A DNA stretch of 64,000 nucleotides from a phage: sequence record NC_135730.1. One strand, given 5' to 3'. The notes beneath the pieces are model-generated. The model did not search any database and was not told where the DNA came from. It saw nothing but the letters and a program-made list of their open reading frames with translations. How positions within the stretch are numbered: the stretch's first letter is position 1; each line of letters starts with the position of its first letter. Of the stretch, positions 1-64,000 are shown piece by piece. The position numbers and the translations under genes are program-made.

Positions 1-39
1 CGCCGTATTGACAAGAAAACGAAAGTTGATGATTTTGCA

Positions 40-270
40 GTGGCAATTACTGCAGAAGCAAAAGATGTCTTGACTAATCTAGCTGAGCCGTTGTACGATT
101 GGATCAAGAACGGTGCTGAGTCCACTGACCATCAAGAACCTCAGGCTGCCAAACAGGAAGCAGCTCCACAGCAAAACACTGTAGACGCTCCTCCTGTAAA
201 TGATGCGGAAGATGACCCAATGGATCAGAATCCAGCACAGTACGTCTTTGATGATGACATCCCATTTTAA
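40..270 (+). CDS. hypothetical acidic Gln/Pro-rich protein (GTG start)
   Basis: 76-codon ORF in track; in-frame stop at 28-30; weak RBS. Confidence 0.3.
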   Translation: MAITAEAKDVLTNLAEPLYDWIKNGAESTDHQEPQAAKQEAAPQQNTVDAPPVNDAEDDPMDQNPAQYVFDDDIPF

Positions 271-333
271 CATTTAGTTAACATAGCCCTGCCCGAAAGG
301 GTGGGGCATTTTTGTATAAGGAGATCTAAAAAA

Positions 334-750
334 ATGACATTAGAAGATATCATTGTTAAACCTGAGAACTATGACCAATACAACCTGTCAACTCAATCTG
401 TAGACCTTGGATGCGCCACGGTCAGTGCGTGGCTGGTTAACGGAAAAGAGCTGGATAAATGCTTAGAAGCTCACATGTCTATTAACAAGTTTCTGGATGA
501 AAATACTCACTGGCTTGAGGGTGCTGGAGTATATGCTTCATGGTTGGAGAGTATGGGATTCGACTACCAATCTGAAGAAGGGTGGTGGAGCTATTTAGCT
601 ATCTGTCCAGAGACGCTACAATGCTTCATGAAATACTCTGAAGATTTAGAGTACCGGGCGGTGGTTGATAGTGCTATTGCCCGTTATAGCCGTAAACCTT
701 TTTCCCACGACATTAAAACTGTGGAAGAGTTTGTTGAAGTTTTCTGTTGA
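334..750 (+). CDS. hypothetical protein
   Basis: ATG at 334 (internal to track ORF 301-750) preceded by AAGGAG at 319-324 and an upstream hairpin. Confidence 0.6.
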   Translation: MTLEDIIVKPENYDQYNLSTQSVDLGCATVSAWLVNGKELDKCLEAHMSINKFLDENTHWLEGAGVYASWLESMGFDYQSEEGWWSYLAICPETLQCFMKYSEDLEYRAVVDSAIARYSRKPFSHDIKTVEEFVEVFC

Positions 751-846
751 CACAGGTTGAAAGGTGTGCAATTATAACTTCATATGACTGGAGGACGTGA
801 TGAACGAAGAAAACTGGGATGTATAACTAACAGGAGGCCACTGCCC

Positions 847-1044
847 ATGATTTATCGAATCCGTGTAAGAGAAGATGCACCAGGCTGTTACTTTGACTGG
901 CGTGGGTGGTGGTTTCTCCACCCAATGGATGGACTCACAGATAGAATGCTGGATGCTGCCCTTTATACAGATACCGACATAGAGTATAATCTCTATCTGA
1001 AGGACGGTATAGATAACGGCCTGTTTGAAGCAATTCCTGTGTAA
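847..1044 (+). CDS. hypothetical protein
   Basis: ATG at 847 (internal to track ORF 784-1044) preceded by AGGAGG. Confidence 0.5.
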   Translation: MIYRIRVREDAPGCYFDWRGWWFLHPMDGLTDRMLDAALYTDTDIEYNLYLKDGIDNGLFEAIPV

Positions 1045-1112
1045 GAGACTGTGATAGCCATGTTTTATGATCTTCCTGTAGCACCACCACCTGTTGAACC
1101 CGGAGAACTAAG

Positions 1113-1538
1113 ATGATCTATGAAATGCCAAAACTGATTCGTGACGATGCCCAAAACGCTCACACCATTATTATGGGCAAACGCATGGATATTATTTGTC
1201 ATAAAGATTTCTGGAAAGGAAGTTACTTCACAGAGTATTTTGGTAAACTGGACAATGGTCTGCTGATCCAGTTCTACACCGATGCGGAAAACAACATTCA
1301 CTGGGAGTTCGAAACTGAAGATATCCATAAACTTTTCACCTTCCTCGGTATTAAGGTTGAGGCCAAGTTTGAAGAAGGTGAGTGCGACGATTGTGGATTC
1401 TATGAGGTAACAGATTTCTATCTTCCAAGTGGTGAGAACCTTTACTATGAAAGCCACTTCGGCAACTCCAATATGCCACAGTGTTGGACTGAGTTTTTTG
1501 AAATTGCGGAAGAGGAGCTGGCATACCGTGATTATTGA
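1113..1538 (+). CDS. hypothetical protein
   Basis: 141-aa track ORF with GGAGAA RBS. Confidence 0.6.
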   Translation: MIYEMPKLIRDDAQNAHTIIMGKRMDIICHKDFWKGSYFTEYFGKLDNGLLIQFYTDAENNIHWEFETEDIHKLFTFLGIKVEAKFEEGECDDCGFYEVTDFYLPSGENLYYESHFGNSNMPQCWTEFFEIAEEELAYRDY

Positions 1539-1986
1539 TACTGTAGGTGGAGATCTAATCTCCATTTTCAAGAAAGGGTCAGGCCACATGATCCACGGTT
1601 GTAACTGCTTTCACACAATGGGTGCAGGTATAGCGAAAGATATTGCCCGTGAGTTCCCTCAAGCACTGGCAGCCGACAAAGAAACTGCTTATGGTAATCT
1701 AGACAAGCTGGGTATGTTTTCTTGTTGGGAGCATTTTGCCAAGAACAGGGTCGTATATGGAATCAACCTGTATACCCAGTTCTACCCAGGGCCCAATGCT
1801 GAATACTTCTCAATCATGAAAGGTTTTGAGCGAGTCAACGAGGTATTCAAAGGTGTGTCATTGCCGTTCTACATTCCTAAAATTGGATGCGGTATTGGCG
1901 GTCTAAAGTGGGAACATGTAGAAGATGTAATTAATCTTGCAACCACAGATATTGATGTGGTTGTAGTAGAGTACAAAAAGTGTTGA
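1528..1986 (+). CDS. macro domain protein (TARG1/OARD1-like ADP-ribose hydrolase fold)
   Basis: GTG at 1528 overlapping upstream stop; motif HGCNCFHTMGAGIA resembles the TARG1/DarG-type macrodomain core; N-terminal GGDL. Confidence 0.6.
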   Translation: MIIDTVGGDLISIFKKGSGHMIHGCNCFHTMGAGIAKDIAREFPQALAADKETAYGNLDKLGMFSCWEHFAKNRVVYGINLYTQFYPGPNAEYFSIMKGFERVNEVFKGVSLPFYIPKIGCGIGGLKWEHVEDVINLATTDIDVVVVEYKKC

Positions 1987-2237
1987 CGACCATCTTCTGA
2001 GGTGATATAGTCTCCACAACAACTAAGAGAGGAGAGCACTGTGGAGACTAGAATCTTAATTCTTGCTGTGGTAGATACAACCGAAGGAGCTATATTCGAA
2101 TCTGCAGGAGGGTATTTCTACCTACCATACGGAAAAAGAACTTCCGAGCCAAGTAAAGATTCAATCCTCAAAGTGTTCCCGTGTGCTTTCTGGCTGGAGA
2201 TTTTGGTATAAGATTGCAGAGGATTTGGGAGAGAATT

Positions 2238-2432
2238 ATGAGAAACAAGAAAGAGCTTTACTCTGGTGAGTGGATCAACGATCAACAGGTTGGAGAGGTG
2301 ACCTGCTTCCGATGTTTTACCAGGTACAATCTTAAAACTGCACCAAAAAGTGTTCCAAAGACTGATGGTTATTACATAAAAGAACCTCATTGCCCAAAAT
2401 GTAAATGCCGATTATACTGGAGTAACCTGTAA
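2238..2432 (+). CDS. hypothetical Cys-rich (Zn-ribbon-like) protein
   Basis: ATG at 2238 within track ORF 2181-2432; CxxC and CPKCKC motifs. Confidence 0.5.
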   Translation: MRNKKELYSGEWINDQQVGEVTCFRCFTRYNLKTAPKSVPKTDGYYIKEPHCPKCKCRLYWSNL

Positions 2433-2495
2433 AAGATTGACATCTGAAAACTGCAGTGTATAATATATGCATAAACTAACAGAGAGTGATGTATT

Positions 2496-2687
2496 ATGGT
2501 AATTTTTAACCGGGATGGTATCATAGTTAGACAGCACCCGTTCCTTGAATACTATCAAATTGAGCAATGGTGCTACGGGGATTGCAGTCACTCTTATGGG
2601 CAAAGTTGGGGATATCGCACAGTTTTTGAATCAACAGACCTTGACAAAGTAAGACAGAAAGTTTTAGACCTTATTAACAACAAGTGA
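2496..2687 (+). CDS. hypothetical protein
   Basis: 63-aa track ORF, weak RBS. Confidence 0.4.
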   Translation: MVIFNRDGIIVRQHPFLEYYQIEQWCYGDCSHSYGQSWGYRTVFESTDLDKVRQKVLDLINNK

Positions 2688-2697
2688 GTATCGTGCC

Positions 2698-3030
2698 ATG
2701 GTAACATTGGAAAGACGTAAAGCTATCGCCGCCACACTGGCAGACATCTTTTGGGATTGCAACTTAAAAGATACTCGAAATTGTGGCGCATCTGTAGATG
2801 TATTATTCCCACGGCCCACCATTGTTGCAATGGGAAACCTGTTAAACGTAGTGTACGGAGCATGGGACAAAGAAGGTGGATTCTATATCTGGCAACCTGA
2901 CTACGGAGCCTGGAAAGAGGTAAGGGGTGCGGATGACTTTGGGCCTACAGTTGCTAAGATGGATGGCTGGGAAATTTATGTTGGAAACGACATGAAGCTG
3001 AAAGGCGAGATTGTTTACTGGTTACCTTAA
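2698..3030 (+). CDS. hypothetical protein
   Basis: 110-aa track ORF. Confidence 0.5.
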   Translation: MVTLERRKAIAATLADIFWDCNLKDTRNCGASVDVLFPRPTIVAMGNLLNVVYGAWDKEGGFYIWQPDYGAWKEVRGADDFGPTVAKMDGWEIYVGNDMKLKGEIVYWLP

Positions 3031-3050
3031 GAAAGCGCAGGAGATAAAGT

Positions 3051-3296
3051 ATGAGCAAAGGGTGGACATTTGTAGACGGCGTTAAAAACATGCCTCTTGG
3101 AAAGTATATCGTAGCCATGGCTGATGAGGATGGCAATGTAGATTTCGGAGCTTGCGAGGTTGTTCTTGCAGGATCTGGTAACTATGTGGACAAAACCGGG
3201 ATAATTAACGGTCAGTTCTACTTTGATCACAACCCTGTTGTAGCGTATATGGCTATGCCAGAGTTCAAGTTCCCAAAGGAGGGTGCAGATGTTTAA
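3051..3296 (+). CDS. hypothetical protein
   Basis: 81-aa track ORF with AGGAG RBS. Confidence 0.6.
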   Translation: MSKGWTFVDGVKNMPLGKYIVAMADEDGNVDFGACEVVLAGSGNYVDKTGIINGQFYFDHNPVVAYMAMPEFKFPKEGADV

Positions 3297-3486
3297 GCTT
3301 AAATCTGCATGGAACATCGCTGTGGGGGACGAGATCCGTATCCCAGGTGGAAAGACCATTATGAAGATATCTCGTATTGAGTACGAAGGTGACCGTGTAT
3401 TCCACATCTTCGCAGAAGATGGTCGAGAAATTTATATACAGGCAGGTTCTCACATCTATATCCGTAAGAAAGGGGACGACAAATGA
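3289..3486 (+). CDS. hypothetical protein
   Basis: ATG at 3289, 7 nt after AAGGAGG; overlaps previous stop. Confidence 0.5.
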   Translation: MFKLKSAWNIAVGDEIRIPGGKTIMKISRIEYEGDRVFHIFAEDGREIYIQAGSHIYIRKKGDDK

Positions 3487-3815
3487 CAGAGATCATCGTT
3501 TCAACTGCAGGGTATGTATTCCTGACAATCATTGCGCTGGCTATTCTGGTGGCGGTGTATGGATTTGTTATCCTGCCTATTCTTGAGACATTTAGTTTGT
3601 GTCGGTGTTGGAGAAAAGCTTACGGACCACAACCGTGGAAAGACTGGTTCCATTTGGTGCGTATAGCGTTCTCTTATGCCTATGACCACTCTAGCAGTGC
3701 ATGCGTAACCGGGTACCATGCCTACAACTGGAACTGGGAAGGGCTGGGGAGATGGACTGTTACAAAAACTATACCCTTACGGTTGTACAAAGGAAAGAAC
3801 ACACTGGGAGCCTGA
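3483..3815 (+). CDS. hypothetical membrane protein
   Basis: 110-aa track ORF with hydrophobic N-terminal segment. Confidence 0.5.
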   Translation: MTEIIVSTAGYVFLTIIALAILVAVYGFVILPILETFSLCRCWRKAYGPQPWKDWFHLVRIAFSYAYDHSSSACVTGYHAYNWNWEGLGRWTVTKTIPLRLYKGKNTLGA

Positions 3816-4416
3816 TATTTTAAGTTATCAGGTTGCCAGAGATCAGGAGGATTTCTAAAATGGATTTCCTCCTTTTGATATTTTACCTGCCAGGATATTT
3901 TAAAATCCTTAGAAAATCAGAAAATGGATCGAAAACTAAAATGGATTTTTCAGAGTAGGCGCGACAAGCTGAATCACTCATCCTACCGTTTGCACCATAT
4001 TCCAGACCACCATTATAGATTTCCCGCACATGCTTACATCTCGCTACTAGAACTTCCTCCACTTACCCTTGACCTTTTATAGCAATAATCCAACCACTAT
4101 CTTGAAGTTGCGGTGCAGCTTTCCAGGTACTCGATCTGTTTTTCGTTTCAAAGATTGAATTTTCTGAAAATTTTTCTCGATAAATTTCTCAGTACTCGAT
4201 CTGTTTTTCGTTTTCTGAATCGGATTTTCTGGAAATCGCTCCGGCTCTTGGCCTAAAATTTTTGGGGACGAAATCGATTTTTCGTTTTCAGAAATGGATT
4301 TTTAAAATTTCTATACGGGAATATTTTATGGGATACTGTTTTATAGGAAATTGTTACGGAGGGTAATTAGCGTGCTAATTAAATTTATTAAATGCGAGGA
4401 GTTCTCATTTAGAATT

Positions 4417-4435
4417 TTGAATGATAATCATTCTC
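4417..4435. promoter_or_regulatory. Fur-box-like site A
   Basis: ttgAATGATAATCATTcTC matches the 19-bp Fur consensus GATAATGATAATCATTATC at about 15/19. Confidence 0.45.
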
Positions 4436-4449
4436 GTTTGCAGAATAAC

Positions 4450-4495
4450 GGGCAGGCCCGGTGATTGTCTCCCGGCCCCTGTTGCCCCGGCTTGT
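4450..4495 (+). repeat. GC-rich hairpin element, copy 1
   Basis: ggcaggcccggtgattgtctccc core shared with 4590-4629 and, inverted, 13459-13507. Confidence 0.6.
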
Positions 4496-4552
4496 TATTA
4501 TAGTATCACACAGGACAAAGAAAGCAAGGATTTTTTGCATAAATTTTTAAAT

Positions 4553-4571
4553 GATAATGATAACCGTTCTC
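4553..4571. promoter_or_regulatory. Fur-box-like site B
   Basis: GATAATGATAAcCgTTcTC matches the Fur consensus at 16/19. Confidence 0.45.
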
Positions 4572-4589
4572 ATTTTATGCAGCGCCCAT

Positions 4590-4629
4590 CCCCGGTGGTT
4601 GTCTCCCCCGTCACCGGTGCCTGCCGTCC
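4590..4629 (+). repeat. GC-rich hairpin element, copy 2
   Basis: ccggtggttgtctcccccgtcaccggtgcctgcc with internal inverted repeat ccggtg/caccgg. Confidence 0.6.
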
Positions 4630-4889
4630 TTTCGATAGGTATATTGTGCCACCTGGCGGGGCCGCTGTCAACACTTTTCAAAAAATTTTTCTAACCTGAT
4701 GCGCTAACCGCTGCCACCTGGCGGGGCCAGCCTGGAAAATGTAGCTATTAATGACGCTGAGGCTATCACCCTGGTTGAAAAGGCCATGGCGGGAGCGTTG
4801 GAACATAAAGAAGAGTACGAAAAAATGATGGTTAACCTGGCAGGGCGGCGGCAGGTGGATTCTATCATAAAAATAATTTAAAATAGTCG

Positions 4890-4918
4890 TTGACAACAAG
4901 GTTAATCATGGTATTATT
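4890..4918 (+). promoter_or_regulatory. sigma70-type promoter
   Basis: TTGACA, 17-nt spacer, ATTATT. Confidence 0.6.
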
Positions 4919-4967
4919 ACCCTACAAGGTGAACAACACCGCACTAACCAGTAAAGAGGATAAATTT

Positions 4968-5165
4968 ATGAACGCATACGGGATCAAAGTACGTCGCAAC
5001 ACTCGCCAGGTGGTCACCAATCAAGTGATTTGCCGGGTGGATGTAACCATCAACAACGGGCAAGGCCTTTATAAATTTCGTCGCGGTCATAGCTATACCC
5101 TGCAACAGCTTAATCGTTGCGCCCTGACAAAAGGTCAGATCAACCACTGGTTTAATAAAAAATAA
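4968..5165 (+). CDS. hypothetical protein
   Basis: ATG at 4968 after AGAGGATAA RBS; internal to track ORF 4890-5165. Confidence 0.55.
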   Translation: MNAYGIKVRRNTRQVVTNQVICRVDVTINNGQGLYKFRRGHSYTLQQLNRCALTKGQINHWFNKK

Positions 5166-5168
5166 GTA

Positions 5169-5197
5169 TTGACATATAGTCCGACACCAAATACACT
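5169..5197 (+). promoter_or_regulatory. sigma70-type promoter
   Basis: TTGACA, 17 nt, TACACT. Confidence 0.55.
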
Positions 5198-5229
5198 AAA
5201 AGCACAAAAGACACTAAGAGGATAAAATC

Positions 5230-5628
5230 ATGAAAACCACAACCTTTAATTTTGATAATGCCGACTTTTCTTTTTCTGATGTCAAGAACTGCCGCCGTGA
5301 TCGTGGATTTTACAAGGCTTATAATCTAGTGGGCCTGGACGATGACAATAATTTGCACGAAGTAGCTGAGATCCGGTATTATGCCGCCGCCAGCGGGAAC
5401 ACTTACTACTGCGTTTTTTGGATACACGACAACAAGAACAATAAGTACGGCTATACTGGCGGCAAGGCGAGCGGTCACGGTTATGATAAAGCTAACGCAG
5501 CATTTGAGAGCGCATTAAATGCTATGGGGATCACTGCCAACGGCTGGATCTATGAAGAAGAGTTTTTGTCGGCACTTGCTAACCACCTAGGCTATAAAAA
5601 GCACATTGTAACATGTGCCCACGAATAA
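5230..5628 (+). CDS. hypothetical protein
   Basis: 132-aa track ORF; AAGAGGA RBS. Confidence 0.65.
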   Translation: MKTTTFNFDNADFSFSDVKNCRRDRGFYKAYNLVGLDDDNNLHEVAEIRYYAAASGNTYYCVFWIHDNKNNKYGYTGGKASGHGYDKANAAFESALNAMGITANGWIYEEEFLSALANHLGYKKHIVTCAHE

Positions 5629-5638
5629 AAAAAAATTA

Positions 5639-5666
5639 TTGACACGCTGCAAAATTAAAGTAAACT
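5639..5666 (+). promoter_or_regulatory. sigma70-type promoter followed by 5' leader hairpin (5677-5695)
   Basis: TTGACA, 16 nt, TAAACT; leader hairpin ggcgggaatgtttcccgcc then CA-rich leader. Confidence 0.55.
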
Positions 5667-5714
5667 AGACACAAAAGGCGGGAATGTTTCCCGCCAACAC
5701 AAAGGAAAAAGATC

Positions 5715-6110
5715 ATGAATAAGAACGTACGCCGCATCATGAACGAACTGGCAAACGATGAAAAAATTATTGATATGCATTTGGTCAACATTTGCCGCCG
5801 TTGTGTAACATATAACAACCGCGCCGCAAAAGCGCGTGAGATGAACGCAAAAGGCACCTTAAAGCCCTTTCAGGTGGTTGTAAAATCTATAGCTAATGCA
5901 GCAGGCCAGGCGCATGACCACAACAACGAGAGCACTAATATTGATCCGTCTTACGTAATGAAACGGATCCGGACTTGCAAGAATAAAGAGCAGGTGTATA
6001 ACGTCATAGATTGGCTGGACTCCATGGGCGATGGGGTTTATAATAGGTTTTCTGCAGCTATCGAGATCCAGCTTGACAGATTGGACGGGAAAGTACTGAA
6101 AACTTACTGA
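5715..6110 (+). CDS. hypothetical protein
   Basis: 131-aa track ORF. Confidence 0.65.
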   Translation: MNKNVRRIMNELANDEKIIDMHLVNICRRCVTYNNRAAKAREMNAKGTLKPFQVVVKSIANAAGQAHDHNNESTNIDPSYVMKRIRTCKNKEQVYNVIDWLDSMGDGVYNRFSAAIEIQLDRLDGKVLKTY

Positions 6111-6121
6111 GTTTATTTTTA

Positions 6122-6158
6122 GATGGCCTTGACACCAGGGCCATCAATAAAGTAAACT
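6122..6158 (+). promoter_or_regulatory. palindrome-embedded promoter, copy 1
   Basis: GATGGCC-ttgacaccag-GGCCATC inverted repeat with TTGACA in the loop; near-identical copies at 6741 and 10484. Confidence 0.55.
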
Positions 6159-6189
6159 AACCACAGTTGAGCGGAAAGGGGGCTTAAAG

Positions 6190-6309
6190 ATGAGTACTAC
6201 ACGCCAGCACACAAAGGTAACTATTATCGTTTGCATCATTGGTTACATCCTGGCGCAAATGTTGATGGGTAGCGCCAACGGTATCGCAAAATTTTTCTTA
6301 AACTTTTAA
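6190..6309 (+). CDS. small hydrophobic peptide (39 aa)
   Basis: MSTTRQHTKVTIIVCIIGYILAQMLMGSANGIAKFFLNF after AAAGGGGG RBS; below track size cutoff. Confidence 0.4.
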   Translation: MSTTRQHTKVTIIVCIIGYILAQMLMGSANGIAKFFLNF

Positions 6310-6337
6310 TTGACAAGCTAACTTAGATCAGTATACT
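6310..6337 (+). promoter_or_regulatory. sigma70-type promoter
   Basis: TTGACA, 16 nt, TATACT; leader hairpin gggaaaacttccc. Confidence 0.6.
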
Positions 6338-6387
6338 AACCACATAAACGGGAAAACTTCCCAGAACACACAAAAGGAGAAAACACC

Positions 6388-6729
6388 ATGACTACTATGA
6401 CCGCCGCAGATAAAGCTATGCAGATCGCCGCGCTGAAAAAACAGATCGCAGACCTTGAGAATAAGATCGATAACTTTGAAATCGACGAGGACAAGTACGA
6501 CGAAAACTATGATGAATGGTTAGACGAGATCTACGGCGAAATTATGATCGGAAACATTTCTTTTCTTCCGTCGCGTATCCTCAAGGAGCTAGATCCTATC
6601 GCTTACCGCTGCGGATTTAGCGACTACATCGACAGCCTGGATATTGAGGACGATGAAGAATACCAGGAATTACAGACAGAGTTGGAAGAAGCAAAAGAAG
6701 AGCTTGCGGAGCTGGAAGAAAACGAGTAA
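6388..6729 (+). CDS. hypothetical acidic coiled-coil protein
   Basis: 113-aa track ORF; AAGGAG RBS. Confidence 0.65.
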   Translation: MTTMTAADKAMQIAALKKQIADLENKIDNFEIDEDKYDENYDEWLDEIYGEIMIGNISFLPSRILKELDPIAYRCGFSDYIDSLDIEDDEEYQELQTELEEAKEELAELEENE

Positions 6730-6740
6730 GATTATTTTTA

Positions 6741-6777
6741 GATGGCCTTGACTCCAGGGCCATCAATAAAGTAAACT
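6741..6777 (+). promoter_or_regulatory. palindrome-embedded promoter, copy 2
   Basis: gatggccttgactccagggccatc. Confidence 0.55.
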
Positions 6778-6818
6778 TTATACTGTTAACACTGAACTAA
6801 TGCATAGGAGTTAAAACC

Positions 6819-7064
6819 ATGGCAGCACTAATCACCAAATATTATGCCCCTACCAACACCAAAAGCGCCCGTATCATGGTAAAAGGCTTCGGACGTAAAA
6901 AGGTTTACACCTGGGATTATGCCTTAGACACGGAAGACAACTACACCAACGCGATGACCGATTTTATTAATGATCTGAACACGCGGATCTTGACAAATTA
7001 TAAAATTACCGATATTGCCTATATAGGGGAAGGCGGGATCTGTTTTGTCGGTATCGTCAAATAA
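6819..7064 (+). CDS. hypothetical protein
   Basis: 81-aa track ORF; ATAGGAG RBS. Confidence 0.6.
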   Translation: MAALITKYYAPTNTKSARIMVKGFGRKKVYTWDYALDTEDNYTNAMTDFINDLNTRILTNYKITDIAYIGEGGICFVGIVK

Positions 7065-7139
7065 GCTGTTTTTTCGGTGGTCCTGGTAGCAGGGCCATCT
7101 ATAAAGATAGTTTATCAACACAATGAAAGGAGAAAGTAC

Positions 7140-7493
7140 ATGATCAGCGGGGCAAGTTTTATTATTGGCGCTATTGCTACGGCTTTAATTGTAAACAAGA
7201 TCCAATCTAAAAACGAAAAAGAGAGCAACGCGCTCACAGAATACCCATTTTGGGTATTCAACGACAATGAAGACTACATTATCAAGTACAAGAATGAGAA
7301 GGGCGACCAGGTAACACCGCGACCGATCCCAGCTTACAAGATGCAAGAAACACTATACCGCCTAAAGGCTGGAGGCGCAAAAATCGTAGACTTTTGGGGA
7401 TATGATTGCAAGGATCAGGAGGTTATAAAGCGCCGTATCCGGGCTATTCAGGCCAATATTGAAGTTAGCAAGGGGGGAATATATGAAGATTAA
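7140..7493 (+). CDS. hypothetical protein with N-terminal hydrophobic segment
   Basis: ATG at 7140 after AAAGGAG; track ORF 7077-7493 starts at a GTG inside the upstream palindrome variant. Confidence 0.55.
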   Translation: MISGASFIIGAIATALIVNKIQSKNEKESNALTEYPFWVFNDNEDYIIKYKNEKGDQVTPRPIPAYKMQETLYRLKAGGAKIVDFWGYDCKDQEVIKRRIRAIQANIEVSKGGIYED

Positions 7494-7680
7494 TTTTGAG
7501 AAGATTGTAAAGCGATCTCATGATTCCAAAGAGCTGCCGGAACGACGCCAGCGCAACAATAAACTGAATAAGCCAAAAAGATTTGGGAAGATCTGGCGGA
7601 ATCATTATGATCGTAAATTGCCGGGCCTACTTTTGGAACGTGAACGACAGGCGGAACGATACCGCCACAAAGGCAAATAA
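7483..7680 (+). CDS. hypothetical basic protein
   Basis: ATG at 7483 within track ORF 7459-7680; followed by a terminator. Confidence 0.5.
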   Translation: MKINFEKIVKRSHDSKELPERRQRNNKLNKPKRFGKIWRNHYDRKLPGLLLERERQAERYRHKGK

Positions 7681-7687
7681 CAACCAA

Positions 7688-7716
7688 CGCCCCGCCATTG
7701 TGCGGGGCTTTTTTAT
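7688..7716 (+). terminator. rho-independent terminator
   Basis: gccccgc-cattgt-gcggggc followed by TTTTTT. Confidence 0.7.
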
Positions 7717-7863
7717 TTCTATCCTACGAATAGCGCCCCTGGTTGGCCCTGTAAACGCCATAAAAGCCCCTACCTATGCAATCCCCTTTCTTAACCTGAA
7801 AACAGCGTCTAGGGCCGTTTTATGGCGTTAAAAATGTTATTGACAGTGATTTTATTTAAAGCT

Positions 7864-7891
7864 TGACACCTTGGAATAGTCCGGATATACT
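7864..7891 (+). promoter_or_regulatory. sigma70-type promoter (second TTGACA at 7839)
   Basis: TTGACA, 16 nt, TATACT. Confidence 0.6.
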
Positions 7892-7926
7892 GACCACATC
7901 AAAGCAAGAAGGAAGGAGTAAACGCC

Positions 7927-8187
7927 ATGCGTAAATTGAAAAATTTTGATAAGGTAGATGTAGTACTGAATAATTTTTACTACTGCAATAATAAAGCCGT
8001 TTGGTGGCGTGATAGTTCCACCGATAAAGTTAAGGCGCGCTTTCTCCAAGGGCACTGGCAAGGCCGTCCAGTGATTAAAATCATGGGGCAATTGGTAGCG
8101 TTTAAAAATTGCCGCCGTGTTGATGACGTTGAAGAGATTTTAAGCATTTTGCGCCACAATAATTTAAAAAATAGTGTTGACAAGTAA
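7927..8187 (+). CDS. hypothetical protein
   Basis: 86-aa track ORF; AAGGAG RBS. Confidence 0.65.
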   Translation: MRKLKNFDKVDVVLNNFYYCNNKAVWWRDSSTDKVKARFLQGHWQGRPVIKIMGQLVAFKNCRRVDDVEEILSILRHNNLKNSVDK

Positions 8188-8204
8188 ATCTCGATAAGTA
8201 TACT
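8177..8204 (+). promoter_or_regulatory. sigma70-type promoter with leader hairpin (about 8215-8233)
   Basis: TTGACA, 16 nt, TATACT; hairpin ggcgggaaaacttcccgcc. Confidence 0.6.
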
Positions 8205-8261
8205 TAAACACACAGGCGGGAAAACTTCCCGCCACTAACAAAGAAAATAGGAGAAAATATC

Positions 8262-8885
8262 ATGACCACCGTTAACATTACCACAGGTTACAATTTATCT
8301 TTCGACGTGCTGACCGATGAACAAAAAGAAAAAGCTATTGAAATGGTCCGCGAAAGAGAAGAACACAGCGGGGATAACTTTTTTGCAGAAAGTGTAATTG
8401 AAGACTATAAAGAACATATCTTTCCAGAGTATGGCCTTGAAGATACCAAGGTACATTGGTCCGGCTTTTGGTGCCAGGGCGACGGCGCGTCAATCAGTGC
8501 GGAAAACGTGGATTTAGAAAAATTCTTGCGTAAAGTCAAGTCTCTGACTAAATTCCGCTCAATTCGTCACTTGTTCGGCACAATGCACGATGGCGAGCTA
8601 TCCGCAAGTGTTGAGCGTGATCCATATAGCCGCTATAGTCACGAAAACACTGTAAGCGGGTACATCGATACTACATGGCTAGACCTGACAGCCAAGCAAG
8701 AAAGTAAGGTTGAAGAGCTGGAAGAGCTGATCACCGAGACGGTACGGGAGCTATCCCGCAAGGTTTATGTAGACCTGGAGGAGGCCTATCTAGAACAGTT
8801 CACTACCGAAAACCTGATCGGCCTTATTGAGGCCAATGATTGGCGGTTTGATGTGGATGAATATGGAGAGATGAGTTTTTCATAA
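8262..8885 (+). CDS. hypothetical acidic protein
   Basis: 207-aa track ORF; largest gene of the early array. Confidence 0.7.
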   Translation: MTTVNITTGYNLSFDVLTDEQKEKAIEMVREREEHSGDNFFAESVIEDYKEHIFPEYGLEDTKVHWSGFWCQGDGASISAENVDLEKFLRKVKSLTKFRSIRHLFGTMHDGELSASVERDPYSRYSHENTVSGYIDTTWLDLTAKQESKVEELEELITETVRELSRKVYVDLEEAYLEQFTTENLIGLIEANDWRFDVDEYGEMSFS

Positions 8886-8974
8886 ATAAAGTGTTGCAAT
8901 AATCTAAAAACTTGCTATATTAAAACTCAAGGGGGCAAGACGTTTGCCCCACACAAAACAAAGAGGAAAACATT

Positions 8975-9355
8975 ATGAAAAACACTACTAAAGCTATTGA
9001 CACCGTTATGTTTAACCTGGTTACCTTTCGCGAGGATATGAAAGATCTTCCACGTGAAACAGTGTGCGATCACATTGAAAACTATCGCAAACTAATCAAA
9101 GAGTTGCCTTTAAAACGTGACCAGTATGCGGCTAACGCTATGCTCAACGCCATGATCAAAAAGATGATTCAGTGTGATTTAACCCTGGCTTATGATTATG
9201 CAGGTGGTCGTTTTGCAGTATACAATCAGCCCGTGCCTGGTATGGGCACCACCGAAGAATTGCACGCGCTCAATCTAAAACAAGACGTGTGGGATAGTAT
9301 GCCCCGCGTGGTGGTGTGGGCAGAAAGCGGAAAGATTTACGGCGATAATTTTTAA
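8975..9355 (+). CDS. hypothetical protein
   Basis: 126-aa track ORF; upstream TTGCAA/TATATT promoter and leader hairpin. Confidence 0.65.
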   Translation: MKNTTKAIDTVMFNLVTFREDMKDLPRETVCDHIENYRKLIKELPLKRDQYAANAMLNAMIKKMIQCDLTLAYDYAGGRFAVYNQPVPGMGTTEELHALNLKQDVWDSMPRVVVWAESGKIYGDNF

Positions 9356-9364
9356 TCAGGTAAC

Positions 9365-9392
9365 AGGCGGCATATTTGCCGCCTTATTGTTA
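9365..9392 (+). terminator. rho-independent terminator
   Basis: ggcggca-tattt-gccgcc followed by TTATTGTT. Confidence 0.55.
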
Positions 9393-9419
9393 AACAGAAC
9401 TGCAAAAGAGGTACATAGA

Positions 9420-9791
9420 ATGGAATTTATTATTTTGGCCGTATTAGTTTCCTTGTTTAACGCCTGGATCGCTGGCAAGATGGGTAGATCCGCCTTTTTA
9501 TGGTTTATTATATCTATTTTCCTGGGGGTGGTTGCAACTATTGTACTTGTTATCCTTGCAATTGTTGACAAGGGGAATAATAGAAAGGGTAAAGTATTTT
9601 CAGACCTGTACGACGCTCAAACATTTGTCAACGCCTACTACAGCGATCTTCCAGTCTCCCTACGTTGCAGCCTTGCACAACAGGTTTTCGATGAAGCTAA
9701 AACCAGAGATCACGCCCATGAGATTTGTTTAACTGAGGCGGATCGCCTATTTGAGAGGAATAGAAAATATGTGGACCAGCCGTTTAAATAA
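9420..9791 (+). CDS. hypothetical membrane protein
   Basis: ATG at 9420 within track ORF 9387-9791; two predicted TM segments. Confidence 0.55.
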   Translation: MEFIILAVLVSLFNAWIAGKMGRSAFLWFIISIFLGVVATIVLVILAIVDKGNNRKGKVFSDLYDAQTFVNAYYSDLPVSLRCSLAQQVFDEAKTRDHAHEICLTEADRLFERNRKYVDQPFK

Positions 9792-9990
9792 TGCCACGTT
9801 AATTAATCCCTTTAGTGAAGATTTGAAGCCAGCCGCCTGGCGCGATGGATTCAATAACGAAAGCTTTATTTTCAGGCCTGATCTTAAGGAATTTTATAAC
9901 AATGGATCGAACAACGACAGAGATAATTTTTCTTGTAATGTGCGTGGTGATAATACTCCTGGGGGCCATTGCAAACCACGTCACTGCTAA
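9769..9990 (+). CDS. hypothetical Asn-rich protein (an alternative frame 9902-10027 encodes a TM peptide)
   Basis: ATG at 9769 with GAGAGGA RBS; competing overlapping frame. Confidence 0.3.
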   Translation: MWTSRLNNATLINPFSEDLKPAAWRDGFNNESFIFRPDLKEFYNNGSNNDRDNFSCNVRGDNTPGGHCKPRHC

Positions 9991-10010
9991 CAGGAGGGGA
10001 GGGGGAGACG

Positions 10011-10130
10011 ATGACAACCAAGGATAAGCCCCGCACCGATAAGGTGCGCCGTGTTATGGTATGGCTTGAGATCATCGCCCTTGAAATATTGTTAGGCGTA
10101 GGGATGTACTTTATCGCTGTAAGTAACTGA
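10011..10130 (+). CDS. small hydrophobic peptide (39 aa)
   Basis: MTTKDKPRTDKVRRVMVWLEIIALEILLGVGMYFIAVSN after AGGAGGGG RBS. Confidence 0.35.
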   Translation: MTTKDKPRTDKVRRVMVWLEIIALEILLGVGMYFIAVSN

Positions 10131-10133
10131 TAA

Positions 10134-10166
10134 CGGCCCCCAATCCCTGGGGGCTTAACTTTTTCA
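10134..10166 (+). terminator. rho-independent terminator
   Basis: gccccca/tgggggc stem followed by a T-run. Confidence 0.5.
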
Positions 10167-10270
10167 AAAATTTTTCTTCCCGGGTGTTGCAATCCGGTCC
10201 GGAATATGGATAATAACAATCAACGGGGAAACATCCCCACCAACACAAAAACCAGAAAGGAGAAACAAAA

Positions 10271-10471
10271 ATGAGCAACAATATCCGCGTTATTAACTTC
10301 AAAAAAGAAGAAAAAATTGCCGTGCTGATTGACGGTCAAGAAATCTTCAAGGGCGACTATGAAGATCATCAAACGGCGATTAGTATCACTCGCGTGATTG
10401 GTTACCATAATTTTTACCCCCAAGGCGCTGAGGCGGCGGTTAAACGAATCAAAGAGATTGTAGGCCTGTAA
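10271..10471 (+). CDS. hypothetical protein
   Basis: 66-aa track ORF; leader hairpin ggggaaacatcccc; AAAGGAG RBS. Confidence 0.6.
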   Translation: MSNNIRVINFKKEEKIAVLIDGQEIFKGDYEDHQTAISITRVIGYHNFYPQGAEAAVKRIKEIVGL

Positions 10472-10483
10472 AATTTATTTTTA

Positions 10484-10520
10484 GATGGCCTTGACTCTAG
10501 GGCCATCAATAAAGTAAATT
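10484..10520 (+). promoter_or_regulatory. palindrome-embedded promoter, copy 3
   Basis: gatggccttgactctagggccatc. Confidence 0.55.
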
Positions 10521-10556
10521 TAAACCCTGTTAAAATAATCAGTGCAAAAAGGAGTA

Positions 10557-10862
10557 ATGATCATGTTTATCCAGGCTAATAATCTTTATTTCTTTGATGG
10601 TCAGATCGTAGACGGCGTGGAGGTGGAAATCACCGGGTGCCCTGGCGGTCAGGTTATGACTTTTCGGAATAATGCCTTTGATGATTCTCATATCGTTATG
10701 AGAATGGAAGTTAGTAAGCTGGATGACAAGAAAACACTTATCGACTATTCTGTGAAAGATCATCCAGACTACCACATGATCTATGGTGATTTGTGCGTTG
10801 TTGACCGTGACAAGGTGGGCGGCATTGTGATCGCTATTGTGAACGATGTTTTCTCAAACTAA
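10557..10862 (+). CDS. hypothetical protein
   Basis: ATG at 10557 (or 10563) after AAAGGAG; within track ORF 10542-10862. Confidence 0.55.
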   Translation: MIMFIQANNLYFFDGQIVDGVEVEITGCPGGQVMTFRNNAFDDSHIVMRMEVSKLDDKKTLIDYSVKDHPDYHMIYGDLCVVDRDKVGGIVIAIVNDVFSN

Positions 10863-10879
10863 TTTCAGCAGGTGATTTT

Positions 10880-11230
10880 ATGAAAGTAAAACTATATTAC
10901 CTTAATGAGCTTAACCCCCTTGCCCAGGTCCGCGCCATAGCTAATACCTTGATTTGTGAGAAATCTGTATATTGTGTTGAGCTTAACGCCATGCGTGAAC
11001 GTCTCAAAGGTGGTTACTTTGACATCCATACTGCAATCAACGGCCTGAATATGGAATTTATACGCTTACGTAACAGCCGCTGGAATCTGGCAAGAATGGA
11101 ACAAGATCCGGCCTACCTTCGTAAGCTGGTTATTGAAAATCATCTGATGTTTAATGCCGAGGGTGATTATTACCATTTTCACCGCAGACGCTGGTACCGT
11201 GGCGGCAATACAGGCAAGAATGCAAAATAA
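10880..11230 (+). CDS. hypothetical protein
   Basis: 116-aa track ORF. Confidence 0.6.
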   Translation: MKVKLYYLNELNPLAQVRAIANTLICEKSVYCVELNAMRERLKGGYFDIHTAINGLNMEFIRLRNSRWNLARMEQDPAYLRKLVIENHLMFNAEGDYYHFHRRRWYRGGNTGKNAK

Positions 11231-11261
11231 GGCCCCTAGCAGGGCCTGCAGCAATATAATC

Positions 11262-11300
11262 ACATAAAGGCTATGCGGTTGCATGGCCTTTATTATTTTG
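11262..11300 (+). terminator. rho-independent terminator
   Basis: 8-bp stem ggctatgc/gcatggcc followed by TTTATTATTTT. Confidence 0.55.
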
Positions 11301-11430
11301 GCGTTACAACGGCATACGGGGCGCTTAAAAATTTTTAAAAAGTACTTGCATCATTCCCGACAATATGGATAATAGGACGCATCAGGGGGGCGGCCCCCAA
11401 TCATTAACCGGATAGATAGGAGTTAAAACC

Positions 11431-11715
11431 ATGGCTATTGTTACCGTTGGCGATGTAGTGGAAATGGAAGCAAAATACTTAAAAGCGGGTATGCATATCC
11501 TTCGGAACGATCAAGAAATGTTGCTGACTATGGTTGACTATAATCCTGGGCAGGATTATCCTAGCGTTGACTACTTTTTCCAGTATGTTGATGAAGAATT
11601 AAAAGAGGATGAGGCTTATTGCGGTGAGTTCTGCAACTTCTTTTGCCCGGATGAAGTTGTAAAAGTTATCTATCAACCTGGCGTACCTTTCCCGCTACAC
11701 GCTATCAATAAATAA
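11431..11715 (+). CDS. hypothetical acidic protein
   Basis: 94-aa track ORF; TTGCAT/GATAAT promoter; ATAGGAGTTAAAACC leader as for the 6819 gene. Confidence 0.65.
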   Translation: MAIVTVGDVVEMEAKYLKAGMHILRNDQEMLLTMVDYNPGQDYPSVDYFFQYVDEELKEDEAYCGEFCNFFCPDEVVKVIYQPGVPFPLHAINK

Positions 11716-11771
11716 ACCTGGCGGGGCCGAAAAGGCCCCCCAATTATGAAAATAAAGAGAGGCAAATCATC

Positions 11772-12002
11772 ATGATGGAACAAATTAAACGCGCCGAGGC
11801 TATTAATGGCAACGTGATCTATTTTGTCAGCAATAACGAAAAAGGCGTACCATATGCGGCGGTAATAGTACAGCCTGACGGCGATTATTGGTTTACTGTG
11901 TACGGCGCTTACTCTTTTGGGCGTCCAGTGCATGATAAAATTTTGAAAGTAGCGAACCCTACCGGGAAGAATATCACAGCAGAAAAATTTTTTGAAAAAT
12001 AG
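11772..12002 (+). CDS. hypothetical protein
   Basis: 76-aa track ORF; leader hairpin ggggccgaaaaggcccc. Confidence 0.6.
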   Translation: MMEQIKRAEAINGNVIYFVSNNEKGVPYAAVIVQPDGDYWFTVYGAYSFGRPVHDKILKVANPTGKNITAEKFFEK

Positions 12003-12082
12003 TTGACATGGCCTTATAAGACTGTAGAATATAAATCAAAGGGGGCAACAAGCCCCACCAACCACAAAGAGGATAAAAAATC

Positions 12083-12262
12083 ATGGCTATTATTGCAAAG
12101 ACTGAGATCGTAGGCTTAGATTCTATTCTCCTCGCATATGAGGAAGCTATAGAAATGTATGTGGTTTCCTATGGTGAATATATCCGTGAATATAAATCTA
12201 TTGATCTGGCTTTTGAATGTTATATTCGCCAGGTTAATAAAGCGTACGATGATTATCGTTAA
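12083..12262 (+). CDS. hypothetical protein (59 aa)
   Basis: own TTGACA promoter, leader hairpin, AAAGAGGA RBS; below track cutoff. Confidence 0.45.
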   Translation: MAIIAKTEIVGLDSILLAYEEAIEMYVVSYGEYIREYKSIDLAFECYIRQVNKAYDDYR

Positions 12263-12352
12263 AATAGCTTGACAACAAACAACCATCTAACAAAGCATAA
12301 TACATAAGGCGGTGGAATGGTCCGCCACCTGGAACAAGAAGAGGAAAACAAG

Positions 12353-12457
12353 ATGAAACAGAAATTAATTGATGCGGTGATCCTGGTTATTGCCCTGGGT
12401 ATTGGCCTGATTGCAACCATGTCTAATATGATCTTGTCTTCCAACGGTATCGGGTGA
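12353..12457 (+). CDS. small hydrophobic peptide (34 aa)
   Basis: MKQKLIDAVILVIALGIGLIATMSNMILSSNGIG after promoter, hairpin and AAGAGGA RBS. Confidence 0.4.
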   Translation: MKQKLIDAVILVIALGIGLIATMSNMILSSNGIG

Positions 12458-12466
12458 GGTTGGCAA

Positions 12467-12682
12467 ATGATCACTAACAAAACAGGCAAAACAGAATTTT
12501 TACGCAACTTACAGATCGGCAAGCCTGAGATCTGGTATTGCACTAAAACACCACGTGACGAAATGAAAGACTTCACCGCCACGCTGCAACGGGTAAAGAT
12601 ATCCATCACGCAGAAAAAGGCCTTATTAGTGGTGGAAGGTGAGATCCCCCAAACCGTTGTTATAGTTGAGCGTACAGCATAG
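12467..12682 (+). CDS. hypothetical protein
   Basis: 71-aa track ORF. Confidence 0.55.
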   Translation: MITNKTGKTEFLRNLQIGKPEIWYCTKTPRDEMKDFTATLQRVKISITQKKALLVVEGEIPQTVVIVERTA

Positions 12683-12773
12683 TTTAATTTATACCGATAC
12701 CCGAAAATTAACCAACAAAGCATAAACAGGCGGTTACCGCCGCCTTAAACGTAGCAGAAAGAGGATAGACACA

Positions 12774-13058
12774 ATGAAAAAGATGATCGCAGTGGTTGCC
12801 CTGGTTGTTGGACTTAATGCGCCTGTAATGGCTAAAGAGCTGGCAAAAGAGGTTAATCTAACGGATATTCATGCCGTCAATCAAATCGGGGTTACTTATC
12901 GCTTATGCCTTGCCGCTAAAACTTTCCAGGACGGCACGACAGAGTACTACGGATTCGAGGGTATCCGGTGCGGTGAGCTTGCTCGCGACCTTAAGGAAGA
13001 TCCAGATCTGGAAGATCTACCCATCACCGTAAACGGTAAAGCTTACGTAAACCGTTAA
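12774..13058 (+). CDS. hypothetical secreted/periplasmic protein
   Basis: 94-aa track ORF; N-terminal signal-peptide-like MKKMIAVVALVVGLNAPVMA. Confidence 0.6.
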   Translation: MKKMIAVVALVVGLNAPVMAKELAKEVNLTDIHAVNQIGVTYRLCLAAKTFQDGTTEYYGFEGIRCGELARDLKEDPDLEDLPITVNGKAYVNR

Positions 13059-13060
13059 CC

Positions 13061-13195
13061 ATGAGAAAGATAACCATCACCTTGGGGATTGTGGTAGCAA
13101 TACTGGCGCTCTTTCCCCTTATGGTTAGGTATGTGCTGATCAGTGTTGTCCTGATAGTCAGTGATCTATTGGAAACGGTTGGCACCTTGTTTTAA
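13061..13195 (+). CDS. small hydrophobic peptide (44 aa)
   Basis: MRKITITLGIVVAILALFPLMVRYVLISVVLIVSDLLETVGTLF; below track cutoff. Confidence 0.35.
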   Translation: MRKITITLGIVVAILALFPLMVRYVLISVVLIVSDLLETVGTLF

Positions 13196-13208
13196 AGAGC
13201 GATAAAAA

Positions 13209-13400
13209 ATGAATATCGAACAAGTTAGAAAGGTATTAGCGGTACTGCGTTATCATAATCATAGAAAGGTCATAGACGATCCTGATTATGTTGATTCAAG
13301 CCTGGAAGAGGATACACTACAAGCCATAAGTAACATGCAAGAATTGCTAAAGCGCATGACAGAGAAAAACCGACCGGACTACATAGGCGAAAAAATATAA
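13209..13400 (+). CDS. hypothetical protein
   Basis: 63-aa track ORF followed by a terminator. Confidence 0.55.
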   Translation: MNIEQVRKVLAVLRYHNHRKVIDDPDYVDSSLEEDTLQAISNMQELLKRMTEKNRPDYIGEKI

Positions 13401-13416
13401 TATTTATAAACTACAA

Positions 13417-13446
13417 AACAGGGCTTGCAATGGTCCTGTTTTTTGT
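13417..13446 (+). terminator. rho-independent terminator
   Basis: acagg/cctgt stem followed by TTTTTTG. Confidence 0.55.
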
Positions 13447-13458
13447 TATACTTATTCC

Positions 13459-13507
13459 ACGGCAGGCACCTGGCGACGGGGGGAGACAATCACCGGGCCT
13501 GCCTGTC
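13459..13507 (-). repeat. GC-rich hairpin element, copy 3 (inverted)
   Basis: reverse complement reads ggcaggcccggtgattgtctccccccgtcgccaggtgcctgcc. Confidence 0.6.
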
Positions 13508-13611
13508 ATATAAGAACTATAAAAACCGTTGACATCTGCCATGGGGTGGGGTAACATTTATCTTGAAGGGGCAAAAGTGCCCACACAACACCCAGGAGAG
13601 AGGAAAACATT

Positions 13612-13884
13612 ATGTCAAGCTGGATTAATCAAGAAGTCGAATCACGTTTTAATGCTATATGGGATCTCATCGAAAAAGAGGACGGAACATCAAGCCCCTA
13701 CCTCAACAATTTGGAATTCCATTTTGTGGAAGCGATGAACGCAGAACATGATCACGAAGGTGGCGCGGATGAGTTCGCTAAAGGTTATGGCTTTAACAAT
13801 GCCAACGAAATGATCGAGGCGGTCGTACTCCAGGCTGAGGAAGATTATCAATTAAAAACGCTTGAATTCTGCCGCCGTAAGTAA
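13612..13884 (+). CDS. hypothetical acidic protein
   Basis: 90-aa track ORF; TTGACA promoter at about 13533; leader hairpin gggcaaaagtgccc. Confidence 0.65.
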   Translation: MSSWINQEVESRFNAIWDLIEKEDGTSSPYLNNLEFHFVEAMNAEHDHEGGADEFAKGYGFNNANEMIEAVVLQAEEDYQLKTLEFCRRK

Positions 13885-13944
13885 TAAGATAATGACATGG
13901 GCCAAAAGGCCCACTAATCAGAACCACACAAAGAGAGAAAGAAA

Positions 13945-14163
13945 ATGACAACCCGTAAAATTAAAGTTGTTTGCATTGAATCGACTGGGGGCGCTTTTGT
14001 AGTTGGTCAGGAATATAATGCGGTTTTAATGGGTACGGATTGGAAGGTTAAAGGCCTTAATGGTTACGAGTACGGCACTACTTGCGGCTTGCGTGGTCGA
14101 ATCGGATACGTGAGTTTAGACAATAAAGAAAAATTTGTTTTCGACACCCTTGTGAGTAAATAG
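13945..14163 (+). CDS. hypothetical protein
   Basis: 72-aa track ORF; leader hairpin gggccaaaaggccc. Confidence 0.6.
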   Translation: MTTRKIKVVCIESTGGAFVVGQEYNAVLMGTDWKVKGLNGYEYGTTCGLRGRIGYVSLDNKEKFVFDTLVSK

Positions 14164-14240
14164 CATGAATTGCTAAAAACTGATCTGCGAACTGCTGTAT
14201 TATCAACTAATCAAAACGAACCACATAAAGAGGAAACATC

Positions 14241-14504
14241 ATGAAACGTCTGGATCAGCTTAAATTAGTTCAGTACATGGCCTACAGAATTCTTGAAGTC
14301 CAAAAAGGTAGCAAAAAAGAGGTTTGCGAGAAAGCTTATAAGATCTTTACCCGCAAAAAAGATGACTGGATGCTACGCCAGACCAAAAAGGCTGACATCT
14401 TGGGGTACCTGGAAGAAGAGATCCGCCTTGAAGAGCAAGAAGAGATCCGCCGTAGTGAGGCAGATTATCAGGCAGCTTGGGAAAGCTGGATGAGTAACAA
14501 ATAA
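14241..14504 (+). CDS. hypothetical protein
   Basis: 87-aa track ORF; AAAGAGGA RBS. Confidence 0.6.
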   Translation: MKRLDQLKLVQYMAYRILEVQKGSKKEVCEKAYKIFTRKKDDWMLRQTKKADILGYLEEEIRLEEQEEIRRSEADYQAAWESWMSNK

Positions 14505-14646
14505 TACAACAAGTTACGGTCAGGGGGTAATAAAGCCCCTTGATCACATAAAAATTATGCTATCCTTGGTTGACAAGGATCGGCAGTTTTGCTATATTCT
14601 TTTTGAAGGGAAGTTGTAAGAAAATTAACTAAGAGGTAAAAACACC

Positions 14647-15066
14647 ATGAACATTAAATCTAATAATCCGGCATATAGCTTTGATAACGCTTTTTGTCAC
14701 GGTCCGGCGGCGAAAGGATTCGAAATCGATGGTAAACTAATTATTGTCAATGTTGACGGGGAAGAGGTTGCAGTATATCCGGTGGCAGACGTTAAAAGCC
14801 GTTTGCAATGCCGCATGGATGTTACCGCCTATCAGCTTGATCCGGTCCGCATAGTTGCCCTGGTCCTGGAAGAAGAAATTAAAGCCATGCACCATAGCAA
14901 CAGGTTTATTGGTGACGCTCAGGATAATATGAAGGTATGCCGCTATAAAGTTAATGAAGTGCTTAAAGAATATGGATTTAAGGATCTGATGATCAAACGT
15001 GATGAAAAATTCCGCTACCGTAACGACCTGGCAAATCGGATTTTTGAAATATACGAATCATTATAA
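14647..15066 (+). CDS. hypothetical protein
   Basis: 139-aa track ORF; TTGACA/TATATT promoter at about 14567-14600. Confidence 0.65.
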   Translation: MNIKSNNPAYSFDNAFCHGPAAKGFEIDGKLIIVNVDGEEVAVYPVADVKSRLQCRMDVTAYQLDPVRIVALVLEEEIKAMHHSNRFIGDAQDNMKVCRYKVNEVLKEYGFKDLMIKRDEKFRYRNDLANRIFEIYESL

Positions 15067-15084
15067 TTTTTTAACTGAATTATC

Positions 15085-15110
15085 AAGGGGCTTAGGCCCC
15101 TTTCTTTTTG
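15085..15110 (+). terminator. rho-independent terminator ending the + strand early block
   Basis: aagggg-cttag-gcccct followed by TTCTTTTTG. Confidence 0.65.
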
Positions 15111-17500
15111 TCTGCTCTTCCCCCTACCATAAACGGCCCTACCTGGCAAGTGGAATAATTGACGAGCCATCAATCCCACACACTGTACAAATATACATGT
15201 AAAATAGCTATTGCATAACCTTTCATTGTGTGGTAGCAGGGCTATTTTACCCGTTTTCCCTTCCAAAATTGCACGTAATGCCGCTATTGCACAAATTTTA
15301 ACCTGATGCAGATCTTCAATATCTTGTCAACAAATAAAAATTCTTATAAGTCATACACTTACACCAACACAAAAGCGTTTTCTACGTGAAAAATCGAGTA
15401 TAACTATAGCCGCCAGATCTCAGAATTTACGTACGCTCACCATTCTATAGCCTGCTAAGTATTTATTCCAACCATAGAATAATGGAATAGTCAATACCTG
15501 CATAAAATAATTATTCGTTTAAATTGCATAACATAAATCAGCCAGGGTGTCAACATTTTTCGTAAACAGTCCGAAATTATCGCTGTGAATTATCATAAAC
15601 AGAGAAATCTTTAGTCGTCTAATGTTTACTGTACGTTACTATACTGACTGGAATCATTAGATGACTAAGAGAAAGATAAGAAATAATTAACAATACAATT
15701 ATTTTATCTGTAACAATAAGGCAACTATGCAAACGAATGGCATGGCGCGACGGAGTCGCGACATAATATAAAAGCAGTAACCATCACCCCCGTGATAGTT
15801 TGTCTGCAATCTATTAATCAGATCATAGTTGCCTTGTATTTAGTTAATCATGACATAACAAGCAAGGCAACTATAGATCTTCTAATAGTTGCCCTGCTTT
15901 TATATTATGTCATAGAAACACCCGAAGGGGTGACCAAAGGTCACCTGGCATAGCCAGCGAAAGATTATTAACTTGCTAATCGTTATCATGCAAACGAATG
16001 GCATGGCTTATAATTTTTGAGCAAATAGTCTATACGTGAACAGTGAGGCATGCAATAGTAACAATTGTTATTATATCCAGTGTTTAGTATGCCCAGTGTG
16101 TCAAAGGTGTCTAAAGTGTCAGACAAGTTTTTCTCCTCTTTGTCAAGTGCTGCATGAAAAATTTACAATCTGGTATGGTAGCATTTTTGCGGCCCTGTTT
16201 ACATCCAGTTGTGTATGTATAACCCTTGTTGTGTGGGCGTTTAGACGTCTGGACGGTTGGAAGTCTACAGGTCAATATCTAATCTATCGGCTGCTAACTA
16301 TATCCCACACAAATAGTAAGAAATATAATTGTTATATGCGTAAACAGTAACTCATGTTATCAATCCCTGTATGTATCGCCAGTGGTGCGCATAATGGGTA
16401 TTATGTTAAATTGCCCGTAATGATAATGGTTCTCACAATGATATGTATTCTCATTCCCCCACACAAAATAGATTGCAAATGTTGTGCCACTATGTGAACG
16501 GCCTCACCTATTAATTTGCCTCACTGCCTCGATATTTGAGAATTGTTATAAGAATGAGAAGTATTCCCATTTCGTCCGCCTGGCAGCACTCCTGTCGGTC
16601 AGGTCAAAATCGTGGTATAACTGGACCTGTTCAGATATTTCTGGCTGACTCTTCAGGCCTGTGTGGGAAAAGCCGACCCCTCCGGCGGCGGGGAGGGGGT
16701 CAATTAAAAAATTTACGGGGTATATGAAGCGCTCTTCAGGTAAGGCAGGTATTATGGGATGAAACCCTCTTCAGGTAATGATATTTGTGGGTGTGATATT
16801 TGCTGGAAAGCCAGATATGACGGGACTCCCGGCGGGGCAGGGGTAGTACAGACAGGGAAAATATGGAGGATGTGGTTGGGTAAATTGATCAGACAGGTAG
16901 AGTATGGAATATGTTATGAATATGTTAAATATAGAGGTTGAATATCTGTAGGATTTGTGTGTAAAATCAAAGACTTAAGTGGTGTTGTGGTATTTTCTAT
17001 AAATAATTCAAGTTTAATAGGTGATATTTGTCCCTATCTACTTTGTGTGGTAAACAGATTCAGATGAGATTGGTTTACGAGTGTATACATAATATACAAA
17101 TTAAAGATACAAGAAACCCCCCTCCCCCTTCGGCTACCATTCACCTTTTCCTCTGACTGGTACTTAAACACTTATTCAGACTCTTCAGGTTATCACCCAT
17201 ATATCATATGGCAGTGACTGGTGTCCTCCGGCCCCTCTTTCGTCACCCGTCCGCTTCGCCATGCTAATGCCATAGCCAAATGTTCGGTTGTTCACCCTGT
17301 TCACTCAGGTGTATCTCCATACCCCTTCAAACCGAAGAGAACAGAAAACCCGAATTACTCGGTAAAAGAAAAGAGAAGAACTTAATTTTATCAGGATAGG
17401 CAAGAATGTCAAGGCATGACTGCTCACTAAACAAGCAAACAGTCATGTGTGGGAGGTAAGTGATTGTGGTGGTGGGAAATTTAGTTGAAAGATGTGCTAC
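15111..17500. other. 2.4 kb non-coding repeat-rich region at the convergence of the two transcription blocks
   Basis: no credible ORF with RBS; nested inverted repeats 15757-15915, duplicated atgcaaacgaatggcatggc, four ctcttcagg repeats, CCCCTCCCCC motifs. Confidence 0.6.
16672..16705 (-). terminator. candidate minus-strand terminator
   Basis: gacccctcc/ggagggggtc hairpin followed on the minus strand by GGCTTTTCC. Confidence 0.35.
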
Positions 17501-17541
17501 AGGTGCGCTTCCAGCACTTTAGCCGGGCAGCTAATTGTGTG

Positions 17542-17757
17542 TCAGTCCAGCGGTTCATCCTCTACTTCACTGAAATCAATGTTCATGGTCTCTTCCCAAC
17601 CATCGATCTCAGCACAAGAGTGGAGTTCTTTAGGGTTTACTCCCAAAGCCTCAGCAACAGAGTCTATATTTAACACCTCTGGCAGGTATGATTCATCGAA
17701 TTCAAGGTAAATCAGGCCACGAGTGTTGTCAGCTCCACCAAATATTTCTATCTTCAT
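17542..17757 (-). CDS. small acidic protein (family A-like)
   Basis: ATG at 17757 after AGAGGAG RBS; starts MKIEIF; within track ORF 17542-17823. Confidence 0.5.
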   Translation of the reverse strand: MKIEIFGGADNTRGLIYLEFDESYLPEVLNIDSVAEALGVNPKELHSCAEIDGWEETMNIDFSEVEDEPLD

Positions 17758-17877
17758 GAAATCTCCTCTGGAAATGAGAATGTGAACAGGGTTTATATGT
17801 TCCAATGCACTGGAATTATGCACGTTTGCCTCTTCAGGCCATGCTTTAGCATGAGGAACCTGTGTGGGCTCGGTGCT

Positions 17878-18090
17878 TCATAGTCTACCACCTCTGAACT
17901 CTTCGTGCTCAGGCATAATAGAGAACCAGATATCTACGATGTCTTCCCACGTTAGGTCATCAGCCTCAGGATCTACCTGGAGCGAAGATGGAGAATCTTC
18001 AGAATCGAAGTTTTCCTCTTGCACTGGCTCAGTCAAGGGACATATAGTCACTCCTTTGGATGTCTCTTCAGATGCATGTGTGTTTATCAT
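17878..18090 (-). CDS. hypothetical acidic protein
   Basis: ATG at 18090 overlapping the stop of an upstream 29-aa TM peptide (ATGA coupling); within track ORF 17878-18291. Confidence 0.4.
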   Translation of the reverse strand: MINTHASEETSKGVTICPLTEPVQEENFDSEDSPSSLQVDPEADDLTWEDIVDIWFSIMPEHEEFRGGRL

Positions 18091-18176
18091 GTTCCACCCG
18101 TGAGTATTCCGGCAACAGCCACTATGGACGTAATGATCATCAGGATCACCACCAAAACCTCTGACAATGTTTTCAT
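18087..18176 (-). CDS. small hydrophobic peptide (29 aa)
   Basis: MKTLSEVLVVILMIITSIVAVAGILTGGT downstream of a minus-strand TTGACA promoter near 18225-18255. Confidence 0.3.
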   Translation of the reverse strand: MKTLSEVLVVILMIITSIVAVAGILTGGT

Positions 18177-18450
18177 TGTGTATCCCATATTCTCCAAACG
18201 ATGTGTGGATACTATCACTGGAGCGGCAATGTGTCAACAGAAACGCCGCGAGGGTTTGGTTAAAATCCGAGCGTATGGTGATTTGGGTCAAAACGGACGT
18301 GCGTTCTCGCTACGCTCGAAAAAGAGAGTTGTTTGTAGGAAGCTCTTAAACGCTCTGTAAGGAGATTATCTGTCCAAGGTATGCAATCGTGCACCAGATA
18401 AAGAAAAGGACGCCACAGAGCGTCCTAGGTGTCTTAAATTTGATATTTTG

Positions 18451-18750
18451 CTATACCCATGATGGCTTATCAAGGTTGGAGTAGCTGAAAGGTGTCAAAA
18501 GGTGACTGTCAAAATCTCTCAAACTATCCAGATCTTTTTCCTCGTCCTGACACCATCTGTGCCTGCATTTATTGTTGTAGTGCATAGAATGCATGGCGTT
18601 CTGCAACTTAACAGGCACAAGTGATTCCGGAGTAGATAGTATTGTTGGGTATGCTAGAACCACCTCAAACAGTGGAAACACATCGAAACTAAAATCTACC
18701 TCTGCAGAGGTTGATGGCATGTAGGAGTATTTAGCCGTCTTTGTAGACAT
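18451..18750 (-). CDS. hypothetical protein
   Basis: ATG at 18750 after GAGGTGGA RBS. Confidence 0.5.
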   Translation of the reverse strand: MSTKTAKYSYMPSTSAEVDFSFDVFPLFEVVLAYPTILSTPESLVPVKLQNAMHSMHYNNKCRHRWCQDEEKDLDSLRDFDSHLLTPFSYSNLDKPSWV

Positions 18751-18758
18751 AATCCACC

Positions 18759-19085
18759 TCACACAGGTTTGATAATACCTTCACCGAATAACTCTTCATA
18801 TCTAATCTTATCCGGATCCCACTCCTGGATAATTTCGAAGACAATATCCAACCCTGGGATAATCACTTCTCCAGTGTCAAGTTTGGCAAGAACAAAACCA
18901 GAAGGCTGAATGGTTTCCCAGTTGCGACGATTGGAATAGAAGACCTCGAAAATATCACCGACCTTGATCTGTTGATCAAGATGTTCAAGGTTCTCTTTCA
19001 TGTAGACGCAGCGTATTTTTCGTGCAGGCCATAGACCACCTGCATCACGTTCATTCAATTCTTTTACAGTGATCGGTATACCCAT
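18759..19085 (-). CDS. hypothetical protein
   Basis: 108-aa track ORF; GAGGGAG RBS. Confidence 0.6.
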   Translation of the reverse strand: MGIPITVKELNERDAGGLWPARKIRCVYMKENLEHLDQQIKVGDIFEVFYSNRRNWETIQPSGFVLAKLDTGEVIIPGLDIVFEIIQEWDPDKIRYEELFGEGIIKPV

Positions 19086-19104
19086 CTCAAATCTCCCTCA
19101 TAGA

Positions 19105-19135
19105 TAGTAAAAAGAGGGGCTTTGGCCCCTCTTTG
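19105..19135 (-). terminator. rho-independent terminator (hairpin usable on both strands)
   Basis: agaggggc-tttg-gcccctct with T-run on the minus strand. Confidence 0.55.
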
Positions 19136-19138
19136 TCA

Positions 19139-19444
19139 TTATTCTACAGAACGTTTGAACAGAATGTCTGCCTCGGACATGTGTTCAACCTCTTCTTCGA
19201 TTTTAGCTCGACGTTTTTCAGCCTCATAGCGAATATCGAACTCGGTAGCCACCAGAGATTTGATGAATTTAGGAGAATACAGGTGATCCTGCTTCTCAAC
19301 GAGAATGATATCCTTAATGGCATCTTTCAGATCTTTAATCTGAAGTTGGAGTTCTACCAGTTCTTCGATTGTTTTGCGAAGGCGATCACGCTCTGCAGTG
19401 TCAGAAGGAAGAGAGGTGAACAGTTCAACTTTAGATTTAGCCAT
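19139..19444 (-). CDS. hypothetical coiled-coil protein
   Basis: 101-aa track ORF; TAAGGAG RBS. Confidence 0.65.
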   Translation of the reverse strand: MAKSKVELFTSLPSDTAERDRLRKTIEELVELQLQIKDLKDAIKDIILVEKQDHLYSPKFIKSLVATEFDIRYEAEKRRAKIEEEVEHMSEADILFKRSVE

Positions 19445-19472
19445 AGTAAGAGTCTCCTTATGTTGTTTTAAA

Positions 19473-19724
19473 TTAACGTTCTACAAAAATACCGTTCAGT
19501 TCAATAACCAGGAATTTCTGGTCTTCACTATCGTCTCGTGCCAGCACCTCACAGACGTATCGGTCATCCCCATCATCATCGCAGTCAAATACAAGACTGA
19601 GGACTTTATCATGGTAAACCTTCGCCACTACCGCCTCGTAAGTATTGCCGATTGTGAATCCAAGATAATCTCCGATGCATTTGACAACAACATGGTCTCC
19701 AGCATTTAAGTCAATCTTCGTCAT
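19473..19724 (-). CDS. hypothetical acidic protein
   Basis: ATG at 19724 after AAGGAG; within track ORF 19473-19790. Confidence 0.55.
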   Translation of the reverse strand: MTKIDLNAGDHVVVKCIGDYLGFTIGNTYEAVVAKVYHDKVLSLVFDCDDDGDDRYVCEVLARDDSEDQKFLVIELNGIFVER

Positions 19725-19879
19725 TACTGCGCTCCTTGGGTAATAATACTGTATGTAAAACTTTAACCAGAGATGTGAATAACGCCCCAAAACACACCGA
19801 TAGCGCTAAAACAGACAAGGCCATCATTAAAGCTTCAGTAAAATCAGTCATTCCTCACCTCTTGTTAGTCACTATACTA

Positions 19880-20143
19880 TCATTTATCCTTGTCGTCAAG
19901 AACTTTTTTAAATCTTTCAGGGATATCTCCCGTTCTTAGATAGTTCATGACCTCGCAAGGTTCCCACTTGAATTTCTTACAGAGCAGGGCGGCTGAGATT
20001 GTTTCATTGCGAAAAGAAAGGATATTAATATCCCACTCTGAGAACCCCAACTTCCGAAGGGTAGCTACAGAAATCCTCACCGCAACCCAGCAGCAAAAAC
20101 ATGCAACAAACGCCACTGCTACAACCCACATCAGGATGTTCAT
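19880..20143 (-). CDS. hypothetical membrane protein
   Basis: 87-aa track ORF; N-terminal TM ILMWVVAVAFVACFCCWVAV. Confidence 0.55.
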   Translation of the reverse strand: MNILMWVVAVAFVACFCCWVAVRISVATLRKLGFSEWDINILSFRNETISAALLCKKFKWEPCEVMNYLRTGDIPERFKKVLDDKDK

Positions 20144-20232
20144 ATAAGCACCTTACTGAAATACAAGACACAGTGTTAAGGTTACTGACCAGCAAATAAT
20201 TAACAGTGCCGTTGCAACCTTGGCAAGATTTA

Positions 20233-20520
20233 TCATAGTGCCTCTAAGATTTCATATCCTTCGGGTCGGAATACAAGCCACTCCGTGGCTCCGTTTGGTC
20301 GATACGCTTTATACAGAACAACCTGGTCTCGGCACATGCACATGGCTACATAGTTTTCATCCACACCTGCAGCCTGCATTGCATCTTCTTCTCCGGCAAC
20401 TGCTTTGCTTACAACTTCCTTGGTAGGCAGGTGTGCGATCAGCTCGTCACCATCATTAATTCCAAAATGGCCGAGTTCGCCGTTGGTATCTTTAATCTTA
20501 ATCTTAACCAGATCTTTCAT
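20233..20520 (-). CDS. small acidic protein
   Basis: 95-aa track ORF in tightly packed operon. Confidence 0.6.
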   Translation of the reverse strand: MKDLVKIKIKDTNGELGHFGINDGDELIAHLPTKEVVSKAVAGEEDAMQAAGVDENYVAMCMCRDQVVLYKAYRPNGATEWLVFRPEGYEILEAL

Positions 20521-20849
20521 TAGTCTTCCCCCAGGTTCAAAGGTCCTAAGATTTCATATGCCAGATTAGAAGTTACAAGAGGGTCTTCTGCGTCTTTAGT
20601 ATTATACCACCCGTGAATAACCAGAGTCCCACTCTGTTTCATATCTAACTGGAACTGTTCTGCAGTTTCCTCATCCATCTCTAAGATCTCCATAAGGTAC
20701 TTGATGTTAGGAAGGTATGCAGCTGTTACAGTTCCCTCTACCAGACCTTCGGGCCAACCTACATCCGGATGACAAGTAGGAACCAGATTAGTCAGCTTAA
20801 TAGTGTACGCTTTTTCTGCACGAGCCTTCAGTAACGGGTCAATCTTCAT
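20520..20849 (-). CDS. hypothetical acidic protein
   Basis: 109-aa track ORF; stop/start overlap with neighbours. Confidence 0.6.
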   Translation of the reverse strand: MKIDPLLKARAEKAYTIKLTNLVPTCHPDVGWPEGLVEGTVTAAYLPNIKYLMEILEMDEETAEQFQLDMKQSGTLVIHGWYNTKDAEDPLVTSNLAYEILGPLNLGED

Positions 20850-21199
20850 TATTCGTCCTCCTCTTCGGTGCCTGCTTCCAGTAATAAGTTAAGAATATCT
20901 TCTGCACAAGGTTCATAGAACTCTTGGCCTTCATTATCGATGATTTTGTAGTCATCTCCACGAATAATCAGGGGATCACTCTCAAAATTATCGAGACCTT
21001 TAACAACGACAACACGATCGATTGCCATCATTGTAAGAACTTTATCGACATCTTCCTCTGCTACACCATACTGCAGCAGAATGTCTTTGGTAGGAGGAAC
21101 AGCATCCACCACAACGCCGTTACCAAAACCTTCTGGAAGTTTAGCTAAAATATCTTCCGGAACCACATTCACATCAAAACCGGTAATTTCTACTTTCAT
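20849..21199 (-). CDS. small acidic protein (family A-like)
   Basis: 116-aa track ORF; starts MKVEITGFD. Confidence 0.6.
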   Translation of the reverse strand: MKVEITGFDVNVVPEDILAKLPEGFGNGVVVDAVPPTKDILLQYGVAEEDVDKVLTMMAIDRVVVVKGLDNFESDPLIIRGDDYKIIDNEGQEFYEPCAEDILNLLLEAGTEEEDE

Positions 21200-21460
21200 T
21201 TACAGCACCTCTTCGTCAACTACTTCATAAAAATGGCCTGGGATTGCAATAGCGTTCTCACCTTCACCTACAAACACAGTTCCGTCAAGAATCAACATCA
21301 TAAGAATTTCTGTAATATCCTCTTCCGGAACGTTGCCAAAACCTTTAATCAGCTCGTAGGTTGGAATATTTACCTCTAAGATGTCACCATCTTTAGAACG
21401 GAAATCAACACCGTCCTGAATCTCTGCCGTTTCAAGGTTTTTCAATTTAATCTTCATCAA
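21200..21460 (-). CDS. small acidic protein (family A-like)
   Basis: 86-aa track ORF; starts MMKIKL. Confidence 0.6.
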   Translation of the reverse strand: MMKIKLKNLETAEIQDGVDFRSKDGDILEVNIPTYELIKGFGNVPEEDITEILMMLILDGTVFVGEGENAIAIPGHFYEVVDEEVL

Positions 21461-21536
21461 TCGGTCTCCTGTCTTGTTAAGATGAAGGTATTATTTCACA
21501 CAGGGTTGGCGTTGTCAACACCTGTGTGCAAGAAAA

Positions 21537-21932
21537 TTACTGAAACAGTGCGGATAAATTACCTTCTGGTGGGAACTTATCTGCCAAAAACGGTGTTAGC
21601 ACAGTAGCCTTCTGAAGATCTGGGGTCCACTCGTTGTTCAGAACATCCCAGTAGTACGCAATGTTGCTGTGTGGGTGCCGCATTACGAACTTTTTCCCTT
21701 CGTAGTCATCTGAAACCTCTACAGAAGAAATAACAACAGAATCTTCAAGGGTTTCTTCATAGAAAGATCCGCCTTCAAATTTCCAACGAGATGCAAGAGC
21801 CCCTGCCTTGAACGCTGCAGATAACGGACTGTCGGCAAGAACATACATTTCTTGCACTCTGTCGCTGCGATCTTTGCTTCTTACGTTGTATACAGTATCT
21901 GAGCTATACTCAACACGGTATAGGCTTACCAT
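21537..21932 (-). CDS. hypothetical protein, paralog family B
   Basis: 131 aa; shares HP(D/H)S...YW(N/D)...(T/E)WTP with 23739-24137. Confidence 0.65.
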   Translation of the reverse strand: MVSLYRVEYSSDTVYNVRSKDRSDRVQEMYVLADSPLSAAFKAGALASRWKFEGGSFYEETLEDSVVISSVEVSDDYEGKKFVMRHPHSNIAYYWDVLNNEWTPDLQKATVLTPFLADKFPPEGNLSALFQ

Positions 21933-22264
21933 TACCGCACCTCCTCAATAACTTCCACATCTGAACCTACCACAAATGCAAAAGGACAGGTTTCATGAAA
22001 GACATCCGGATCGCCGCCAAGCTTGCTAACAATCTCTCCACCACTAATAAACACAAGCTCACCGATATTCATCAGATTGCTGAAATAGTACCCATAATGA
22101 TTAAAGAATGCAGCAGGGTCAGGTAGACTAGTAGCCTCAAGCACTACATCAGTTGAGGTTACTTTCTTATCATAACCTCTCGCCTTCTGAGATGCAAGAT
22201 CTGCAGAATCTTCAGGCGACCGGAGATGCACAGGAATTGTTTCACCAATAAAGCGTACTTTCAT
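21932..22264 (-). CDS. small acidic protein (family A-like)
   Basis: ATG at 22264 (MKVRFIG); C-terminal FAFVVGSDVEVIEE resembles family A tails. Confidence 0.55.
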   Translation of the reverse strand: MKVRFIGETIPVHLRSPEDSADLASQKARGYDKKVTSTDVVLEATSLPDPAAFFNHYGYYFSNLMNIGELVFISGGEIVSKLGGDPDVFHETCPFAFVVGSDVEVIEEVR

Positions 22265-22268
22265 ATTA

Positions 22269-22532
22269 TCACCCAACAACCATAGCTTCAAAAGGGGTCA
22301 TGAACGAATAAACGGCATCATCATCTGCTTCAGGGAATGCTCCCAAAGACTTCATGTCTGAGCCTTTGACAAATACAAGGTTTTGATCAAAAGCTTCTTG
22401 GGGGTCAATCCGATACATATTTCGTAGAATATCGCCTACCTCCTCATCAAGAGGTGAGTATGCTGTGCACGTTTTTCCGATCAAGCTTTGAGAATCAGGG
22501 TATCCACCTGAAGTTTTAAAATAAACAATCAT
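22269..22532 (-). CDS. small acidic protein (family A-like)
   Basis: 87-aa track ORF; VFVKGSDMKSLGA motif. Confidence 0.6.
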   Translation of the reverse strand: MIVYFKTSGGYPDSQSLIGKTCTAYSPLDEEVGDILRNMYRIDPQEAFDQNLVFVKGSDMKSLGAFPEADDDAVYSFMTPFEAMVVG

Positions 22533-22623
22533 ATAGTATCACCTATGGTAAGAGATTGGGATTCCTTTCCCACAAATAATTACAAACCTTCCTTGTCGAG
22601 GAAGTATGCTAATCCAAGCAGGA

Positions 22624-22893
22624 TTATTCCTCTACAATCTCATACACATCCGGAGTTACAATCAACTCTTCTCCGTTACCTGGTGCAACAAACACCACCA
22701 TTCCTTCAGGTGTGTGCTTTTTAGCCATCTCGATAACATCTTCTCGCAGAGCTGGCTCCATCAGATCAAAACCTTCACCCAGGGCATCACGAACCACCTT
22801 CATATAGTCAACTGGTTGTGCTTCGACAATCATGCCTTCAACCAGTCCACAGTTTTTGTCTGCCAGCTCAGTTTTGAATAATTTAATTTTCAT
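22624..22893 (-). CDS. small acidic protein (family A-like)
   Basis: 89-aa track ORF; MKIKLF start, YEIVEE end. Confidence 0.6.
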   Translation of the reverse strand: MKIKLFKTELADKNCGLVEGMIVEAQPVDYMKVVRDALGEGFDLMEPALREDVIEMAKKHTPEGMVVFVAPGNGEELIVTPDVYEIVEE

Positions 22894-23030
22894 TTAGAGG
22901 TCTCCTCAATTATTTGATATTAATAGCCGTAACCTAACACATTAACTACAACTGCGATTGCAAACATAATTTCAAAGCATGCAATCTCTACATTTGGGAC
23001 TAGTTTCTTAATCACGCCCATTGTAGCACC

Positions 23031-23348
23031 TCATTCTCCAAAGTCAATCTTTACTTTGCCTTTCCCCTTACCTTTCTTTCCACCGCATTTAGCCAGCTGA
23101 CGTGCTGCAACATCTACCATACGGTCAGTTGCCTCGTAAGCATCACCACCTTTAGCCTTGGCAATAACTTCTTTTCCAGAATTGTCAAAAATGAGCGCCA
23201 TAACTTCCTGGTGATCATTTTCAACTTTTACACTCACACGTGCATAGTTGGCAGAGGGGTGCAAACGCTCCAGCTTAGACATTTTGTGGGAAATGAAAGA
23301 CACCATACCTTCAGTGATTTCTACGTTGCCAGTGATTTCAATTTGCAT
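23031..23348 (-). CDS. hpf: ribosome hibernation-promoting factor (HPF/RaiA family) homolog with Lys/Gly-rich C-terminal tail
   Basis: MQIEITGNVEITEGM...KLERL...VKVEN...ARQLAK parallels E. coli HPF MQLNITGNNVEITEAL...KLEQY...LKVEK...ARQLTK as recalled. Confidence 0.65.
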   Translation of the reverse strand: MQIEITGNVEITEGMVSFISHKMSKLERLHPSANYARVSVKVENDHQEVMALIFDNSGKEVIAKAKGGDAYEATDRMVDVAARQLAKCGGKKGKGKGKVKIDFGE

Positions 23349-23430
23349 AACGTGTTCCTTTTAAAGAAGAGGGAACCAAACCCTCTTTGAAAACAATGAT
23401 ACTAAATCTGAAGCGTTGTGTCAACAGTTT

Positions 23431-23721
23431 TTACAGCTTGTTGTCGATAGTTTTTAAAATATCCACAGCAAGATCTGCCATTTTTCGAACATACTCTGCA
23501 AACTCAACAGGATCCTTGATCAAAGAATTCACAGGGTCGTACCCTAGAGCGTTTAAAATGGCTGCAGCATCTACAACCTTCTCATCATTTGCGAAGATCT
23601 CTCCGTCAAACTTGTAGGTCCATTTTGAGTCAACCTTAGCAGAGCAGGGTTTGTCCATGCTTGTTACACCATCGTCTTTAAACTCTCCTGCGTTATCAAT
23701 ATTTAGAATTAAATCCATCAT
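23431..23721 (-). CDS. hypothetical acidic protein
   Basis: 96-aa track ORF. Confidence 0.6.
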   Translation of the reverse strand: MMDLILNIDNAGEFKDDGVTSMDKPCSAKVDSKWTYKFDGEIFANDEKVVDAAAILNALGYDPVNSLIKDPVEFAEYVRKMADLAVDILKTIDNKL

Positions 23722-23738
23722 GGTGACACCTCACTGTT

Positions 23739-24137
23739 TCAGTTTAGCTTTTCTTCAACAACCCCATAACTTGGGGCAGAGTCAAGAGCTTTCTGGTTTA
23801 AAAGTGGCGTAGCAGAATCTGCAAACGGTGTCCAAGTTTTTGTTCTGGCATTCCAGTAATGCTTCACTCTGGAATCTGGATGCACTATAACAAAAACTTT
23901 TTCACTTGTCAACACATTAATTTCTTCTACACCCTTGCTGATAATTTCTCCGTCATAGCCCCCAGTCTGGTATCCTTCGTACCAGGTTCTTGCATAGGCA
24001 TAGCCAGCCTGCCAGCATGCAGCCTCCTCCGAGGTGGAGACTACGTAGAAGTCTTTCTCAAATTCTGGAATACGCCCTTGCTTTACGCTCCAAGCCCCGC
24101 GAATTTTCATTGTAACTTTAAACAGTTTATTTTTCAC
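23739..24137 (-). CDS. hypothetical protein, paralog family B
   Basis: 132 aa; paralog of 21537-21932. Confidence 0.65.
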   Translation of the reverse strand: MKNKLFKVTMKIRGAWSVKQGRIPEFEKDFYVVSTSEEAACWQAGYAYARTWYEGYQTGGYDGEIISKGVEEINVLTSEKVFVIVHPDSRVKHYWNARTKTWTPFADSATPLLNQKALDSAPSYGVVEEKLN

Positions 24138-24149
24138 AACGGTTACCCA

Positions 24150-24404
24150 TCACAGCTCTACAATATCTGCATCTGACCCTACCCCAAAGGCATAATAGGA
24201 CTCTTCCCCGAAATAGTATTCAGGTGCACCAGCGGTGATCAGGTCTGATCCCAAGATAAACACCACGTTGTGGCCTACATAACTGTGATGTTGCCGCACA
24301 GGATCATCCCACGGCAACCCTTCAAAGTATACCGCAGGAACGACCTTTCCATTCAGGAAGGATTGTCCCAAGTAGACGTTAGAATCAAGAATTTTAACCT
24401 TCAT
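24150..24404 (-). CDS. small acidic protein, paralog family A
   Basis: MKVKILDSNVYLGQ...GSDLITAGAPE...DADIVEL. Confidence 0.65.
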   Translation of the reverse strand: MKVKILDSNVYLGQSFLNGKVVPAVYFEGLPWDDPVRQHHSYVGHNVVFILGSDLITAGAPEYYFGEESYYAFGVGSDADIVEL

Positions 24405-24621
24405 GATCGTCCTCCACTACCTCTACATCCTCACCTAGGGCAAAGTTATAGGTCCACTGACTGTCAAAGCATTCCTGAGATGCACCAGCGGCAATAAGAT
24501 CTGCTCCTTTTATTTTTAAAAGGTCAGGGTAATCTTCGTTAGGGACAGCAGTAAACACTTTTCCTACTAAAGGCTCCTGACCAATATAGAAGCTTGAATC
24601 TAAAACTTTAACTTTCATCAA
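24394..24621 (-). CDS. small acidic protein, paralog family A
   Basis: MKVKVLDSSFYIGQ...GADLIAAGAS...DVEVVED. Confidence 0.65.
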   Translation of the reverse strand: MMKVKVLDSSFYIGQEPLVGKVFTAVPNEDYPDLLKIKGADLIAAGASQECFDSQWTYNFALGEDVEVVEDDHEG

Positions 24622-24905
24622 CGGTCTCCATCGGGTGGTTGTGGGACGTAAACACTGTTACGAATATCGTCAGCAGTGTAGTAATAAGTGGTTCCAACCC
24701 TGTCTCGGGCTGCAATGTACTCTGCTATACCAATAAGTGCCATTGATTTGGTGGCGTATCTTCCCAACTCGTTAGCTCCCCAGTAGAGTTTAGACCAGTA
24801 GGGAATAAGACCGAACAAATATACCTTTTGACGAACTTCCCAGTAAGTGCCTTTTCCGACAAGTTTAAACTCTACTTCACTACTGTTAATCTTTTTCATT
24901 ATCAA
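24618..24905 (-). CDS. hypothetical protein
   Basis: 95-aa track ORF. Confidence 0.6.
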   Translation of the reverse strand: MIMKKINSSEVEFKLVGKGTYWEVRQKVYLFGLIPYWSKLYWGANELGRYATKSMALIGIAEYIAARDRVGTTYYYTADDIRNSVYVPQPPDGDR

Positions 24906-25198
24906 TCTCCCTCTACCGTGGTCGGATTGTCAGTAAGAAATTGAGCATTGGCTGGAGGCACGCCTGACATTTTCCACACAACCATAAGTTTGTAACCAGG
25001 CACTCTATTAAGTGCAGATCGAGTAGAGTTTGTGCACGTATACTTTCGCTTTCCAAACCCGTTCTCCATCATAATCCAGTACCCAGTATCTTTGTCACCA
25101 GGTATCGGTAGACCACCTTCATCAACCCACTGAATGGACCACGGCACGATGGCTACAGCTTTATATTTAAACTTTTTAAACCACTCAAAAAGTTTCAT
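24902..25198 (-). CDS. hypothetical protein
   Basis: 98-aa track ORF. Confidence 0.6.
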   Translation of the reverse strand: MKLFEWFKKFKYKAVAIVPWSIQWVDEGGLPIPGDKDTGYWIMMENGFGKRKYTCTNSTRSALNRVPGYKLMVVWKMSGVPPANAQFLTDNPTTVEGD

Positions 25199-25383
25199 AA
25201 TTCAGCCTCGCTTGGCAACTCTTCTACCTTAACATGCCGAAAAGTGTTACCGTAATGGTTGATCCATGACATCAGCTCGCTTTCTTGCTCTTCCTCTGGG
25301 ATGAACTCTCGAATGCTGACAAGTTTTAAGAAAACCCAATCACAATCTGCACCCATTCTACCAGACAGGCAATAGTGCTTCAT
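25195..25383 (-). CDS. hypothetical protein
   Basis: 62-aa track ORF, overlapping stop/start. Confidence 0.5.
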   Translation of the reverse strand: MKHYCLSGRMGADCDWVFLKLVSIREFIPEEEQESELMSWINHYGNTFRHVKVEELPSEAEL

Positions 25384-25401
25384 AAAACCCTCCTGCCTGG
25401 T

Positions 25402-25596
25402 TTAGAATATTGCTTCTTCCATTGCGCCTGAGAGCAACAAAGAGGTGATCTGGCTAACATTCATCTCAGACTCTACTTCCTCCCCTTTGAAAGGTTCGCG
25501 GCAGAATAGGACTGTTTCAGGACTTTTACTTCGAACAATATAATACAAATCATTCAATGTGTTGTAGTAATAAGTGTTAAAACGTAAGTTTTTCAT
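25402..25596 (-). CDS. hypothetical protein
   Basis: 64-aa track ORF. Confidence 0.5.
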   Translation of the reverse strand: MKNLRFNTYYYNTLNDLYYIVRSKSPETVLFCREPFKGEEVESEMNVSQITSLLLSGAMEEAIF

Positions 25597-25880
25597 TTTC
25601 TAGTCCTCTTCTTAGATTTTTGGGGAGAAACGCTTTCTGCAATACGAGACAGACGTTCTTCTGAAGCCTTACCTACTCCAGGTTTTTTGAGTGGATTATC
25701 TTTATGACCACAATCCAACTGGATATTGGATACCTCTCCAACTTTGTAAGTCAATTCTAGCAAAAGGTTGTCGTCCTTGTCAAATGTTTTTACGATAAAT
25801 TTTTTATCGTTCTCCTGAACTTCATATCTGGTACCTGCAGTATACAGCATGGTGCCATCAGCATAGGATATCCAGATCAT
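25593..25880 (-). CDS. hypothetical protein with basic C-terminus
   Basis: 95-aa track ORF. Confidence 0.55.
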   Translation of the reverse strand: MIWISYADGTMLYTAGTRYEVQENDKKFIVKTFDKDDNLLLELTYKVGEVSNIQLDCGHKDNPLKKPGVGKASEERLSRIAESVSPQKSKKRTRK

Positions 25881-26224
25881 TGAGCCTCCTTTTGCTGCAA
25901 CAGCATTAACTCTTTGTTAGAGATCTTTACTGCTGTTTTTATTGTTCCATCTTCACGAAACCACGACCAGAACTCTACAGTGTCACCACTATCAAGTAAA
26001 GCATGCCCATGGTAAAAATCTTTGTCCTTAGACAGTTTCTCATCTATATCTGCATCAACACATTCGTGATCCATAGCATTTTGCCTGAACGCATCGGTTA
26101 TGCCAATGCACGCCTTGCTCTCAAGACTGGTATATCCGATATCTTTTAATTCAGTTTCCCAAGTCCAGTACCCTATAAAAGCTAAAACAGCTACCCACAG
26201 TAATAACGTTTTAATCTTTGGCAT
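25877..26224 (-). CDS. hypothetical exported/membrane-anchored protein
   Basis: 115 aa; N-terminal hydrophobic LLLWVAVLAFIGYW. Confidence 0.55.
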   Translation of the reverse strand: MPKIKTLLLWVAVLAFIGYWTWETELKDIGYTSLESKACIGITDAFRQNAMDHECVDADIDEKLSKDKDFYHGHALLDSGDTVEFWSWFREDGTIKTAVKISNKELMLLQQKEAQ

Positions 26225-26286
26225 TCTCTCTACCTCTTTCTTAGTTTATTTCACTATGGCACATCCTTTGTGCCATATCTCAACTA

Positions 26287-26757
26287 CTACTTAAATAGTA
26301 GTTCAAAATAGTGCAAAATTAACAGAAGTTGAACTACACCTAGTGCAACGGCGAGTATGTTAATCTTAGAATCGAAAAACTTCTTAACTTTTACTCTAAA
26401 AGGTTCCTTAATGTCCTTTACGATCCTATCTATAGATGACCTCATATCTCTGATTACCATCCTGAACATTAAAGACGGATGCTCCCCCATCTCTGTAACG
26501 GAATCGAAAACATACTCTCTTCGGTCATAAGGGCCGCCAGCTCTGCGTATTAACCTCTCCACAGAGACCTCGAACGTCACACCTGTAACGTAATCATCTA
26601 TAACAAGTCGTGACGGGTCTTTACCTTTACTATCAAGAGGTATCAAAGTTATCTTTCCAGATTTTGTTAAAATTTCCCCTTTTTCAAGCAAGGTGTACCA
26701 ATGCTCTCTGCCAAGACTGTTGAGGCACGTTTTTACATATTTAACAAACATCGTCAC
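26287..26757 (-). CDS. hypothetical protein with C-terminal TM anchor
   Basis: 156 aa; C-terminal ILAVALGVVQLLLILHYF. Confidence 0.55.
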   Translation of the reverse strand: MTMFVKYVKTCLNSLGREHWYTLLEKGEILTKSGKITLIPLDSKGKDPSRLVIDDYVTGVTFEVSVERLIRRAGGPYDRREYVFDSVTEMGEHPSLMFRMVIRDMRSSIDRIVKDIKEPFRVKVKKFFDSKINILAVALGVVQLLLILHYFELLFK

Positions 26758-26939
26758 CCCTCATCGCACGTCTGATATAACCACTCTATAAAATCTTGAT
26801 ACCATTCGCCCTCTGAGCGCTCCGTAGGCCAATAATCTTCACCCTCTCGTGCATTAAAATCTGAGTATTCAACTTTCCACTCCTTTACCAGCTCGTGGAG
26901 AAGGTTTTCAGCCTGCTCTAAAGATTTATTTTTTACCAT
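26754..26939 (-). CDS. hypothetical acidic protein
   Basis: ATG at 26939 after AAAAAGGAGA; track ORF starts at upstream TTG. Confidence 0.5.
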   Translation of the reverse strand: MVKNKSLEQAENLLHELVKEWKVEYSDFNAREGEDYWPTERSEGEWYQDFIEWLYQTCDEG

Positions 26940-27022
26940 TGCTGTCTCCTTTTTCAAGATAGTTATACATCAGAACTGCACCACCTAAGATGGCTACCAG
27001 TAACAATATCCCAGATAGCATC

Positions 27023-27175
27023 TCAATAAACATGGCTTGAAACACTGGAAGGTCTCCCTAAATTAACGCACCATTTTAAATACATGCTCTTTTCCCATAA
27101 AGGTGCCTGGCTAAGATCTGCGTAGAACGCAATCTCTTTAAGAACAGTATAGATAGTTTTAGGTGCGGTCTCCAT
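27023..27175 (-). CDS. hypothetical small protein
   Basis: ATG at 27175 (METAPKT) after AGGAAGGAGAG. Confidence 0.35.
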   Translation of the reverse strand: METAPKTIYTVLKEIAFYADLSQAPLWEKSMYLKWCVNLGRPSSVSSHVY

Positions 27176-27386
27176 CCCTACTCTCCTTCCTGATATTCTT
27201 GTAGTAATCAACTAGGCACATTATTACGATGAAGATAACAACAGGCCAAAAAGGTGCAGCAGTGATGATGGTGATAAAATCATCAAACTTCACCCTTCGT
27301 CTGGACACGATGCATACACCTGTCAAGAATACCGCTGTTATAACGGACATTACCAGGTAACCTATTAGCACAACATTTATACTCAT
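27159..27386 (-). CDS. small two-TM membrane protein (holin-like topology)
   Basis: 75 aa; two hydrophobic helices and charged C-terminus KNIRKESRDGDRT. Confidence 0.45.
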   Translation of the reverse strand: MSINVVLIGYLVMSVITAVFLTGVCIVSRRRVKFDDFITIITAAPFWPVVIFIVIMCLVDYYKNIRKESRDGDRT

Positions 27387-27416
27387 TGGTCCTCCCTTTG
27401 TAGGTTAAATTGTATA

Positions 27417-27950
27417 CTACAAATGGTCGCTGAGGGTGTCAAGAAAATTATCCCGTTCTTTCTCAGAGTTTTCATGTGTGTAGCTGAAAAACATATCGAG
27501 AATAACCTTATTGATATATTCCAGCTCCTCTGTGTTCAGATGCTTAGCAGGATCTACAATGACATCCCAAATATCATACAGACCACACTCATGATACCCA
27601 TAACGCCACTCAATTGTCAAGCTGAGCGGCAAATCTTTACCTTCACAAACAACCTTCCATCTACATATGTTGGTATCTGGTCGTACCTGTGCACGGTACA
27701 CCTGCACAAAATCCAATTTGAATTTGAGGTACTCGTCATACAATTTAAGCACAAAGCTCTCGATTTGTGGAGACACTTTTGCAGCAAACTGTGCGTATTT
27801 GTACTTGCACTGGATGATCTTTCTGCGTTTTGCAGTTAAATTTTTTGCCGCCAGTTGTTCTTCAGTGTATCTCCACCTACGATCAACAAACGCAACAGGG
27901 TCTTTGTCCCCATAGAGGTCTTCCCAGTTAATCAGAAGCATACCTGTCAC
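27417..27950 (-). CDS. hypothetical protein
   Basis: 177-aa track ORF. Confidence 0.65.
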   Translation of the reverse strand: MTGMLLINWEDLYGDKDPVAFVDRRWRYTEEQLAAKNLTAKRRKIIQCKYKYAQFAAKVSPQIESFVLKLYDEYLKFKLDFVQVYRAQVRPDTNICRWKVVCEGKDLPLSLTIEWRYGYHECGLYDIWDVIVDPAKHLNTEELEYINKVILDMFFSYTHENSEKERDNFLDTLSDHL

Positions 27951-28180
27951 TCCTCCACAACTTCAAGGCCTTTACCGCCTCGCTCTGGCAGATTACTTAA
28001 AGATAGGTAATACATATAATCAGGAGAGATCCTGCCAGACTCTGCACCTGCAGCTAGTAAATCCTTCCCTTTAACCAGGACAACATTCTCGTTTGCAGAT
28101 AGCCGTTTTGCTTCCACAATTTTACCGACACAGTCAACCAAGGAAGGGTACCCTAAATCTGTAAGAAATTTAACTTTCAT
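27947..28180 (-). CDS. small acidic protein, paralog family A
   Basis: MKVKFLTDLGY...GKDLLAAGAESG...GLEVVEE. Confidence 0.65.
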   Translation of the reverse strand: MKVKFLTDLGYPSLVDCVGKIVEAKRLSANENVVLVKGKDLLAAGAESGRISPDYMYYLSLSNLPERGGKGLEVVEE

Positions 28181-28217
28181 GCTACCTCCTACCTACCGTC
28201 CCTGGTAAGATAAATTA

Positions 28218-28616
28218 TTACTGAACAGAGCGCGGTGCTGGGAAGGATAACTCTTCTAAAGAGAAGATTTCATTTCCTACCACCCAAGTTGCTGGGTCAT
28301 CTGGATCAACAGGTTGGATAATCATTACCTCATCCGCCTCGCACACACGTTTCCCACCCATAGTAGCGTCAGCCACTAACATACGCGGCTCTTCAGAAAT
28401 GCACAGGTAGCCACCTCGGCCCACTGTTCCTTCCACGGGATCCTGCCCTTTGACCACAATGAATACCTTCTCTCCTGTGGAGATATTACTTTTCACACTA
28501 ACAGTTTGACCAACTTTAGATGTACCGATCTTGGTGGCTTCAAACATTAAATCTCGAATTACTGTTGCATAGTTGCCGGACACTTTCTTACCTTCTTTAG
28601 TAATCTCAATCTTCAT
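28218..28616 (-). CDS. hypothetical protein (MKIEIT start, family A-like N-terminus)
   Basis: 132-aa track ORF. Confidence 0.6.
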   Translation of the reverse strand: MKIEITKEGKKVSGNYATVIRDLMFEATKIGTSKVGQTVSVKSNISTGEKVFIVVKGQDPVEGTVGRGGYLCISEEPRMLVADATMGGKRVCEADEVMIIQPVDPDDPATWVVGNEIFSLEELSFPAPRSVQ

Positions 28617-28888
28617 AATCTAGGCTCCTTAAATGAATCTATGTAATCAATTAAATCCCAAGCATCGCGATGGGCTGTCAGAGGGTATACTTCTCCGAGA
28701 GGGATCATAGCAATAAGTCTATCAAAAACCCAGTCTGGACGCAACATTTTATGGTGATATTCCCACTCACCTTCCACAGATTTTTTCTGAGTGATCAGGA
28801 TCTCTGTGTAGTGTTTCGCCTGTCTTGAGTAGATTGAAAATGACTTGTACATAAATGACCCCCTCTTGTTGAAAACAACAATACACAA
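28613..28888 (-). CDS. hypothetical protein
   Basis: 91-aa track ORF. Confidence 0.55.
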   Translation of the reverse strand: MCIVVFNKRGSFMYKSFSIYSRQAKHYTEILITQKKSVEGEWEYHHKMLRPDWVFDRLIAMIPLGEVYPLTAHRDAWDLIDYIDSFKEPRL

Positions 28889-29203
28889 CTACCAGGTTAC
28901 TGTCAAGTAGGCAACCGTATTATTTTTCTCTGGGGAGATCCCAACAACATCTACCTGCAGACCTCCTGCCCTTAAATCTCCAACAATGTGCGGGAAGTAA
29001 TCTGAGAGATGCGAGGGTAGATTTATCGAAAATCCGCACCCCAGAAAGCCTGCTAACGCTTTATTTTGTATCTCCCCTACAATCGCATCATAAATGGAGT
29101 TAAGCTCGTCAGGGAGCGTTACAGGGCGTTTTAGCGCTAGCTGGTGTAATTTGTCCTTAGCACTCATTTTCATTTCAGGTCTACCTCTGGGGGTGCCAAC
29201 CAC
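28889..29203 (-). CDS. hypothetical protein
   Basis: 104-aa track ORF. Confidence 0.55.
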   Translation of the reverse strand: MVGTPRGRPEMKMSAKDKLHQLALKRPVTLPDELNSIYDAIVGEIQNKALAGFLGCGFSINLPSHLSDYFPHIVGDLRAGGLQVDVVGISPEKNNTVAYLTVTW

Positions 29204-29703
29204 ATAAACGGCGGCAAGTCTAAACGGTTTTTCTTATCCCACACAAAATATGCATATGCTTGCCCGTCAGTTCTGCCGTTTGATTGAAATGATGGACGCT
29301 TAGATATTGTGATCACAGTAGTAGGTGCATTATCAAGCCACCATTCAAATCTGGCTTTGCTTTCCAGAAAATTAAGACGCAAAAGCATAATAACTACGTC
29401 AGCATCTTTCAACGCCTTGTCTACAAACTCACGAGCCAGGCTGTATGGTGGGTTGGTGATAATACAGTCAACATGGTTGTATTCTGTATTCAGATAGTCA
29501 ACACCTTCTTGTATTTCTCCCCATGCAGATCCTAACGGCATACGGGAGTAGAACACACCTGAGGCACTATTCCTGCAAGGCTCTAAGTAGGTCCAGTCTT
29601 CTGGGAACGGAATAAGGTCATACAGCCCTTCTGCACACCACTCCGGTGTCACATACTCATCGTAGGCGTTACGTTGTTCATCAGGTTTTCTAGCACAAGT
29701 CAT
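29170..29703 (-). CDS. DNA N6-adenine methyltransferase
   Basis: catalytic motif IV CIITNPPY. Confidence 0.65.
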   Translation of the reverse strand: MTCARKPDEQRNAYDEYVTPEWCAEGLYDLIPFPEDWTYLEPCRNSASGVFYSRMPLGSAWGEIQEGVDYLNTEYNHVDCIITNPPYSLAREFVDKALKDADVVIMLLRLNFLESKARFEWWLDNAPTTVITISKRPSFQSNGRTDGQAYAYFVWDKKNRLDLPPFMWLAPPEVDLK

Positions 29704-29754
29704 GCAAATCTCCAGATCATAAAAGCCCTCCGAAGAGGGCTTTAGAATTAATGT

Positions 29755-30804
29755 TTAAGCTTCTTCGACAATTCCTGCACCCAGGATTTTTTCATTGAGC
29801 TCTTTTGCTGTTTTAATAATATTGTCCACCAGACGCTTGCGAGTCTTATCTTTCACCTTAACCTCTTCACCGCCGTTCAGAGTAGTCTTCAATTGAGACA
29901 GAATATCCTGAAGTTCAACGACAGAGAATCTCTGCAGATCTTCTGAAGTAATCTCACCCAGGGCAATTCTGACGGTCTCGCCACTCTCCATCTGCAGATT
30001 CAGGAACACAGTGTGAACATCACCTTTCGAACCACCCGCTTTTGCAGATTCAACAGCATGAACTAACTCATCTAAAGATGTGCACTGGTGAATCTCCGGA
30101 AGACCTGCTTCACCTAACACGCCTTCTTCATCACCTTTTGCCAGAAGCTTTTTCGGTTTTTGTCCGTTCTGGATGCGTTGTATGTTGCCTTCATCCAGAA
30201 TAATAGCTCCAGTGCGTGCTGCCAGCTCTTCTCCGTCCAACCACACTTCGCCACCAGCTGTGATGGATGCGATCTCATCTTCTGTCAGCACCCCACCGTA
30301 GTATTTTTCGATCAGGCGTTCAAAACGTTTTTTCCAGTAGCTGACCTGAGTATTCATGTTCACACCGTTACCATAAGTGCCACCTTGATAGTAGTGGAAC
30401 ATAAACTCTGTGTCCGGAGCCACAGTACGTTCTTTACAACCAAGCCATAAGATTGTTCCAGCAGAGCAGCACATCCCTTCAGCATGTGCAACAACGCTTG
30501 CCTGAGACTCGCGGAATGCCTGCAAATACGCCATAGCAATGTGAACGCAACCACCAGGACTGTTAATGATTACACGGATACTTTCTTCTGGCTGAGCCAT
30601 ACGGATCGTCTGCAGACGAGACATATGATCTTGTAAGTCTTCCAAATCGTCGATATAAAGAACGTGGTCAACAACAGGTGTTGGGTAGCTGTATGTTTCC
30701 ATAATACCACCCGGCATACCAAACATTTTATTACTCATAGGTTCGAAACCGTTCTGTTTTTCTTTCATGCCGTGTACCATGGTGCTGCGAGGTGTTAAAT
30801 TCAT
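29755..30804 (-). CDS. ClpP-like serine peptidase (S14) with about 170-aa helical C-terminal extension
   Basis: SPGGCVHIAMAYL and GMCCSAGTILWLG resemble the ClpP active-site region; Lys/Glu-rich C-terminus. Confidence 0.6.
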   Translation of the reverse strand: MNLTPRSTMVHGMKEKQNGFEPMSNKMFGMPGGIMETYSYPTPVVDHVLYIDDLEDLQDHMSRLQTIRMAQPEESIRVIINSPGGCVHIAMAYLQAFRESQASVVAHAEGMCCSAGTILWLGCKERTVAPDTEFMFHYYQGGTYGNGVNMNTQVSYWKKRFERLIEKYYGGVLTEDEIASITAGGEVWLDGEELAARTGAIILDEGNIQRIQNGQKPKKLLAKGDEEGVLGEAGLPEIHQCTSLDELVHAVESAKAGGSKGDVHTVFLNLQMESGETVRIALGEITSEDLQRFSVVELQDILSQLKTTLNGGEEVKVKDKTRKRLVDNIIKTAKELNEKILGAGIVEEA

Positions 30805-30864
30805 GAGAAATCCTTAATATTGGAAGTTGAAAGCTATTTATTTAAAACTGATTCACATTTACCT

Positions 30865-31176
30865 TTATTTAGCAATCACTAGGGAATACTTACGATTGTC
30901 AGAAGCATCACAGCTCAATGATTGCCAGTCTACCACATACCACGTATCATTGTCAACAATTACTTTATCGCCTGTTCTGTAGCAGGTGCTGCTTTCAATA
31001 ATCCGAGACTCGATAAAGAATCTGTGTCGGCGCTCACGTAGCAACGCTAAGTTGATTATATTACCACCACTGTCCTTGATCCACACATTCTTGGATCCTT
31101 TATTTGCCAAAATTGTCTCGCCGTTATAGACAAACAGGCAGTATATTTTATTCAGTCTCTCTTGTATTGTAGCCAT
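30865..31176 (-). CDS. hypothetical protein
   Basis: 103-aa track ORF. Confidence 0.55.
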   Translation of the reverse strand: MATIQERLNKIYCLFVYNGETILANKGSKNVWIKDSGGNIINLALLRERRHRFFIESRIIESSTCYRTGDKVIVDNDTWYVVDWQSLSCDASDNRKYSLVIAK

Positions 31177-31231
31177 ACTATCTCCTTCTCCTTGTTTTGT
31201 CCGATAATAATACCTAAAGCTTATCTGTTTG

Positions 31232-32161
31232 TCAACAATTGTCTTCTAGAAACTCTACAATATCATGAGAGTACCAGAACCACTCCGTTGCCCCGTCGAA
31301 ACCTTCGAAGTGGCAGTTGCGATCTGCAAAGACTTTATGCACCAATTTTTCAAGCTGCATGGTAGCACACCCCTGCTCGAAAGTAAATACTTTAAGCACG
31401 TGAACAGGAAAATTTGTGTTCCTTCTTATGTTGTATAGTCTGCTCTGTAGATTGATAGTCACCCCAACTTTTATAACCGTGGGAATGGTAAGATCATCAA
31501 CAAGAAGGTACAGACAGCTCTCTTTAGTACTCTGCCTGAATCCTGAAGTAGAGCATTCTGGGCAACCGTTACCGCACAGGTGGTTTGCAGGCTGTTGAAG
31601 AAACTTACACCCGCAAGACTTGCAGATAATGGTTACAGGAGTGTGGGTATTCACATACTTCACTTCTGAATAGTCATATATGTCTCCGTGTAGTTGAGTA
31701 GCATCCTCTATGAATCTATCTTTAGACTTCCTCATCTTTTTAGCTGTCGCTCTTTTTCCACACTTGTAGCACCCACCAGCTAAATGATTTGCAACTGTCT
31801 GCTTGAACTCTCCGTGGATGGGGCAAATAATAGTAACAGTGTCGTTCCTGTTAGAAAAACTTTTTACAAGAGAGTAGTCATACTTCCCCTTGTGCAGTTC
31901 TGTTGCCCTTTTTACAAACTCCTCCTTAGACATTCGGAATCTCTCACTTAACTCCCTGTTCTTACAATCTGGGCATCCTGCGCCTATAAGGTGAGACTTA
32001 GGAGTTTTACTAAAAACTGTACCACACTTGTTGCACACTATATTCACAGGTGTTGTGTTGTTTTTGTATACAACTTTGGAGTAATCATACTTGTCACCAT
32101 GCTTATCAGTAGCTTTCTTGATAAACACTTCTTCTCGTGATAACTGTTCTCCTAAACGCAT
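31232..32161 (-). CDS. putative free-standing homing-endonuclease-like protein (three Zn-ribbon repeats plus T5orf172/GIY-YIG-like C-terminal domain)
   Basis: three tandem repeats KYDYS...P(V)(N/T)I(V/I)C..CG..F...P..HL.G.GCP.C; C-terminal domain family named from memory. Confidence 0.45.
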   Translation of the reverse strand: MRLGEQLSREEVFIKKATDKHGDKYDYSKVVYKNNTTPVNIVCNKCGTVFSKTPKSHLIGAGCPDCKNRELSERFRMSKEEFVKRATELHKGKYDYSLVKSFSNRNDTVTIICPIHGEFKQTVANHLAGGCYKCGKRATAKKMRKSKDRFIEDATQLHGDIYDYSEVKYVNTHTPVTIICKSCGCKFLQQPANHLCGNGCPECSTSGFRQSTKESCLYLLVDDLTIPTVIKVGVTINLQSRLYNIRRNTNFPVHVLKVFTFEQGCATMQLEKLVHKVFADRNCHFEGFDGATEWFWYSHDIVEFLEDNC

Positions 32162-32202
32162 CTTAAATAGAGGGTGAATAATATCACCCTCTCTCCTATA
32201 TA

Positions 32203-32997
32203 TTATAAACCTGCCTCAGGGGTCCACACACCTTTATTACGGTCAGTCATAAGGCCTAGTGCAAACAGTCTACCAATGCCTGAGCGAACCACATCTTCTG
32301 GCTCGTCAAAATCTACGATACCAACACCGTTGATTTCGTGCCTCGTTACAAAGTCGATCAGCCACTGAAGTCCTGAGGTGCCTTTGAGATCGTTCTGTCG
32401 TAAGTCTCCCATGCAAATCATTTGTGCATGCTCACCAAGCCGTGTGGCAATTGCCAAAGCCTCTGCACAGGTTGTCAACTGAAACTCATCAACTAGGATG
32501 ATGCAACGATCAGAGAAATCTCGACCTCGGATTGTTGCAACCTCTTGCACCTCGATGCGCCCAGTCTGACCGTCTCCCAATAACGTACTATAAGCACCAG
32601 GTCCGAGTCGTTTTTTGAGAGTTTCTAAAATTGATTTTAAGAAAGGTTCGTTTTTCTGTAATACACCTCCAGGTTTGAACCCCGTGCCATGGCTTCCACA
32701 TTCAACATTTGGGCGGCAAACAATAATTCTATCAATCTCGTTCTTACGAAGCAGGTCTGCAGCATAAGCTGCAGCCATAAACGACTTGCCTGTGCCAAAC
32801 AGCCCTGTTGCGATCACTAACTGTTTAGTTTTAAGAAGGTGGAGATAATACTCTTGTTTTTTATTCATCGGTCGGAGAGCTGGAGCTGTGTGCTCTCGTT
32901 CTTCAGCAAATTTCTCAGCAGCTTTACGCAGGCGATCAGATTTGCGAGCCTCTTTAGCTTCATCACGCATGCGTTTTGTTTCTTTAGCTCGACCCAT
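32203..32997 (-). CDS. phoH: PhoH-like ATPase
   Basis: P-loop ATGLFGTGKSFMAAA and Walker B ILVDEFQ in PhoH-like arrangement. Confidence 0.7.
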   Translation of the reverse strand: MGRAKETKRMRDEAKEARKSDRLRKAAEKFAEEREHTAPALRPMNKKQEYYLHLLKTKQLVIATGLFGTGKSFMAAAYAADLLRKNEIDRIIVCRPNVECGSHGTGFKPGGVLQKNEPFLKSILETLKKRLGPGAYSTLLGDGQTGRIEVQEVATIRGRDFSDRCIILVDEFQLTTCAEALAIATRLGEHAQMICMGDLRQNDLKGTSGLQWLIDFVTRHEINGVGIVDFDEPEDVVRSGIGRLFALGLMTDRNKGVWTPEAGL

Positions 32998-33035
32998 GTT
33001 GGGACTCCTTTCAGATTGAGATGTGTCTGGAACTT

Positions 33036-33386
33036 TTACTGCAACAGTTTTTCAATAGCCGCTTCCATGCTGCTTGCAACAGCCTGAACTCGGATATTCA
33101 TCTCTTCTTGGTGGATCAGCTCCTTAAGCTCTTTAATGGTAAATTCTTTAGAGAAACCTTCCACCATAATCTTGTGTAAGGCTTCTTGCGTACCTACTTG
33201 CAAGAACTTTTCCAGTTTGTTGGCAGAGGCTTCTAAATCAGCCCGAATACGAGGGTCATCTGTGCGATTCAGCATTAGACGTAAGCCATCAAGATTAGTA
33301 GAAATAGCATCTGCATGTTGAGTAACTAACCGTGGCAAAATGAGATCTACAAACTTATTAGCCAAATCGATACGTTCTTGTGTCAC
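33036..33386 (-). CDS. hypothetical alpha-helical protein (GTG start)
   Basis: 116-aa track ORF; GTG start overlaps stop of upstream micro-ORF. Confidence 0.55.
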   Translation of the reverse strand: MTQERIDLANKFVDLILPRLVTQHADAISTNLDGLRLMLNRTDDPRIRADLEASANKLEKFLQVGTQEALHKIMVEGFSKEFTIKELKELIHQEEMNIRVQAVASSMEAAIEKLLQ

Positions 33387-33496
33387 TGTTGCACCCCCTC
33401 TTCATCTTCATGATGTTTCTTTTCACGCTTGTGTTTTTTCTTAAGCTCAAGCGCAATCTCTTTCTTGTACGCCTTCTTCAAGGCTTTTTTAGCCAT
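33383..33496 (-). CDS. Lys-rich micro-protein (37 aa)
   Basis: MAKKALKKAYKKEIALELKKKHKREKKHHEDEEGVQQ after GAGGAGGTG RBS; coupled to downstream GTG. Confidence 0.4.
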   Translation of the reverse strand: MAKKALKKAYKKEIALELKKKHKREKKHHEDEEGVQQ

Positions 33497-33560
33497 TTGG
33501 CACCTCCTCTGCTTTCATTTTACGATAATTATACCTATCTAAACAAAGCTTTGTCAACAA

Positions 33561-34034
33561 CTAGTCTACCTGGACCCAACCGCCTGCTACTTTTTTAAAC
33601 ATTCTTTGGTTATCGCTACCTCGGAACGGTTTCTTGGTTGGTAAATCTTTTACATACTTACCGTCAATGATGATATCAGCCAGTTTAAGAACATTACTAG
33701 AGATATGGTCAAATGTGAACCCAGTATATACAAGAATAGTTTTCTTGTCACCAAATTTTTCCTTAATTTTCTCCATCAGGCTAATAATATCTGGCTCATT
33801 ATAGTATGCTAAGGGTTCTCCACCCAGCAGAGAGATACCGCACACAGACGGGTTATCTAAATCTGACAAGATTTTTTGCAAGTCTTCTTCAGTAAACTCT
33901 CTCCCCTTATCTTTTGACCAAAATGCCTGATTAAAGCAACCAGGGCAAGCGTGTGGGCACCCAGATACCCATAAGGCAGTTCTAATACCTGGCCCTTCGG
34001 TGTAAGATATTTCTGTGTATCCGGCAATATTCAT
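33561..34034 (-). CDS. nrdG: anaerobic ribonucleotide reductase activating protein (radical SAM)
   Basis: CPHACPGC cluster near N-terminus; adjacent to nrdD. Confidence 0.8.
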   Translation of the reverse strand: MNIAGYTEISYTEGPGIRTALWVSGCPHACPGCFNQAFWSKDKGREFTEEDLQKILSDLDNPSVCGISLLGGEPLAYYNEPDIISLMEKIKEKFGDKKTILVYTGFTFDHISSNVLKLADIIIDGKYVKDLPTKKPFRGSDNQRMFKKVAGGWVQVD

Positions 34035-34147
34035 AGATACTCCGCATCACATTTAGGGCAATGCCAAATAAAATCGTCCAGTGCCTTGCACCAACGAAGA
34101 TTGCAACGACAACCACACTTGCAAATTTTATAAATACCTGTAGACAT
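34031..34147 (-). CDS. Cys-rich Zn-ribbon micro-protein (38 aa)
   Basis: MSTGIYKICKCGCRCNLRWCKALDDFIWHCPKCDAEYL after AGGAGG; stop overlaps nrdG ATG. Confidence 0.45.
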   Translation of the reverse strand: MSTGIYKICKCGCRCNLRWCKALDDFIWHCPKCDAEYL

Positions 34148-34210
34148 ACTGTACCTCCTAGCTCACTGTGTGTCAATAATATGCCACATCCTTGTGGCTT
34201 TTGTCAAGTA

Positions 34211-35206
34211 TCAGCAACCACAACTTCCGTAGTGCTTAACCCGTTCTATAACTTCCGCTTGCTTACCTTTATTGTAAGGACGGGAGTTTGGACTAGACAG
34301 GTACCCGGATACACGTCTGATCACACTGATCGTTCCCTCTTCATGGTTTCCACACTCTGGGCATACGAATCCCTTAGCTGTTGCACTGAACTCACCAGAG
34401 AAACCACACTTAAGACATTTATCCACAGGCTGGTTGATACCAAAATACATAATGTGTTTATATCCGAAATCAACAAGAGCTTCCAAAGCATCTAAGTTGT
34501 TTTTCAGATTTGGTGTCTCTACGTATCCGATGTTGCCACCAGAGGAGATCATAGCAAAACCTTCCTCATACTCCCACTTATCAAAAGGAGAGCTATTGAT
34601 CCATACTGGCTGATGGAAACTGTTGGTGAGATATTCATGCTCGTGCTTCAACACTTCAGGATATTCACGATCCAGACAGGTTGCAGCTTTATAGCATAGA
34701 CTCTCAGAAGGGGTGCCGTACAAGCTAAATGCTAGTCCACTTTCCTTCTTATATCGCTCACAAGCATCTTTCATGTGCTGAAGGATTCCAAGAGCTAAAG
34801 CCTTGTCACCCTCTCTGCCCAAAATCTGACAGGTTTCATACACACCAATATACCCAATACTGATGGAAGCGTACCCGTCATAGAAGAGTTTATCAATACT
34901 CTCTTCAGGATCCAGGCGAGCAAGAGCGCCTTCACACCACATGATGGGGTTCTGCCCTGCCTTTGTTCCTTTTAGACGGTTAACCCTTACAAGGTGAGCC
35001 TCGTATGCAAGATCTAAGTATTCGTCAAGAACTGCAAAGAAATCAACACCTTCCGTCTTAGCTTTTGCCGCAATCATTGGCAAGTTAAGGCTAACAACAC
35101 CCAAGTTGAATCTGCCAAGGTATTTCTCCTCGCCTGTTACAGGGTCGCTATATTTCGATAAGAAACTTCTACACATTATGTTCAGGGTGGTTCGCAAGTC
35201 CACCCC
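34211..35206 (-). CDS. nrdD: anaerobic ribonucleoside-triphosphate reductase NrdD, exon 2 (C-terminal part; 5' boundary approximate)
   Basis: glycyl-radical region RVSGYL and C-terminal Zn-ribbon CPECG...CGC; frame open upstream of the first track Met. Confidence 0.75.
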   Translation of the reverse strand, partial: GVDLRTTLNIMCRSFLSKYSDPVTGEEKYLGRFNLGVVSLNLPMIAAKAKTEGVDFFAVLDEYLDLAYEAHLVRVNRLKGTKAGQNPIMWCEGALARLDPEESIDKLFYDGYASISIGYIGVYETCQILGREGDKALALGILQHMKDACERYKKESGLAFSLYGTPSESLCYKAATCLDREYPEVLKHEHEYLTNSFHQPVWINSSPFDKWEYEEGFAMISSGGNIGYVETPNLKNNLDALEALVDFGYKHIMYFGINQPVDKCLKCGFSGEFSATAKGFVCPECGNHEEGTISVIRRVSGYLSSPNSRPYNKGKQAEVIERVKHYGSCGC

Positions 35207-35935
35207 CGCACCTTTACGTGCTGCTGCATGTTCCCATGCAGATCAGACTATATCTTCACACTTAGTGTGTCTACCATTTCGAGTGTCATCGGCTTACACC
35301 CTACACCGCTACATTCATCACGGTTAGTCGTTAGGCATTTCGTAACAGAACTCGTAATCATAGTTATTAGGCGCACCACGTTTCAGGATAGCAGATATTC
35401 TTTTTCTATCCACTCCTAAAACATCAGCACAACATCTCAGACTTTTAAAGTGGAAAACCTCACCAGTTAATTTGTTGGTGGCTTTCACACCGTGGCATCT
35501 TGTGTAAAAAGCATAACAGTTGTTGTTGTATCCTTCTTGCGTATTGTCTGGGCAAGCTCCCCACTCAAGGTTGTATACACTGTTATCTTTCCTGTTGTCC
35601 CCTTTGTGCTTAACATAGGGTAAATTGTCTGGATTTGGTAAGAACGCTTCAGCAACAAGTCTGTGAACCCTTAGGCAAACAGTCTTTTTGTTCTTGCGTA
35701 TCCTAACAAGACGGTAACCTGTGTTTATCTCTTCCCACGAATGAATAATTCTTTCATTTTCGTAGCGGGTGCAATAAACATTGCCCATCTCGTCAATTTC
35801 ATAACCTTCAAAATCACGAATTTGTTTTCTCATTTCAGGACTCCTCTTGGTCAGGAGTTCTGTTACGTTTAGCACGGGATTGTCCGTTCTGGAGTTTCCC
35901 CGTTTAGATAGATTTTACATGAGCAGTTATAGTTT
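35207..35935 (-). mobile_element. group I intron in nrdD (boundaries approximate)
   Basis: core elements on minus strand: P-like cuaAACGGGGAAAcucc, Q-like AAUCCCGUG, R-like AACGACUAA, exact S AAGAUAUAGUC; exon ends GGGU. Confidence 0.65.
35324..35875 (-). CDS. HNH homing endonuclease (intron-encoded)
   Basis: HRLVAEAF...VKHKGDNRKDNSVYNLEW HNH motif; lies between the two NrdD halves. Confidence 0.7.
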   Translation of the reverse strand: MLNVTELLTKRSPEMRKQIRDFEGYEIDEMGNVYCTRYENERIIHSWEEINTGYRLVRIRKNKKTVCLRVHRLVAEAFLPNPDNLPYVKHKGDNRKDNSVYNLEWGACPDNTQEGYNNNCYAFYTRCHGVKATNKLTGEVFHFKSLRCCADVLGVDRKRISAILKRGAPNNYDYEFCYEMPND

Positions 35936-37096
35936 ACCCATGCTCGTTACTTTGCCATCTGTCGAGCCTGTCACTTTACGATTTAGTGGAACAGAAACAA
36001 AGTCAGGATAAATCCGCTCTGCAGAGCATTCCAGAGCTAATCGTTTCAAATCATAGTTAGGATCTCCAGGGTTCATGTTGACACCCTCTTCTAGGAAGAA
36101 CAGCACTTTAGGGAACACAGGTGTGATACGTTCTTCACCAAGACCCATTTTGTGGACTTTCAAGTAATTTTTGGTAATCATTCTACCAAAGACCGAGGTA
36201 TCCAGACCTAAACTTAATGTGATGAATGGGGTTTGCCCGTTGACAGAAGTTAACGTATTGATTTGATAGAGTAAAGTCTGCATGCTGTCAAATACGTCTT
36301 TATCTGTCATCTGCATTGCAACAGTCTCAGCATCTGGCAACCAATGTTCCTGGCAAAATTTAAGGTTCTTCTCATAAGTCGCCTCAGCATACTGTGCCAG
36401 ATAATGATCAATATGGCTCATAGTCTGACCCCCATATTGAGCACTAGCTACCGCACTAGAGATTTGGCTAAGGATTGTTGTTGCAACCCCTATTGACTTC
36501 GGCTTACTGACATGGGCGTTACCAATGTTGAATCCGTTTTCCAACATATCTGGATAATTTACCAAACAACAGTTTGTTAACGGACTGATCAAGTAGTCAA
36601 GATCATGCACATGGATGAAGCCTTTATTGTGCTCTTCTGAGACACGGTCTGGCAGGATCTGTGTTGATGCAAGGTGTTTGCTAAGGATGCCTGCAAGCAG
36701 GTCACGATGAGTGTGTACATGATTGGTAGGCTTATTTGCGTTTTCTTTTGTAAATTCATCACAAGTTCGATCCAAGAAGCCACTAATATCTGCAAGCAGT
36801 TTTCCACCTGCCTCTCTGTTATTATCTCTTGTCTGTCTATACTGGATGTATTCTCTGGCTGCACATTTTAAACCCATATCCATAAGAGCATCTTCAACAA
36901 GGATATGGATATTTTTTACAGAGATCGTGCACTGGTCGGTTGGTAGATTGTTAGCAACAACTTCATTAACCGCACAAGCGATCCGGTAAGCTTCTTCTTC
37001 AGTATGTCCAGACTCAAGTAAGGCGGACTCTGCCGCCTTGATCACCTTAATTCCGTTATAGAACTCTTCTCTACCGTCCCGTTTTACAACTTTCAC
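35936..37096 (-). CDS. nrdD: NrdD, exon 1 (N-terminal part; track ORF reads through 3 codons to stop at 35927)
   Basis: N-terminal ATP-cone-like MKVVKRDGREEFYNGIKV; ends where intron begins. Confidence 0.75.
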
Positions 37097-37371
37097 TTTT
37101 TCTCTCCAAAACCATTCTTAACAAAAGAGATGAAATCGTCGGCACCGCCTATATGGATACTGTCAAGATCGCTTTCTAAGAAGATCTGCGGCAACGTTCT
37201 GGGGACGATTGGACTACACTTCTCAATAAGCTCTTCTTTTGTGTAGCCCTCGCCAAGTGTCTTATATACAAAAGGCAGACCTTTGCTGATTGCAAATTCT
37301 TTTGCTCTGACACAATGTGGGCAGTTATCCTTACCGTAAATGATGATGAAAAAAGATTTTTCGCAGCTCAT
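37093..37371 (-). CDS. glutaredoxin/NrdH-like redoxin
   Basis: CPHC active-site motif; 92 aa; between nrdD and nrdB. Confidence 0.75.
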   Translation of the reverse strand: MSCEKSFFIIIYGKDNCPHCVRAKEFAISKGLPFVYKTLGEGYTKEELIEKCSPIVPRTLPQIFLESDLDSIHIGGADDFISFVKNGFGEKK

Positions 37372-37374
37372 ATA

Positions 37375-38463
37375 TTAAAACTCCCAAATTTCTTCTTCAG
37401 CGTCGTTAACAGTTGTGTTGACGCGGTAGTCAGTGTTCGACATTTCTTGGTTCGCCGTCTGTTGTAATGAAGGTTTCATCCACACCTGCATAAACGGTAG
37501 CGGGTCCTTTGTTGGCGGCACAAAGTCTTTGTCGATGTCGTAGTAATCATAAATCGGTGAGCAGTTATAGTCAACCCACTCTTTAAGCAACGGTGAGTTA
37601 AGACCTATAATCGCTCTTCCTTCGCTGAAAATATAGTCACTCCAACCGTACTCTTTGGTTCGTACTTCATCAAGAATCTCTTTTAACTCCCCCTTTATCT
37701 CAAGGAAGCTTTTCTCCCATGCGGGATCATTAAGCAAGATATCAATGATGGCAAAATCACCTTTCGAATGCAGCATTTCGTCAAGCATGATTTTTTGAAC
37801 AAGCTGCGCCACCTGAACAAAGATACCCTGTTCAGCTACTGCGAAAGTGCATGCAAAACTTGCAATAAACTCAATACTTTCCAGAGCTAAAAGCGCAAAA
37901 AGCGCTCTAAGAATGCATTTCCGCACAATATCTTCTTCAACACTAGAAGGATCCAGGCGGTATTTTGCACCAATAACCTCAAGCTCTTGCATGTATTTGA
38001 CAATAACGCCGGATCTGCTCAGAACGTTTTGGTTTTCCTGAATCTCTTCTATAATCTCACGGGCATTGGGGAGGCATTGTCTAACAATCTCTGAGTAAGT
38101 TAGTGCGTGAAGAACTTCAATCTCTGACTGTTTCATCAATAGAGTGAAAAGCTCACTATTAGTGATGAATGGTGAAAAGAGGCAGATGATCGATCTTGCC
38201 GCAACGCTATCAGCCTCCCATTGCCACATCAAGGTCTGCACCATCACGTCATAAGTTGACTTTGAGCATGTTACAAAATCTGAAATAGATTGCGACAAAT
38301 CCACTTCATCCTCTGCCCAATCTTGCTCTTTTTGTTTTTTGTATAGTTCAAACAGTTGTGGATATTTTTTGTTGATAGAGTCGTACATACCCATTTGCTG
38401 TCCCAGAAACAGCGGATAGTCACCAGTTTTATGAGCGGTGTTCTCAGCATTAAATACAGCCAT
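37375..38463 (-). CDS. nrdB: ribonucleotide reductase class Ia beta subunit
   Basis: ATG at 38463 after AGAGGTAG RBS; size and position next to nrdA. Confidence 0.8.
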   Translation of the reverse strand: MAVFNAENTAHKTGDYPLFLGQQMGMYDSINKKYPQLFELYKKQKEQDWAEDEVDLSQSISDFVTCSKSTYDVMVQTLMWQWEADSVAARSIICLFSPFITNSELFTLLMKQSEIEVLHALTYSEIVRQCLPNAREIIEEIQENQNVLSRSGVIVKYMQELEVIGAKYRLDPSSVEEDIVRKCILRALFALLALESIEFIASFACTFAVAEQGIFVQVAQLVQKIMLDEMLHSKGDFAIIDILLNDPAWEKSFLEIKGELKEILDEVRTKEYGWSDYIFSEGRAIIGLNSPLLKEWVDYNCSPIYDYYDIDKDFVPPTKDPLPFMQVWMKPSLQQTANQEMSNTDYRVNTTVNDAEEEIWEF

Positions 38464-38501
38464 TATTCTACCTCTAAAATGGGGCCGAAGCCCCTTTAAA
38501 A

Positions 38502-40817
38502 TTATAGTGCACAGCTTTCGCAATACGGATCTTCAACTGAACTATCTGCAATCAAAGGATAGTTCTTTCTGGTTTCATCTTCAGCCTGTTTCTTGGCATG
38601 AAGTTCCTCTGCCAAGGAGTCACCAGCACCAACCCTAGAGTTTAAATAATACCATGTCTTCATCCCGAATTTAGTGGCACGGATAAGGTACCCTAACTGC
38701 TCCTTCATTGAAATTTTACCATCTTTCAACTTGGTGTAGTCTATGTATAAATCCGCGCTGATTGCCTGACCTGTGAATTTTTGAATCACGGCATACATAT
38801 CGATCATGTCGTTAGTATCAACGTCCCAAGCCGAGGTGTAATACTCTTTCAACTCATCATAGTCAGGAACGATAAACAGCACCTGCCCTTGTGGCGACTT
38901 TTTAAAGATAATGTGCTCACGGACAGGATAAACCCCGTTAGTGGTGTTTGTTGCCAGCGAAGAGCTTTCATTAGGCATATATGCTTCAAGAACGCTATTA
39001 CGTAGCCCACCATTCTCAATGATTTCTTTACGTAACCCTTCCCAATCCTGTTTAAGAGAAGGATCTTTCACCACGCTATCGACCTCTTTGTTATAGGTGT
39101 CGATTGGTAACCAACCTTCTGGATATTTTGTTTTATGCATCCACTCGCAGACACCACGCTCTTTTGCCAACCGTAAACTTGCCTTATGCAAGCTGTAGCT
39201 GTGAAGTTCTGCAAGATCGTGAACGAGCTGTTTACTTTCAGGAGACCCGTAAGTAACCTTGTGGCTGGCAATAAAATGTGCAACATTGGTAAGGCCAACC
39301 CCGATGGATCTGCGTTTTTTAACTGTGCTTTCCATATTTTCATACGGATATGTCATGATTTCCATAACATTGTCAATCATAAGCACCGTATAGTATGCAA
39401 CATCCTCATACTCCTCTGGAGTAACCCTCCCAGCTACAAGAGATGACAGGAAGCACAATGCAACCTCTCCATCATCAGCATCGTACTTGAAGATATTACG
39501 CATATCTGAATAGCCTTTTGTCGGGAGGGCTATTTCTGCACACAGGTTGCTTGAATAGATCACATCTTTAAAAGGTGTATGTCTATTCATCTCATCTGTC
39601 CAGTATACGTACAGCCTTCCCACCTCAGTGCGCTGCGTGATCAGTTCAACAGCAAGATCTCTAGCTCGGATCCATGTTTTAGGAATACTGTCATCTTTAG
39701 CAATACGATCAACCTCTGCATCAAACTCCTCCATAGACATGGTGAAGATACCCTCATGCAGTTGAGGCGCGTGCTTATAAGAAACAAGCATCCAATCTAA
39801 ATTCTTAGCCACACGGTTGATAAACGACCTATTAATACCGATGGAGTAGTCCATGGTGTTGATTCTTTTTGAAGCAACAGTCATAGGGTTTCTCAAACGG
39901 ATTAGCTCATCAATCTGCGGGTCCAGTGCAAGGAATGATACTGTTGCAGAACCACCACGTGATTGTTGTCTGTTCTCCTTAACCCCAGCATCAATACCTC
40001 GATAATATGGAATCTTACCCATATGTTTAATAGTGTTACCACGAACACCATCGCCTGCAGATCTTGAGGATAAGTAGTAGCCGATACCTGCTTGGTTAAC
40101 CGTCATTGTGTACGCAACTTCACGTGCCACACCAATAGATTTTGCTGTATCGTCAGCTTTTATTACACAACAAGATGCATACCCTGTCTTACCTGTGCGC
40201 AGCCCGTTTAAGTACGGTGTTGGGGCATTGATCTTTAAGTCGGACAGATAAGTGTATAATTTTACAACATCGTTGATACGACGTTCTTTCGGCATATTCT
40301 TCATGACAGCCATTGCTATCCCCATAAACATCATCTGGGGAGATTCAAACAAGGTGTCTTTAAGAGTATCCTTGATCCCGTATTTGTCGCGAAACTGTTT
40401 AAGGACTGCATAGCCATAACCGAGATCTTTACTGTGGTCAATAACAGCGTCTAAAGTGTTTAGCTCGGTAAAGCTATAACCCATATCCTCCCAATAACCT
40501 TTCTTAACCATGTCATTGTAAAATGATGGTAAGGAAGGGATCTTTGTAAACCCTCCAAAAGCCTCTTTATAGATCTGACCAATAAGAACACGACCAGCCA
40601 TACGGGAATGTGCTTCGTCTTTACGGCTAACACAAGAGTCTATAATAGCTTGGTTAACTTCTTTGGTTGTACATCCATCATACAACCGCTTGTAGGCATC
40701 CAGTGCAATATGTGACCAATTGCCGTTACCATCGTCACCGAAAATAGCTGCCTTATTTAAACGTTCTGGATCGAATGCCACTTCACATCCGTTGCTTTTA
40801 ATTACCTTGGTGATCAA
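38502..40817 (-). CDS. nrdA: ribonucleotide reductase class Ia alpha subunit (TTG start)
   Basis: 771 aa; N-terminal ATP-cone; TTG start 6 nt after GGAGGA, no in-frame ATG/GTG upstream. Confidence 0.85.
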   Translation of the reverse strand: MITKVIKSNGCEVAFDPERLNKAAIFGDDGNGNWSHIALDAYKRLYDGCTTKEVNQAIIDSCVSRKDEAHSRMAGRVLIGQIYKEAFGGFTKIPSLPSFYNDMVKKGYWEDMGYSFTELNTLDAVIDHSKDLGYGYAVLKQFRDKYGIKDTLKDTLFESPQMMFMGIAMAVMKNMPKERRINDVVKLYTYLSDLKINAPTPYLNGLRTGKTGYASCCVIKADDTAKSIGVAREVAYTMTVNQAGIGYYLSSRSAGDGVRGNTIKHMGKIPYYRGIDAGVKENRQQSRGGSATVSFLALDPQIDELIRLRNPMTVASKRINTMDYSIGINRSFINRVAKNLDWMLVSYKHAPQLHEGIFTMSMEEFDAEVDRIAKDDSIPKTWIRARDLAVELITQRTEVGRLYVYWTDEMNRHTPFKDVIYSSNLCAEIALPTKGYSDMRNIFKYDADDGEVALCFLSSLVAGRVTPEEYEDVAYYTVLMIDNVMEIMTYPYENMESTVKKRRSIGVGLTNVAHFIASHKVTYGSPESKQLVHDLAELHSYSLHKASLRLAKERGVCEWMHKTKYPEGWLPIDTYNKEVDSVVKDPSLKQDWEGLRKEIIENGGLRNSVLEAYMPNESSSLATNTTNGVYPVREHIIFKKSPQGQVLFIVPDYDELKEYYTSAWDVDTNDMIDMYAVIQKFTGQAISADLYIDYTKLKDGKISMKEQLGYLIRATKFGMKTWYYLNSRVGAGDSLAEELHAKKQAEDETRKNYPLIADSSVEDPYCESCAL

Positions 40818-41044
40818 TTTGCTTCCTCCACTTCACTAACGTATTTATCAAGGCAGGTATCAGTATCTTGCTGGATAAAAGTATCCTCTTCTACAGAGAT
40901 ATTTATAATTTTACCTGTATACTCGTCATAATAGACATCATCATACATTTTAATATCGTTTGTCAGGCCATTGAACCAAAGCCAACCAACATACTCTGCC
41001 CGACTTGCAAAACCAAGATCCTTCCACTTGGAGTTATGACTCAT
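40814..41044 (-). CDS. hypothetical protein
   Basis: ATG at 41044 after AAGGTGGTG RBS. Confidence 0.5.
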   Translation of the reverse strand: MSHNSKWKDLGFASRAEYVGWLWFNGLTNDIKMYDDVYYDEYTGKIINISVEEDTFIQQDTDTCLDKYVSEVEEAN

Positions 41045-41054
41045 CTTCACCACC

Positions 41055-41555
41055 TTAGCTTTCAATACCGAATAATTTTTCCAGGCGATGCAGATCTTCA
41101 AAATTGAAAGGTTCATCAACAATATGAATATCTTCAGCCTTTTCAGATTGTTTTGTATACTTTCTTACATTAACACGATCCTCTACAGGGATATCATACG
41201 GGAGATCTTGAACAAGCATTGCCTCACCAGGTGCTTTATCTACATCTAAAATATCTACACCGTTATACATTTGTGGGTATCTAAAGTCTGCACGCATGAC
41301 ACCAGCAAATACATCTGCCTTTCGATAATGTGTTGGCTTATTTTTGCATCGAACGTTTTTTCCACGAAGAACATCAATACTTTTTAAATCAAACCCTACG
41401 GCAAAGAGTGCAGCTCGGAGACCGTTTCGTGTGCGAACGTTAAACCCGGGGACGGTAGATAGAAAATCTAAAGTAACTGAAATAAATGTCTTTTTAGGAA
41501 TCATAACATTACTCATATCTGTCTCCATTTCTGGCTCACCAACAAAGTGAGCCAT
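41055..41555 (-). CDS. hypothetical protein
   Basis: 166-aa track ORF in nucleotide-metabolism block. Confidence 0.6.
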   Translation of the reverse strand: MAHFVGEPEMETDMSNVMIPKKTFISVTLDFLSTVPGFNVRTRNGLRAALFAVGFDLKSIDVLRGKNVRCKNKPTHYRKADVFAGVMRADFRYPQMYNGVDILDVDKAPGEAMLVQDLPYDIPVEDRVNVRKYTKQSEKAEDIHIVDEPFNFEDLHRLEKLFGIES

Positions 41556-41614
41556 TATTATAGATTATCTAATACTATTAGTCAACACAAAAGTTACCTA
41601 TCGCTGTGATAGGA

Positions 41615-42598
41615 TTAACCTTTCACGAAGTGGTTATTAAGCAGCTGTCTGTGCTGAACCCACCCACAAAAGTTGGCAGACCAGAATTTACCATCACGGT
41701 CTTGATGGGTTACACCTTCCTGCCAAGTACTGATGTCTTGTGTGATTTCACATGAAGACAGGTAGTAGTTTAAACGTTCCATTGCGTTATCGTGATCCAT
41801 AGGTGTTGCCTGGTGCTCGTAAGGGCTTGCATGAATACGATCCCCACCAATCAATTTTTTAGCCACACTATCTGCCTTTTCAAACGTGCTGTCAATATTT
41901 CGATAAGATACTTGTGCACAGCAACTAGCACTGATAGACAGAGCTTCTTTAGTATCGAGAATGCAGAGCTTTCCTTCTGTGTCACGTACAGCGTAGTTAA
42001 ACTCTCCGTCCAAATAAACGTGCTCTACATATGGGGTGTGCCATTGACCCGGTTTAAGGATTTCAGGAGTGCTATTCTCAAGAGCCTCCCACATACAATT
42101 AGCTAACATCTGAATTGTAGGATCCGCATCGTGCCAGCAACGGAGGTGGAAAAAATTATTCCACTCGGTGCTTGTTACAACTGTTTTCATGCGCTGGAAC
42201 GGCTCCACTAAGCGGTTACATACTTGCTTATGGTAACCAGCAAGGGCGAACTTCTCTGCATGCCAAGCGGCGTTTTTTGCAGCTTCTTTCCAAAACTCTT
42301 CAGGAGTTAGCTCCATGTCAGTGTACTCTACACGGATCTTTTGATCGTGTTCCCCACCATCTTCCATTCCTCGCTTATTTACACCGAAGCGAACTGGCAT
42401 TGCCGGATTCTCCACAATCTGTTGTAGCATCTTGCCGACAGGTACTGCACGGGAAGACATGGCGTTTCGGCTGAACACTCGGTGCGTCATAAGCTCTGAG
42501 TGAATAATTCGAGGATACTCTAGTTCAAAAGTGGTGATACGCTTACCTTTCTCGGAAATGCTGTCAGCAATAATCTTTGCAGTGCACAGTTTTAGCAT
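41615..42598 (-). CDS. thyX: flavin-dependent thymidylate synthase (ThyX-like)
   Basis: ELMTHRVFSRNAMSSRAV resembles the ThyX HR...S.N..S.R signature. Confidence 0.6.
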   Translation of the reverse strand: MLKLCTAKIIADSISEKGKRITTFELEYPRIIHSELMTHRVFSRNAMSSRAVPVGKMLQQIVENPAMPVRFGVNKRGMEDGGEHDQKIRVEYTDMELTPEEFWKEAAKNAAWHAEKFALAGYHKQVCNRLVEPFQRMKTVVTSTEWNNFFHLRCWHDADPTIQMLANCMWEALENSTPEILKPGQWHTPYVEHVYLDGEFNYAVRDTEGKLCILDTKEALSISASCCAQVSYRNIDSTFEKADSVAKKLIGGDRIHASPYEHQATPMDHDNAMERLNYYLSSCEITQDISTWQEGVTHQDRDGKFWSANFCGWVQHRQLLNNHFVKG

Positions 42599-42798
42599 TA
42601 TTTAGCTCTCCTTGTTTTAATTTTGGAAATTTCGTCTGGGTTTATGTTGGCCTTAAATGCAAGGTATCTGTTGAACATGTCAGAGCACATATCTTGGGTG
42701 ATCCTAGAGGCATACACTAGCTTACCTCCTAGATCATACACCTCTAGCCAGTCACCGTATCTGACTACAGGATCGCCACCTTTAGAACATCTGCCCAT
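42598..42798 (-). CDS. hypothetical protein
   Basis: 66-aa track ORF. Confidence 0.5.
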   Translation of the reverse strand: MGRCSKGGDPVVRYGDWLEVYDLGGKLVYASRITQDMCSDMFNRYLAFKANINPDEISKIKTRRAK

Positions 42799-42799
42799 T

Positions 42800-43393
42800 T
42801 CAAATACCTTCTAAAAATTTTCCTATTTTATACCAGCTATTAGCGGTATAGTCAACACTGACCTTTAACTCCTCGAATTGCTCATAAGGCGTATCTTTTA
42901 GGATTTTAATAACTTCAGGTCGTGAAGCGAATTGGTTCAGGTATTCATGCCTGTCGTCAATTATAACATCTACAGCCACATTCCCTTTGAAATGTGTGGC
43001 GTAGAAGCCGTGGCCCTGGGTGTGATCGTCCAGATCCATAAAATCACTGGTCCAACGCTTTAAGAACCTTGATTTAGATGCAAGGTGACCTTTCTTGCAT
43101 ACCGAGATAAATGCAAGCTTGTGACCACGAGCCACCAAATCTTTCATAACCTCAATAGCCCCCTCTTCAGGCTTAAGGAAGTCGTAGAGGAACGGATCAC
43201 TCCAGAAATCAAAAGGTCCTATGATGTTTTCTTTGGGACGATCAGGCCAATACTTTGACAGATCGTAATACATTAACCCATTAGAAGGTTTAGCTACTGT
43301 CTTACTGGCTGGACCATACAAACGCTCCAACCACTCCCACCATGCTGTTCCTGAATCTACCAGTGTCAGATCTACATCAATTCCGATTAACAT
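42800..43393 (-). CDS. HAD-superfamily phosphatase (5'-deoxyribonucleotidase-like)
   Basis: N-terminal GIDVDLTLVD (DxDxT motif I). Confidence 0.5.
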   Translation of the reverse strand: MLIGIDVDLTLVDSGTAWWEWLERLYGPASKTVAKPSNGLMYYDLSKYWPDRPKENIIGPFDFWSDPFLYDFLKPEEGAIEVMKDLVARGHKLAFISVCKKGHLASKSRFLKRWTSDFMDLDDHTQGHGFYATHFKGNVAVDVIIDDRHEYLNQFASRPEVIKILKDTPYEQFEELKVSVDYTANSWYKIGKFLEGI

Positions 43394-44001
43394 TCTTCTT
43401 GGGCCTCTTTAGCATCAATATACTTGCACACAATCTCCGATGCACACTCCCAAGGTGCACCTTCAGGGTTTACAACATCAAACTCAACCCCTTTTATTCC
43501 GTTCTTTTCCAGACTTAGATAGGTTCTGGAATCATTTCCCCAGTCATATCCTACACGGTGAATACGGAACAACAACAGACCTCCACCTGTGCTGTATGCG
43601 TACTCGCTAAGGCATGCCAGCTCCTCTTTGAATCCCCCATCGGAGTAAACAATAACCCCTTTACCTTCAGGGAAATCTTTCTTCAAAGATGCGACTGCGG
43701 CTTTACCGAAAGCATCTTCACCAAAGATAGGTTTAATCAGATTTTCACTACAATGGATCATCCATTCTCGCGGAGAAACATGCTTGCCGTCTATCATTAA
43801 GAAAGGGCAAGGCTCTTCTTTGTAGTGGCGGTCATAAAGTGCATTCCAGAGTTGAGGAGTTACACCAGCTGCCTTAATTGCCACACTGAAGAGCATTTCC
43901 TTAACCTCACGGTGGTGTGAGTTAGGAATAGCTTCCAACAAGAGATCTGCAATGTGATCCTTACCACTGCTGGGTGGGGCGTTAAGAACAATAATATCCA
44001 T
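43387..44001 (-). CDS. deoxynucleoside monophosphate kinase
   Basis: P-loop NAPPSSGKDHIAD resembles T4 gp1 GVKRSGKDTTAD. Confidence 0.6.
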   Translation of the reverse strand: MDIIVLNAPPSSGKDHIADLLLEAIPNSHHREVKEMLFSVAIKAAGVTPQLWNALYDRHYKEEPCPFLMIDGKHVSPREWMIHCSENLIKPIFGEDAFGKAAVASLKKDFPEGKGVIVYSDGGFKEELACLSEYAYSTGGGLLLFRIHRVGYDWGNDSRTYLSLEKNGIKGVEFDVVNPEGAPWECASEIVCKYIDAKEAQEEC

Positions 44002-44204
44002 TAAAAACCTCCGTGGTATTCTTCAACTGCATCAATAATACTTTTACACTTATCTACCAGCTCGTTAGCCACTACAGCATCGTCTTCCCAAACAGCCTCC
44101 TCAATCTGATCAAGCAATGATCGCATCTTACTCATCATTTCTGGGATAAAGTTTTCTGAAAAGCTGTCTGGAATTGTTAACTCTAGTGTCATTTCGGTCT
44201 CCAA
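44001..44204 (-). CDS. hypothetical acidic protein
   Basis: 67-aa track ORF. Confidence 0.5.
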   Translation of the reverse strand: METEMTLELTIPDSFSENFIPEMMSKMRSLLDQIEEAVWEDDAVVANELVDKCKSIIDAVEEYHGGF

Positions 44205-44219
44205 TCATACTATGCGTTA

Positions 44220-44678
44220 TTAGAAGTTTGTTTTTACACGTCCCTTCTCATCAACCTCGTTGTTAGCTAAAAGCGTTACAAAGTCTGTGAAACGAACATG
44301 AAGAACCCTTTTCTTATCAAGGTATCCTAAAGCCACCCCTGAGAAATTTAGCATCAAAGGGGCTAAAGAAGCTCTGGCACTGAAATGCTGTTGTTCTACC
44401 CTTCCAACACCCTTAGTGTAGGATGGGTTAAGATTGTAAGTTCTGAATCCCAGTTTTGTTGGAGCTTTAGAATTAAAAACGACTTTATAGCGTTTCTTAC
44501 TCAACTTATGCTCCAGGATAAGCATTCCCTTATCACCTTTGATAAGTTGAAAATCTGTAAAGTGCTCTTTTAAGACGAAAGGTAGTGCCAGTCCCATCGC
44601 CTGTCCTCTTTGTACCGCTGTCTCACCAAAAGCTTTTGCATCAGTAAGTTCTTTGGTCAAGTCTATGCTTTTGATCAT
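44220..44678 (-). CDS. hypothetical protein
   Basis: 152-aa track ORF. Confidence 0.55.
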   Translation of the reverse strand: MIKSIDLTKELTDAKAFGETAVQRGQAMGLALPFVLKEHFTDFQLIKGDKGMLILEHKLSKKRYKVVFNSKAPTKLGFRTYNLNPSYTKGVGRVEQQHFSARASLAPLMLNFSGVALGYLDKKRVLHVRFTDFVTLLANNEVDEKGRVKTNF

Positions 44679-45459
44679 ACCTGGTCTCCAAAATGTATTG
44701 TAGTTCTTTCTTACCTATACTCTTCATTCCAGCAGTCTTACCTGCTTCTTCTTGAAAAGAAGAATAGCATTCAGCAAACACTCTGTCAACACCGTTAACT
44801 AAAGATTTTATGAAATATGTTGATTCTTCAGATTTTGGGTCATCATCCCCCAATACTTTTCCAGCATTATACCCAACACGTCTTACACAGAAGTCGTAGT
44901 CATCTGGTGTGCTAAAAGAAAATAACTTATTCTCTCCAATCTCTACAGGATCCCTATTGCACGCCTTTTTCTCCCAAATTTGGAAAACACATGGCACGTC
45001 ATAAGGTTTGCCATTAAGTAAAAACGAATTCTTAGGGCACCTTTCGCTGTAGACAAGGTGCATCGACATGTCCAGTTTGTTTGCAAAAAATATTTTTTCA
45101 AATGTCCGTGGCAAGATGAAGGCTATAGCCCCTCCAAGCTCTAGCAATGATGCACAATGGTTAAAGAATTTGCAAGCTAAGGATGAATTCTTGCCAAATG
45201 GTGGGTTACCTATGAAGACATCTGCCTTGGGATGCACCTCCAAGAAGTTTGCCTGAATGCACGGTGTTGGTCCTTCAAATTCAGGATCTGGTACTAAATC
45301 GTACGACAGTATCTCTGAAAATAGTTTTGAAAAAGAACCCCTTCCAGCAGAAGGCTCAACGTATGCACAATTCCCATACTTATCTTTTACTTTACCAACA
45401 AGATATTCTGCATACTCAGGGTTTGTGTAGTATTTGTCGTTGGACTCTTTCTTGCTCAA
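44641..45459 (-). CDS. DNA N6-adenine methyltransferase (second)
   Basis: motif I EPSAGRGSF and motif IV IGNPPFG. Confidence 0.6.
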   Translation of the reverse strand: MSKKESNDKYYTNPEYAEYLVGKVKDKYGNCAYVEPSAGRGSFSKLFSEILSYDLVPDPEFEGPTPCIQANFLEVHPKADVFIGNPPFGKNSSLACKFFNHCASLLELGGAIAFILPRTFEKIFFANKLDMSMHLVYSERCPKNSFLLNGKPYDVPCVFQIWEKKACNRDPVEIGENKLFSFSTPDDYDFCVRRVGYNAGKVLGDDDPKSEESTYFIKSLVNGVDRVFAECYSSFQEEAGKTAGMKSIGKKELQYILETRYDQKHRLDQRTY

Positions 45460-45504
45460 AGTGCCTCCAAAAGGAAAAGGGAGGCTTGCGCCTCCCTATA
45501 ATTG

Positions 45505-46488
45505 TTAGATTATCTGAATCAGGGTATTTTTCATTTCTTCTCTGGTGCGGATGTTGTTACGGTCACGAACAACAGATCCACAACCTTCACAGCGGTATGT
45601 TTTAAATGCACTCAGTTGAGTATACGCCAAAGCTTCTTCCTCGTGAAGGTGTTCTCCACCACAGCGTGGGCAACGAACTTTTGGCTCCTCATCCTGGTAG
45701 TACAATGACATGTTGGGGTGCTGCTTAGCAAACGGGCGAGCCAGCAAATACAAGCCTTCCAGAGACAGGATATCACCAACATTATACTCCCGCATCTGTT
45801 TAAATGCCTCAAGATCGCCATGGACACACTTGATCCACATTTCAAATGTGTGGTCAATCAGTTTCTGTCGGGCCAGTTGGAAGTATTTGCATGCATACTC
45901 TAAAGTGTTTGCATTCAAACGGAATGCCTTCTTGATCATTTTAAGGGTGTCAACCTCTTTGTAGGGGCTTGTTGGAGGCAACCCGTGAAATGCAAATCGT
46001 TGGTTGGCCCACCCGCAGTCAAAACCTGAATTGTGGGCTACTGCGACATCGCATTTATCCAGATAATACCACAAATCCTGAATCAATTCGAGATCATTGT
46101 GAATATCCTCATCCCACATTTTGTAATCTGGAAGAGCGCAGTCAACCACACTAGGGCTGTCTAACCACTTACCTGCGAAAGTTAGCATATAGGGCATAAC
46201 TTCAATACCACAGGTTTGAATGTTGGTCTTATAGTGCCCAAAGAACCAGCCGTTTGTTGGGGATGTCTCTGTATCATACACCCAAACTTTAGCACCTTTG
46301 TGCTCTTCAAGGAAGCGCTCCGTTGCTTCTCCTACAATCTCTGACATATTCTCTTGTGCACGTTTAAGCTGTAGTCGGATCCAGCTCTCACGTGACTCAC
46401 GGCCTAAAAATTCACGAGCAATTTGTCTATTAGTGTATCCTTGTTGCTTTAGTGTTAAAATTTGCTCAAGAGTTAACTTTGTCATCAT
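45505..46488 (-). CDS. DnaQ-like DEDDh 3'-5' exonuclease with N-terminal HTH
   Basis: VYDTET (Exo I), HNSGFDCGW (Exo II), HGDLE (Exo III). Confidence 0.6.
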   Translation of the reverse strand: MMTKLTLEQILTLKQQGYTNRQIAREFLGRESRESWIRLQLKRAQENMSEIVGEATERFLEEHKGAKVWVYDTETSPTNGWFFGHYKTNIQTCGIEVMPYMLTFAGKWLDSPSVVDCALPDYKMWDEDIHNDLELIQDLWYYLDKCDVAVAHNSGFDCGWANQRFAFHGLPPTSPYKEVDTLKMIKKAFRLNANTLEYACKYFQLARQKLIDHTFEMWIKCVHGDLEAFKQMREYNVGDILSLEGLYLLARPFAKQHPNMSLYYQDEEPKVRCPRCGGEHLHEEEALAYTQLSAFKTYRCEGCGSVVRDRNNIRTREEMKNTLIQII

Positions 46489-46500
46489 CGTTAAGATTCC

Positions 46501-46722
46501 TTAGTAAAACTGAAGAATGTCTTTTAAAGCGAAGTCACGATATTCGCCCTTGTCTACATCGAAGGCACGCATCAACCACTGCTCTTCTTTATGATACTCT
46601 GTAGAGCCAAACCATAAATTAGGCTCAGTAACGCAGCGATCTGCAACAACACCTTTCCAGTTACGGTATTTCATCCTGATCAGGACTGAGTCGCAAGGAT
46701 TGAATACCTTTTTCATCCCCAT
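46501..46722 (-). CDS. hypothetical protein
   Basis: 73-aa track ORF. Confidence 0.5.
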   Translation of the reverse strand: MGMKKVFNPCDSVLIRMKYRNWKGVVADRCVTEPNLWFGSTEYHKEEQWLMRAFDVDKGEYRDFALKDILQFY

Positions 46723-47266
46723 AGAAATCTCTCTCCTCAGTTTTCTTTATAAACTCCTGCATGTAGAGCTCAATAGCCTCATGCTTGGTGCACTCTGGAT
46801 TAATGACAAGATTGAGATCTGATTCTGCTCGTGCAATAATCGTAGCTTTAGAGCATCTCCTCAAGAACTTTGTCATATCATCTCTGTAGTTTTTGTGGAG
46901 CGGGAAGTCGCTGTAGTCTTTCTCCAAATAGTCAGCCATCCGGCGCAACGCCTCTGATAAACTGCAATCTGTATACTCGTTACAGTATTTCATCCAGTAT
47001 TTAAGCACATACCCCTCAAAGGTATTAGTGCATTGAGACAAAACACCCCTGCAACGACCAGTCAGATGATCATGATCTAAACAAGGCTTACGAAGTGGCT
47101 CGCACAAGATCGGATCAAGACCATCCTGCTCCTCTGACAATTCTTTTCGAAAGTTGGCTATGTCCTTAGAATCTTTTAACCACCCGTTATGAACTGGGGC
47201 TTTGACAGCTTTCTTTCTTATTTTACGCTTTGCGATAATCCCTCCAGATGAGCCCTGCCTATCCAA
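46661..47266 (-). CDS. endonuclease VII-like Holliday junction resolvase
   Basis: CLDHDHLTGRCRGVLSQCTN parallels T4 endo VII HLDHDHELNG...RGLLCNLCN. Confidence 0.7.
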   Translation of the reverse strand: MDRQGSSGGIIAKRKIRKKAVKAPVHNGWLKDSKDIANFRKELSEEQDGLDPILCEPLRKPCLDHDHLTGRCRGVLSQCTNTFEGYVLKYWMKYCNEYTDCSLSEALRRMADYLEKDYSDFPLHKNYRDDMTKFLRRCSKATIIARAESDLNLVINPECTKHEAIELYMQEFIKKTEERDFYGDEKGIQSLRLSPDQDEIP

Positions 47267-47847
47267 TAAGCATCTGCGAGATCGGTCTTACCTTGTACCA
47301 AATTGATCCCGTCTAGGAACCCAGGTTCAGATACTTCGCAGGCCTTAACCATCAACTTTTTATCCATTGTAACAGGTTTCTTCACAGTATGCTCTTTACC
47401 TGTCTTTTTGTCAAGCTTTTTCTTCTCCTCAAAAGCAAGTTCTTCAGGAAGATGACTACGAGCAAACTTTTTGGCAGTTGTTGGTGTCACTGTGTGGACC
47501 TTAAACAGGCCGTCATTTTCACAATCAGCTAAGGCATCCCAAAGCATAATTTCAAGACCGTAAAACAACCCAGCCAGTTCACGTGTGGCATCCCCGCGTG
47601 ATCCAAAGGAAAGCCCTTCCATAACCACGGTGTCAACGTGATGCGTGTGGATATAATATCTGACCTGTTTGCAGATCCAGTCAATACGCTCAGCAGCTGT
47701 TGCAAAAGAAACCGTCCCTGGTTTCTTCTCTTTTGCAGATGAGCTTTGAGTTCGTAACACAACCTTATGAACAGGCTTTCCATCGTCCCATACAACGCAA
47801 GCTGTGTGTGTCAACGACTGGTCTATGGATAATAGACGCTCTCTCAT
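47218..47847 (-). CDS. putative RuvC/YqgF-like nuclease
   Basis: N-terminal LLSIDQSLTHTACVV resembles the RuvC-fold first catalytic strand. Confidence 0.4.
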   Translation of the reverse strand: MRERLLSIDQSLTHTACVVWDDGKPVHKVVLRTQSSSAKEKKPGTVSFATAAERIDWICKQVRYYIHTHHVDTVVMEGLSFGSRGDATRELAGLFYGLEIMLWDALADCENDGLFKVHTVTPTTAKKFARSHLPEELAFEEKKKLDKKTGKEHTVKKPVTMDKKLMVKACEVSEPGFLDGINLVQGKTDLADAYWIGRAHLEGLSQSVK

Positions 47848-48179
47848 GCTTCCTCATCCTCCTCTCCTTCATCAGGAGCATAAGCCTTATCTTTGAACAA
47901 GACGAGAGAGCAAAGCTTAACATCTGTTTCCACACTGGTGAACATGCATAACCGCTCGCCCTCAATCAACTCACAATCCTCTTTTAAAACAGCAGACCAT
48001 ACACGGTCATCTGCGTAATCATCTGTGTACAGGATGTATGAAATAGTGTCATCTTCATACAACCGCCACATACCTGTGGCAACAATAAATGTATTTTTTG
48101 TTTTAATGGTCCCTGTTGTATGATCATCCTCAAAAACAGCTTCCATAATTGCATTATCTACAGAATTTTTAGTCATCAA
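47844..48179 (-). CDS. hypothetical acidic protein
   Basis: 111-aa track ORF. Confidence 0.55.
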   Translation of the reverse strand: MMTKNSVDNAIMEAVFEDDHTTGTIKTKNTFIVATGMWRLYEDDTISYILYTDDYADDRVWSAVLKEDCELIEGERLCMFTSVETDVKLCSLVLFKDKAYAPDEGEEDEEA

Positions 48180-49315
48180 ATTGCTCCAACATTTCTAAGA
48201 ACGTTAACAAGTTTTGTTCGATCATTGAATGTTCGCTTCATATACAAACAGTCAAAAATTATACTCATCCACTGACCTACGGAAATTCTACGATCAATAC
48301 CATTGAAGTCAGTATACTTAACAACACCTTTCGGGAACCACTTCTTGTACTGATCAATAATAGCCGCCCACATCTCCTTTGGAGTGCTGCACTGAGACAG
48401 TAGGTAGAATGCTGAGGCATCCCCGAACTTACCCTTACCGATAAGTCCTTGATACGGCTTGATGTTGTCAGCAGAGTCACCACACAGCATTTGGTATCCG
48501 AAGAACAGCATTCCGTAACCACCAACCTCTCCATTAGGCTTCATGAAGATGTTACCCATACCGTTATCGATCAGCATAGGGGTTTCCCTTACAAAATCTC
48601 CCTTATCATTTCGCATGGGATCGAACACAAGCCCCGGTAGTGTTCTTTGGTCCTTATCAATAGAGATAATAAACTTGTTGAACTTACCTGTTTTTTGGTA
48701 GTGGTTCCAACCTTCAAATTGCTGGATAGCTAACCAGTCGTCAGCCTCGATACCGTTGATCACTTGAGCATTATACTGCTTTTGGAGATACTGTCTTGCA
48801 TCTCCAAGCAGCAGTGGTCGAAGAGTATTGTTACGGTTGGCTTTATATCTTTCCGGCATTGGGAGATCTAGTCTGAAGTTACCTGTGCCTCCCAGCACCC
48901 CAACGCACCGATCTTCCGGAATACCGAGATAATTAAGGACTGCATTAGCTTTACACTTAATTGTGTGCAAGCAGTTCTCTACAGGATCTGGGGTTTGGAT
49001 ATCCAAGACGTCGAAATCTTCTCGTGTCCACGGAATAAACTCCTTGCCAGCCTTTTTACATGCAGCTTCACGGTTGGTATTCTCAGCTTTTAACCAACCA
49101 CCAACGGTGTTCTTCTGCCGCCCCCAGAACTCTGTTCGTGTTTTAAACATCTTCTTACGTCCGGAGGCTTTGTGTGTTACCTCAATTGTCCTTTTTTCAC
49201 AACTTGCTGCAGCTTGATATGCAACCTGATCGAAGTCATAATAAACTATAGCGTCAGGTTCAAGAAGATCAGCCAGACAATCTATGGACTCAATAAGTGG
49301 ATATTCTCTACTCAA
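48176..49315 (-). CDS. putative 5'-3' exonuclease / flap endonuclease
   Basis: INGIEADDWLA resembles FEN motif G(Y/I)EADD. Confidence 0.5.
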   Translation of the reverse strand: MSREYPLIESIDCLADLLEPDAIVYYDFDQVAYQAAASCEKRTIEVTHKASGRKKMFKTRTEFWGRQKNTVGGWLKAENTNREAACKKAGKEFIPWTREDFDVLDIQTPDPVENCLHTIKCKANAVLNYLGIPEDRCVGVLGGTGNFRLDLPMPERYKANRNNTLRPLLLGDARQYLQKQYNAQVINGIEADDWLAIQQFEGWNHYQKTGKFNKFIISIDKDQRTLPGLVFDPMRNDKGDFVRETPMLIDNGMGNIFMKPNGEVGGYGMLFFGYQMLCGDSADNIKPYQGLIGKGKFGDASAFYLLSQCSTPKEMWAAIIDQYKKWFPKGVVKYTDFNGIDRRISVGQWMSIIFDCLYMKRTFNDRTKLVNVLRNVGAI

Positions 49316-49616
49316 AGACCCTCCTGTTAGTTATTCTGCAAGATGGTTGGATGCTGTAATGGAATGCATCATCACTCTCTGCAATAAGTGACTCAACATC
49401 CCAATACTTTTCAAAAAGGAACGGATTAGACCCCCAGTGGTGGGTTATTTTCATCAAGGAGTCTGGTATCATATAACCACAGATCTTAATTACATCGCCA
49501 GGTTGAATTGTGTTTTCATGAAGGTTGCTTGCCTTCTTCAGAATCATACCTTTATGATTCTCGTTTGCATACAACTGGACAATATCTTTATCTTCAATAA
49601 TAAAAATTTTAAGCAT
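49308..49616 (-). CDS. hypothetical protein
   Basis: 102-aa track ORF. Confidence 0.55.
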   Translation of the reverse strand: MLKIFIIEDKDIVQLYANENHKGMILKKASNLHENTIQPGDVIKICGYMIPDSLMKITHHWGSNPFLFEKYWDVESLIAESDDAFHYSIQPSCRITNRRVFE

Positions 49617-49675
49617 ATCTAGTTCTCCTAGTTTATAGATATCTGACCGATAATATCAGATTAATAACACTTTTG

Positions 49676-49969
49676 TCAAGACTTTTTAGTCTTTCTTGGA
49701 GAGCTTTTTGTTGATCTTTTCCTTTTGTGGTAGATTCCAAGTGCAGCGTTTTCTTGGGCGCACGTTTTAACAGTTCTCAGACAAGAACTTTCAGCTTTAG
49801 GCAGGTTTAACTCCCACCAACCAAGCCAGTAAAGTTCTGATTCAGACAACTGCTCAGATTCAGCCTTCCGATACAAGGCTTGCATACCTCTGATGATATC
49901 GTCCAGAGGTGTATCGAATACAAAAGCTGTCTTATCGAATTTCTCTTTTACAGGTCTCTTAGCCATCAA
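49676..49969 (-). CDS. hypothetical protein
   Basis: 97-aa track ORF. Confidence 0.55.
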   Translation of the reverse strand: MMAKRPVKEKFDKTAFVFDTPLDDIIRGMQALYRKAESEQLSESELYWLGWWELNLPKAESSCLRTVKTCAQENAALGIYHKRKRSTKSSPRKTKKS

Positions 49970-50423
49970 GGTAACCCTCTATCCACGAAAAGTCAGTCTT
50001 CCATTCTGGAACTTTACTAAGCTCACGCCACTCTGCAAAGCAGTCTCGGTAATACGCCTCTGCCATACCTTTGGTGATCTTATTCACCTTAGCCAACTGA
50101 TTAACTGCCTGAGCATACTTTCCACGGATATTTGCTAACCCAGGATGCACCGATGTGTGACAATCTGGGCACAACGCTATCAGTCCGACAAGCCGGATCA
50201 CTCCCTCTTCGAAAGTGTAAAGTTCATGACACTCCACTGGGTGTTTGCTGCCTTTACCGCCGCACACCTCACAGGTGTAGTTGGCTTCTCTATAGCACTT
50301 CTTGCGGATCTTATCCCACTCACTCTTCTTTACAGCGTTTCGGAGGTTATTATACCAAGCTGTTTCTGGGATCAGTTGCACAATAAGCCTGCGTTCAGAC
50401 TTCATTAAACGTCCGTCTTCCAC
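49959..50423 (-). CDS. putative HNH/Zn-finger nuclease
   Basis: CEVCGG...HPVECHELYTF...CPDCH. Confidence 0.45.
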   Translation of the reverse strand: MEDGRLMKSERRLIVQLIPETAWYNNLRNAVKKSEWDKIRKKCYREANYTCEVCGGKGSKHPVECHELYTFEEGVIRLVGLIALCPDCHTSVHPGLANIRGKYAQAVNQLAKVNKITKGMAEAYYRDCFAEWRELSKVPEWKTDFSWIEGYLDG

Positions 50424-50432
50424 GTATTCTCC

Positions 50433-50639
50433 TCATTCAAAGAAATGGGTGCGAGGGCAGGAACCTGCCTCACCTTGTTTCACAAGTTCGTAGAGCTCAC
50501 CTTGGCTTGTCTCATAAAGGCAAATACGTTTACCATTGTCCCGATATACATCGACAAGATACGCTGTTTCACCTGCAAACACGACACCACAGGCCAGACA
50601 TGCTGCCATGAACAAAATTGCCAACAGAAAATCTTTCAT
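50433..50639 (-). CDS. small lipoprotein
   Basis: LFMAACLACG signal plus lipobox Cys; 68 aa; immediately downstream of endolysin. Confidence 0.55.
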   Translation of the reverse strand: MKDFLLAILFMAACLACGVVFAGETAYLVDVYRDNGKRICLYETSQGELYELVKQGEAGSCPRTHFFE

Positions 50640-50702
50640 GGTTAAACCCTCCTAAACATTTTATGAGGTAAAAATACCACGTCCGTGTGGTTATGTCAAT
50701 GA

Positions 50703-51173
50703 TCAATCAAGGACAACACCGCCTGCCTTTTTAAACACCTCGATCAACTTCTCAATCTTCTGTTCATGCTGACCATATCCAGCACCAGGTAACGAAGCCC
50801 AGCGGGAACGGCATTTATGGATAGCCTGGTGAATACGACCTTCATCAATATCATCGAGCGCCTTACACTCACGGATCAGTTGCAACGCAATCTTGTCCTG
50901 GCTGGCAGGTCCAAAATCTGGTAATCCTAGCTGTTTCATATAGTGTTTAGCAAACTTCTCCAAAATCTGGTAACGCCCAGCAGCAGAAGAGGTAAGTTTA
51001 GCATTTAGCTTAACGTAAACACCTGGATGCTTGCTGTAATCGCTGAACAGATTGCCACCGACTATGACATCGTATCCACGATCCTTGGTAGGTTGTCTAC
51101 CATTATCTGTGCCTTCTGAATATGCGATCATATCCAAGAAAGCTTTTCGTTGAACATTTTTATCAAGTTTCAT
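50703..51173 (-). CDS. endolysin, lambda R-like lytic transglycosylase
   Basis: QRKAFLDM...EGTDNGRQ...GYDVIVGG...AGRYQ...WASLPGAGYGQ closely parallels lambda R as recalled. Confidence 0.85.
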   Translation of the reverse strand: MKLDKNVQRKAFLDMIAYSEGTDNGRQPTKDRGYDVIVGGNLFSDYSKHPGVYVKLNAKLTSSAAGRYQILEKFAKHYMKQLGLPDFGPASQDKIALQLIRECKALDDIDEGRIHQAIHKCRSRWASLPGAGYGQHEQKIEKLIEVFKKAGGVVLD

Positions 51174-51296
51174 TTTTCATACTCTCCAGTTTACTCATAA
51201 CTAACCCGATCAACAACACTACACAGTGTGGTTATGTAGGTGCCGATTGAAAACCATCATTCAATTGGCTACCGTTACCTACTGAACCTTCCTACA

Positions 51297-52580
51297 TCAT
51301 TCAAGCACCTCCCAAGTATCTGGGTTAACATTTCGGACGCAGATACCGACAGGGAATTGGTAGTTGTTGTCTTCTGTCCTTGCTTGGTATTTGAAGGTGA
51401 CAAACTTGCCGATCATTTCCTGCATCCTGTCATAGCTACGCTCCTCGTGCGTGCCTTTCATCTTCATTTTAACAACAATACCTTCCTTGTCAACGCAGAT
51501 AAGAACACCTTCATCATTCTTATCTTTCTCAACGTCAATAACTTTCACCTCTGCGTCGTTGAACTTTTTCCATTTCAATGCTTCAGATGTTCGCTGACCG
51601 TACTCGTATTTACCGCAGAAATTACGCATGATAGTACCTTCATATCCTTCGGACATGAATATACCAACAGATTCTTCGCAATGATCAACTGTGTACGCAA
51701 GCTCTGCGTCAACAACCTTGATATGGTCAAGCATCAGAGTGGTAACGGTATCCTCTGCATCCATAAGATCCTTGCAGCGTCCAGACTCTGTTTCTGGATC
51801 CCACCACACCTTGTCGCTAGGAATATCAAAAATGTGATACTCCAGATCGTAGCTACAGTATCCACCGTAACGCAAATCATCACGAACAGGCTCAACATCG
51901 ACAGGAATATCTACCTTGTTGAAGTTTTTGTATGTTGATAAGCCTGCCTTAATTGCTGCATGACGGCGTTTTTTATCTGCCTCATAGTCTTTATCGATCT
52001 CGGCCTGAATCTCTTCCTGTGTGCGCCACCGTTTAGCAAGAGACACTATTTTCTGCAAAGGAAGACCATGAATGTATAGTTCCCCATCAAGTTGTTTAAT
52101 CCCAGTGGTAGAATGGAAAGAACGAAGTTGCTCTAAAAGCTTTCCTTGAATAGGGTAGGACTTATTACCACGGGAAATAAATTTAGGCTCACCATTTTGG
52201 AAAACAACAAGCAGACGAAGGCCATCTAACTTACGCAAGATCCAGCAAGGTAATTTAAGTGCCTTGCCACGCTTCAGGTAGTCATGCACCAGCATAGGTA
52301 AAAGATCAACACCCTGCTCGCAATCTTCCATGTTTTCAACATACCCCAGACGGACTTGTTTTTCCCACTTGCTGATAGCCTCAAGCTCGGCCTGTTGCTC
52401 AGCTGTAGTCTCGTTGGCACGACCTACGTTTTTAGGTGTACATACCGTCTCTTTGTACTGCAATTTACCGTCAAGCTTGCCAAACTCTACGATAACCTTT
52501 TCGCCATCAGTGAATACTTTCCACTGTTGGTAGCTGCCATCTTTGTTCAGTGCGTACAGTGTTGTTTTGATTTGATGCAT
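51297..52580 (-). CDS. ATP-dependent DNA ligase
   Basis: adenylation motif I KLDGLR; 427 aa. Confidence 0.8.
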   Translation of the reverse strand: MHQIKTTLYALNKDGSYQQWKVFTDGEKVIVEFGKLDGKLQYKETVCTPKNVGRANETTAEQQAELEAISKWEKQVRLGYVENMEDCEQGVDLLPMLVHDYLKRGKALKLPCWILRKLDGLRLLVVFQNGEPKFISRGNKSYPIQGKLLEQLRSFHSTTGIKQLDGELYIHGLPLQKIVSLAKRWRTQEEIQAEIDKDYEADKKRRHAAIKAGLSTYKNFNKVDIPVDVEPVRDDLRYGGYCSYDLEYHIFDIPSDKVWWDPETESGRCKDLMDAEDTVTTLMLDHIKVVDAELAYTVDHCEESVGIFMSEGYEGTIMRNFCGKYEYGQRTSEALKWKKFNDAEVKVIDVEKDKNDEGVLICVDKEGIVVKMKMKGTHEERSYDRMQEMIGKFVTFKYQARTEDNNYQFPVGICVRNVNPDTWEVLE

Positions 52581-52849
52581 TACTCGGCCTCTTCCTTAAA
52601 AATTTTAAACATCTCTTCTTTACTCATTACCAACCAGTCTCCCATAAAGTCAACTAACCAATCTCCCTGGTACAAAACCAAGTTGCCAAACGGCTCAACA
52701 AGCTCACACATGCGACGAATATCTCTGGTCCGAACAGGTGACGATGTAAACACACCTGTATCAATCCACCGTTGCAGATCAGATACTGATGAAGAGCTTC
52801 CATCAAACTGGTGTGCTTCTACAGGTTTAGCAAGATTAAATAACGGCAT
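52580..52849 (-). CDS. hypothetical protein
   Basis: 89-aa track ORF. Confidence 0.55.
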   Translation of the reverse strand: MPLFNLAKPVEAHQFDGSSSSVSDLQRWIDTGVFTSSPVRTRDIRRMCELVEPFGNLVLYQGDWLVDFMGDWLVMSKEEMFKIFKEEAE

Positions 52850-53144
52850 TGCAGTCCTCCTTCTGTAGTAGGTCTTTTATAGGATAAACAAGTAAGTGTG
52901 GATAGGAATAACGTATAGTCCTATTCTGCCACACTATGAACTTTATTACAACCAAATTTACAATATCTTTATCACCATGTAGCCCAACACACACATTTGT
53001 CCATATTTTGTGGTTGAAGATCTTGCTATCGATGTAGATTTTAGTGTCAAACTTATCTTCCATTCTACCTATAAGTTTGATCAGCTCCTTCATCTGATCG
53101 CCAAACACAGCATCTTTTTCAAGATCTCTGGAATGCTTGTACAT
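52836..53144 (-). CDS. hypothetical protein
   Basis: 102-aa track ORF. Confidence 0.55.
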   Translation of the reverse strand: MYKHSRDLEKDAVFGDQMKELIKLIGRMEDKFDTKIYIDSKIFNHKIWTNVCVGLHGDKDIVNLVVIKFIVWQNRTIRYSYPHLLVYPIKDLLQKEDCNAVI

Positions 53145-53206
53145 AACTAACTACCTCACTGCATACTTTCCATAATAAGTAAAGCCGGGTAATCCCGGCT
53201 ATGTTG

Positions 53207-53920
53207 TTAAATATACTCTGTTACATCCTTGAAGCTCGAAGGCTTCATGATCTTACCTTTACTGTCAAGGAATATGATAACTTTATTACCGTTGTAGAAT
53301 TCTTCCTTGGCAACAAAACCTTCATATCGACCATCAAAGCGGCGTTCAAGATCTTTAATCTCCAACTCGATTAGTTGTTCAGCAGGCATATCTGCACTGG
53401 CACCGTGTGAATACCGTAGATGGTTGACCCGTGCAAACTTGCTGTCATTCGATTTGAGAACCTTACGCATCATCCCGCACACATCGCCGCGAAGCTGGAA
53501 CAGCAAAGCTGTTGACAACTCTGCTAAGCGGTAAGCAGACGCTCTTTGCTTAGAGGTGTTTTTCGCAGCGATCAGTGTATCATAGAACTCGCCGATCTTG
53601 AACTTAAGACCTCGTGGATTATCAAACAGGTTTGACCACTTTTCGTGATTATCATTAACAAGATAAGCGGCATAACTTGTGACAACGTGAAGATCGCAGG
53701 CCTCTTTTAGCAGGTGATCTCCACCATCACCTTTCTCCAGCTCTTCCAAAACCTCATTGAACTCTTCCTCAATGAAGCTAAGCTGTAATTCGAATGGCGT
53801 GTATGATTTTTTCACTTTAGCTGCCACACGGTTCCAGTTTTCCACCCAATTGGCAGACCAAAGGTAGTTTTCAGGCTGAGACAGTTTTTCCAGGTTGTCG
53901 ATCAGTTTAGTATTCAGCAT
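53207..53920 (-). CDS. hypothetical protein with MazG-like all-alpha NTP pyrophosphatase motif
   Basis: EEEFNEVLEELEKGD...LLKEACDLHVV resembles MazG/HisE EExxE repeats. Confidence 0.35.
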   Translation of the reverse strand: MLNTKLIDNLEKLSQPENYLWSANWVENWNRVAAKVKKSYTPFELQLSFIEEEFNEVLEELEKGDGGDHLLKEACDLHVVTSYAAYLVNDNHEKWSNLFDNPRGLKFKIGEFYDTLIAAKNTSKQRASAYRLAELSTALLFQLRGDVCGMMRKVLKSNDSKFARVNHLRYSHGASADMPAEQLIELEIKDLERRFDGRYEGFVAKEEFYNGNKVIIFLDSKGKIMKPSSFKDVTEYI

Positions 53921-53933
53921 TAAAGGTCTCCTT

Positions 53934-54695
53934 TTAAAGTTCCATAAAGTTTTCTACAGTTTCAATAAATGCTTTATCAGAGAAAGCGTCAACAGCACCG
54001 TTAAACCATACAGGGATCCCGCGATCCTCATATTGATAAAGGTCGCTACGTGAAATGCCACTTCCATCTGCACTCTGCGAATCATACTTGTTTACAATCA
54101 GCAGTTTTGTTCCTTTACAAGTAGCAGGAAACAATTCCCAGTTAAAATTAATAACTGTGTTAGAACAACCCACTAGGATCACCATATCATTGCTGGTGAG
54201 AGATGTCAACAGGTCATACATGTCTGTATACTTAGGAGCAACCTCGCCGAAGAACACTACATTGGGCTTAACCCAGGTATACTTGCCTGTATCTACCTCC
54301 GTGTATCCGATATTTTTAATTACATCATTACCTTCAGCATCTTCGTAGGTGATTTCAGGCAAATACCCGTGGACATGTAAAATATCTTCATGTTTTACAC
54401 CAGCCCGCTCCAGCAAATCATCTACATTGGTGGTAAGGTTGATCACACGACCAGACCAGCGGGAATACCACTCAGCGATCCGAAGATGTGCAAGGTTAGG
54501 ATCAACACTGCCCAGAGCTACACGACGTGCATTGTAAAAGTCATGCACCTTGTAGTAGTTCTTGGCAAAGGTGTGGATGTTGCACACCTCATCGATGCTG
54601 AAATTCTCCCACATTGCAGTGCTACCAGATCGGAAAGTGGGAATACCAGATTCAGCGCTCAAACCAGCACCGGAGATAATAATCAGTCGTCGCAT
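53934..54695 (-). CDS. Sir2-family NAD-dependent deacylase/ADP-ribosyltransferase
   Basis: GAGLSAESGIPTFRS NAD-binding motif, TTNVDDL, HG. Confidence 0.75.
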   Translation of the reverse strand: MRRLIIISGAGLSAESGIPTFRSGSTAMWENFSIDEVCNIHTFAKNYYKVHDFYNARRVALGSVDPNLAHLRIAEWYSRWSGRVINLTTNVDDLLERAGVKHEDILHVHGYLPEITYEDAEGNDVIKNIGYTEVDTGKYTWVKPNVVFFGEVAPKYTDMYDLLTSLTSNDMVILVGCSNTVINFNWELFPATCKGTKLLIVNKYDSQSADGSGISRSDLYQYEDRGIPVWFNGAVDAFSDKAFIETVENFMEL

Positions 54696-54703
54696 AAGTG
54701 TCC

Positions 54704-55054
54704 TCAGTAGATGTTTTGTTTAATCTCTATTCCAAACTTTTTAAACGAGTCAGCTGCAAGCATGAATTTACGAGCCGCTGATGGGTTAGAAGTATGCACG
54801 AAAATCTTCACGTTGTCAACTACAGGGGGCTTACCAAATACAAATTTTTCCTCCAACATAGATAGGCAATCGTACCCTTCGAACAACTCTCCAAGGTCGT
54901 TGTCCATGTGCCACTCAGAAACGCGTCTGTAGAGCTTTCTATTATCGTTAATAAAATCTATAAACTCGGAGGAATTCTTTAGCCAAACAGCGTCTTGGAG
55001 CCCGTAATTTGACGGATCTCTCAAGTCATCCAGCCACACAATCAACTTCTTCAT
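54704..55054 (-). CDS. hypothetical protein (possible flavodoxin-like fold)
   Basis: 116-aa track ORF; IVWLDDLRDP motif. Confidence 0.5.
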   Translation of the reverse strand: MKKLIVWLDDLRDPSNYGLQDAVWLKNSSEFIDFINDNRKLYRRVSEWHMDNDLGELFEGYDCLSMLEEKFVFGKPPVVDNVKIFVHTSNPSAARKFMLAADSFKKFGIEIKQNIY

Positions 55055-55986
55055 TGCATATAGTTCTCGTTGTGGAAATAGTAATCAAGTATCTCACGGC
55101 GTTCCTGCTCCAGGAGGCAGTTCCACACATCTTCTGTGTAATTGTTACGAATGAAGTTTACCATGCCGTAAAACTCTTCGTCAACACGTTTAAAGATATC
55201 ATCATCCCAAATCTTCCAAGCTTTACCCCTCATTACGGCCTTCCGTGCCAGGTAGTATGGAGACTTGATCTTCAGCTGCAGGTCATAAGGGTAGTAAGGC
55301 TTACGGATCATATACCCTTCGCCCATTGTTTCTGCAGCTAATTCTTTTGCATAGCTGAACGGGATTTCACGCACAGTGTGAGGACGTTTTGCACCAAGGT
55401 ATTTGGCAATCCCATCTAAAGCTGCTTCTGGTAGCATTATTCCAGAATCATTATATCTGCAACCTATCAAATATGCGCCATGGTCTTCTTGAACAATATG
55501 CGGATCTGAAGGGTGACAAATTTCAAACATGAATGTCATGTTTTCATTGCCCATAACCTTCTTGATAAGATCTAAATTACCACATTGCTCTTGGATGGTT
55601 TCCTTTGCAAGGTTACAATATGGAGAATCAAGAGACCCGGTTGTTGAGAACAATAGGTCACCTTTATGAGATGATACCACACCAAGGAATCCGTTCTTTT
55701 TCTCTACCGCCGTCACAAGCTTATTGTCAGGCAGGTTGGTGGAGTTTTCTCCCAAGTTAAACACTTTTGTGAAGGGCCATGCCACAACATTCCCTTCATT
55801 ACCTACAACAATGCCTCGGCACTCCAGCAGACGAGGAGACAAATGCCATAAATTGTTGTAAAATACTTTTCTGGCATATTTATAGATCTTTAATCCAAGA
55901 TCTGGGTAATATCTGCTGGTTACAAGACCTTTGTCAACTAGGTCGTCTGCATTAAAATACTTCATCATGCGTTCCTCATTTGTCAT
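55051..55986 (-). CDS. putative RNA ligase (Rnl1/Trl1-type nucleotidyltransferase)
   Basis: motif I KKNG, motif IV EGYMIRK, motif V LKIK; separate from the KLDG DNA ligase. Confidence 0.55.
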   Translation of the reverse strand: MTNEERMMKYFNADDLVDKGLVTSRYYPDLGLKIYKYARKVFYNNLWHLSPRLLECRGIVVGNEGNVVAWPFTKVFNLGENSTNLPDNKLVTAVEKKNGFLGVVSSHKGDLLFSTTGSLDSPYCNLAKETIQEQCGNLDLIKKVMGNENMTFMFEICHPSDPHIVQEDHGAYLIGCRYNDSGIMLPEAALDGIAKYLGAKRPHTVREIPFSYAKELAAETMGEGYMIRKPYYPYDLQLKIKSPYYLARKAVMRGKAWKIWDDDIFKRVDEEFYGMVNFIRNNYTEDVWNCLLEQERREILDYYFHNENYMQ

Positions 55987-56029
55987 TTTGTCAGTCTATC
56001 CTGCCACACAAATAACCTGGTGTCAACAC

Positions 56030-56058
56030 TTGAAATTAACAAAACAGTTGGGTATACT
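56030..56058 (+). promoter_or_regulatory. sigma70-type promoter in divergent intergenic region
   Basis: TTGAAA, 17 nt, TATACT; a TTGACA box for the minus-strand RNA ligase lies back-to-back. Confidence 0.55.
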
Positions 56059-56087
56059 ATCGTTGAAATTAAAACGGAGGATTACTA

Positions 56088-56497
56088 TGTCTAAAATGCT
56101 ATATATCGTGCGTGGTCTACCAGGGTCTGGCAAATCAACACTGGCAAATGCGCTATCTTTAGACGGTCTGTATCCACATTTTGAGAACGACATGTTCTGG
56201 TACGACGATGATGGAAATTATAACTGGGGTGCAAGTAAAGTAACACTTGCAGCAAAATGGTGCAAAGATAACGTAGAAGATATGATGCGTATGGGATACG
56301 ACCGTATCGTGGTAAGTAATACGTTTACAAAAGAAAAATATGTGCAAGAATATATTGACATGGCGATCAGTCATGGGTATAGTTATACCGTGATCGTGGT
56401 TGAAAACCGCCATGGTAATAAAAGCATTCATGATGTTCCAGACAGGGTTGTGGATCGTATGGAACGCCAGCTTAAAAACTGCATTAAACTTAAATGA
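56088..56497 (+). CDS. polynucleotide 5'-kinase-like P-loop kinase
   Basis: GLPGSGKST resembles T4 Pnk kinase domain GCPGSGKST; ACGGAGGA RBS. Confidence 0.6.
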
Positions 56498-56504
56498 GGA
56501 ATGT

Positions 56505-57059
56505 ATGAAATACTTTGTAACAAGCGACACACACTTTCTCCACCAGCGGGTCATGGAGTTCGATTCATGTCAAAAACACAGATCTCAGTATGATCACAAT
56601 CTTGACAGTATGAATGCGGGAATCATCACCAAGTGGAACTCTGTTGTGTCACCTGCAGACACTGTGTTTCACTTGGGAGATATTGCGTGCACTAATGATA
56701 AGAATATCAACAAATTGCTCCCAGATGTTCTAAATATGTTGAACGGACATATTATTCTTGTTCGTGGTAACCATGACACAAGGACGACTGTCAGAATTAT
56801 GAAAGAGTTCGGTCATGAGGTTGTAGATTATTACGAGCTTCGCCACAACAAGAATTTGATCTGTATGAGCCATTACCAGTTTGCAAAGTGGAACAGAAAG
56901 CCTCACGGATCAGTCCAACTGTTCGGTCATGCTCACGGAACCACACAGCAGTTGTTTGGCAGGCAGTTTGATGTCGGTTGGGATGTGTGGGGGAGACTCT
57001 TACCATTGGAAGAGGCATACCGTATTGCAATGAGTCTTGCTATTGACAGCGGGGAGTAA
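56505..57059 (+). CDS. calcineurin-like metallophosphoesterase
   Basis: ATG at 56505 (MKYFVTSDTHF) within track ORF; GDI, GNHD and HAHG metal-binding motifs. Confidence 0.7.
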   Translation: MKYFVTSDTHFLHQRVMEFDSCQKHRSQYDHNLDSMNAGIITKWNSVVSPADTVFHLGDIACTNDKNINKLLPDVLNMLNGHIILVRGNHDTRTTVRIMKEFGHEVVDYYELRHNKNLICMSHYQFAKWNRKPHGSVQLFGHAHGTTQQLFGRQFDVGWDVWGRLLPLEEAYRIAMSLAIDSGE

Positions 57060-57106
57060 TCCCTGCTATTTTAAAGAAAATTGCCACACAAGGAGAATCA
57101 GGAGAT

Positions 57107-57457
57107 ATGAAAGATGGGGATAAGCTGCTATATCTTAAAGTCCCCCTTGAAATACTGTCTATGTCAAAAGTTTTGAATGACACAACTGGGGAGGTTGTTG
57201 TTCTTGACTTATATGACAAGATCGTATACTGCTACCTGCACAACTGGTATAAGCTTGGAGGAAATTCACGCTTCACACCCAGCACAAGGAAAATTGCAGC
57301 AGATGTTGGGATAAAGAAAACAAAAGCAGCAGCGTGCGTTAAAACTTTAGAATGTGCAGGAGTGGTTGAAATATCCACACAAGGGAGAGGTAAAAGATGT
57401 ACATTTTCCAAAGTTTTGCCACCAGAAGAGGTTATTCGAATGTCAACAACTGGTTAG
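57107..57457 (+). CDS. hypothetical protein, possible DNA-binding protein adjacent to iterons
   Basis: 116-aa track ORF; CAGGAGA RBS. Confidence 0.55.
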   Translation: MKDGDKLLYLKVPLEILSMSKVLNDTTGEVVVLDLYDKIVYCYLHNWYKLGGNSRFTPSTRKIAADVGIKKTKAAACVKTLECAGVVEISTQGRGKRCTFSKVLPPEEVIRMSTTG

Positions 57458-57531
57458 ACCAGTAAAAACTTAAATATCTGTACTATAAGGATTAGTATGT
57501 TTTATGTTCGCTCTGGAACAGAGGTTAGTAA

Positions 57532-57760
57532 CTGTCCGTGATACGGACACTACTGTCCGTCACGCGGACACATCTGCCCGTAATACGGACACTAACTGTC
57601 CGTGATACGGACACATAAAGAATATAACTAAAATAACTAAATAATAAAAATAAAAGATCTAGTACTTATGGTACTAAGTACATATACTTAACTTATGTAG
57701 AATATACTAGATCCTAAGTACCATGTTTTAAAATTATTACTTACTATAGGTAGTGTCGGC
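57532..57760. promoter_or_regulatory. origin-like element: four palindromic iterons plus AT-rich tract
   Basis: CTGTCCGTgATACGGACAc repeated at about 57532, 57553, 57574, 57596 (21-22 bp period), then about 150 bp of AT-rich DNA. Confidence 0.55.
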
Positions 57761-58010
57761 CCTTCATTGGCACTCGCCTACGAGGGGCGAGATGCCGGGC
57801 CTCCTTGGTGCACACAATAACAGAAGTGCATACATGCAGGTCTGTTAACATGTGTGGGAGCGAAGCGATAGCGCAGGCCAAAGGCCGAGCACTGATGTGG
57901 ACCACCGACGAAAGCTTGCCAGCGCCGTAAGGAGTCGGTTGAGAGTCTCCCGCGCGAGCTTGGATGAAGTTTATGTGTGGAAACTGACAAGAAGGCCCCT
58001 AAATCGCTCC
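57760..58010. other. GC-rich structured segment (candidate ncRNA or cis-element)
   Basis: about 250 bp GC-rich island with many short hairpins; only a spurious-looking minus ORF. Confidence 0.3.
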
Positions 58011-58116
58011 ACAGCTATATAAACTATACCAGGTAATGCAATCGCACCAGTTTGATAGAAAAGCTCGTTACAAAGTGATACAGTGAGTTTTTCTATAACT
58101 TGAAGAGGAGGCAGCT

Positions 58117-58695
58117 ATGGGTTCACGCAAAGATGACCGTGAAAAGATTGCAAAACGTTATCAGAATGAAGAACAGATGGAGAAAACTTTCAAGTGGAAG
58201 CCTGGTTTCCAGCGTAATCATTCTAACGCTCGTGATCGTAAGCATCCGGATAAGTGGCTAACACCGCCAAATGATGGCATGCAGGTTGGTGATGAGAAGG
58301 AGATGTCACCTGGAAAAGATGGCAACTACATTCGCACTAAGGAAGCTGGTCCAAAGGATGACAGCTATCTTGTAGATAAGGTTCTTAATGGTATTGATGT
58401 AGATGTTGACACTGCACGAAACCTTTTTCTTGGTTGGTATCGTACAGGGTTTTTCGACATCAAGGCTATTCGTCGTGTTTGCGATATTAAAAAGTCTGCC
58501 TATGATGATGACTCCCTACATCGCACTCTGAGACAATACTCAGAGAGATACGGTCATCCAGTTATCACTCTTGACGATATTAACGAAGTGATGTATCATG
58601 CAGAGGTTGTTGCAGGTAGATTCGGTGATGCATATCTAGATATCCTTTCTGCAAAGGATGAGGTAATGTTAAATAAGATTTACTATGAACGCTGA
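58117..58695 (+). CDS. hypothetical protein
   Basis: 192-aa track ORF; AGAGGAGG RBS. Confidence 0.65.
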   Translation: MGSRKDDREKIAKRYQNEEQMEKTFKWKPGFQRNHSNARDRKHPDKWLTPPNDGMQVGDEKEMSPGKDGNYIRTKEAGPKDDSYLVDKVLNGIDVDVDTARNLFLGWYRTGFFDIKAIRRVCDIKKSAYDDDSLHRTLRQYSERYGHPVITLDDINEVMYHAEVVAGRFGDAYLDILSAKDEVMLNKIYYER

Positions 58696-58705
58696 GGGGT
58701 GCTTA

Positions 58706-58894
58706 ATGAACAATCCGGTAGCAAAGAACTGTACTAAGTTTAACAAGTCTGCGATTCACACTGACAGGAAAAAGGGCTGGTCTCCTGACATTGACGAGGA
58801 GCTTGAGAGTTACTTTGAAGACCTGGTCACTAATGCAGATGAGGTTGCGATTAAAGAATACGCAGACAGGAAGGATAAGGCCGGAATCTGTTGA
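58706..58894 (+). CDS. hypothetical acidic protein
   Basis: ATG at 58706 within track ORF 58685-58894; GAGGGG RBS. Confidence 0.5.
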   Translation: MNNPVAKNCTKFNKSAIHTDRKKGWSPDIDEELESYFEDLVTNADEVAIKEYADRKDKAGIC

Positions 58895-58970
58895 CAAAAA
58901 TAGTGTTACCTGATAAGATCTGCAATATGATGTGATGCAATTTTAACTTACGAGGTCTACAGGTAATGCT

Positions 58971-59213
58971 ATGTTTAAGGTTAAGCTCGTTTTTCGTTCC
59001 ATGAATGAGGATTATTTAGAAGATGAAGGTGAATTTCGTGCACTGGATGATGCAATAGATTTTGCCAACGATTTAGCTTGTATGAATACAGGTTATGGGC
59101 TATGTTGTTGGGATGGTGGTGTTCAGATCGGTGATAGCAAGATCTTCTACTTCTACCCTGAGCCTGATAACAAACAAATTAAGTATGTTTTATTTATTTG
59201 TGCTTTACAATGA
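58971..59213 (+). CDS. hypothetical protein
   Basis: 80-aa track ORF; TTGACA promoter at about 58893. Confidence 0.5.
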   Translation: MFKVKLVFRSMNEDYLEDEGEFRALDDAIDFANDLACMNTGYGLCCWDGGVQIGDSKIFYFYPEPDNKQIKYVLFICALQ

Positions 59214-59239
59214 GGTTGTTTTCGTGTATCATGATGAAT

Positions 59240-59500
59240 ATCCAATTTAAAGATGAATTTGATGGCTTTATCTCTGGATGCTTTGAAACAGGGTTCGGAG
59301 AAGGCTGAGTTCCCCTTAGAGGGCTTGATAGTGCACCACACTTAAAATGGTAGGGGCAGCCAGCACATGACGATGTGACCCCAGCCAACCTGTAACAAGG
59401 TCGAGCCGAAGCGCGGGTAATAGGCCTCTGGTAACCCACTTGGTGGGTCTTGCTGGTCCAGGACGCTGGACAAGTCGCAGGGAATACCACCCTGCGGCGA
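59240..59500. other. GC-rich structured segment (candidate ncRNA or packaging element)
   Basis: clean hairpins gtccag-gacg-ctggac and cgcaggg-aatacca-ccctgcg; no credible ORF. Confidence 0.3.
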
Positions 59501-59502
59501 AC

Positions 59503-59531
59503 TTGACAATCAGTATTTGCTATGATAAAAT
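59503..59531 (+). promoter_or_regulatory. sigma70-type promoter
   Basis: TTGACA, 17 nt, TAAAAT. Confidence 0.55.
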
Positions 59532-59559
59532 CCACCTATCACGTGATAATGGAGGAAAC

Positions 59560-59898
59560 ATGGCGGATACAACTAAAAAGCGTCGCCGTAGAGGCAGACC
59601 TCTGAAAGAGGAGTCCAACGCCATTCAGCTAGAGAAGAACATCCTTGATATGAAGGAATCTTTTATAGCGATGGTTCCAGAAGCTCACAAAGTTTTAAGA
59701 GAGCTGATGTTGGACCCGAAAACCAAACAAAATATTCGTCAAAGCATTGCAGAGTATGTTCTTGATAAGGCAGACCGAATGCAGGAAGAATATGATGAGA
59801 TGTTTGGTGAAGAGGAAGAGGTGGTAGTGGAAGAGGCTGAAAAACCAGCACCTTTTATGCCATTTACTACAGAAATACAGCCTGTTAGCAATAGCTAA
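59560..59898 (+). CDS. putative terminase small subunit / DNA-binding protein
   Basis: ATG at 59560 after AATGGAGGA; basic N-terminus KKRRRRGRPLK, acidic C-terminus; upstream of terminase large subunit. Confidence 0.4.
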   Translation: MADTTKKRRRRGRPLKEESNAIQLEKNILDMKESFIAMVPEAHKVLRELMLDPKTKQNIRQSIAEYVLDKADRMQEEYDEMFGEEEEVVVEEAEKPAPFMPFTTEIQPVSNS

Positions 59899-59907
59899 AA
59901 TATTTTC

Positions 59908-59936
59908 TTGACAAACTTTGCTTAACAGTGTAATAT
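59908..59936 (+). promoter_or_regulatory. promoter of tRNA cluster
   Basis: TTGACA, 17 nt, TAATAT about 60 nt upstream of first tRNA. Confidence 0.55.
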
Positions 59937-59994
59937 TGTAAACATGGTCTCCCACCTTTTCTGGCGGCTAAGGTGTAAAAGAAAGCCACCCAGT

Positions 59995-60069
59995 GCCCTG
60001 TTAGCTTAGTGGATAAAGCAGCGGCCTTCTAAGCCGTTGACACTGGTTCGAGTCCAGTACGGGGTGCCA
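59995..60069 (+). tRNA. tRNA-Arg (anticodon UCU)
   Basis: manual cloverleaf; anticodon loop CTTCTAA; T-loop GGTTCGAGTCC; CCA present. Confidence 0.7.
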
Positions 60070-60073
60070 AATT

Positions 60074-60160
60074 GGGGAGTTATCCCGTAGAGGTAGCGGT
60101 GTAGACTGTAAATCTATTGTCATTGCGACTCGGGTGGTTCGACTCCACCACTCCCCACCA
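60074..60160 (+). tRNA. tRNA-Tyr (anticodon GUA), type II
   Basis: acceptor GGGGAGT/ACTCCCC; loop CTGTAAA; long variable arm; T-loop TTCGACT. Confidence 0.7.
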
Positions 60161-60274
60161 AATTTATATTTTTAGATGCATAAATAATACAGATAATGGC
60201 ATTGATATTTATCGTCGTTTATACTAGTCACTAACTGCTCGAAAATCAGTGTCATTATCAGTATAATTTATAAA

Positions 60275-60365
60275 GGAGGGTAGGGAGCAATGGTGCTCAA
60301 GCGGTCTTGAAAACCGTCCCGTTGAGGATGACTCGATGATGGTTCGATTCCATTACTCTCCGCCA
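60275..60365 (+). tRNA. tRNA-Ser (anticodon UGA), type II
   Basis: anticodon arm CGGTCTTGAAAACCG matches E. coli tRNA-Ser as recalled; long variable arm. Confidence 0.75.
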
Positions 60366-60463
60366 CATTGTTGACCTTGTAATTAAGCGAAAGCCGGAAG
60401 CAGAACCGGATTATCAAATGTTACAGTCGTCATCGCCGACTAGCAACATGGTCAACATACTGA

Positions 60464-60562
60464 GCTAGGTAAGCCCTTTGGCAAGGGCGAGGATTTTTAA
60501 TCCTGAAAATAGACGAGGTAGTCGTTGAATACATAGGTGGTTCGATTCCATCGCCTAGCACC
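60464..60562 (+). tRNA. atypical type-II-length tRNA-like gene, anticodon ambiguous (UUU or UAA)
   Basis: good acceptor, D and T arms; anticodon stem only 4 bp; about 29-nt variable region. Confidence 0.4.
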
Positions 60563-60567
60563 TTTTT

Positions 60568-60643
60568 GCTGATGTAGCACAATCGGTAGTGCAATTGATT
60601 TGTAATCAATAGGTTGTAGGTTCAAGTCCTGCCATCAGCACCA
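60568..60643 (+). tRNA. tRNA-Thr (anticodon UGU)
   Basis: all four stems pair cleanly; loop TTTGTAA. Confidence 0.8.
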
Positions 60644-60644
60644 A

Positions 60645-60719
60645 GGCCCTGTAGCTGGAAGGTTCAAGCAAGCGACTCATAATCGCCAGACGGTGGTTCA
60701 ATTCCACCCAGGGCCACCA
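60645..60719 (+). tRNA. tRNA with CAU anticodon (Met or lysidine-Ile)
   Basis: acceptor GGCCCTG/CAGGGCC; loop CTCATAA; T-stem GGTGG/CCACC. Confidence 0.7.
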
Positions 60720-60730
60720 AATAGTAAATA

Positions 60731-60807
60731 CTCCGCGTAGCTCAGCTTGGTAGAGCGCCTGATTTGGGATCAGGAGGTCGAGTGTTCGAATCACTCCGTG
60801 GAGACCA
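60731..60807 (+). tRNA. tRNA-Pro (anticodon UGG)
   Basis: C1:G72 first pair typical of bacterial tRNA-Pro; loop TTTGGGA; clean cloverleaf. Confidence 0.8.
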
Positions 60808-60853
60808 CTTTCAGTTATACTTTAAACATATACAAACAAAAGGAACCTTTAAA

Positions 60854-61123
60854 ATGTATACACTTAAAATTGTAGAGCGTGTAAATCCAACCCATACCGT
60901 AGATTTTCGTGACGATTTCAATCCTCTGGCTGTAAATCTTCGAGAGTCATATCATGAACTCAGCTGCGATGCAGTGGTGGTCTTTTTTGAAGACAACTCT
61001 GAAGGGGCAGTAGCTTGTGTTGTTGATAGTGAGCAGAAGTTTTATATTTACAGAGATGTAGATGCATACTTGATGAATGAAAATGCAGTTACTGTTAGAA
61101 TCATCCACCGAGTGCCTCGATAA
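60854..61123 (+). CDS. hypothetical protein
   Basis: ATG at 60854 (MYTLKIV) after AAAAGGAA; track ORF 60764 start overlaps tRNA-Pro. Confidence 0.55.
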   Translation: MYTLKIVERVNPTHTVDFRDDFNPLAVNLRESYHELSCDAVVVFFEDNSEGAVACVVDSEQKFYIYRDVDAYLMNENAVTVRIIHRVPR

Positions 61124-61174
61124 GTATTAGTCTCCTTTTAGTTAGTTTCGATCTATTTAGGTTACTCAATTTTA

Positions 61175-61215
61175 ACCCGCCCCGTTAGCTGCATAGCTGC
61201 GGGGTTTTTTCGTTT
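61175..61215 (+). terminator. rho-independent terminator
   Basis: GC stem around agctgcatagctgcgggg followed by TTTTTT. Confidence 0.5.
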
Positions 61216-61228
61216 CTGGAGCCTTAAA

Positions 61229-61627
61229 ATGATTTCAGTTTTAACATGGCTGAGTAGGTATAAAGGGATCATAAAAGGTTTAGTTTTTGCAGCTGCGATA
61301 GGTACAGCTTATCTTGGGGCCGTGTATTGGTTTAACTCTAAGCTTAATGATGCCTACCAGGAGGGTGTGTCAGCAACAGAGTTAAAGTGGGAACGGATCC
61401 TTGATCAGCAACAAAAGCAGGCCGACAAGATTAAAATGGGCCACGCAGAGGAGGTTAAAAACCTTGAAAAATCTCTTTCTGATCTGCAGGATAAATTAAA
61501 TATAGCTGAGAGGGCAGGTAGAGAAAAGCAGATTATCTACCTCCAATCACCTGAAGGTAAGAAGTCAACACTCCCTGATCAGCTTATAGATATTTATAAT
61601 GAGAGTATCAATCAGGAGGATCGATGA
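61229..61627 (+). CDS. i-spanin (Rz-like)
   Basis: N-terminal TM LVFAAAIGTAYLGAVYWF then coiled-coil; overlaps next gene start. Confidence 0.6.
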   Translation: MISVLTWLSRYKGIIKGLVFAAAIGTAYLGAVYWFNSKLNDAYQEGVSATELKWERILDQQQKQADKIKMGHAEEVKNLEKSLSDLQDKLNIAERAGREKQIIYLQSPEGKKSTLPDQLIDIYNESINQEDR

Positions 61628-61911
61628 GAGTTGCTGCACTGTTTATTGTGTGCTTTTTATTATGTGGGTGTGCAACCAGCGTTGAGAGAGAATACAAGAT
61701 TGACCCTCCAGATGTAGGAAGGTTGATTGTTAAACCCCCGGAAGGTGCCATGAAACCACCTGCTAAAGCTATGCCTTTGAAGAAAGGTGCTCCAGATGCA
61801 GTAAATTCTGGCATTATGAGGGATAATAATTTGTCTTGTAGCAATGATAGAGCTAAATTGATCATTTTGCAAGACTATATTAGAACACTGTTTCCAAAGG
61901 AGAGAGGTTAA
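61624..61911 (+). CDS. o-spanin (Rz1-like lipoprotein)
   Basis: signal plus lipobox FLLCGCATS; Pro-rich mature region. Confidence 0.6.
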   Translation: MRVAALFIVCFLLCGCATSVEREYKIDPPDVGRLIVKPPEGAMKPPAKAMPLKKGAPDAVNSGIMRDNNLSCSNDRAKLIILQDYIRTLFPKERG

Positions 61912-62336
61912 TGTCTAAGATTTACGGACCGTGTTCTGAAAAGCAGAAGATGATCCTCGAAAACGATGCAGATATTTTGGTAATCGGCGGTGCCGCAGGG
62001 TCTGGCAAGTCGTTCCTCTTGCAGTTGATGCCGCTTAAAATTATTGATGACCCCCACAGCTCTGTGGTTATGTTCCGAAGAACAACCCCACAGTTGGAAG
62101 GTGAGGGTGGGCTATGGCCTAAAGCAGTAGCTATTTATAGTGATCTGCCTGAAAACATTAAGCCAAAGTTCAGAGAGAAGGATCATAAGTTCATTTTCCC
62201 ACGGTTTGATCCGAGCACTGGCAAGTGGGATAGAAGCAAAAAGGGAGCTGTTGTAAAATACTGCCACATGGAGTATGTCCAAGATAAGCTTAACCATCAA
62301 GGTCTTGAGTACACCATGGTTTGCTTCGATGAGGGT
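61911..62336 (+). CDS. terminase large subunit, exon 1 (ATPase domain)
   Basis: Walker A GGAAGSGKS, Walker B MVCFDE; ends at intron 5' splice site. Confidence 0.8.
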
Positions 62337-62653
62337 TAATTTGTAGCTCTCGTAAAACCTCCCTAATTGCGGGGAAATCTTTACTATTAATACCACCAAC
62401 CTGTCATGGTAACATGATAGAGGCTTCGAAGAGAGATCGAAGGTATGGTAACAGTGTGTTAATTTAGATAATCCGCAGCGAAGCATCCGAGAGGATGAAC
62501 GTTCAACGACTAGTCGAAAGACGTAGAATCAAGCGATTCGAAACGGGAGGGTAAGCGGTTGTTGTCGCTTATAAGATATAGTCTGGTCTGCATGGAGACA
62601 TGCAGCTGCCTGAAAAATGGCGGGGCAAGACTAGCGACCTTGCCCGAACATAG
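62337..62653 (+). mobile_element. ORF-less group I intron in terminase large subunit gene (3' boundary +/- 3 nt)
   Basis: all four core elements in order: P AAUUGCGGGGAAA (about 62364), Q AAUCCGCAGC (about 62470), R GUUCAACGACUAG (about 62501), S AAGAUAUAGUCU (about 62573). Confidence 0.75.
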
Positions 62654-63778
62654 ACGACACAATTCGAATGGGAGCAGATAGACTATCTGATGTCTCGTCT
62701 GCGATCTCAGTCAAAGTATCCATCAAGAATGGTTATCAGCTGTAACCCCGATTCAGAACACATGCTTGCCAAACTGGTTAGATGGTGGTTGGACGATGAA
62801 GGGTATCCAGATCCGGAGAAATGCGGTAAGAAAAGATATTTTATCCGACGCGACGGTGAATTTATATGGGGAGATTCTAAAGAAGAGTTGATAGAGAAAT
62901 ACACCACGGTTAACGGACTGGGTGTGGAGATCAAGCCAAGACCGTTGTCATTCTCGTTTATAGGCGCAACAATATTCGATAATCCTGTTTGCTTAAGAGA
63001 CAACCCAGAATACCTTGCTTTCCTTGAAGGTCTGCCGGAACTGGAAAAAGCTCAGCTTCTTCATGGTAACTGGTTTGCAAAGCCTGAGGGTGCAAACTAT
63101 TTTCAAAGATCTTTCCTTCGTGATGCCGATAGAGTACCCCTTGGATCAGTATCTTGCAGGGCATGGGATAAGGCAGGAACCGAGAGAACTTCCGGTAATA
63201 AATTTCCTGACTTTACCGCCAGTATTAAGGTAAGTAAAGATAGCGACGGCTTTTATTACCTGTCCGGTGATTATTGTCCTGAGAACGTGGATGACGGGAG
63301 GTATTCCACAGGTCTGGAAGGCAAGTTCTGTAAAAAGGCTGGTGAACGAGATGTGATCATCAGGAAACAGGCGCAGTTTGATGGTGATGATTGCATAATC
63401 GTATTCTCTGTGGACCCTGGTCAGGCAGGTAAGAGTGAGTTCTTAACCTCATCCAGATCCTTGCTTGCCGAAGGGTTCAGGGTTGAAGAAGACCCAATGC
63501 CTTCCAACAAGTCTAAACTGACAAGGTTCTCACCTTTTGCCAATCTTGCCCAACAAGGAATGGTGAGGATTGTAAAATCCAGTTTCCATCCTGATACTCT
63601 GGAAGCATTTCTGACTGAACTTGAAAAATTCAACGGGGAAAGATCAACATTTAACAGAAAAGACGACTGGGCCGACTGTGTAGCTTCTGCGATTAATTTC
63701 CTAGAGAAAGAGGAGGTAGCACTTCCTTGTGTGATTCCATCAATCTCATCACCTTCTATGTTCAAGCGTTTTATCTAA
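62654..63778 (+). CDS. terminase large subunit, exon 2 (nuclease domain)
   Basis: frame open from 62654; nuclease-domain region IVFSVDPGQAGKSE; track ORF begins at internal Met 62690. Confidence 0.75.
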   Translation, partial: TTQFEWEQIDYLMSRLRSQSKYPSRMVISCNPDSEHMLAKLVRWWLDDEGYPDPEKCGKKRYFIRRDGEFIWGDSKEELIEKYTTVNGLGVEIKPRPLSFSFIGATIFDNPVCLRDNPEYLAFLEGLPELEKAQLLHGNWFAKPEGANYFQRSFLRDADRVPLGSVSCRAWDKAGTERTSGNKFPDFTASIKVSKDSDGFYYLSGDYCPENVDDGRYSTGLEGKFCKKAGERDVIIRKQAQFDGDDCIIVFSVDPGQAGKSEFLTSSRSLLAEGFRVEEDPMPSNKSKLTRFSPFANLAQQGMVRIVKSSFHPDTLEAFLTELEKFNGERSTFNRKDDWADCVASAINFLEKEEVALPCVIPSISSPSMFKRFI

Positions 63779-63827
63779 GTGTTGCCAATCTTAATTAGAT
63801 GTGGTACAATAAAGTAATTGGAGATAC

Positions 63828-63855
63828 TAGCCCTCTGACGAGGGCTATTTTGTTA
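63828..63855 (+). terminator. rho-independent terminator
   Basis: agccctc-tgac-gagggct followed by ATTTTGTT. Confidence 0.55.
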
Positions 63856-63878
63856 TACTGTTTTGAGGGGTAAAGCTT

Positions 63879-64000
63879 GTGTCCAAAAAGAACCGCAGGA
63901 AACACAACGCCACAGCCAAAACTGTGAATAAATCTGGGAACGCAGGCGCACCAACTCATAATGTTCGTATGAGTGAGATCGGTTCTGGCGCACTTTCCCA
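63879..64000 (+). CDS. hypothetical protein, 5' partial at window edge (GTG start)
   Basis: GAGGGG RBS then open frame to window end; position after terminase suggests a structural gene. Confidence 0.35.
   Translation, partial: MSKKNRRKHNATAKTVNKSGNAGAPTHNVRMSEIGSGALS

Follow-up and report, generated by a model that had tools for sequence, protein, structure and literature searches.

Two unrelated, conserved and structured elements near the tRNA region of an rV5-like phage: a putative small-RNA gene and a candidate part of a replication-origin module

Two GC-rich islands in a 64-kb stretch of DNA from an rV5-like phage (hereafter the window) are conserved, folded, non-coding elements of the plus strand that belong to two unrelated families, one of them (island 2) probably a small-RNA gene and the other (island 1) probably part of a replication-origin module. 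Both are apparently undescribed: literature searches on the island sequences, on vs.8/denV and on rV5 non-coding RNAs found no description of them, a catalogue of 10,006 phage RNA candidates (PMC10690425) lying outside this comparison.

Results

Two GC-rich islands without credible coding potential

An earlier note on this DNA had singled out two GC-rich islands of ~250 bp, and composition bears this out: in sliding 200-nt windows, GC content peaks at 0.60 in island 1 (57725-58056) and at 0.58 in island 2 (59257-59570), the two highest peaks of the window, about 4.6 and 4.1 sd from its mean of 0.4255 (sd of 200-nt windows, 0.038). No ORF longer than 70 aa lies inside island 1 on either strand, the ORFs across island 2 are short or continue into the next gene, and both islands are left blank in most of 118 rV5-like GenBank records, with small hypothetical ORFs called in a few. 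The folding energies of the single sequences compared with shuffles are modest (z = -2.55 for 57760-58010 and -2.11 for 59240-59500, and only -1.19 for the trimmed island 2), and the decisive support is therefore comparative rather than thermodynamic. When conservation of pairing was checked across related phages, as the note had proposed, compensatory base changes in relatives were found in both islands, supporting its view of them as structured, non-coding and probably RNA. The locations given for the islands stand as well, with limits refined to 57756-58015 for island 1; the conserved part of island 2, however, begins at about 59307 (to 59500) and not at 59240, the first 65 nt (59240-59306) being a leader or small ORF that is missing from more distant relatives. 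The islands had been treated as a pair, which they are not, since a comparison of the two found no sequence similarity.

As the note had described, three small genes lie between the islands, and the tRNA and terminase region lies downstream:

58117-58695, 58706-58894 and 58971-59213: three small genes between the islands
59560-59898: a fourth small gene, after island 2
59995-60807: seven tRNA predictions (ARAGORN)
62327-62605: group I intron (RF00028) inside the terminase gene; the sole RF00028 match

Five of the seven tRNAs are well supported, one is marginal in Rfam and one has an irregular 4-base anticodon; past them come spanin-like genes and then the intron-split terminase gene.

The note had recognised no known RNA family in the islands, and neither did Rfam 15 (4227 models, including riboswitches, ribozymes, GOLLD, ROOL, drum, c4/CI, abiF, 6S and tmRNA): nothing was returned over either island at the gathering threshold on the window, nothing at E up to 10 on short island queries, and nothing over the elements at ten homologous loci. 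ARAGORN places all seven of its tRNAs outside the islands and finds no tRNA or tmRNA within them, and a search for a group I intron or remnant (RF00028) in the islands was likewise negative. The suggestion that they are degenerate ribozymes finds no support, as no Rfam ribozyme or intron model falls on either island and the actual group I intron is the one in the terminase gene.

Island 2 contains a covariation-supported RNA domain

Alignment of rV5-type and more distant Vequintavirinae delimits island 2 as a unit bounded by two promoter-like sites, with the following features, all on the plus strand:

59204-59232: sigma-70-like promoter TTTACA-17-TATCAT, a predicted and possible start of the island 2 transcript
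59307-59500: island 2, putative conserved RNA gene of about 190 nt
59310-59352: 5' module (CCC-UUAGA-GGG, CUUGAUAG, UGCACCACAC), identical in distant Vequintavirinae
59353-59432: core domain of 80 nt, from covariance model R1 and pair counts
59353-56/59379-82: helix P1
59357-63: J1
59364-68/59373-77: helix P2
59384-87/59421, 59423-25: closing helix Px
59388-59401: hairpin A, ACCU-GUAAYA-AGGU
59402-59416: hairpin B, C-R-A-G-N...N'-C-G-G
59415-20: GGGUAA, which includes the linker GGUAA
59428-32: 3' strand of the pseudoknot
59435-59495: 3' hairpins CCCAC-UUG-GUGGG, GUCCAG-GACG-CUGGAC and GCAGGG-AAUACCA-CCCUGC
59503-59531: strong sigma-70-like promoter TTGACA-17-TAAAAT with TG (11/12 matches), serving the next gene

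The core is predicted to form a three-way junction (Px, hairpins A and B, and the linker GGUAA) next to the P1/P2 hairpin; a probable pseudoknot joins the internal loop of this hairpin to the 3' tail. Model R1 has a single strong match in the window (59381-59428, 54.9 bits, E = 4.6e-18), in which hairpin A, hairpin B and the linker all take the form of the family. Px does so too, the family rule being a first pair, one bulged purine on the 3' strand and then three to five pairs, and the window having A59387-U59421, a bulged A59422, and then C59386-G59423, C59385-G59424 and G59384-C59425. The P1/P2 hairpin and the pairing of its internal loop with the tail, which can occur 6-11 nt after GGUAA, are represented in the window by GGGG/CCCC, CACAU/AUGUG and GCCAG/CUGGU, again as the family has them. 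Across copies the core measures 80-95 nt and contains about 20 invariant nucleotides. Outside it, the middle 3' hairpin covaries in one homologue (L054, GCUCAG/CUGAGC), and the type of island 2 represented by L062 has a second, similar 5'-type module after the core.

In a set of 40 distinct core sequences, 89.8% of cells pair, compared with 27-40% in slid controls, and double-sided changes occupy 73 cells against 27.5 in shuffles, a count reached in 0/500. The three junction-proximal pairs of Px are paired in 39/40 sequences with 11-20 double changes, and because Px lay outside the search pattern this support is unbiased; the second pair of hairpin B (columns 26-33) is also paired in 39/40, with 11 double changes (C-G, U-A, G-C). 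P1, P2 and the pseudoknot pair fully in 14 lineages, by means of 12, 10 and 10 different helix sequences, respectively, and in one sub-lineage GGGUA/UACCC has become GGGAG/CUCCC. The pseudoknot is short (3-5 bp), and its energy relative to shuffles is modest (mean z = -0.56, p = 0.002). Copies of island 2 differ from one another by 1-nt indels, and G.U pairs occur on the plus strand only.

Distribution and context of the island 2 core

About 990 phage records matched, most of which carry the core; T4-like, Klebsiella, Edwardsiella and Pseudomonas phages make up the bulk, with core identities of 86-94% over about 40 nt. A pattern scan of IMG/VR gave 66 loci, and R1 also detects a second copy in one locus (L042) that the search pattern missed. 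Among 185,579 bacterial species genomes there was one weak match, so the core is essentially absent from them, and a search for an E. coli origin of island 2 or its 44-nt core gave no E. coli match.

In T4 itself the homologue lies between denV and vs.8, about 6 kb from the tRNA cluster, and is annotated in RefSeq as part of the vs.8 coding sequence. In T4-like loci generally the core stands about 95-110 nt upstream of vs.8 (about 500 nt in a few), even where the proteins share only 34-45% identity, with a second conserved segment and a ribosome-binding site coming after it. These copies occupy a 5'-UTR position before vs.8 with no intervening promoter, whereas in the window the promoter-like site at 59503-59531 intervenes; this site, at which the island 2 unit closes, is kept in all aligned Vequintavirinae, and in three relatives (L062, L066 and L070) a TTGACA-17-TATACT site lies immediately 5' of the conserved RNA. 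Family searches with the vs.8 protein returned a generic P-loop NTPase signal only, with no functional clue.

Elsewhere the company is that of tRNA genes. In other virulent phages (Pseudomonas, Phapecoctavirus-like and uncultivated ones) the core sits within tRNA gene clusters or next to them, and its orientation is always theirs; for most lineages that are not T4-like, the distance to a co-oriented tRNA is 46-600 nt; and in the window a tRNA-Arg begins 575 nt downstream on the same strand. In at least 14 lineages besides the T4-likes the next gene is a tRNA, or an intrinsic terminator ends the RNA (L058), and no downstream protein is common to all copies. The difference between the context before vs.8 and that of the tRNA clusters suggests differing modes of action for one fold. 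In Phapecoctavirus-like contigs the motif is bracketed by repeats that no simple pattern captures, and in related contigs two further RNAs, one of abiF antitoxin type and one mimicking the L11-binding hairpin of 23S rRNA, are found in the same tRNA clusters.

The note had likened the islands to the two stable RNAs of the T4 tRNA cluster, and the likeness holds in part. T4 rnaC and rnaD (species 1 and 2) and the homologues of island 2 are all small structured RNAs co-oriented with phage tRNA genes, for which maturation from tRNA transcripts is presumed, but they have neither sequence nor core structure in common: R1 has no match at 8909-9172 of the T4 record (L075), inspection found no shared motif, and the only T4 match of R1 is the one upstream of vs.8. 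GOLLD, ROOL and drum are structured RNAs of phages and prophages that are often found beside tRNA genes. Island 2 resembles them in being phage-borne, highly structured and frequently tRNA-adjacent; it differs in that its core is far smaller (80-95 nt), does not match their Rfam models, and occurs in virulent Gram-negative myoviruses, T4 included, while being essentially absent from bacteria. A PeSL cassette, in which an early promoter, TTTACW-17-TAYWAT, comes directly after a simple terminator hairpin (PMC4122927), was considered and rejected, as T4-type copies lack such a promoter in register and what is conserved in them is a domain of several helices.

Island 1 is a near-invariant multi-hairpin element downstream of iterons

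Island 1 is 260 nt long with at least five hairpins, and is preceded by a gene for a replication initiator-like protein, iterons and an AT-rich stretch:

57107-57457, plus strand: small winged-helix/HTH protein of "replication initiation protein" PHROG families (PHROG 12838, E = 2.5e-80)
57529-57614: four iterons of 21-22 bp, each with the palindromic TGTCCGTNAYRCGGACA (repeat search; spacing 21, 21, 22)
57615-57745: AT-rich stretch separating the iterons from island 1, with a GC content of about 30%; presumably the DNA-unwinding element
57756-58015, plus strand: island 1, multi-hairpin element, with a sharp start of conservation at GTCGGCCC
57758-57801, plus strand: hairpin H1, GGCCC..GGCA-CUCGCC(U)-loop-(G)GGCGAG-UGCC..GGGCC
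57829-57856, plus strand: hairpin H2, CAUACAUG-12 nt-CAUGUGUG (predicted fold)
57904-57939, plus strand: stem-loop S1, ACCGAC ... GUCGGU around the invariant GAAAGCUUGCCAGCGCCG
57943-57955, plus strand: near-invariant block GAGUCUCCCGCGC, present in every phage and plasmid copy with the consensus GAGNCUYCCGCGC
57950-57981, plus strand: hairpin S2, varying in sequence and length between elements, with several G.U pairs in the phage
57996-58015, plus strand: conserved CCCCUAAAU and then the small hairpin S3 (GCU-CCAC-AGC)

The element is the most conserved stretch of its region, more so than the neighbouring genes; it is nearly invariant among rV5-likes, and its identity is near 100% even in a divergent relative (L076) whose neighbouring protein is only 83% identical. 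We looked for covariation within the rV5-likes and found none, so that the structural support comes from a few plasmid lineages. Compared with plasmid L083, H1 has two compensatory double changes (GGCA/UGCC to GUCA/UGAC and CUCGCC/GGCGAG to CUCUCC/GGAGAG). The S1 helix exists in three versions (ACCGAC/GUCGGU, GCUGCC/GGCAGC and GUCCGGAU/AUCCGGAC), with both sides changed in four of the six pairs, a score reached by 0/500 shuffles, and with its closing pair forming a series from A-U through G.U to G-C. The plasmid versions of S2 are compensatory too (GCGUGC/GCACGU, GCGCCC/GGGCGU and GCGCUC/GGGCGU), and S3 covaries to GUC/GAC in L076 and to GCC/GGC in the plasmids. H2, whose 3' arm is overlapped by a UGUGUGG motif beginning at 57851, is retained in Murica and typing phage 5 although 18 nt are deleted just upstream. 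As DNA, the motif TGTGTGG(G) is over-represented. In 10/13 homologues the plus strand folds better than the minus strand.

The iterons are annotated as repeat_region in phage nom, and the AT-rich stretch is swapped for an unrelated A-rich sequence in L076. The order of iterons, AT-rich stretch and island 1 holds in the window, in L076 and in the plasmids, and the iterons of the window, of L076 and of plasmid L083 are mutually unrelated, yet each array lies upstream of an island 1 element. The protein encoded at 57107-57457 also matches PHROGs 8102, 428 and 270, with Pfam HTH_36 and DUF6945 below their cut-offs, and its homologues in relatives are labelled replication initiation protein or transcriptional regulator. 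We therefore infer that island 1 is part of a replication-origin module made up of the Rep gene, the iterons, the AT-rich stretch and island 1.

No clear sigma-70 promoter was found directly 5' of island 1, and no terminator after either island in the window. A T7-like promoter (ACTTACTATAGGTAG) before island 1 was rejected, its position varying in close relatives and the stretch being missing in L076; rV5 is not known to have a single-subunit RNA polymerase. The sequence TGTGGA(A/C) resembles only half a DnaA box.

Plasmid-like relatives of island 1

Six plasmid records contain homologues of island 1, as do two metagenome contigs of 13.9 kb. Those in plasmids adjoin iterons in E. coli elements of the NZ_CP020521 type, which are plasmid-like, measure 13-14 kb, and carry capsid, tail and Rep genes and no replisome; the Rep-like proteins of phage and plasmid both match replication-initiator PHROGs, and an Rfam search of the plasmid returned nothing over the element. 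A loose pattern scan of metagenomes gave at least 120 loci, of which three were real, and retrieval from IMG/VR via proteins neighbouring island 1 gave one. An iteron-like site in the plasmid capsid operon (BLAST E = 0.064) was unconfirmed by a mismatch-tolerant search and was taken as chance.

Discussion

Given its position just past iterons and an AT-rich region, and its hairpins H1, S1, S2 and S3 kept by compensatory change, island 1 has two of the properties expected of a single-strand initiation (ssi) signal or an origin transcript. It adjoins iterons in phages and plasmid-like elements alike, and a role in replication is therefore favoured over one in packaging. We suggest that it is an origin-linked RNA or single-strand signal acting once the origin is opened, either as an origin-proximal transcript (a primer or R-loop former) or as an exposed single strand that would serve for priming or for loading the helicase. 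ColE1 RNA II and T4 oriF/oriG, whose structured or R-loop-forming origin transcripts have compensatory helices, are a proposed parallel, although those origins work without Rep and iterons, unlike the module of island 1, in which we identified no promoter, RNase H site or RNA-DNA junction.

Whether the element acts purely as DNA deserves weighing, and we regard this as possible but doubtful; it would then be an ssi signal exposed after melting of the AT-rich stretch, or a pac signal copied by a satellite. Origins such as RSF1010 oriV with ssiA/ssiB and R1 with its G4-type G-site are ordered as iterons, AT-rich stretch and ssi hairpins, which is the order seen here, with conserved hairpins in the same place; that no promoter was detected before island 1, and that it is present both in a 137-kb phage and in 13-14 kb capsid/tail elements without a replisome, point the same way. 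Island 1 is, however, much longer than such signals (260 nt, at least five hairpins), we know of no sequence similarity between them, and its G.U-type pairs and the better folding of the plus strand in 10/13 homologues fit RNA better. As for packaging, ten plasmid units would come to about one rV5-sized head and one plasmid record is a trimer, but four genes and 1.6 kb separate island 1 from the tRNA and terminase region, and in every element it is paired with an iteron array rather than with a terminase gene.

For island 2, we favour a stable small RNA of the tRNA region, which would be transcribed from the promoter-like site at 59204-59232 (probably) or by read-through, end before 59503, be produced and matured together with the phage tRNAs, and act by binding some component, protein or small molecule, of the machinery for translation or RNA processing; the fold would probably have been recruited as the 5' leader of vs.8 in T4-like phages. 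One could instead envision the core everywhere as a cis-acting leader, riboswitch-like or a protein-binding translational operator, and not as a free RNA. The T4-like copies speak for this, with their constant position upstream of vs.8 over deep divergence in every locus and the second conserved segment and ribosome-binding site that follow, as does the fold, a three-way junction plus pseudoknot being a common aptamer architecture. Against it are the strong promoter-like site between island 2 and the next gene in the window and all Vequintavirinae, the tRNA or intrinsic terminator that comes next in at least 14 other lineages, and the absence of a downstream protein common across loci; on balance we think a leader role tentative and the small RNA the better account. 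That the core is a self-cleaving ribozyme or other element processing polycistronic tRNA-region transcripts seems to us improbable: it is sited within tRNA operons, has a compact junction and pseudoknot with about 20 invariant nucleotides, and several small ribozyme classes are common in phages, but no Rfam ribozyme matched a 291-nt query even at E up to 10, and no cleavage site can be identified in the sequence. We give hardly any credence to the idea that the islands are ordinary, that is, small coding genes, mobile intron remnants or chance GC-rich spacers. Small ORFs are called over them in some GenBank records, RefSeq T4 extends vs.8 across the motif, and a genuine group I intron lies 3 kb away; yet the substitutions are compensatory in helices rather than codon-like, 1-nt indels occur, conservation does not extend to the ORFs, neither an intron nor any other Rfam model matches, and conservation is higher than in the neighbouring genes.

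The 13-14 kb plasmid-like elements may be satellites of rV5-like phages that keep the origin module because, as we suggest from the shared motifs, the same factor is used. Vibrio PLE with ICP1, and P4 with P2, offer a parallel, in which a small element brings an initiator and iterons of its own but relies for the rest on a large lytic or helper phage, and sharing a cis-element of the helper would explain island 1 in the plasmids. Unlike in those systems, the relation proposed here is drawn from shared sequence motifs, and a literature search for rV5 satellites found no description. A more far-reaching reading, which we hold to be speculative and rather unlikely in full, is that the island 2 core represents a novel class of functional RNA in virulent phages (a decoy or effector against host translation, RNA repair or anti-phage defence, or a new ribozyme or aptamer), in which case phage tRNA clusters would be hubs for RNAs of this kind, and that island 1 marks a hitherto unrecognised helper-satellite pair of rV5-likes and 13-14 kb capsid plasmids with an origin-linked RNA in common.

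T4, among the best-studied of genomes, carries an unannotated, covariation-supported RNA domain in its denV-vs.8 spacer. About a thousand phage genomes share this domain, in most cases with tRNA genes next to it. It provides a testable handle on why phage tRNA regions carry extra stable RNAs such as species 1 and 2 of T4. Island 1 is the first sequence-level candidate for a replication-origin module of rV5. It links rV5-like phages, which are used in biocontrol and therapy, to a family of small capsid-encoding plasmids that are possible satellites, a link that matters for phage production, host range and gene transfer.

Genomic setting of the islands

Escherichia phage PDX and records bearing the label 'Campylobacter phage D1/D#' share 99.5-99.8% identity with the 57.4-60.0 kb region; about 115 further rV5-like phages (genus Vequintavirus) share 95-99%. 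Annotated relatives share a gene order running from RNA ligase, polynucleotide kinase/phosphatase, phosphoesterase and a small 'replication initiation protein / transcriptional regulator' through a repeat region, small hypothetical genes, seven predicted tRNAs (Rfam supports five of them well and one marginally; the other has an irregular 4-base anticodon) and spanins to the large terminase gene. The RNA ligase, polynucleotide kinase and phosphoesterase genes (55051-57059) form a tRNA-repair-type set that immediately precedes the Rep gene and the islands. The features considered are as follows.

57529-57614: four palindromic iterons of 21-22 bp, followed by an AT-rich stretch and then island 1
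57756-58015 (+): island 1, a multi-hairpin element
59204-59232: candidate sigma-70-like site 5' of island 2, TTTACA-17-TATCAT
~59307 to ~59500 (+): island 2, limits of the conserved RNA; its 5' module does not differ in distant relatives, its core spans 59353-59432, and of the three hairpins at its 3' end one covaries
59503-59531: candidate promoter-like site 3' of island 2, TTGACA-17-TAAAAT
62327-62605 (+): group I intron (RF00028, 84.1 bits) splitting the large terminase gene, known before in rV5 (PMC3606486)

The earlier note had described two GC-rich, structured islands lacking credible coding potential and not matched by eye to a known RNA family, and the description holds: they are the two highest GC peaks in the 64 kb (0.60 and 0.58 in 200-nt windows, against a window mean of 0.4255, sd 0.038), no credible ORF crosses either, and both are unannotated in most records. 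None of the 4227 Rfam 15 families matched either island at the gathering threshold or, with these short queries, at E values up to 10; ARAGORN found no tRNA-like gene inside them, and they show no similarity to each other. Folding energies departed mildly from those of shuffled sequences (z -2.55 and -2.11; -1.19 for trimmed island 2) and would be a weak case for structure as sole evidence. The covariation check proposed in the note bore out pairing in island 2; in island 1 it showed no covariation among the rV5-like phages, and compensatory changes between phage and plasmid.

Structure of island 2

Three helices were derived from 40 distinct core sequences (alignment A3): a closing helix, Px, of one pair, a bulged purine and then 3-5 pairs; hairpin A (ACCU-GUAAYA-AGGU); and a short hairpin B followed by GGUAA. 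By pair counting, 89.8% of cells are paired, whereas slid controls all pair at 27-40%, and 73 cells changed on both sides as compared to 27.5 in shuffles, none of 500 of which scored that high. The three inner pairs of Px, which lies outside the search pattern, are paired in 39 of the 40 sequences with at most five pair types, and the second pair of hairpin B is C-G, U-A or G-C. In every lineage Px is preceded by a stem, P1, that encloses a small hairpin, P2, and an internal loop able to pair with tail sequence 6-11 nt past GGUAA. P1, P2 and this pseudoknot are all fully paired in 14 lineages, in 12, 10 and 10 different sequences, respectively. Helices also change in concert within the core family, from GGGUA/UACCC to GGGAG/CUCCC in a sub-lineage and from CCAG/CUGG (rV5-type) to GAGG/CCUC (L062-type Vequintavirinae). 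Because a blind duplex-energy test gave modest support (mean z -0.56, p 0.002), we infer rather than assert the short pseudoknot between the P1 loop and the 3' tail. G.U pairs occur solely in the + orientation, and the functional strand is accordingly the + strand. The hexaloop of hairpin A (59388-59401; GUAAUA/GUAACA) has the sequence of the 1095 loop, which closes helix 44 of 23S rRNA; this is a putative resemblance, and no broader similarity to the rRNA domain in question was found.

Distribution and context of the island 2 family

Sensitive BLAST gave full-length matches to island 2 in 118 rV5-like phages and matches to a 44-nt core (59381-59424) in about 400 T4-like genomes at 85-89% identity; the copy of Pseudomonas phage PsgM04F, used as query, matched 991 records, nearly all through the same 44 nt. 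A degenerate core pattern returned 66 IMG/VR loci, three or four of them chance matches according to a later search with R1, a covariance model of the core. R1 has a single strong match in the window (59381-59428, 54.9 bits), found a second core copy in locus L042 that the pattern had overlooked, and has no match in T4 rnaC/rnaD or in the 13-14 kb plasmids discussed below. One genome from each of 185,579 bacterial and archaeal species was scanned with a strict pattern, which yielded one weak match (26 bits), and neither island 2 nor its core was found in E. coli genomes; the family is therefore all but confined to virulent phages. Two core copies, in tandem or one gene apart, occur in Edwardsiella phage PEi20 (L008, 1994-2151), Klebsiella phage PKO111 (L009, 2000-2568) and L042 (830-961).

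In T4 the core lies just past denV and before vs.8. Wherever T4-like phages carry the motif, vs.8 follows about 100 nt (rarely about 500 nt) downstream, including cases in which vs.8 identity falls to 34-45%. This gene encodes a small P-loop NTPase, for which protein family searches returned no informative match. In the RefSeq T4 record (NC_000866, 64253-64912; 2254-2913, - strand, in locus L075) the vs.8 CDS spans the core, its 5' end being about 120 nt longer than in other T4-like records; since this extension is the conserved RNA motif, the annotated start codon is probably wrong. Other T4-like records lack the extension and the copies differ by 1-nt indels, so the core is non-coding.

Most lineages that are not T4-like have a same-strand tRNA gene 46-600 nt from the motif. 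In PsgM04F the core lies between tRNA-Thr and tRNA-Gly, and in L058 (IMG/VR contig 3300042010_000030) it begins 46 nt past a tRNA and stops at an intrinsic terminator; in Vequintavirinae a promoter-like site separates the RNA from the following gene. In PsgM04F and Phapecoctavirus-like contigs (L004, L015, L022, L040, L045, L056) the motif sits inside a long-range stem, GUUGUGA...UCACAAC, with repeated AAGAGCAYU / AGUGCUCUU sequences that could form long duplexes between adjacent RNA units and may be processing sites.

Two further RNAs were seen in these tRNA regions. Within a cluster of more than 10 tRNA genes, L058 carries AGGUGGGCUUAGAAGCAGCCAUCCUUUAAAGAGU (3351-3396, +), which matches the 1067-loop hairpin of the large-subunit rRNA model (22-27 bits, E 4e-5), part of the GTPase-associated centre (L11/thiostrepton site); by this match it is a predicted phage-carried rRNA mimic. 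Locus L023 has an abiF RNA (RF03085; 3624-3655, -; 45.4 bits against a gathering score of 37) in the same tRNA region and on the same strand as its island-2-type motif; this abiF RNA may be a phage-carried antitoxin-like RNA.

Island 1 in phages and plasmids

Across ten rV5-like sequences, conservation of island 1 sets in suddenly at GTCGGCCC (57756) and stays nearly complete until about 58005. A divergent IMG/VR relative, L076, keeps the island though the neighbouring protein is 83% identical and the upstream AT-rich stretch is unrelated. The ten sequences show no covariation; compensatory change appears between phage and plasmid, in helix H1 as GGCA/UGCC to GUCA/UGAC and CUCGCC/GGCGAG to CUCUCC/GGAGAG, and also in S2 and S3. 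Helix S1 exists in three versions, with an A-U, G.U, G-C series and both-side changes in four of six pairs, a score reached by none of 500 shuffles. This structural support comes from few independent lineages. Two blocks, GAAAGCUUGCCAGCGCCG and GAGUCUCCCGCGC, are nearly unchanged, substitutions are not codon-like on inspection, and in 10 of 13 homologues the better fold is that of the + strand, not of the - strand. Interspersed among the hairpins are TGTGTGG, at 57851 and again at 57974, and the similar ATGTGGA at 57895.

BLAST against E. coli genomes matched island 1 in small plasmids, PLSDB added others of 13.2-13.7 kb, and a loose scan pattern found at least two metagenome contigs of 13.9 kb (L157, L188). 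Besides these two contigs, the family includes NZ_CP020521.1 (L083, whole, 13,689 bp), NZ_CP035869.1, CP148565.1, CP134895.1, NZ_CP178698.1 and NZ_CP043822.1, the last, at 39.6 kb, apparently a trimer. These circular 13-14 kb E. coli 'plasmids' have iterons and encode a major head protein, Dit-like, tape-measure and neck proteins and a Rep-like winged-helix initiator, with no replisome or terminase genes; their capsid protein is only distantly related to the capsids of 140-150 kb myoviruses. A literature search found no publication on them. They resemble phage satellites or mini-phages, and have island 1 and the TGTGTGG motif in common with rV5-like phages. The heptamer occurs 15-17 times per 13.7-13.9 kb plasmid (about 1.3 expected), throughout L083, L157 and L188; the octamer TGTGTGGG has 13 sites in the window (1.8 expected), seven of them within 15175-17868. 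A short GC hairpin often follows, and most sites point the same way as transcription leading away from the iterons. Between 15270 and 17540 (about 2.3 kb) ORFs are scarce, the sole one being a 104-aa GTG ORF; this stretch contains a local GC peak, matches the plasmid family at two short places, and may be the 'non-coding' box shown in the rV5 genome paper.

Possible roles and relation to known systems

The gene that precedes the iterons belongs to 'replication initiation protein' PHROGs, and L076 and the plasmids have quite different iterons at the equivalent position while keeping island 1; the layout is therefore a variable initiator and iterons with a conserved structured module. Such a layout fits an origin component that works after opening, whether in the form of an origin transcript or by serving as a single-strand initiation signal. 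Alternatively, island 1 may be a packaging signal, as the earlier note had considered. A role as origin component would account for the retention of island 1 by the satellite-like plasmids.

Island 1 resembles the ssi signals of RSF1010 and R1, ColE1 RNA II, T4 origin transcripts and origin hijacking by satellites such as PLE in logic only, and island 2 resembles T4 species 1 and 2 RNAs and the tRNA-adjacent GOLLD, ROOL and drum RNAs in context only. Neither island has the defining features of any described family testable here, and both appear undescribed, with functions that we infer from sequence. What makes them noteworthy is the occurrence of the island 2 family in T4 and the link that island 1 provides between phages and plasmids.

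Follow-up and report, generated by a model that had tools for sequence, protein, structure and literature searches.

A strongly conserved tRNA-shaped RNA gene, and possible tRNA mimic, in the tRNA clusters of Vequintavirinae phages

tRNAs encoded by phages have been reported to counter several host defence systems, namely retron-Eco7, P2-OLD, PARIS and PrrC (PMC11555353, PMC12445682, PMC11464382, PMC12409363). The described pairs are the T5 tRNA-Lys(UUU) against the PARIS nuclease AriB, tRNA-Lys against PrrC, tRNA-Thr(UGU) against P2-OLD and tRNA-Tyr against retron-Eco7 (PMC11464382, PMC12409363, PMC12445682, PMC11555353). On the side of the nucleases, tRNA-Tyr(GUA), tRNA-Thr(UGU) and tRNA-Lys(UUU) are the reported targets of retron-Eco7 PtuAB, P2-OLD/AriB and PrrC/AriB, respectively (PMC11555353, PMC12445682, PMC11464382, PMC12409363). 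For AriB, the site context is UAAUC|A in tRNA-Lys and UAAUC|C in tRNA-Asn, and the possibility has been raised that overexpressed viral tRNAs inhibit this enzyme by competition (PMC12409363). These anti-defence tRNAs are otherwise canonical class I molecules with a 7-nt loop that demonstrably decode. Phage T4 further encodes species 1 and 2 (rnaC and rnaD), which have tRNA-like 3′ parts, lie next to tRNA-Arg and are co-transcribed and processed with the tRNAs.

The window studied here is a 64,000-nt stretch of the record NC_135730.1, which comes from an rV5-like phage (Vequintavirus). In it, ARAGORN predicts a seven-gene tRNA cluster in which a 99-nt “tRNA-???” with the anticodon (atcc) sits between tRNA-Ser(TGA) and tRNA-Thr(TGT) at 60464–60562 on the plus strand, as do all features given below; exactly these coordinates had been assigned to a tRNA-like gene in the initial annotation. 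The Rfam model RF00005 matches 60464–60560 with 29.4 bits against a gathering score of 29 (E = 0.0022 in 3 kb), a score that attains the threshold solely through the fit of the acceptor, D and T arms, and its alignment deletes position 27 and inserts about 26 nt in the variable region. Other Rfam families, including tmRNA, YrlA, ribozymes and riboswitches, gave no match at the locus down to E = 10. A sigma-70-like promoter, TTGACA-17-TAATAT, was found by consensus scan 5′ of the cluster at 59908–59936, where it corresponds to the annotated P(tRNA) of rV5; judged from its sequence, it is the likely start of the transcript carrying the element. The scan also returned a second, weaker promoter-like site at 60239–60267.

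Public records name the element inconsistently: its GenBank labels range from none to tRNA-OTHER, tRNA-Lys and tRNA-TERM (the last on the copies of an Erwinia phage and JLBYU08), some records annotate short hypothetical ORFs across it, and the tRNAscan-SE-based annotations of the BASEL genomes call it a tRNA-Lys recognising AAA. We found no paper that describes it. The six tRNAs listed in the rV5 genome paper do not include it, the BASEL paper gives just the name of the tRNA prediction tool and nothing on the element, and the PARIS, OLD, retron and Schlafen papers make no mention of Vequintavirinae.

Homologues occur, in a single copy per genome, in five Vequintavirinae genera (Vequinta-, Avuna-, Seuna-, Mydo- and Henunavirus), with 128 and 188 matching phage records and 18 metagenome loci, and a conserved 22-nt pattern of the family has no exact match in 185,579 bacterial and archaeal genomes. 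The position within the tRNA cluster is the same in all five genera; the neighbouring genes are a tail-fibre and a hypothetical gene in some and a hypothetical and a spanin gene in others, with no candidate partner gene consistently adjacent among the genera compared. The covariance model R1 gives members 95–124 bits (99.5 bits for the present copy) and ordinary tRNAs at most 29 bits, a separation that makes the family more than a chance resemblance; the best non-family matches of R1 are class II tRNAs at 24–29 bits, and the hybrid V18 scores 33.8 bits. The covariation alignment comprises 26 unique homologues (alignment A5, fitted to the model). Both sides have changed in 16 of the 26 modelled base pairs, with compensatory changes in the acceptor, D, anticodon-position and T stems, and 92.9% of cells hold standard pairs as against at most 45% when the partners are slid; the sequences are of limited diversity (effective sequence number 1.32), so that these changes represent few independent compensatory events. 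Within Mydovirus, the 107 non-loop positions differ by 0–3 nt, whereas the 160-nt flanks are just 50–80% identical. On neither strand does a reading frame stay open throughout the family. An intact copy is missing from two Vequintavirus lineages, where it has been deleted or hybridised, and recombinants with the neighbouring tRNA-Tyr occur; the element is therefore dispensable, at least in culture. O157 typing phage 4 (KP869102) has no intact copy and keeps the 3′ part of the element, joined to tRNA-Tyr-like sequence in what may be a working chimera, and V18 is without the element as well as without tRNA-Tyr and tRNA-Ser. On this comparative evidence, we are dealing almost certainly with a functional structured RNA family: the Vequintavirinae element is a strongly conserved and real tRNA-shaped RNA gene.

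Without constraints, the 99 nt, which end in A73-CC, adopt as their minimum-free-energy fold a cloverleaf of five arms (−34.4 kcal/mol, z = −3.4, equalled by one of 200 shuffles), and the same cloverleaf is the unconstrained fold of every family member. Its outer parts are those of a canonical tRNA: a 7-bp acceptor stem, a 5-bp T stem and a T loop of the form UUCRAUU, the acceptor/T branch being 7/5 in 26 of 26 sequences. The acceptor strands GCUAGGU (60464–60470) and GCCUAGC (60553–60559), which include the pair U7-G66, have 100% of their cells paired in the covariation alignment, with changes on both sides in four of the seven pairs among the 26 homologues. The T arm, GGUGG-UUCGAUU-CCAUC (60536–60552), is likewise paired in 100% of cells, and its C56 covaries with D-loop position 19: this tertiary pair of the elbow occurs as G-C (16 sequences) or as U-A (10 sequences), and G18/U55 is invariant across the family. 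The D arm, GCCC-UUUGGCAA-GGGC (60473–60488), covaries in three of its four stem pairs. In this phage the arm can alternatively take a tRNA-Sec-like form with a 6-bp stem and the 4-nt loop UGGC; a 6-bp/4-nt D arm appears in every minimum-free-energy fold and in the Rfam tRNA-Sec alignment of one homologue; the two extra U-A pairs never vary among family members. The core departs from the tRNA norm. Positions 8–9 are A A (60471–60472), with an invariant A8 in the family where tRNAs normally have U8; in alignments A3 and A5, 8/14 is A/U in 26/26 sequences, and 15/48 is U/A in 26/26, a non-canonical orientation. Thus, because of A8, U14 and the possible 6-bp/4-nt D arm, the initial description of the acceptor, D and T arms as canonical is only partly right: it applies to the acceptor and T arms, and the D arm and core are not canonical throughout.

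At the place of the anticodon lies the hairpin AGGAU-UUUUA-AUCCU (60490–60504), with 5 bp and a 5-nt loop. It can also be drawn in the register AGGA-UUUUUAA-UCCU, with a 4-bp stem, a 7-nt loop and the anticodon UUU. The 4-bp anticodon stem first proposed is thus one of two registers, and the comparative data favour the other: the fifth stem pair (31-39) is C-G in 14 sequences, U-A in 10 and C.A in two, which points to a 5-bp stem with a 5-nt loop, and the minimum-free-energy fold closes the loop still further, to a UUU triloop. Between genera the loop varies, with 5-nt forms UUUUA, UUAUA and AUCAA and 6-nt forms CAUCCA, CCUCAA and CAGCCA; the relatives have A or C at position 33, and their loop is 8 nt long if drawn with a 4-bp stem. 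A canonical 5-bp stem with a 7-nt loop, U33 and a purine at 37 is not kept among orthologues. Of the anticodons initially suggested, UUU holds in the 4-bp register and is confined to Vequintavirus, while UUA/UAA found no support. The centre of the loop reads AU, CA, CG, UU, AG or CU in otherwise identical RNAs and is, going by the alignment, the sole unconstrained part of the molecule. Positive selection on this hypervariable dinucleotide need not be invoked: two unconstrained loop positions suffice, because the flanks of the same Mydovirus genomes are 50–80% identical. We also set aside the fold underlying the ARAGORN call (stem AUUUU/AAAAU, 8-nt loop, anticodon AUCC), in which four nucleotides following the D stem stay unpaired and which has no conserved counterpart in the relatives; ARAGORN makes no call for the element in Seuna-, Mydo- and Henunavirus. 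The AUCC common to that anticodon and the Seuna/Mydo loop CCAUCCAG is non-homologous in the alignment.

Between this hairpin and the T stem are 31 nt (60505–60535). The variable region is long, as first noted, although about 30–31 nt rather than 29, and it does carry a hairpin of its own, GACGA-GGUAG-UCGUU (60512–60526), whose four Watson–Crick pairs agree with the 4 bp originally given and are joined by one G-U pair; an A-U to G-C change is seen in Avunavirus, and longer or different hairpins occupy the site in other genera. On its 5′ side lies GAAAAUA (60505–60511), which is unpaired in all folds and whose GAAAA columns are invariant in alignment A3; on its 3′ side lies GAAUACAUA (60527–60535), within which AAUACAUA is invariant in 26/26 sequences. 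These flanks of 7 and 9 conserved nucleotides, about 16 in all, are predicted to be single-stranded, and together with the class B variable-arm loop GAA(C/U)UAACAGUAC they are kept across deep divergence. A long-range helix between the flanks was considered and rejected: UGU/ACA pairing is possible in L053, L044 and L030, and the others have A.C without compensation. An antisense regulator was likewise rejected: sites reverse-complementary to the invariant GAAUACAUAGG, at most two mismatches being allowed, number 18 in the window against 18.1 expected.

The stretch 60560–60567 consists of A73 and CC, which form the 3′ end of the gene, and a U5 trailer that runs up to tRNA-Thr, which starts at 60568. 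The six neighbouring tRNAs all encode CCA, and the element alone in the cluster lacks a complete one; among the 26 unique sequences, 18 encode U73-CCA; the homologues of Seuna-, Mydo- and Henunavirus do so, and the discriminator across the family is A, U or C. As the sequence stands, the ACC followed by U5 in this phage would need CCA repair. Judging from its position and the upstream promoter, the element would be transcribed together with the tRNA cluster, after which RNase P could release the 5′ end; the 3′ end could arise from the RNase P cut of tRNA-Thr 5 nt downstream and subsequent trimming, with the CCA-adding enzyme turning ACC into ACCA in this phage; most relatives encode CCA. The RNA folds into an L whose elbow, made by the acceptor and T arms, is that of a normal tRNA, as shown by the covariation that includes the 19-56 tertiary pair. 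Of the two unusual surfaces that it would present, one is the closed hairpin at the anticodon position, with a loop that can vary freely, and the other is the oversized variable arm, which has the invariant GAAAA and AAUACAUA strands at its base; through both, it might engage a tRNA-binding protein.

The UUU reading is found in Vequintavirus only, and UUAUA, AUCAA, CAUCCA and CCUCAA stand on the same body in the sister genera, which speaks against decoding as the function they have in common and in favour of a mimic or decoy. Hence, of the options first raised, that of a functional tRNA is borne out by conservation and covariation as regards a functional RNA and is opposed by the varied loops of the relatives as regards decoding; we consider the element probably non-decoding on the strength of its sequence family. 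Our favoured, though tentative, interpretation is that of a tRNA mimic that is processed, ends in CCA and does not decode, plausibly serving as a decoy for tRNA-targeting defence nucleases. The decoy option of the initial annotation gains from the differing 5–6-nt loops, closed by a covarying pair, on a shared body; as the role of the element it is conceivable but somewhat doubtful, being suggested by context. That context is a cluster with Tyr(GUA), Thr(UGU) and the Lys(UUU)-like element; the Vequintavirus copy would display a tRNA-Lys(UUU)-like stem-loop (UUUAAUC), and its U36-A-A-U-C-C agrees with the AriB site context of PMC12409363. Among such roles, the most likely seems to be that of a decoy for anti-phage nucleases that cleave tRNAs, or of their competitive inhibitor. 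A more specific version, which we rate as unlikely in its entirety, would have a dedicated phage tRNA-mimic class in which the loop is an evolvable “bait” and the GAAAA...AAUACAUA platform a putative binding surface, titrating or inhibiting PrrC, RloC, AriB, OLD, PtuAB or Schlafen.

The main alternative, to which we attach a minor but real probability, is a tRNA-Lys(UUU) that does decode, its anticodon stem being 4 bp long and its variable arm outsized. LysRS would charge it via UUU and A73, and it would replace the host tRNA-Lys(UUU) destroyed by PrrC, RloC, PARIS AriB or Schlafen-type nucleases, for which its own unusual anticodon stem and body would render it a poor substrate. In the 7-nt register the loop reads U32-U33-UUU-A37-A38 and is accompanied by the discriminator A73. 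The identity of tRNA-Lys for the E. coli LysRS resides in the anticodon, above all U35, plus A73. In sister genera with other loops the discriminator is U73 or C73, and therefore loop and discriminator changed together. The BASEL annotation as tRNA-Lys (AAA) and the RF00005 score of 29.4 against 29 speak in the same direction, as does the presence of Thr(UGU) and Tyr(GUA) in the same cluster. There are also precedents, in that phage tRNA-Lys restores infection in the face of PARIS and PrrC (PMC11464382, PMC11555353), a phage tRNA-Thr resists P2-OLD, partly via a shorter anticodon stem, and yet decodes (PMC12445682), and the C41 of the element is the same as the A41-to-C change that lowers AriB cleavage (PMC12409363). 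Against this, in most relatives the same body bears a loop of 5, 6 or 8 nt that lacks U33, and therefore the shared function of the family cannot be canonical decoding. Moreover, the covarying 31-39 pair shrinks the loop to 5 nt, and the minimum-free-energy fold shrinks it to a UUU triloop; the molecule has A8/U14 instead of U8/A14 and about 16 unpaired nucleotides in the variable region; this gene alone in its cluster is missing a complete CCA; and the UAU of Avunavirus with U73 or C73 is unfit for Ile identity.

Less probable still is a role unrelated to defence nucleases, with the RNA acting outside the ribosome as a charged tRNA-like donor or cofactor, or as a scaffold for a phage protein via the variable-arm platform. 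The conserved U73-CCA, G1-C72 and C2-G71, together with the invariant CC in the Seuna/Mydo loop, resemble the GlyRS identity set, taken as the reference for this comparison; the conservation of the variable-arm flanks and the class B loop across deep divergence and the unconstrained loop centre would also fit. However, a partner gene consistently adjacent to the element was not found, and the identity elements vary from genus to genus. This reading is speculative.

We regard as distinctly improbable a diverged recoding tRNA of the tRNA-Sec or allo-tRNA type, in which an ancestral opal (UCA) suppressor gave rise to a present copy that is a deliberate missense or nonsense suppressor. The idea draws on tRNA-Sec being the best Rfam clan match of the relatives: the Erwinia phage copy, with a 6-bp/4-nt D arm and its loop CAUCAAA aligned to the Sec consensus CUUCAAA, scores 37.6 bits on that model and Mydovirus copies score 23.2 and 20 bits, and the tRNA-TERM label of the Erwinia and JLBYU08 copies would suit a suppressor. 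Allo-tRNAs likewise combine a long variable arm and a Sec-like D arm with diverse anticodons, including UAU (PMC5389517). Nevertheless, every Sec score is below the gathering score of 47, and RF00005 is the better model for this phage's copy. The acceptor/T branch is 7/5 instead of 8/5, 8/4 or 9/3, a discriminator U or A stands in place of G, UCA is absent from this phage's loop and comes with an A at position 33 in the members that bear it, and the anticodon stem, rather than being lengthened, falls short of the normal length. Finally, a decaying pseudo-tRNA or chance fold without function, or conservation from a protein-coding or DNA-level constraint, might be read from the borderline Rfam score, the deletion or hybridisation in two Vequintavirus lineages and the short hypothetical ORFs over the element, but this very improbable account, including the pseudo-tRNA option raised at the outset, is already contradicted by the comparative data, since the element is extremely conserved relative to its diverged flanks (0–3 nt differences in Mydovirus against 50–80% identity), shows changes on both sides in 16/26 pairs with compensation in four stems and one tertiary pair, has no frame open family-wide and keeps a fixed tRNA-cluster position in five genera.

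What follows depends on the reading. Should the element be a tRNA mimic that does not decode, it would represent the first decoy RNA against tRNA-targeting immunity. Such an anti-defence factor, based on RNA, would differ from the known supply of replacement tRNAs, and it would offer a handle on what purpose the stable tRNA-like RNAs of phage tRNA clusters, T4 species 1 and 2 among them, may serve. If it is a nuclease-resistant tRNA-Lys, it would widen the range of tRNA architectures able to decode in E. coli and would predict phages that escape PrrC or PARIS. In either case, rV5-like, PVP-SE1-like and Mydo-like phages, which find wide use in phage therapy and biocontrol, all carry an element that public records leave unannotated or name in contradictory ways (Lys, Asp|Gly, suppressor), and the family is a compact test object with an invariant variable-arm platform, a free loop and natural deletion variants.

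Set beside the known systems, the element shares with the phage anti-defence tRNAs its place in a cluster that matches nuclease targets, a UUU-containing loop with A73, and an altered or shortened anticodon stem and C41, which are reported routes to resistance (PMC12445682, PMC12409363). Unlike them, it is non-canonical in its core, its variable region measures 31 nt, and its relatives cannot form a 7-nt loop. With tRNA-Sec (RF01852) and the allo-tRNAs of Mukai et al. (2017, PMC5389517) it has in common a long variable arm, a possible 6-bp D stem with a tetraloop, the lack of a canonical U8-A14 and anticodon loops that differ widely among close relatives (UUU, UAU, UCA, NCC); some allo-tRNAs, too, have been proposed to be regulatory non-coding RNAs and not decoders (PMC5389517). 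It differs from both in its 7/5 branch, seen in 26/26 sequences where tRNA-Sec has a 13-bp branch (8/5 in bacteria) with UCA and G73 and allo-tRNAs a 12-bp branch (8/4 or 9/3), in its U or A discriminator, in a normal or shorter anticodon stem with a 5–6-nt loop, in the roughly 16 invariant or near-invariant unpaired nucleotides flanking the variable arm, and in being restricted to phages.

Bacterial class II tRNAs (Leu, Ser, Tyr) resemble it in the 7/5 branch, the long variable arm with a hairpin and the canonical T loop. In contrast, they have 0–2 unpaired nucleotides at the base of the variable arm, where the element has 7 and 9, and a canonical core and anticodon loop, where it has A8/U14 instead of U8/A14, no conserved 7-mer loop and a discriminator that can be A, U or C. 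T4 species 1 and 2 are, like it, small structured RNAs inside a phage tRNA cluster; at 119–139 nt they are not five-arm cloverleaves, and homology was rejected, R1 with filters off giving 9 bits on rnaC and no match on rnaD. The tRNA-like domain of tmRNA (with SmpB) and YrlA, a bacterial Y RNA (with Rsr), differ from the element in that it keeps all five arms and has neither an mRNA-like part nor a Ro-binding helix nor a match to their Rfam models. Both nonetheless share its tRNA-type acceptor/T elbow, neither uses an anticodon to decode, and in both a long extra helix projects at the place of the variable arm.

The tRNA-like RNA gene at 60464-60562 (+), hereafter the element, lies in a region where a 1-kb query matches Escherichia phage rV5 and many relatives of the genus Vequintavirus at 99.8% identity. 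It is the fourth gene of a seven-gene cluster recovered by ARAGORN at 59995-60807 (+), in the order tRNA-Arg(TCT), Tyr(GTA), Ser(TGA), the element, Thr(TGT), Met(CAT) and Pro(TGG); a sigma-70-like promoter at 59908-59936 is annotated P(tRNA) in rV5. The element would be co-transcribed with this cluster and then probably matured by RNase P and 3′ processing, followed by completion of the CCA. Its 3′ end reads A73-CC-U5, and CCA is encoded by all six neighboring tRNAs. Within the family, only Vequintavirus has the U5 tract, and the segment at 60534-60567 (T arm and acceptor 3′ strand, then ACC-UUUUU) appears terminator-like in a consensus scan. Public records treat the element variously: the rV5 reference record and genome paper list six tRNAs and omit it, the Murica record names it 'tRNA-OTHER (Asp|Gly)', the BASEL phage records 'tRNA-Lys, AAA', and those of JLBYU08 and an Erwinia phage 'tRNA-TERM'. 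Our literature search found no paper on it; it belongs to the non-canonical tRNA-like RNAs, a known kind, the family itself being undescribed.

The CAT-anticodon tRNA (60645-60719) is tRNA-Met in the rV5 and Murica records, whereas the BASEL genomes have tRNA-Ile (AUA, implying lysidine). Between tRNA-Tyr and tRNA-Ser, 60161-60274 forms a long imperfect hairpin (~15 continuous pairs, -26.2 kcal/mol, z = -4.45, equaled in 0 of 200 shuffles), overlapped by a promoter-like TCGAAA-17-TATAAT (60239-60267). A second structured RNA candidate (60366-60463, z = -2.6) separates tRNA-Ser from the element; in it, a closing stem, GUUGACC/GGUCAAC, encloses two hairpins, CCGG-AAGCAGAA-CCGG and GUCG-UCAUCGC-CGAC. 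Other Vequintavirus variants keep its core and swap the closing stem for others that are still complementary (AGGAUCA/UGAUCCU, GGAUCAUG/CAUGAUUC); it has no Rfam match and is reminiscent of the T4 stable RNAs within a tRNA cluster. The gene that directly precedes the element in Seuna- and Mydovirus is likewise an atypical tRNA gene (L027, L028, L029, L031, L032 and L024 among the retrieved sequences, 1431-1505; L025, 1429-1505; L005, 1419-1494; L023, 1430-1505), ARAGORN giving it 'anticodons' of 2 or 4 bases, in loops of 6 or 8 nt. Its loop in Salmonella-phage copies reads ACGAUUC (C33, U37), and GenBank labels the gene Ile, Ser or not at all. Thus, the element adjoins a second tRNA-like gene whose anticodon loop is non-canonical.

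The initial annotation's tRNA-like gene is borne out by ARAGORN, which returns 'tRNA-??? (atcc)' at exactly 60464-60562. The Rfam tRNA model scores it at 29.4 bits (gathering score 29), with position 27 deleted and ~26 nt inserted in the variable region. Its unconstrained fold is a five-arm cloverleaf (-34.4 kcal/mol, z = -3.4) containing the arms originally described: a 7-bp acceptor, the T arm GGUGG-UUCGAUU-CCAUC and a variable-region hairpin, GACGA-GGUAG-UCGUU, within the 31 nt separating the anticodon-position hairpin (60490-60504) from the T stem. A occupies position 8 and U position 14, and one possible fold of the D arm has 6 bp in the stem and 4 nt in the loop. The 4-bp anticodon-position stem with a 7-nt loop stands as one register, but family comparison gives a canonical 5-bp stem, since the next pair inwards covaries (C-G in 14 sequences, U-A in 10, C.A in 2).

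BLAST with the element retrieves 128 phage records, mostly near-identical but including diverged Avunavirus and Seunavirus copies; a Seunavirus copy as query retrieves 188, from phages of Escherichia, Klebsiella, Salmonella, Cronobacter, Erwinia, Enterobacter, Proteus and Raoultella. Eighteen unannotated GenBank 'Campylobacter phage' records (MG0656xx, host given as C. jejuni) match rV5-like coliphages at 99-100% identity over this region and look like mislabelled or contaminant coliphage genomes. Exact-pattern scans for the conserved core found 9 IMG/VR and 18 metagenome loci, and no match in 185,579 bacterial and archaeal genomes. A covariance model (R1), built on 26 distinct sequences drawn from the BLAST and pattern scans, gives all members 95-124 bits, against ≤29 for the best ordinary tRNAs and 33.8 for a hybrid in phage V18, and finds one member per genome; ARAGORN misses the element in Seuna-, Mydo- and Henunavirus. 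The family is shown to be a conserved, single-copy, phage-specific, L-shaped RNA with tRNA-type ends and a non-canonical core, combining a closed, variable anticodon-position loop with a conserved variable-arm platform.

Selection acts on the structure. In the 26-sequence alignment A5, which is fitted to the model (the effective sequence number being only 1.32), standard pairs fill 92.9% of pair cells, against ≤45% with partners slid by 1-3 columns, and 16 of 26 pairs show both-sided changes. Pairing is 100% in the acceptor, D and T stems and 98.4% in the anticodon-position stem, and the unconstrained fold is the same cloverleaf in every member. Positions 19 (D loop) and 56 (T loop) combine as G/C in 16 sequences and as U/A in the other 10, a switch that shares one clade with a D-stem switch and may be a single event with it; as 19-56 is the tRNA elbow pair and covaries, the L shape is conserved.

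The variable-arm hairpin has invariant flanks, GAAAA (60505-60509) and AAUACAUA (60528-60535). It is 5 bp long in Vequinta- and Avunavirus, with A-U to G-C compensation; class A hairpins (Seunavirus, some Mydovirus) have about 5-8 bp, class B hairpins (other Mydovirus, Henunavirus, two metagenome contigs) a 3-4-bp stem and a conserved 12-nt loop GAA(C/U)UAACAGUA, and L050 carries a third type. P8734_Mydo and AV124, VLCpiM5b and others (L027 versus L029-L034) share the same acceptor, D, anticodon-position and T arms and bear a class A or B hairpin. Identical bodies with either of two unrelated hairpins indicate that the hairpin is exchanged as a module, which on sequence comparison implies exchange within the 109-nt Mydovirus gene, with the invariant flanks as probable junctions. 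Sites complementary to the flanks are not in excess in the window, and no case of pairing between the flanks was supported.

At its anticodon-position loop the element does not resemble a decoding tRNA. With the 5-bp stem, the loop has 5 nt in the window (UUUUA), Avunavirus (UUAUA), and Henunavirus and three metagenome contigs (AUCAA), and 6 nt in Seuna- and Mydovirus (CAUCCA, CCUCAA, CAGCCA and others), where only a 6- or 8-nt loop is possible and A, C or U occupies position 33. The two nucleotides at the loop center are AU, CA, CG, UU, AG or CU among otherwise identical RNAs: class-B Mydovirus copies differ by 0-3 nt over the 107 positions outside them, while the 160 nt on each side are often only 50-80% identical. 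With flanks so diverged, these two positions are best read as the sole unconstrained spot in the molecule, the opposite of what is expected of an anticodon. Of the readings initially offered, a functional RNA is upheld and a decoy is quite possible: we tentatively favor a non-decoding tRNA mimic engaging a protein that binds tRNA; as such it would most plausibly serve as a decoy for anti-phage tRNA nucleases.

The main rival, somewhat unlikely, is that the Vequintavirus element is, newly or from the start, a nuclease-resistant decoding tRNA-Lys(UUU). U73-CCA is encoded in 18 of the 26 sequences, in Avunavirus a U or C precedes ACA, and Vequintavirus has A73-CC-U; here the switch to A73 accompanies the UUU loop. 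Together, UUU and A73 are the identity combination of LysRS, which keeps decoding alive for the window phage. In V18 (L006, 951-1047) a deletion joins the tRNA-Tyr 5′ part to the 3′ half of the element, and O157 typing phage 4 (L062, about 640-732) keeps only the 3′ part, fused to a Tyr-like body; both Vequintavirus lineages carry such tRNA-Tyr recombinants and have lost tRNA-Ser and the intact element, which is thus dispensable, at least in culture. The typing phage 4 hybrid might be a working chimeric tRNA-Tyr, as it retains the anticodon arm with GUA and its acceptor stem is for the most part compatible.

We regard a non-ribosomal aminoacyl donor or protein scaffold as improbable. A Sec/allo-tRNA-type suppressor is more doubtful still: tRNA-Sec is the relatives' best Rfam match (37.6 bits for the Erwinia phage copy, 23 and 20 for Mydovirus copies; gathering score 47), the D arm is aligned there with 6 bp and a 4-nt loop and CAUCAAA is placed opposite the Sec consensus loop CUUCAAA, and allo-tRNAs (Mukai et al., PMC5389517) likewise have a long variable arm, a Sec-like D arm and diverse anticodon loops, but the element has a 7/5 branch without the defining 8/4 or 9/3 (or 8/5), and the window copy is without G73 and UCA. 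The pseudo-tRNA or pseudogene reading has next to no probability, as the body is conserved against diverged flanks, with paired changes, and no open reading frame common to the whole family was found, which likewise excludes a chance fold and coding constraint.

Recent work has phage tRNAs acting against tRNA-cleaving defenses. T5 tRNA-Lys counters AriB of PARIS, whose cut falls between positions 40 and 41 (PMC11464382, PMC12409363); phage tRNA-Lys counters PrrC and phage tRNA-Tyr retron-Eco7 (PMC11555353); phage tRNA-Thr(UGU) counters P2-OLD, a shorter anticodon stem contributing to resistance (PMC12445682); and overexpressed viral tRNAs are possibly competitive inhibitors (PMC12409363). The rV5 cluster includes Tyr(GUA), Thr(UGU) and the Lys(UUU)-like element, whose U36-AAUC-C41 resembles the AriB site, C41 being a change reported to reduce cleavage. 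By genomic setting, the closest analogues are T4 rnaC/rnaD, stable tRNA-like RNAs that lie beside tRNA-Arg, although they are not homologous to the element.

Follow-up and report, generated by a model that had tools for sequence, protein, structure and literature searches.

We found, with high confidence, that the large terminase gene (terL) of a Vequintavirus is interrupted by a functional group I intron of 320 nt, of subgroup IA and similar to the td intron of phage T4. The window analyzed here, a stretch of 64,000 nucleotides of phage DNA (NC_135730.1), belongs to an rV5-like phage of E. coli and is 98% identical to slur16 and JohannBauhin; terL adjoins the portal gene. The terL intron is real but already known, and hence ordinary, and GenBank annotates terL of this phage group as a joined CDS.

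Limits of the intron and of the terL exons

A search with the Rfam group I intron model (RF00028, gathering score 50 bits) yielded a match at 62327-62605 that covers the whole model (positions 1-253 of 253) and, at 84.1 bits (E 6e-20), lies far above chance, which bears out the original prediction of a group I intron in terL. The folded intron RNA has a z value of -5.3 when compared to shuffled sequences. All features described below lie on the plus strand unless stated otherwise. The limits of the intron, 62337 and 62656, were taken from an intron-less allele and from uninterrupted homologs. Two intron-less sequences, contig L005 and phage Murica, can be aligned exactly as far as 62335/6 and then again from 62657. 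Excision generates a frame that is colinear, residue for residue, with uninterrupted homologs, with the junction at ...MVCFDEG|TQFEWEQ...; homologs of 50-99% identity all read DEG-TQFEW, and this reading is shared by P0001, P0003, P0015, P0022, P0051 and Murica.

Exon 1 (61911-62336, 142 codons) was delimited from the ORF list, the Pfam Terminase_6N match and the alignment to L005. As had been proposed, its ORF (61911-62339) closes with MVCFDEG followed by TAA, and the intron's first three bases are this in-frame UAA (62337-62339). The exon ends in GAGGGU (62331-62336), in agreement with the GGGU named earlier, U62336 being the -1 position of the 5' splice site. The 3' end of the intron reads ...GAACAUAGACG, with G62656 as the omega-G; this base is kept in all alleles and aligns to the G that ends the td and fnug introns, unlike G62653, which is an A in relatives and in td and fnug. 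Both boundaries conform to the rules for group I introns. Exon 2 (62657-63778, 373 codons plus stop), placed with the Pfam Terminase_6N and Terminase_6C matches and the homolog alignment, opens with TQFEWEQIDYLMSRLRS. The predicted spliced RNA would carry the junction ...GATGAGGGT-ACACAATTC... (GAGGGU-ACACAA), and its predicted TerL product has 515 aa.

The reading frame had been expected to reopen about 315 nt downstream; it does so at 62654, 317 nt past the end of exon 1, but exon 2 starts 3 nt later. A model with the omega-G at G62653 and exon 2 from 62654 (DEG-TTQFEW, 516 aa) was rejected because the homologs all carry a single Thr; it is also excluded by the intron-less allele, which aligns from 62657, and by the A found in place of G62653 in sister alleles. 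An intein was rejected as well, since the insert opens with an in-frame stop and carries no protein-coding signal. The only ORFs that overlap the intron are small (124, 50 and 40 aa) and none has a Pfam match, consistent with its earlier description as ORF-less.

The protein encoded by exon 1 contains Walker A (GAAGSGKS, residues 27-34) and Walker B (MVCFDE, residues 136-141), followed by G142. Pfam matches were obtained for Terminase_6N (E 6e-18, residues 25-295) and Terminase_6C (E 5e-6, residues 395-490), where the numbering is that of a provisional 516-aa splice model and is higher by one after residue 142 than in the final 515-aa protein. The Terminase_6N profile is split across the junction (2-104 | 110-211) and is continuous only once the RNA is spliced. 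The idea that exon 1 encodes the ATPase and exon 2 the nuclease thus has to be amended: the intron halves the ATPase domain just past Walker B, and exon 2 provides the second half of this domain, then the RNase H-like nuclease domain, the Terminase_6C (nuclease) match starting only about 250 residues into the exon. A PDB sequence search with spliced TerL gave no relevant match.

The ribozyme core and its relatives

The four core elements of the original prediction, P (AAUUGCGGGGAAA, 62365-62377), Q (AAUCCGCAGC, 62470-62479), R (GUUCAACGACUAG, 62501-62513) and S (AAGAUAUAGUCU, 62573-62584), were all found, in the claimed order (62365-62584). In P1 (62331-62351), as in the Rfam alignment, the exon GAGGGU forms 6/6 pairs with GCUCUC (62346-62351) of the internal guide sequence, and the U62336.G62346 wobble marks the 5' splice site. 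The 5' part of the guide sequence, AAUUUGU (62338-62344), is a candidate P10 partner of ACACAAUU in exon 2 (62657-62664), and P10 may comprise three contiguous pairs (ACA/UGU), or up to seven with a bulged C62660. P3 is formed by CCUCCC (62358-62363) and GGGAGG (62545-62550), with 6/6 pairs, and is present in the minimum free energy (MFE) fold. P4 joins UUGCGGG (62367-62373, in P) to UCCGCAG (62472-62478, in Q) with 7/7 pairs; in the introns of fnug and RudolfGeigy it reads UUGCUGG/UCAGCAG, a compensatory change. P5 carries a large P5a/b/c-type extension (62374-62471 in all) that represents a 59-nt insertion relative to the Rfam model; in the MFE fold it contains the hairpins CUGUCAUG/CAUGAUAG (62401-62420) and CUUCGA/UCGAAG.

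P7, the helix between GACUA (62508-62512, in R) and UAGUC (62579-62583, in S), has 5/5 pairs, and its core is unchanged in all six related introns compared. The MFE fold and the helix comparison both yielded the P6 hairpin CAUCC-GAGA-GGAUG (62484-62497), P7.1 (GUC-GAAA-GAC, 62513-62522) and P7.2 (GAAUC-AAGC-GAUUC, 62526-62539), the last covarying in 6/6 relatives. These are followed by the P8 hairpin UAAGCG-GUUGUUGU-CGCUUA (62552-62571), the P9 hairpin CUGCAUG-GAGA-CAUGCAG (62588-62605), which was identified from the Rfam alignment and shows a double compensatory change in CB7 (CUAUAUG/CAUAUAG), P9.1 (CUGCC/GGCGG, 62606-62623) and P9.2 (GGCAAG/CUUGCC, 62624-62644). The MFE fold shows P1, P3-P6, P7.1/7.2, P8 and P9-P9.2; P7 forms a pseudoknot with P3 and was hence checked by hand. 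P1 and P3-P9.2 are all fully paired in the window's intron, and in the six related introns all helices stay paired, with sequence differences in P3, P7.2 and P9.2 in 6/6, in a comparison whose helices were assigned by hand, which favors pairing. P2 is absent: its positions in the Rfam model are deleted and only GUAAAA lies between P1 and P3. Subgroup IA is said to have been defined by Michel and Westhof, in 1990, by the extra helices P7.1/P7.2 between P7 and the 3' strand of P3. These two helices, together with sequence relatedness, place the intron in subgroup IA, as T4 td-like (IA2), a label that is only approximate because P2 is absent, which is a peripheral difference.

The first terL intron of rV5 (ORF64ABC) and that of BASEL phages such as JohannBauhin are the same element, at the same site and with the same flanks (GGT|...|ACACAA); they measure 319-320 nt, are approximately 98% identical to the window's copy and are annotated with a joined CDS that gives a 515-aa TerL. 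The window's copy has an additional A in its P9.1 loop and a G where they have A at 62653. A second intron in terL (979 nt with HNH; 268 nt) is found in rV5 and RudolfGeigy, at a site that corresponds to 62973/62974 of the window and is empty here. Kropinski et al. 2013 (Virol J 10:76) described 'Introns in terminase' for rV5, with splicing inferred from BLASTX, and the rV5 TerL is deposited as a three-piece join.

Outside the genus, the closest relative is the intron of Pseudomonas phage fnug in the non-virion RNA polymerase gene of phiKZ-type phages (gp71-73), which is 73% identical over intron nt 130-316. It resembles the window's intron in size, in lacking an ORF and in having the same P9-P9.2 region, and it shows compensatory changes in P4, P7.2 and P9.2, but it lies in another gene and phage family, has a P2 region and lacks the P5abc-like extension. 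The td intron (IA2; phage RB5) shares the exon end GGGU followed by UAAUU, the P7.1/P7.2, P9, P9.1 and P9.2 architecture, and a 3' end GAACAUA..G|, its last ~80 nt being 81% identical to the window's (79 nt). In contrast to the window's intron, which has a large P5 extension and neither P2 nor an ORF, td interrupts a thymidylate synthase gene, contains P2 and has the gene for I-TevI, a GIY-YIG endonuclease, in P6. Over nt 162-270, identity to the nrdB intron of T4-like phages is about 72%.

Within the Vequintavirinae, the terL intron of the Pectobacterium phages CB7 and phiTE (Certrevirus) also lies at the Walker B motif and is related in its 3' half (P7.2, P9 and a P9.2 loop with UUAGCGAC), but it is inserted 6 nt upstream (GVD|EGTQ versus DEG|TQ) and carries an HNH ORF; splicing of the CB7 intron was shown by RT-PCR (PMC7344957). 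Group I introns also occur in the large terminase genes of Lactobacillus phage LL-H (Mikkonen & Alatossava 1995) and Bacillus phage SIOphi, the latter self-splicing in vitro and in vivo (NAR 2025, PMC11878797); these are unrelated phages of Gram-positive hosts, likened here by description.

A further group I intron of the window, which bears an HNH ORF, lies in nrdD (35935-35174, minus strand). The Rfam gathering threshold misses all ORF-containing introns that we examined (intron 1 of 241Ecol014PP, intron 2 of rV5, CB7 and the window's nrdD), and since such introns escape it, a missing Rfam match does not mean a missing intron.

Splicing and the dependence of packaging

In the mechanism that we favor, the terL message would be made as one RNA, in which the exon end GAGGGU and the guide GCUCUC would form P1. 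A free guanosine held in P7 would attack 3' of U62336, after which the omega-G (G62656) would take over the binding site and the released exon 1 would attack past G62656, joining GGU to ACA in an mRNA for the 515-aa TerL. On unspliced RNA, ribosomes would halt at the intron's leading UAA and release a fragment of 142 aa that has both Walker motifs, A and B, but lacks the remainder of the ATPase fold. Because this fragment would be the unspliced product, active terminase, and hence packaging, should need splicing, and the dependence proposed in the original prediction can be soundly inferred from the gene's layout. The autonomy expressed by 'self-splicing' is likewise suggested by the sequence. 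Our literature search found no RNA evidence for splicing at the rV5-type terL site for any phage, and no published test of guanosine-initiated autocatalytic splicing in a Vequintavirus.

It is conceivable, if unlikely, that splicing takes place in infected cells but is not autonomous and needs passing ribosomes, an RNA chaperone of the host or a factor of the phage; this is a variant of our main explanation and touches only the word 'self'. In vitro self-splicing is classically known from close relatives of the T4 td type, and the core of the window's intron is nearly perfect with respect to the consensus and is joined by stabilizing peripheral elements (P5abc-like, P7.1/7.2 and P9.1/9.2). There are nevertheless phage group I introns that have good cores yet are spliced in vivo and not in vitro, among them several from Bastillevirinae whose cores are recognizable (PMC11878797). 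The in-frame UAA, moreover, puts terminating ribosomes right at P1, and the missing P2 and short P10, which is weak with its three contiguous pairs, favor dependence on a helper and also count against our main reading.

We consider it highly improbable that there is no splicing and that terL is truly split, its halves being translated separately and assembling into an active terminase, as in Aeromonas phage Aeh1, where NrdA is reportedly split by mobE. Automated annotation does list two 'terminase' proteins (142 and 362 aa) in many records, an ATG is present at 62690, and a non-splicing HNH insertion was reported in CB7 (PMC7344957). However, this ATG, before which exon 2 has no start codon (it encodes M153 of the 515-aa protein), has no Shine-Dalgarno sequence, and a product initiated there would lack the conserved TQFEWEQIDYL segment. 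In addition, the ATPase fold itself is interrupted, directly past Walker B, U at -1 is strictly tied to the presence of the intron, and a full ribozyme core with covarying helices would have no reason to be conserved if unused. Even less can be said for a decayed relic intron in a terL that is a pseudogene or an assembly artefact. Although the intron has no endonuclease ORF and differs from most relatives by the extra A in the P9.1 loop and the A-to-G change at 62653, both differences are at unpaired positions, and TerL is essential in tailed phages. Viable isolates with identical alleles in effect refute this reading: isolate vB_EcoM-Pr121LW has an intron 100% identical to the window's, and 98% identity is found to the introns of many plaque-forming phages isolated independently, whose depositors annotate a joined CDS that gives 515 aa.

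Three alleles at the terL site

Across the genus, close relatives display a presence/absence polymorphism at one precise position. Three alleles occur: one has no intron (as in Murica), another has the ORF-less intron, and the third has an intron whose P8 holds an Endonuclease VII-family ORF (as in 241Ecol014PP and HeinrichReichert). In 60 evenly spaced records of the 119 that matched, we counted 31 intron-less alleles, 13 with the ORF-less intron and 15 with a larger insertion. The ORF of the sister allele encodes 196 aa and matches Endonuclease_7 (PF02945, E 2e-21), and in the phages that bear it the P8 hairpin is swapped for a different stem of ~14 bp around the ORF.

The intron-less site reads GATGAGGGC|ACGCAGTTC. 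The -1 base is U in all intron-bearing alleles and C in intron-less ones, and synonymous flank differences track the presence of the intron (GGT..ACA CAA with intron); only U at -1 is clearly functional among them. A requirement of P10 for the ACA/CAA flanks of exon 2 was considered and dropped, since the intron-less ACG/CAG would pair about equally well through G.U. An intron-less allele with intron-type flanks, as from precise loss or a cDNA-derived copy, was not found in the phage collection or in IMG/VR.

The window's intron carries no homing endonuclease, nor any ORF with a Pfam match, and without an endonuclease gene it cannot home on its own. Its persistence is probably explained by clean splicing together with disruption of the target site of the Endonuclease VII-family enzyme. 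More tentatively, and with a low chance of being right, the ORF-less intron may act as an 'immunity allele' in endonuclease-mediated competition among co-infecting Vequintaviruses, modeled on PhiPA3 gp210, which cuts PhiKZ (PMC11620839). Since the ORF lies in a P8 stem of an entirely different kind, it would form a separate cassette together with that stem. If immunity is indeed conferred, phages with the ORF would cleave intron-less rivals in their packaging gene, and carriers of the ORF-less intron would be resistant without the cost of the ORF.

For annotation, the consequence is that gene callers split the essential terL into 'terminase' fragments of 142 and 362 aa in many GenBank and metagenome records, while the correct product has 515 aa and is joined at 62336/62657. 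With its position directly past the catalytic residues of Walker B in the packaging ATPase, the intron adds to the group I introns that occupy the most conserved motifs in DNA-metabolism genes of phages. These findings leave current understanding unchanged, and the three-allele polymorphism makes the Vequintaviruses a natural system in which homing, intron immunity and competition between phages can conveniently be studied.

The group I intron of terL

Inspection of the terL region confirmed that the gene is interrupted by a group I intron. As originally predicted, a plus-strand ORF (61911-62339) encodes 142 residues ending in MVCFDEG, followed by TAA, and a second long ORF, in a different frame, ends at 63778. 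The strings proposed for the core elements P, Q, R and S were all located in that order (62365-62377, 62470-62479, 62501-62513 and 62573-62584, plus strand), and the GGGU expected at the exon end closes the GAGGGU with which exon 1 terminates. The search suggested with the group I intron model (Rfam RF00028) matched 62327-62605 (+) over the full model length, with 84.1 bits (E = 6e-20; curated threshold, 50 bits), and the predicted fold of the region is far better than those of shuffled sequences (z = -5.3). The Rfam match, the shuffle z-score and the presence of the strings thus show that the observation is real and far beyond chance; the call was correct and careful.

The element is already known, both annotated and published, and was re-found here. 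The terL region is 97-98% identical to those of Vequintavirus phages (slur16, JohannBauhin, rV5 and others), and the intron is 100% identical to the vB_EcoM-Pr121LW copy. In GenBank, the terL annotation of JohannBauhin joins two pieces and that of rV5 (ORF64ABC) joins three. Kropinski et al. 2013, under "Introns in terminase", described the gene as divided into three parts, of which one includes a homing endonuclease, inferred the rV5 intron from BLASTX, and thanked D. Shub for locating it. We found no RNA-level splicing test for Vequintavirus in the literature. Phage CB7, a related Certrevirus, has an HNH-encoding terL intron that RT-PCR showed to be spliced (PMC7344957); we mapped its site, between GVD and EGTQ, 6 nt upstream of that of the window.

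In P1, GAGGGU of the exon (62331-62336) pairs at all six positions with the guide sequence GCUCUC inside the intron (62346-62351), and U62336 sits in the canonical U.G wobble. Placing the 3' splice site at the point where the reading frame resumes (G62653) was considered and rejected, as it predicts DEG-TTQFEW, which is contradicted by homologs, intron-less alleles and sister alleles. A single Thr (DEG-TQFEW) is found in all uninterrupted TerL homologs, from 50% to 99% identity; alignments of an intron-less Vequintavirus contig and of phage Murica to the window stop at 62335/6 and resume at 62657; and G62653 is A in sister alleles of the intron. G62656 is invariant, and in the alignment the T4-type td intron and a phiKZ-type intron have their terminal G at this position. 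Based on the homolog reading, the intron-less alignments and the conservation of G62656, the intron therefore spans 62337-62656 (320 nt), between exons 61911-62336 and 62657-63778. The spliced product has 515 aa, the length of the join-annotated GenBank proteins. A putative P10 would pair exon-2 ACA with UGU 62342-62344 (seven pairs if one bulge is allowed).

The original prediction also placed the break between the ATPase and nuclease domains; terL is indeed interrupted, but not at the domain boundary. In Pfam searches, the Terminase_6N ATPase profile covers residues 25-295 of spliced TerL (numbered on a provisional 516-aa model, one higher after residue 142 than in the final protein), with profile positions 2-104 from exon 1 and 110-211 from exon 2, and the Terminase_6C nuclease match starts only at approximately residue 395. 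The intron halves the ATPase fold directly after Walker B (MVCFDE, residues 136-141), and does not separate ATPase and nuclease.

Predicted ribozyme fold and splicing

Folding and sequence inspection recovered all expected helices, fully paired, namely P3 (CCUCCC/GGGAGG), P4 (UUGCGGG/UCCGCAG), P5 with a large P5abc-like extension, P6, P7 (GACUA/UAGUC), P7.1, P7.2, P8, P9, P9.1 and P9.2; the exception is P2, which is absent in the RF00028 alignment. We compared the intron with five relatives (the phiKZ-type gp71-73 intron, the second terL intron of phage RudolfGeigy, T4-type td, CB7 terL and the window's second intron), and every helix keeps full pairing in 6/6 introns, although helices were assigned by hand, which biases the comparison towards pairing. 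P3, P7.2 and P9.2 vary in sequence in 6/6, P7 is invariant, and P9 of the CB7 intron carries a double compensatory change. Such a pattern is expected of a conserved ribozyme fold. Judged by architecture and sequence, the intron can be placed in subgroup IA with introns of the T4 td type, the label "IA2" being approximate: it has P7.1 and P7.2, and its 3' region is 81% identical to td; the missing P2 and the large P5 extension are peripheral differences.

Ordinary group I splicing, which would proceed in two guanosine-initiated steps, very probably yields the mRNA of the 515-aa TerL. Since intron bases 1-3 are UAA, unspliced RNA would give a 142-aa fragment. That the terminase is made without splicing, as two polypeptides, is highly improbable: exon 2 has no correctly placed translation start signal (no start codon upstream of ATG 62690, and no Shine-Dalgarno sequence at this ATG), the break lies inside the ATPase fold, and the ribozyme core is conserved and covarying. 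A dead terL gene is excluded, because viable isolates carry identical alleles. Splicing may or may not be autonomous in vitro; for some introns of other phages, the reaction takes place in vivo but not in vitro even though the core is good (PMC11878797).

Neighbouring genes and a second intron in nrdD

Upstream of terL, seven tRNA-like genes cluster at 59995-60807 (+): Arg-TCT, Tyr-GTA, Ser-TGA, Thr-TGT, Met-CAT, Pro-TGG and an odd 99-nt 'tRNA-???' (60464-60562, +), for which ARAGORN calls a 4-base anticodon and Rfam gives 29.4 bits, at threshold. They precede mutually overlapping i-spanin (61229-61627) and o-spanin (61624-61911, lipobox LLCGC) genes. In TAATG (61909-61913), the last base of the o-spanin stop TAA is the first of the terL ATG, which implies that lysis and packaging genes are translationally coupled. 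Hairpins resembling terminators lie upstream of the spanin-terL genes (61189-61202) and downstream of terL (63828-63847).

A permissive Rfam scan picked up one further group I match in the window, this time in minus-strand orientation; it scores only 35.3 bits because an ORF interrupts the core. This 762-nt intron (35935-35174) splits nrdD, the class III anaerobic ribonucleotide reductase gene (exons 37096-35936 and 35173-34211), and holds a 183-aa HNH/I-HmuI-like ORF (35875-35324). Its P1 is AUGGGU/GCUCAU, its 3' end GAACAUAAUG, and its P3/P4 resemble those of td. The Pfam NRDD profile is divided exactly between positions 263 and 264 (1-263 and 264-562), and spliced NrdD (708 aa, TSMG joined to CRSF) is as long as the intron-less NrdD of EdH4. 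Of the 302 phage records that matched, only 17 cover 80% or more of the query with its intron; most Vequintavirus matches cover ~72% and have no intron. Dense synonymous differences are seen in exon 2 beside the junction.

Alleles at the terL site and their implications

Within the genus the terL site occurs in three states. Sixty of the 119 matching records, sampled at even spacing, comprised 31 intron-less alleles, 13 ORF-less introns (319-320 nt), 15 larger insertions and one partial record. The larger form in Escherichia phage 241Ecol014PP (883 nt) is the same intron with a 196-aa Endonuclease VII family ORF (PF02945, E 2e-21) in P8. There (L003 2143-2727, corresponding to window 62552-62571), an unrelated ~14-bp stem, GAAUGUGUAAUACU / AGUAUUUACACAUUC, replaces the short P8 hairpin and encloses the ORF, whose AUG lies in the 5' strand and whose stop reaches into J8/7. 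Because of this replacement, ORF and stem appear to form a cassette of their own, and the two alleles do not seem to differ by a mere deletion or insertion; the arrangement suggests that the cassette moves independently, and that translation of the ORF is occluded.

Flanks of intron-bearing alleles read GGT before and ACA CAA after the intron (5/5 loci), and intron-less ones GGC ACG CAG (2/2). All perfect matches to the spliced junction in the phage collection are intron-split and, among the matches listed, every unsplit one has three mismatches; the exact junction was not found in IMG/VR. U at -1 is functionally required; the two remaining flank differences are compatible with a co-conversion tract or with immunity of the target site. 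By analogy with PhiPA3 gp210 (PMC11620839), the ORF-less intron might serve as an immunity allele when co-infecting phages compete by means of endonucleases, but this reading is doubtful.

A second terL intron lies between GCAACCAT and ATTCGAT in rV5 (L002 2560-3541; 979 nt, HNH_3 ORF) and RudolfGeigy (L004 1742-2012; 268 nt, ORF-less, Rfam 95.6 bits), equivalent to the empty window site 62973/62974. It is missing from the window, JohannBauhin and Murica, which have ACA, not ACC, just upstream. Over terL and nrdD, approximately 18-25 GenBank records labelled as Campylobacter jejuni phages (within MG065635-MG065690; C2, C7, C14, A12a, A135, A141, A147 and others) share 97-99% identity with Vequintaviruses of E. 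coli, and each of the three intron states occurs among them. Their stated host seems doubtful; the records may stem from contaminating coliphages or be mislabelled.

Distant, metagenomic TerL homologs of 770-866 aa (P0037, P0047, P0081 and P0088) carry a large insertion within Walker A (GAAG-C...N-SGKS), and the Hint/LAGLIDADG Pfam domains in some of these proteins identify the insertions as P-loop inteins. With inteins in the P-loop and introns at Walker B, the catalytic motifs of the TerL ATPase are repeatedly targeted by selfish elements.
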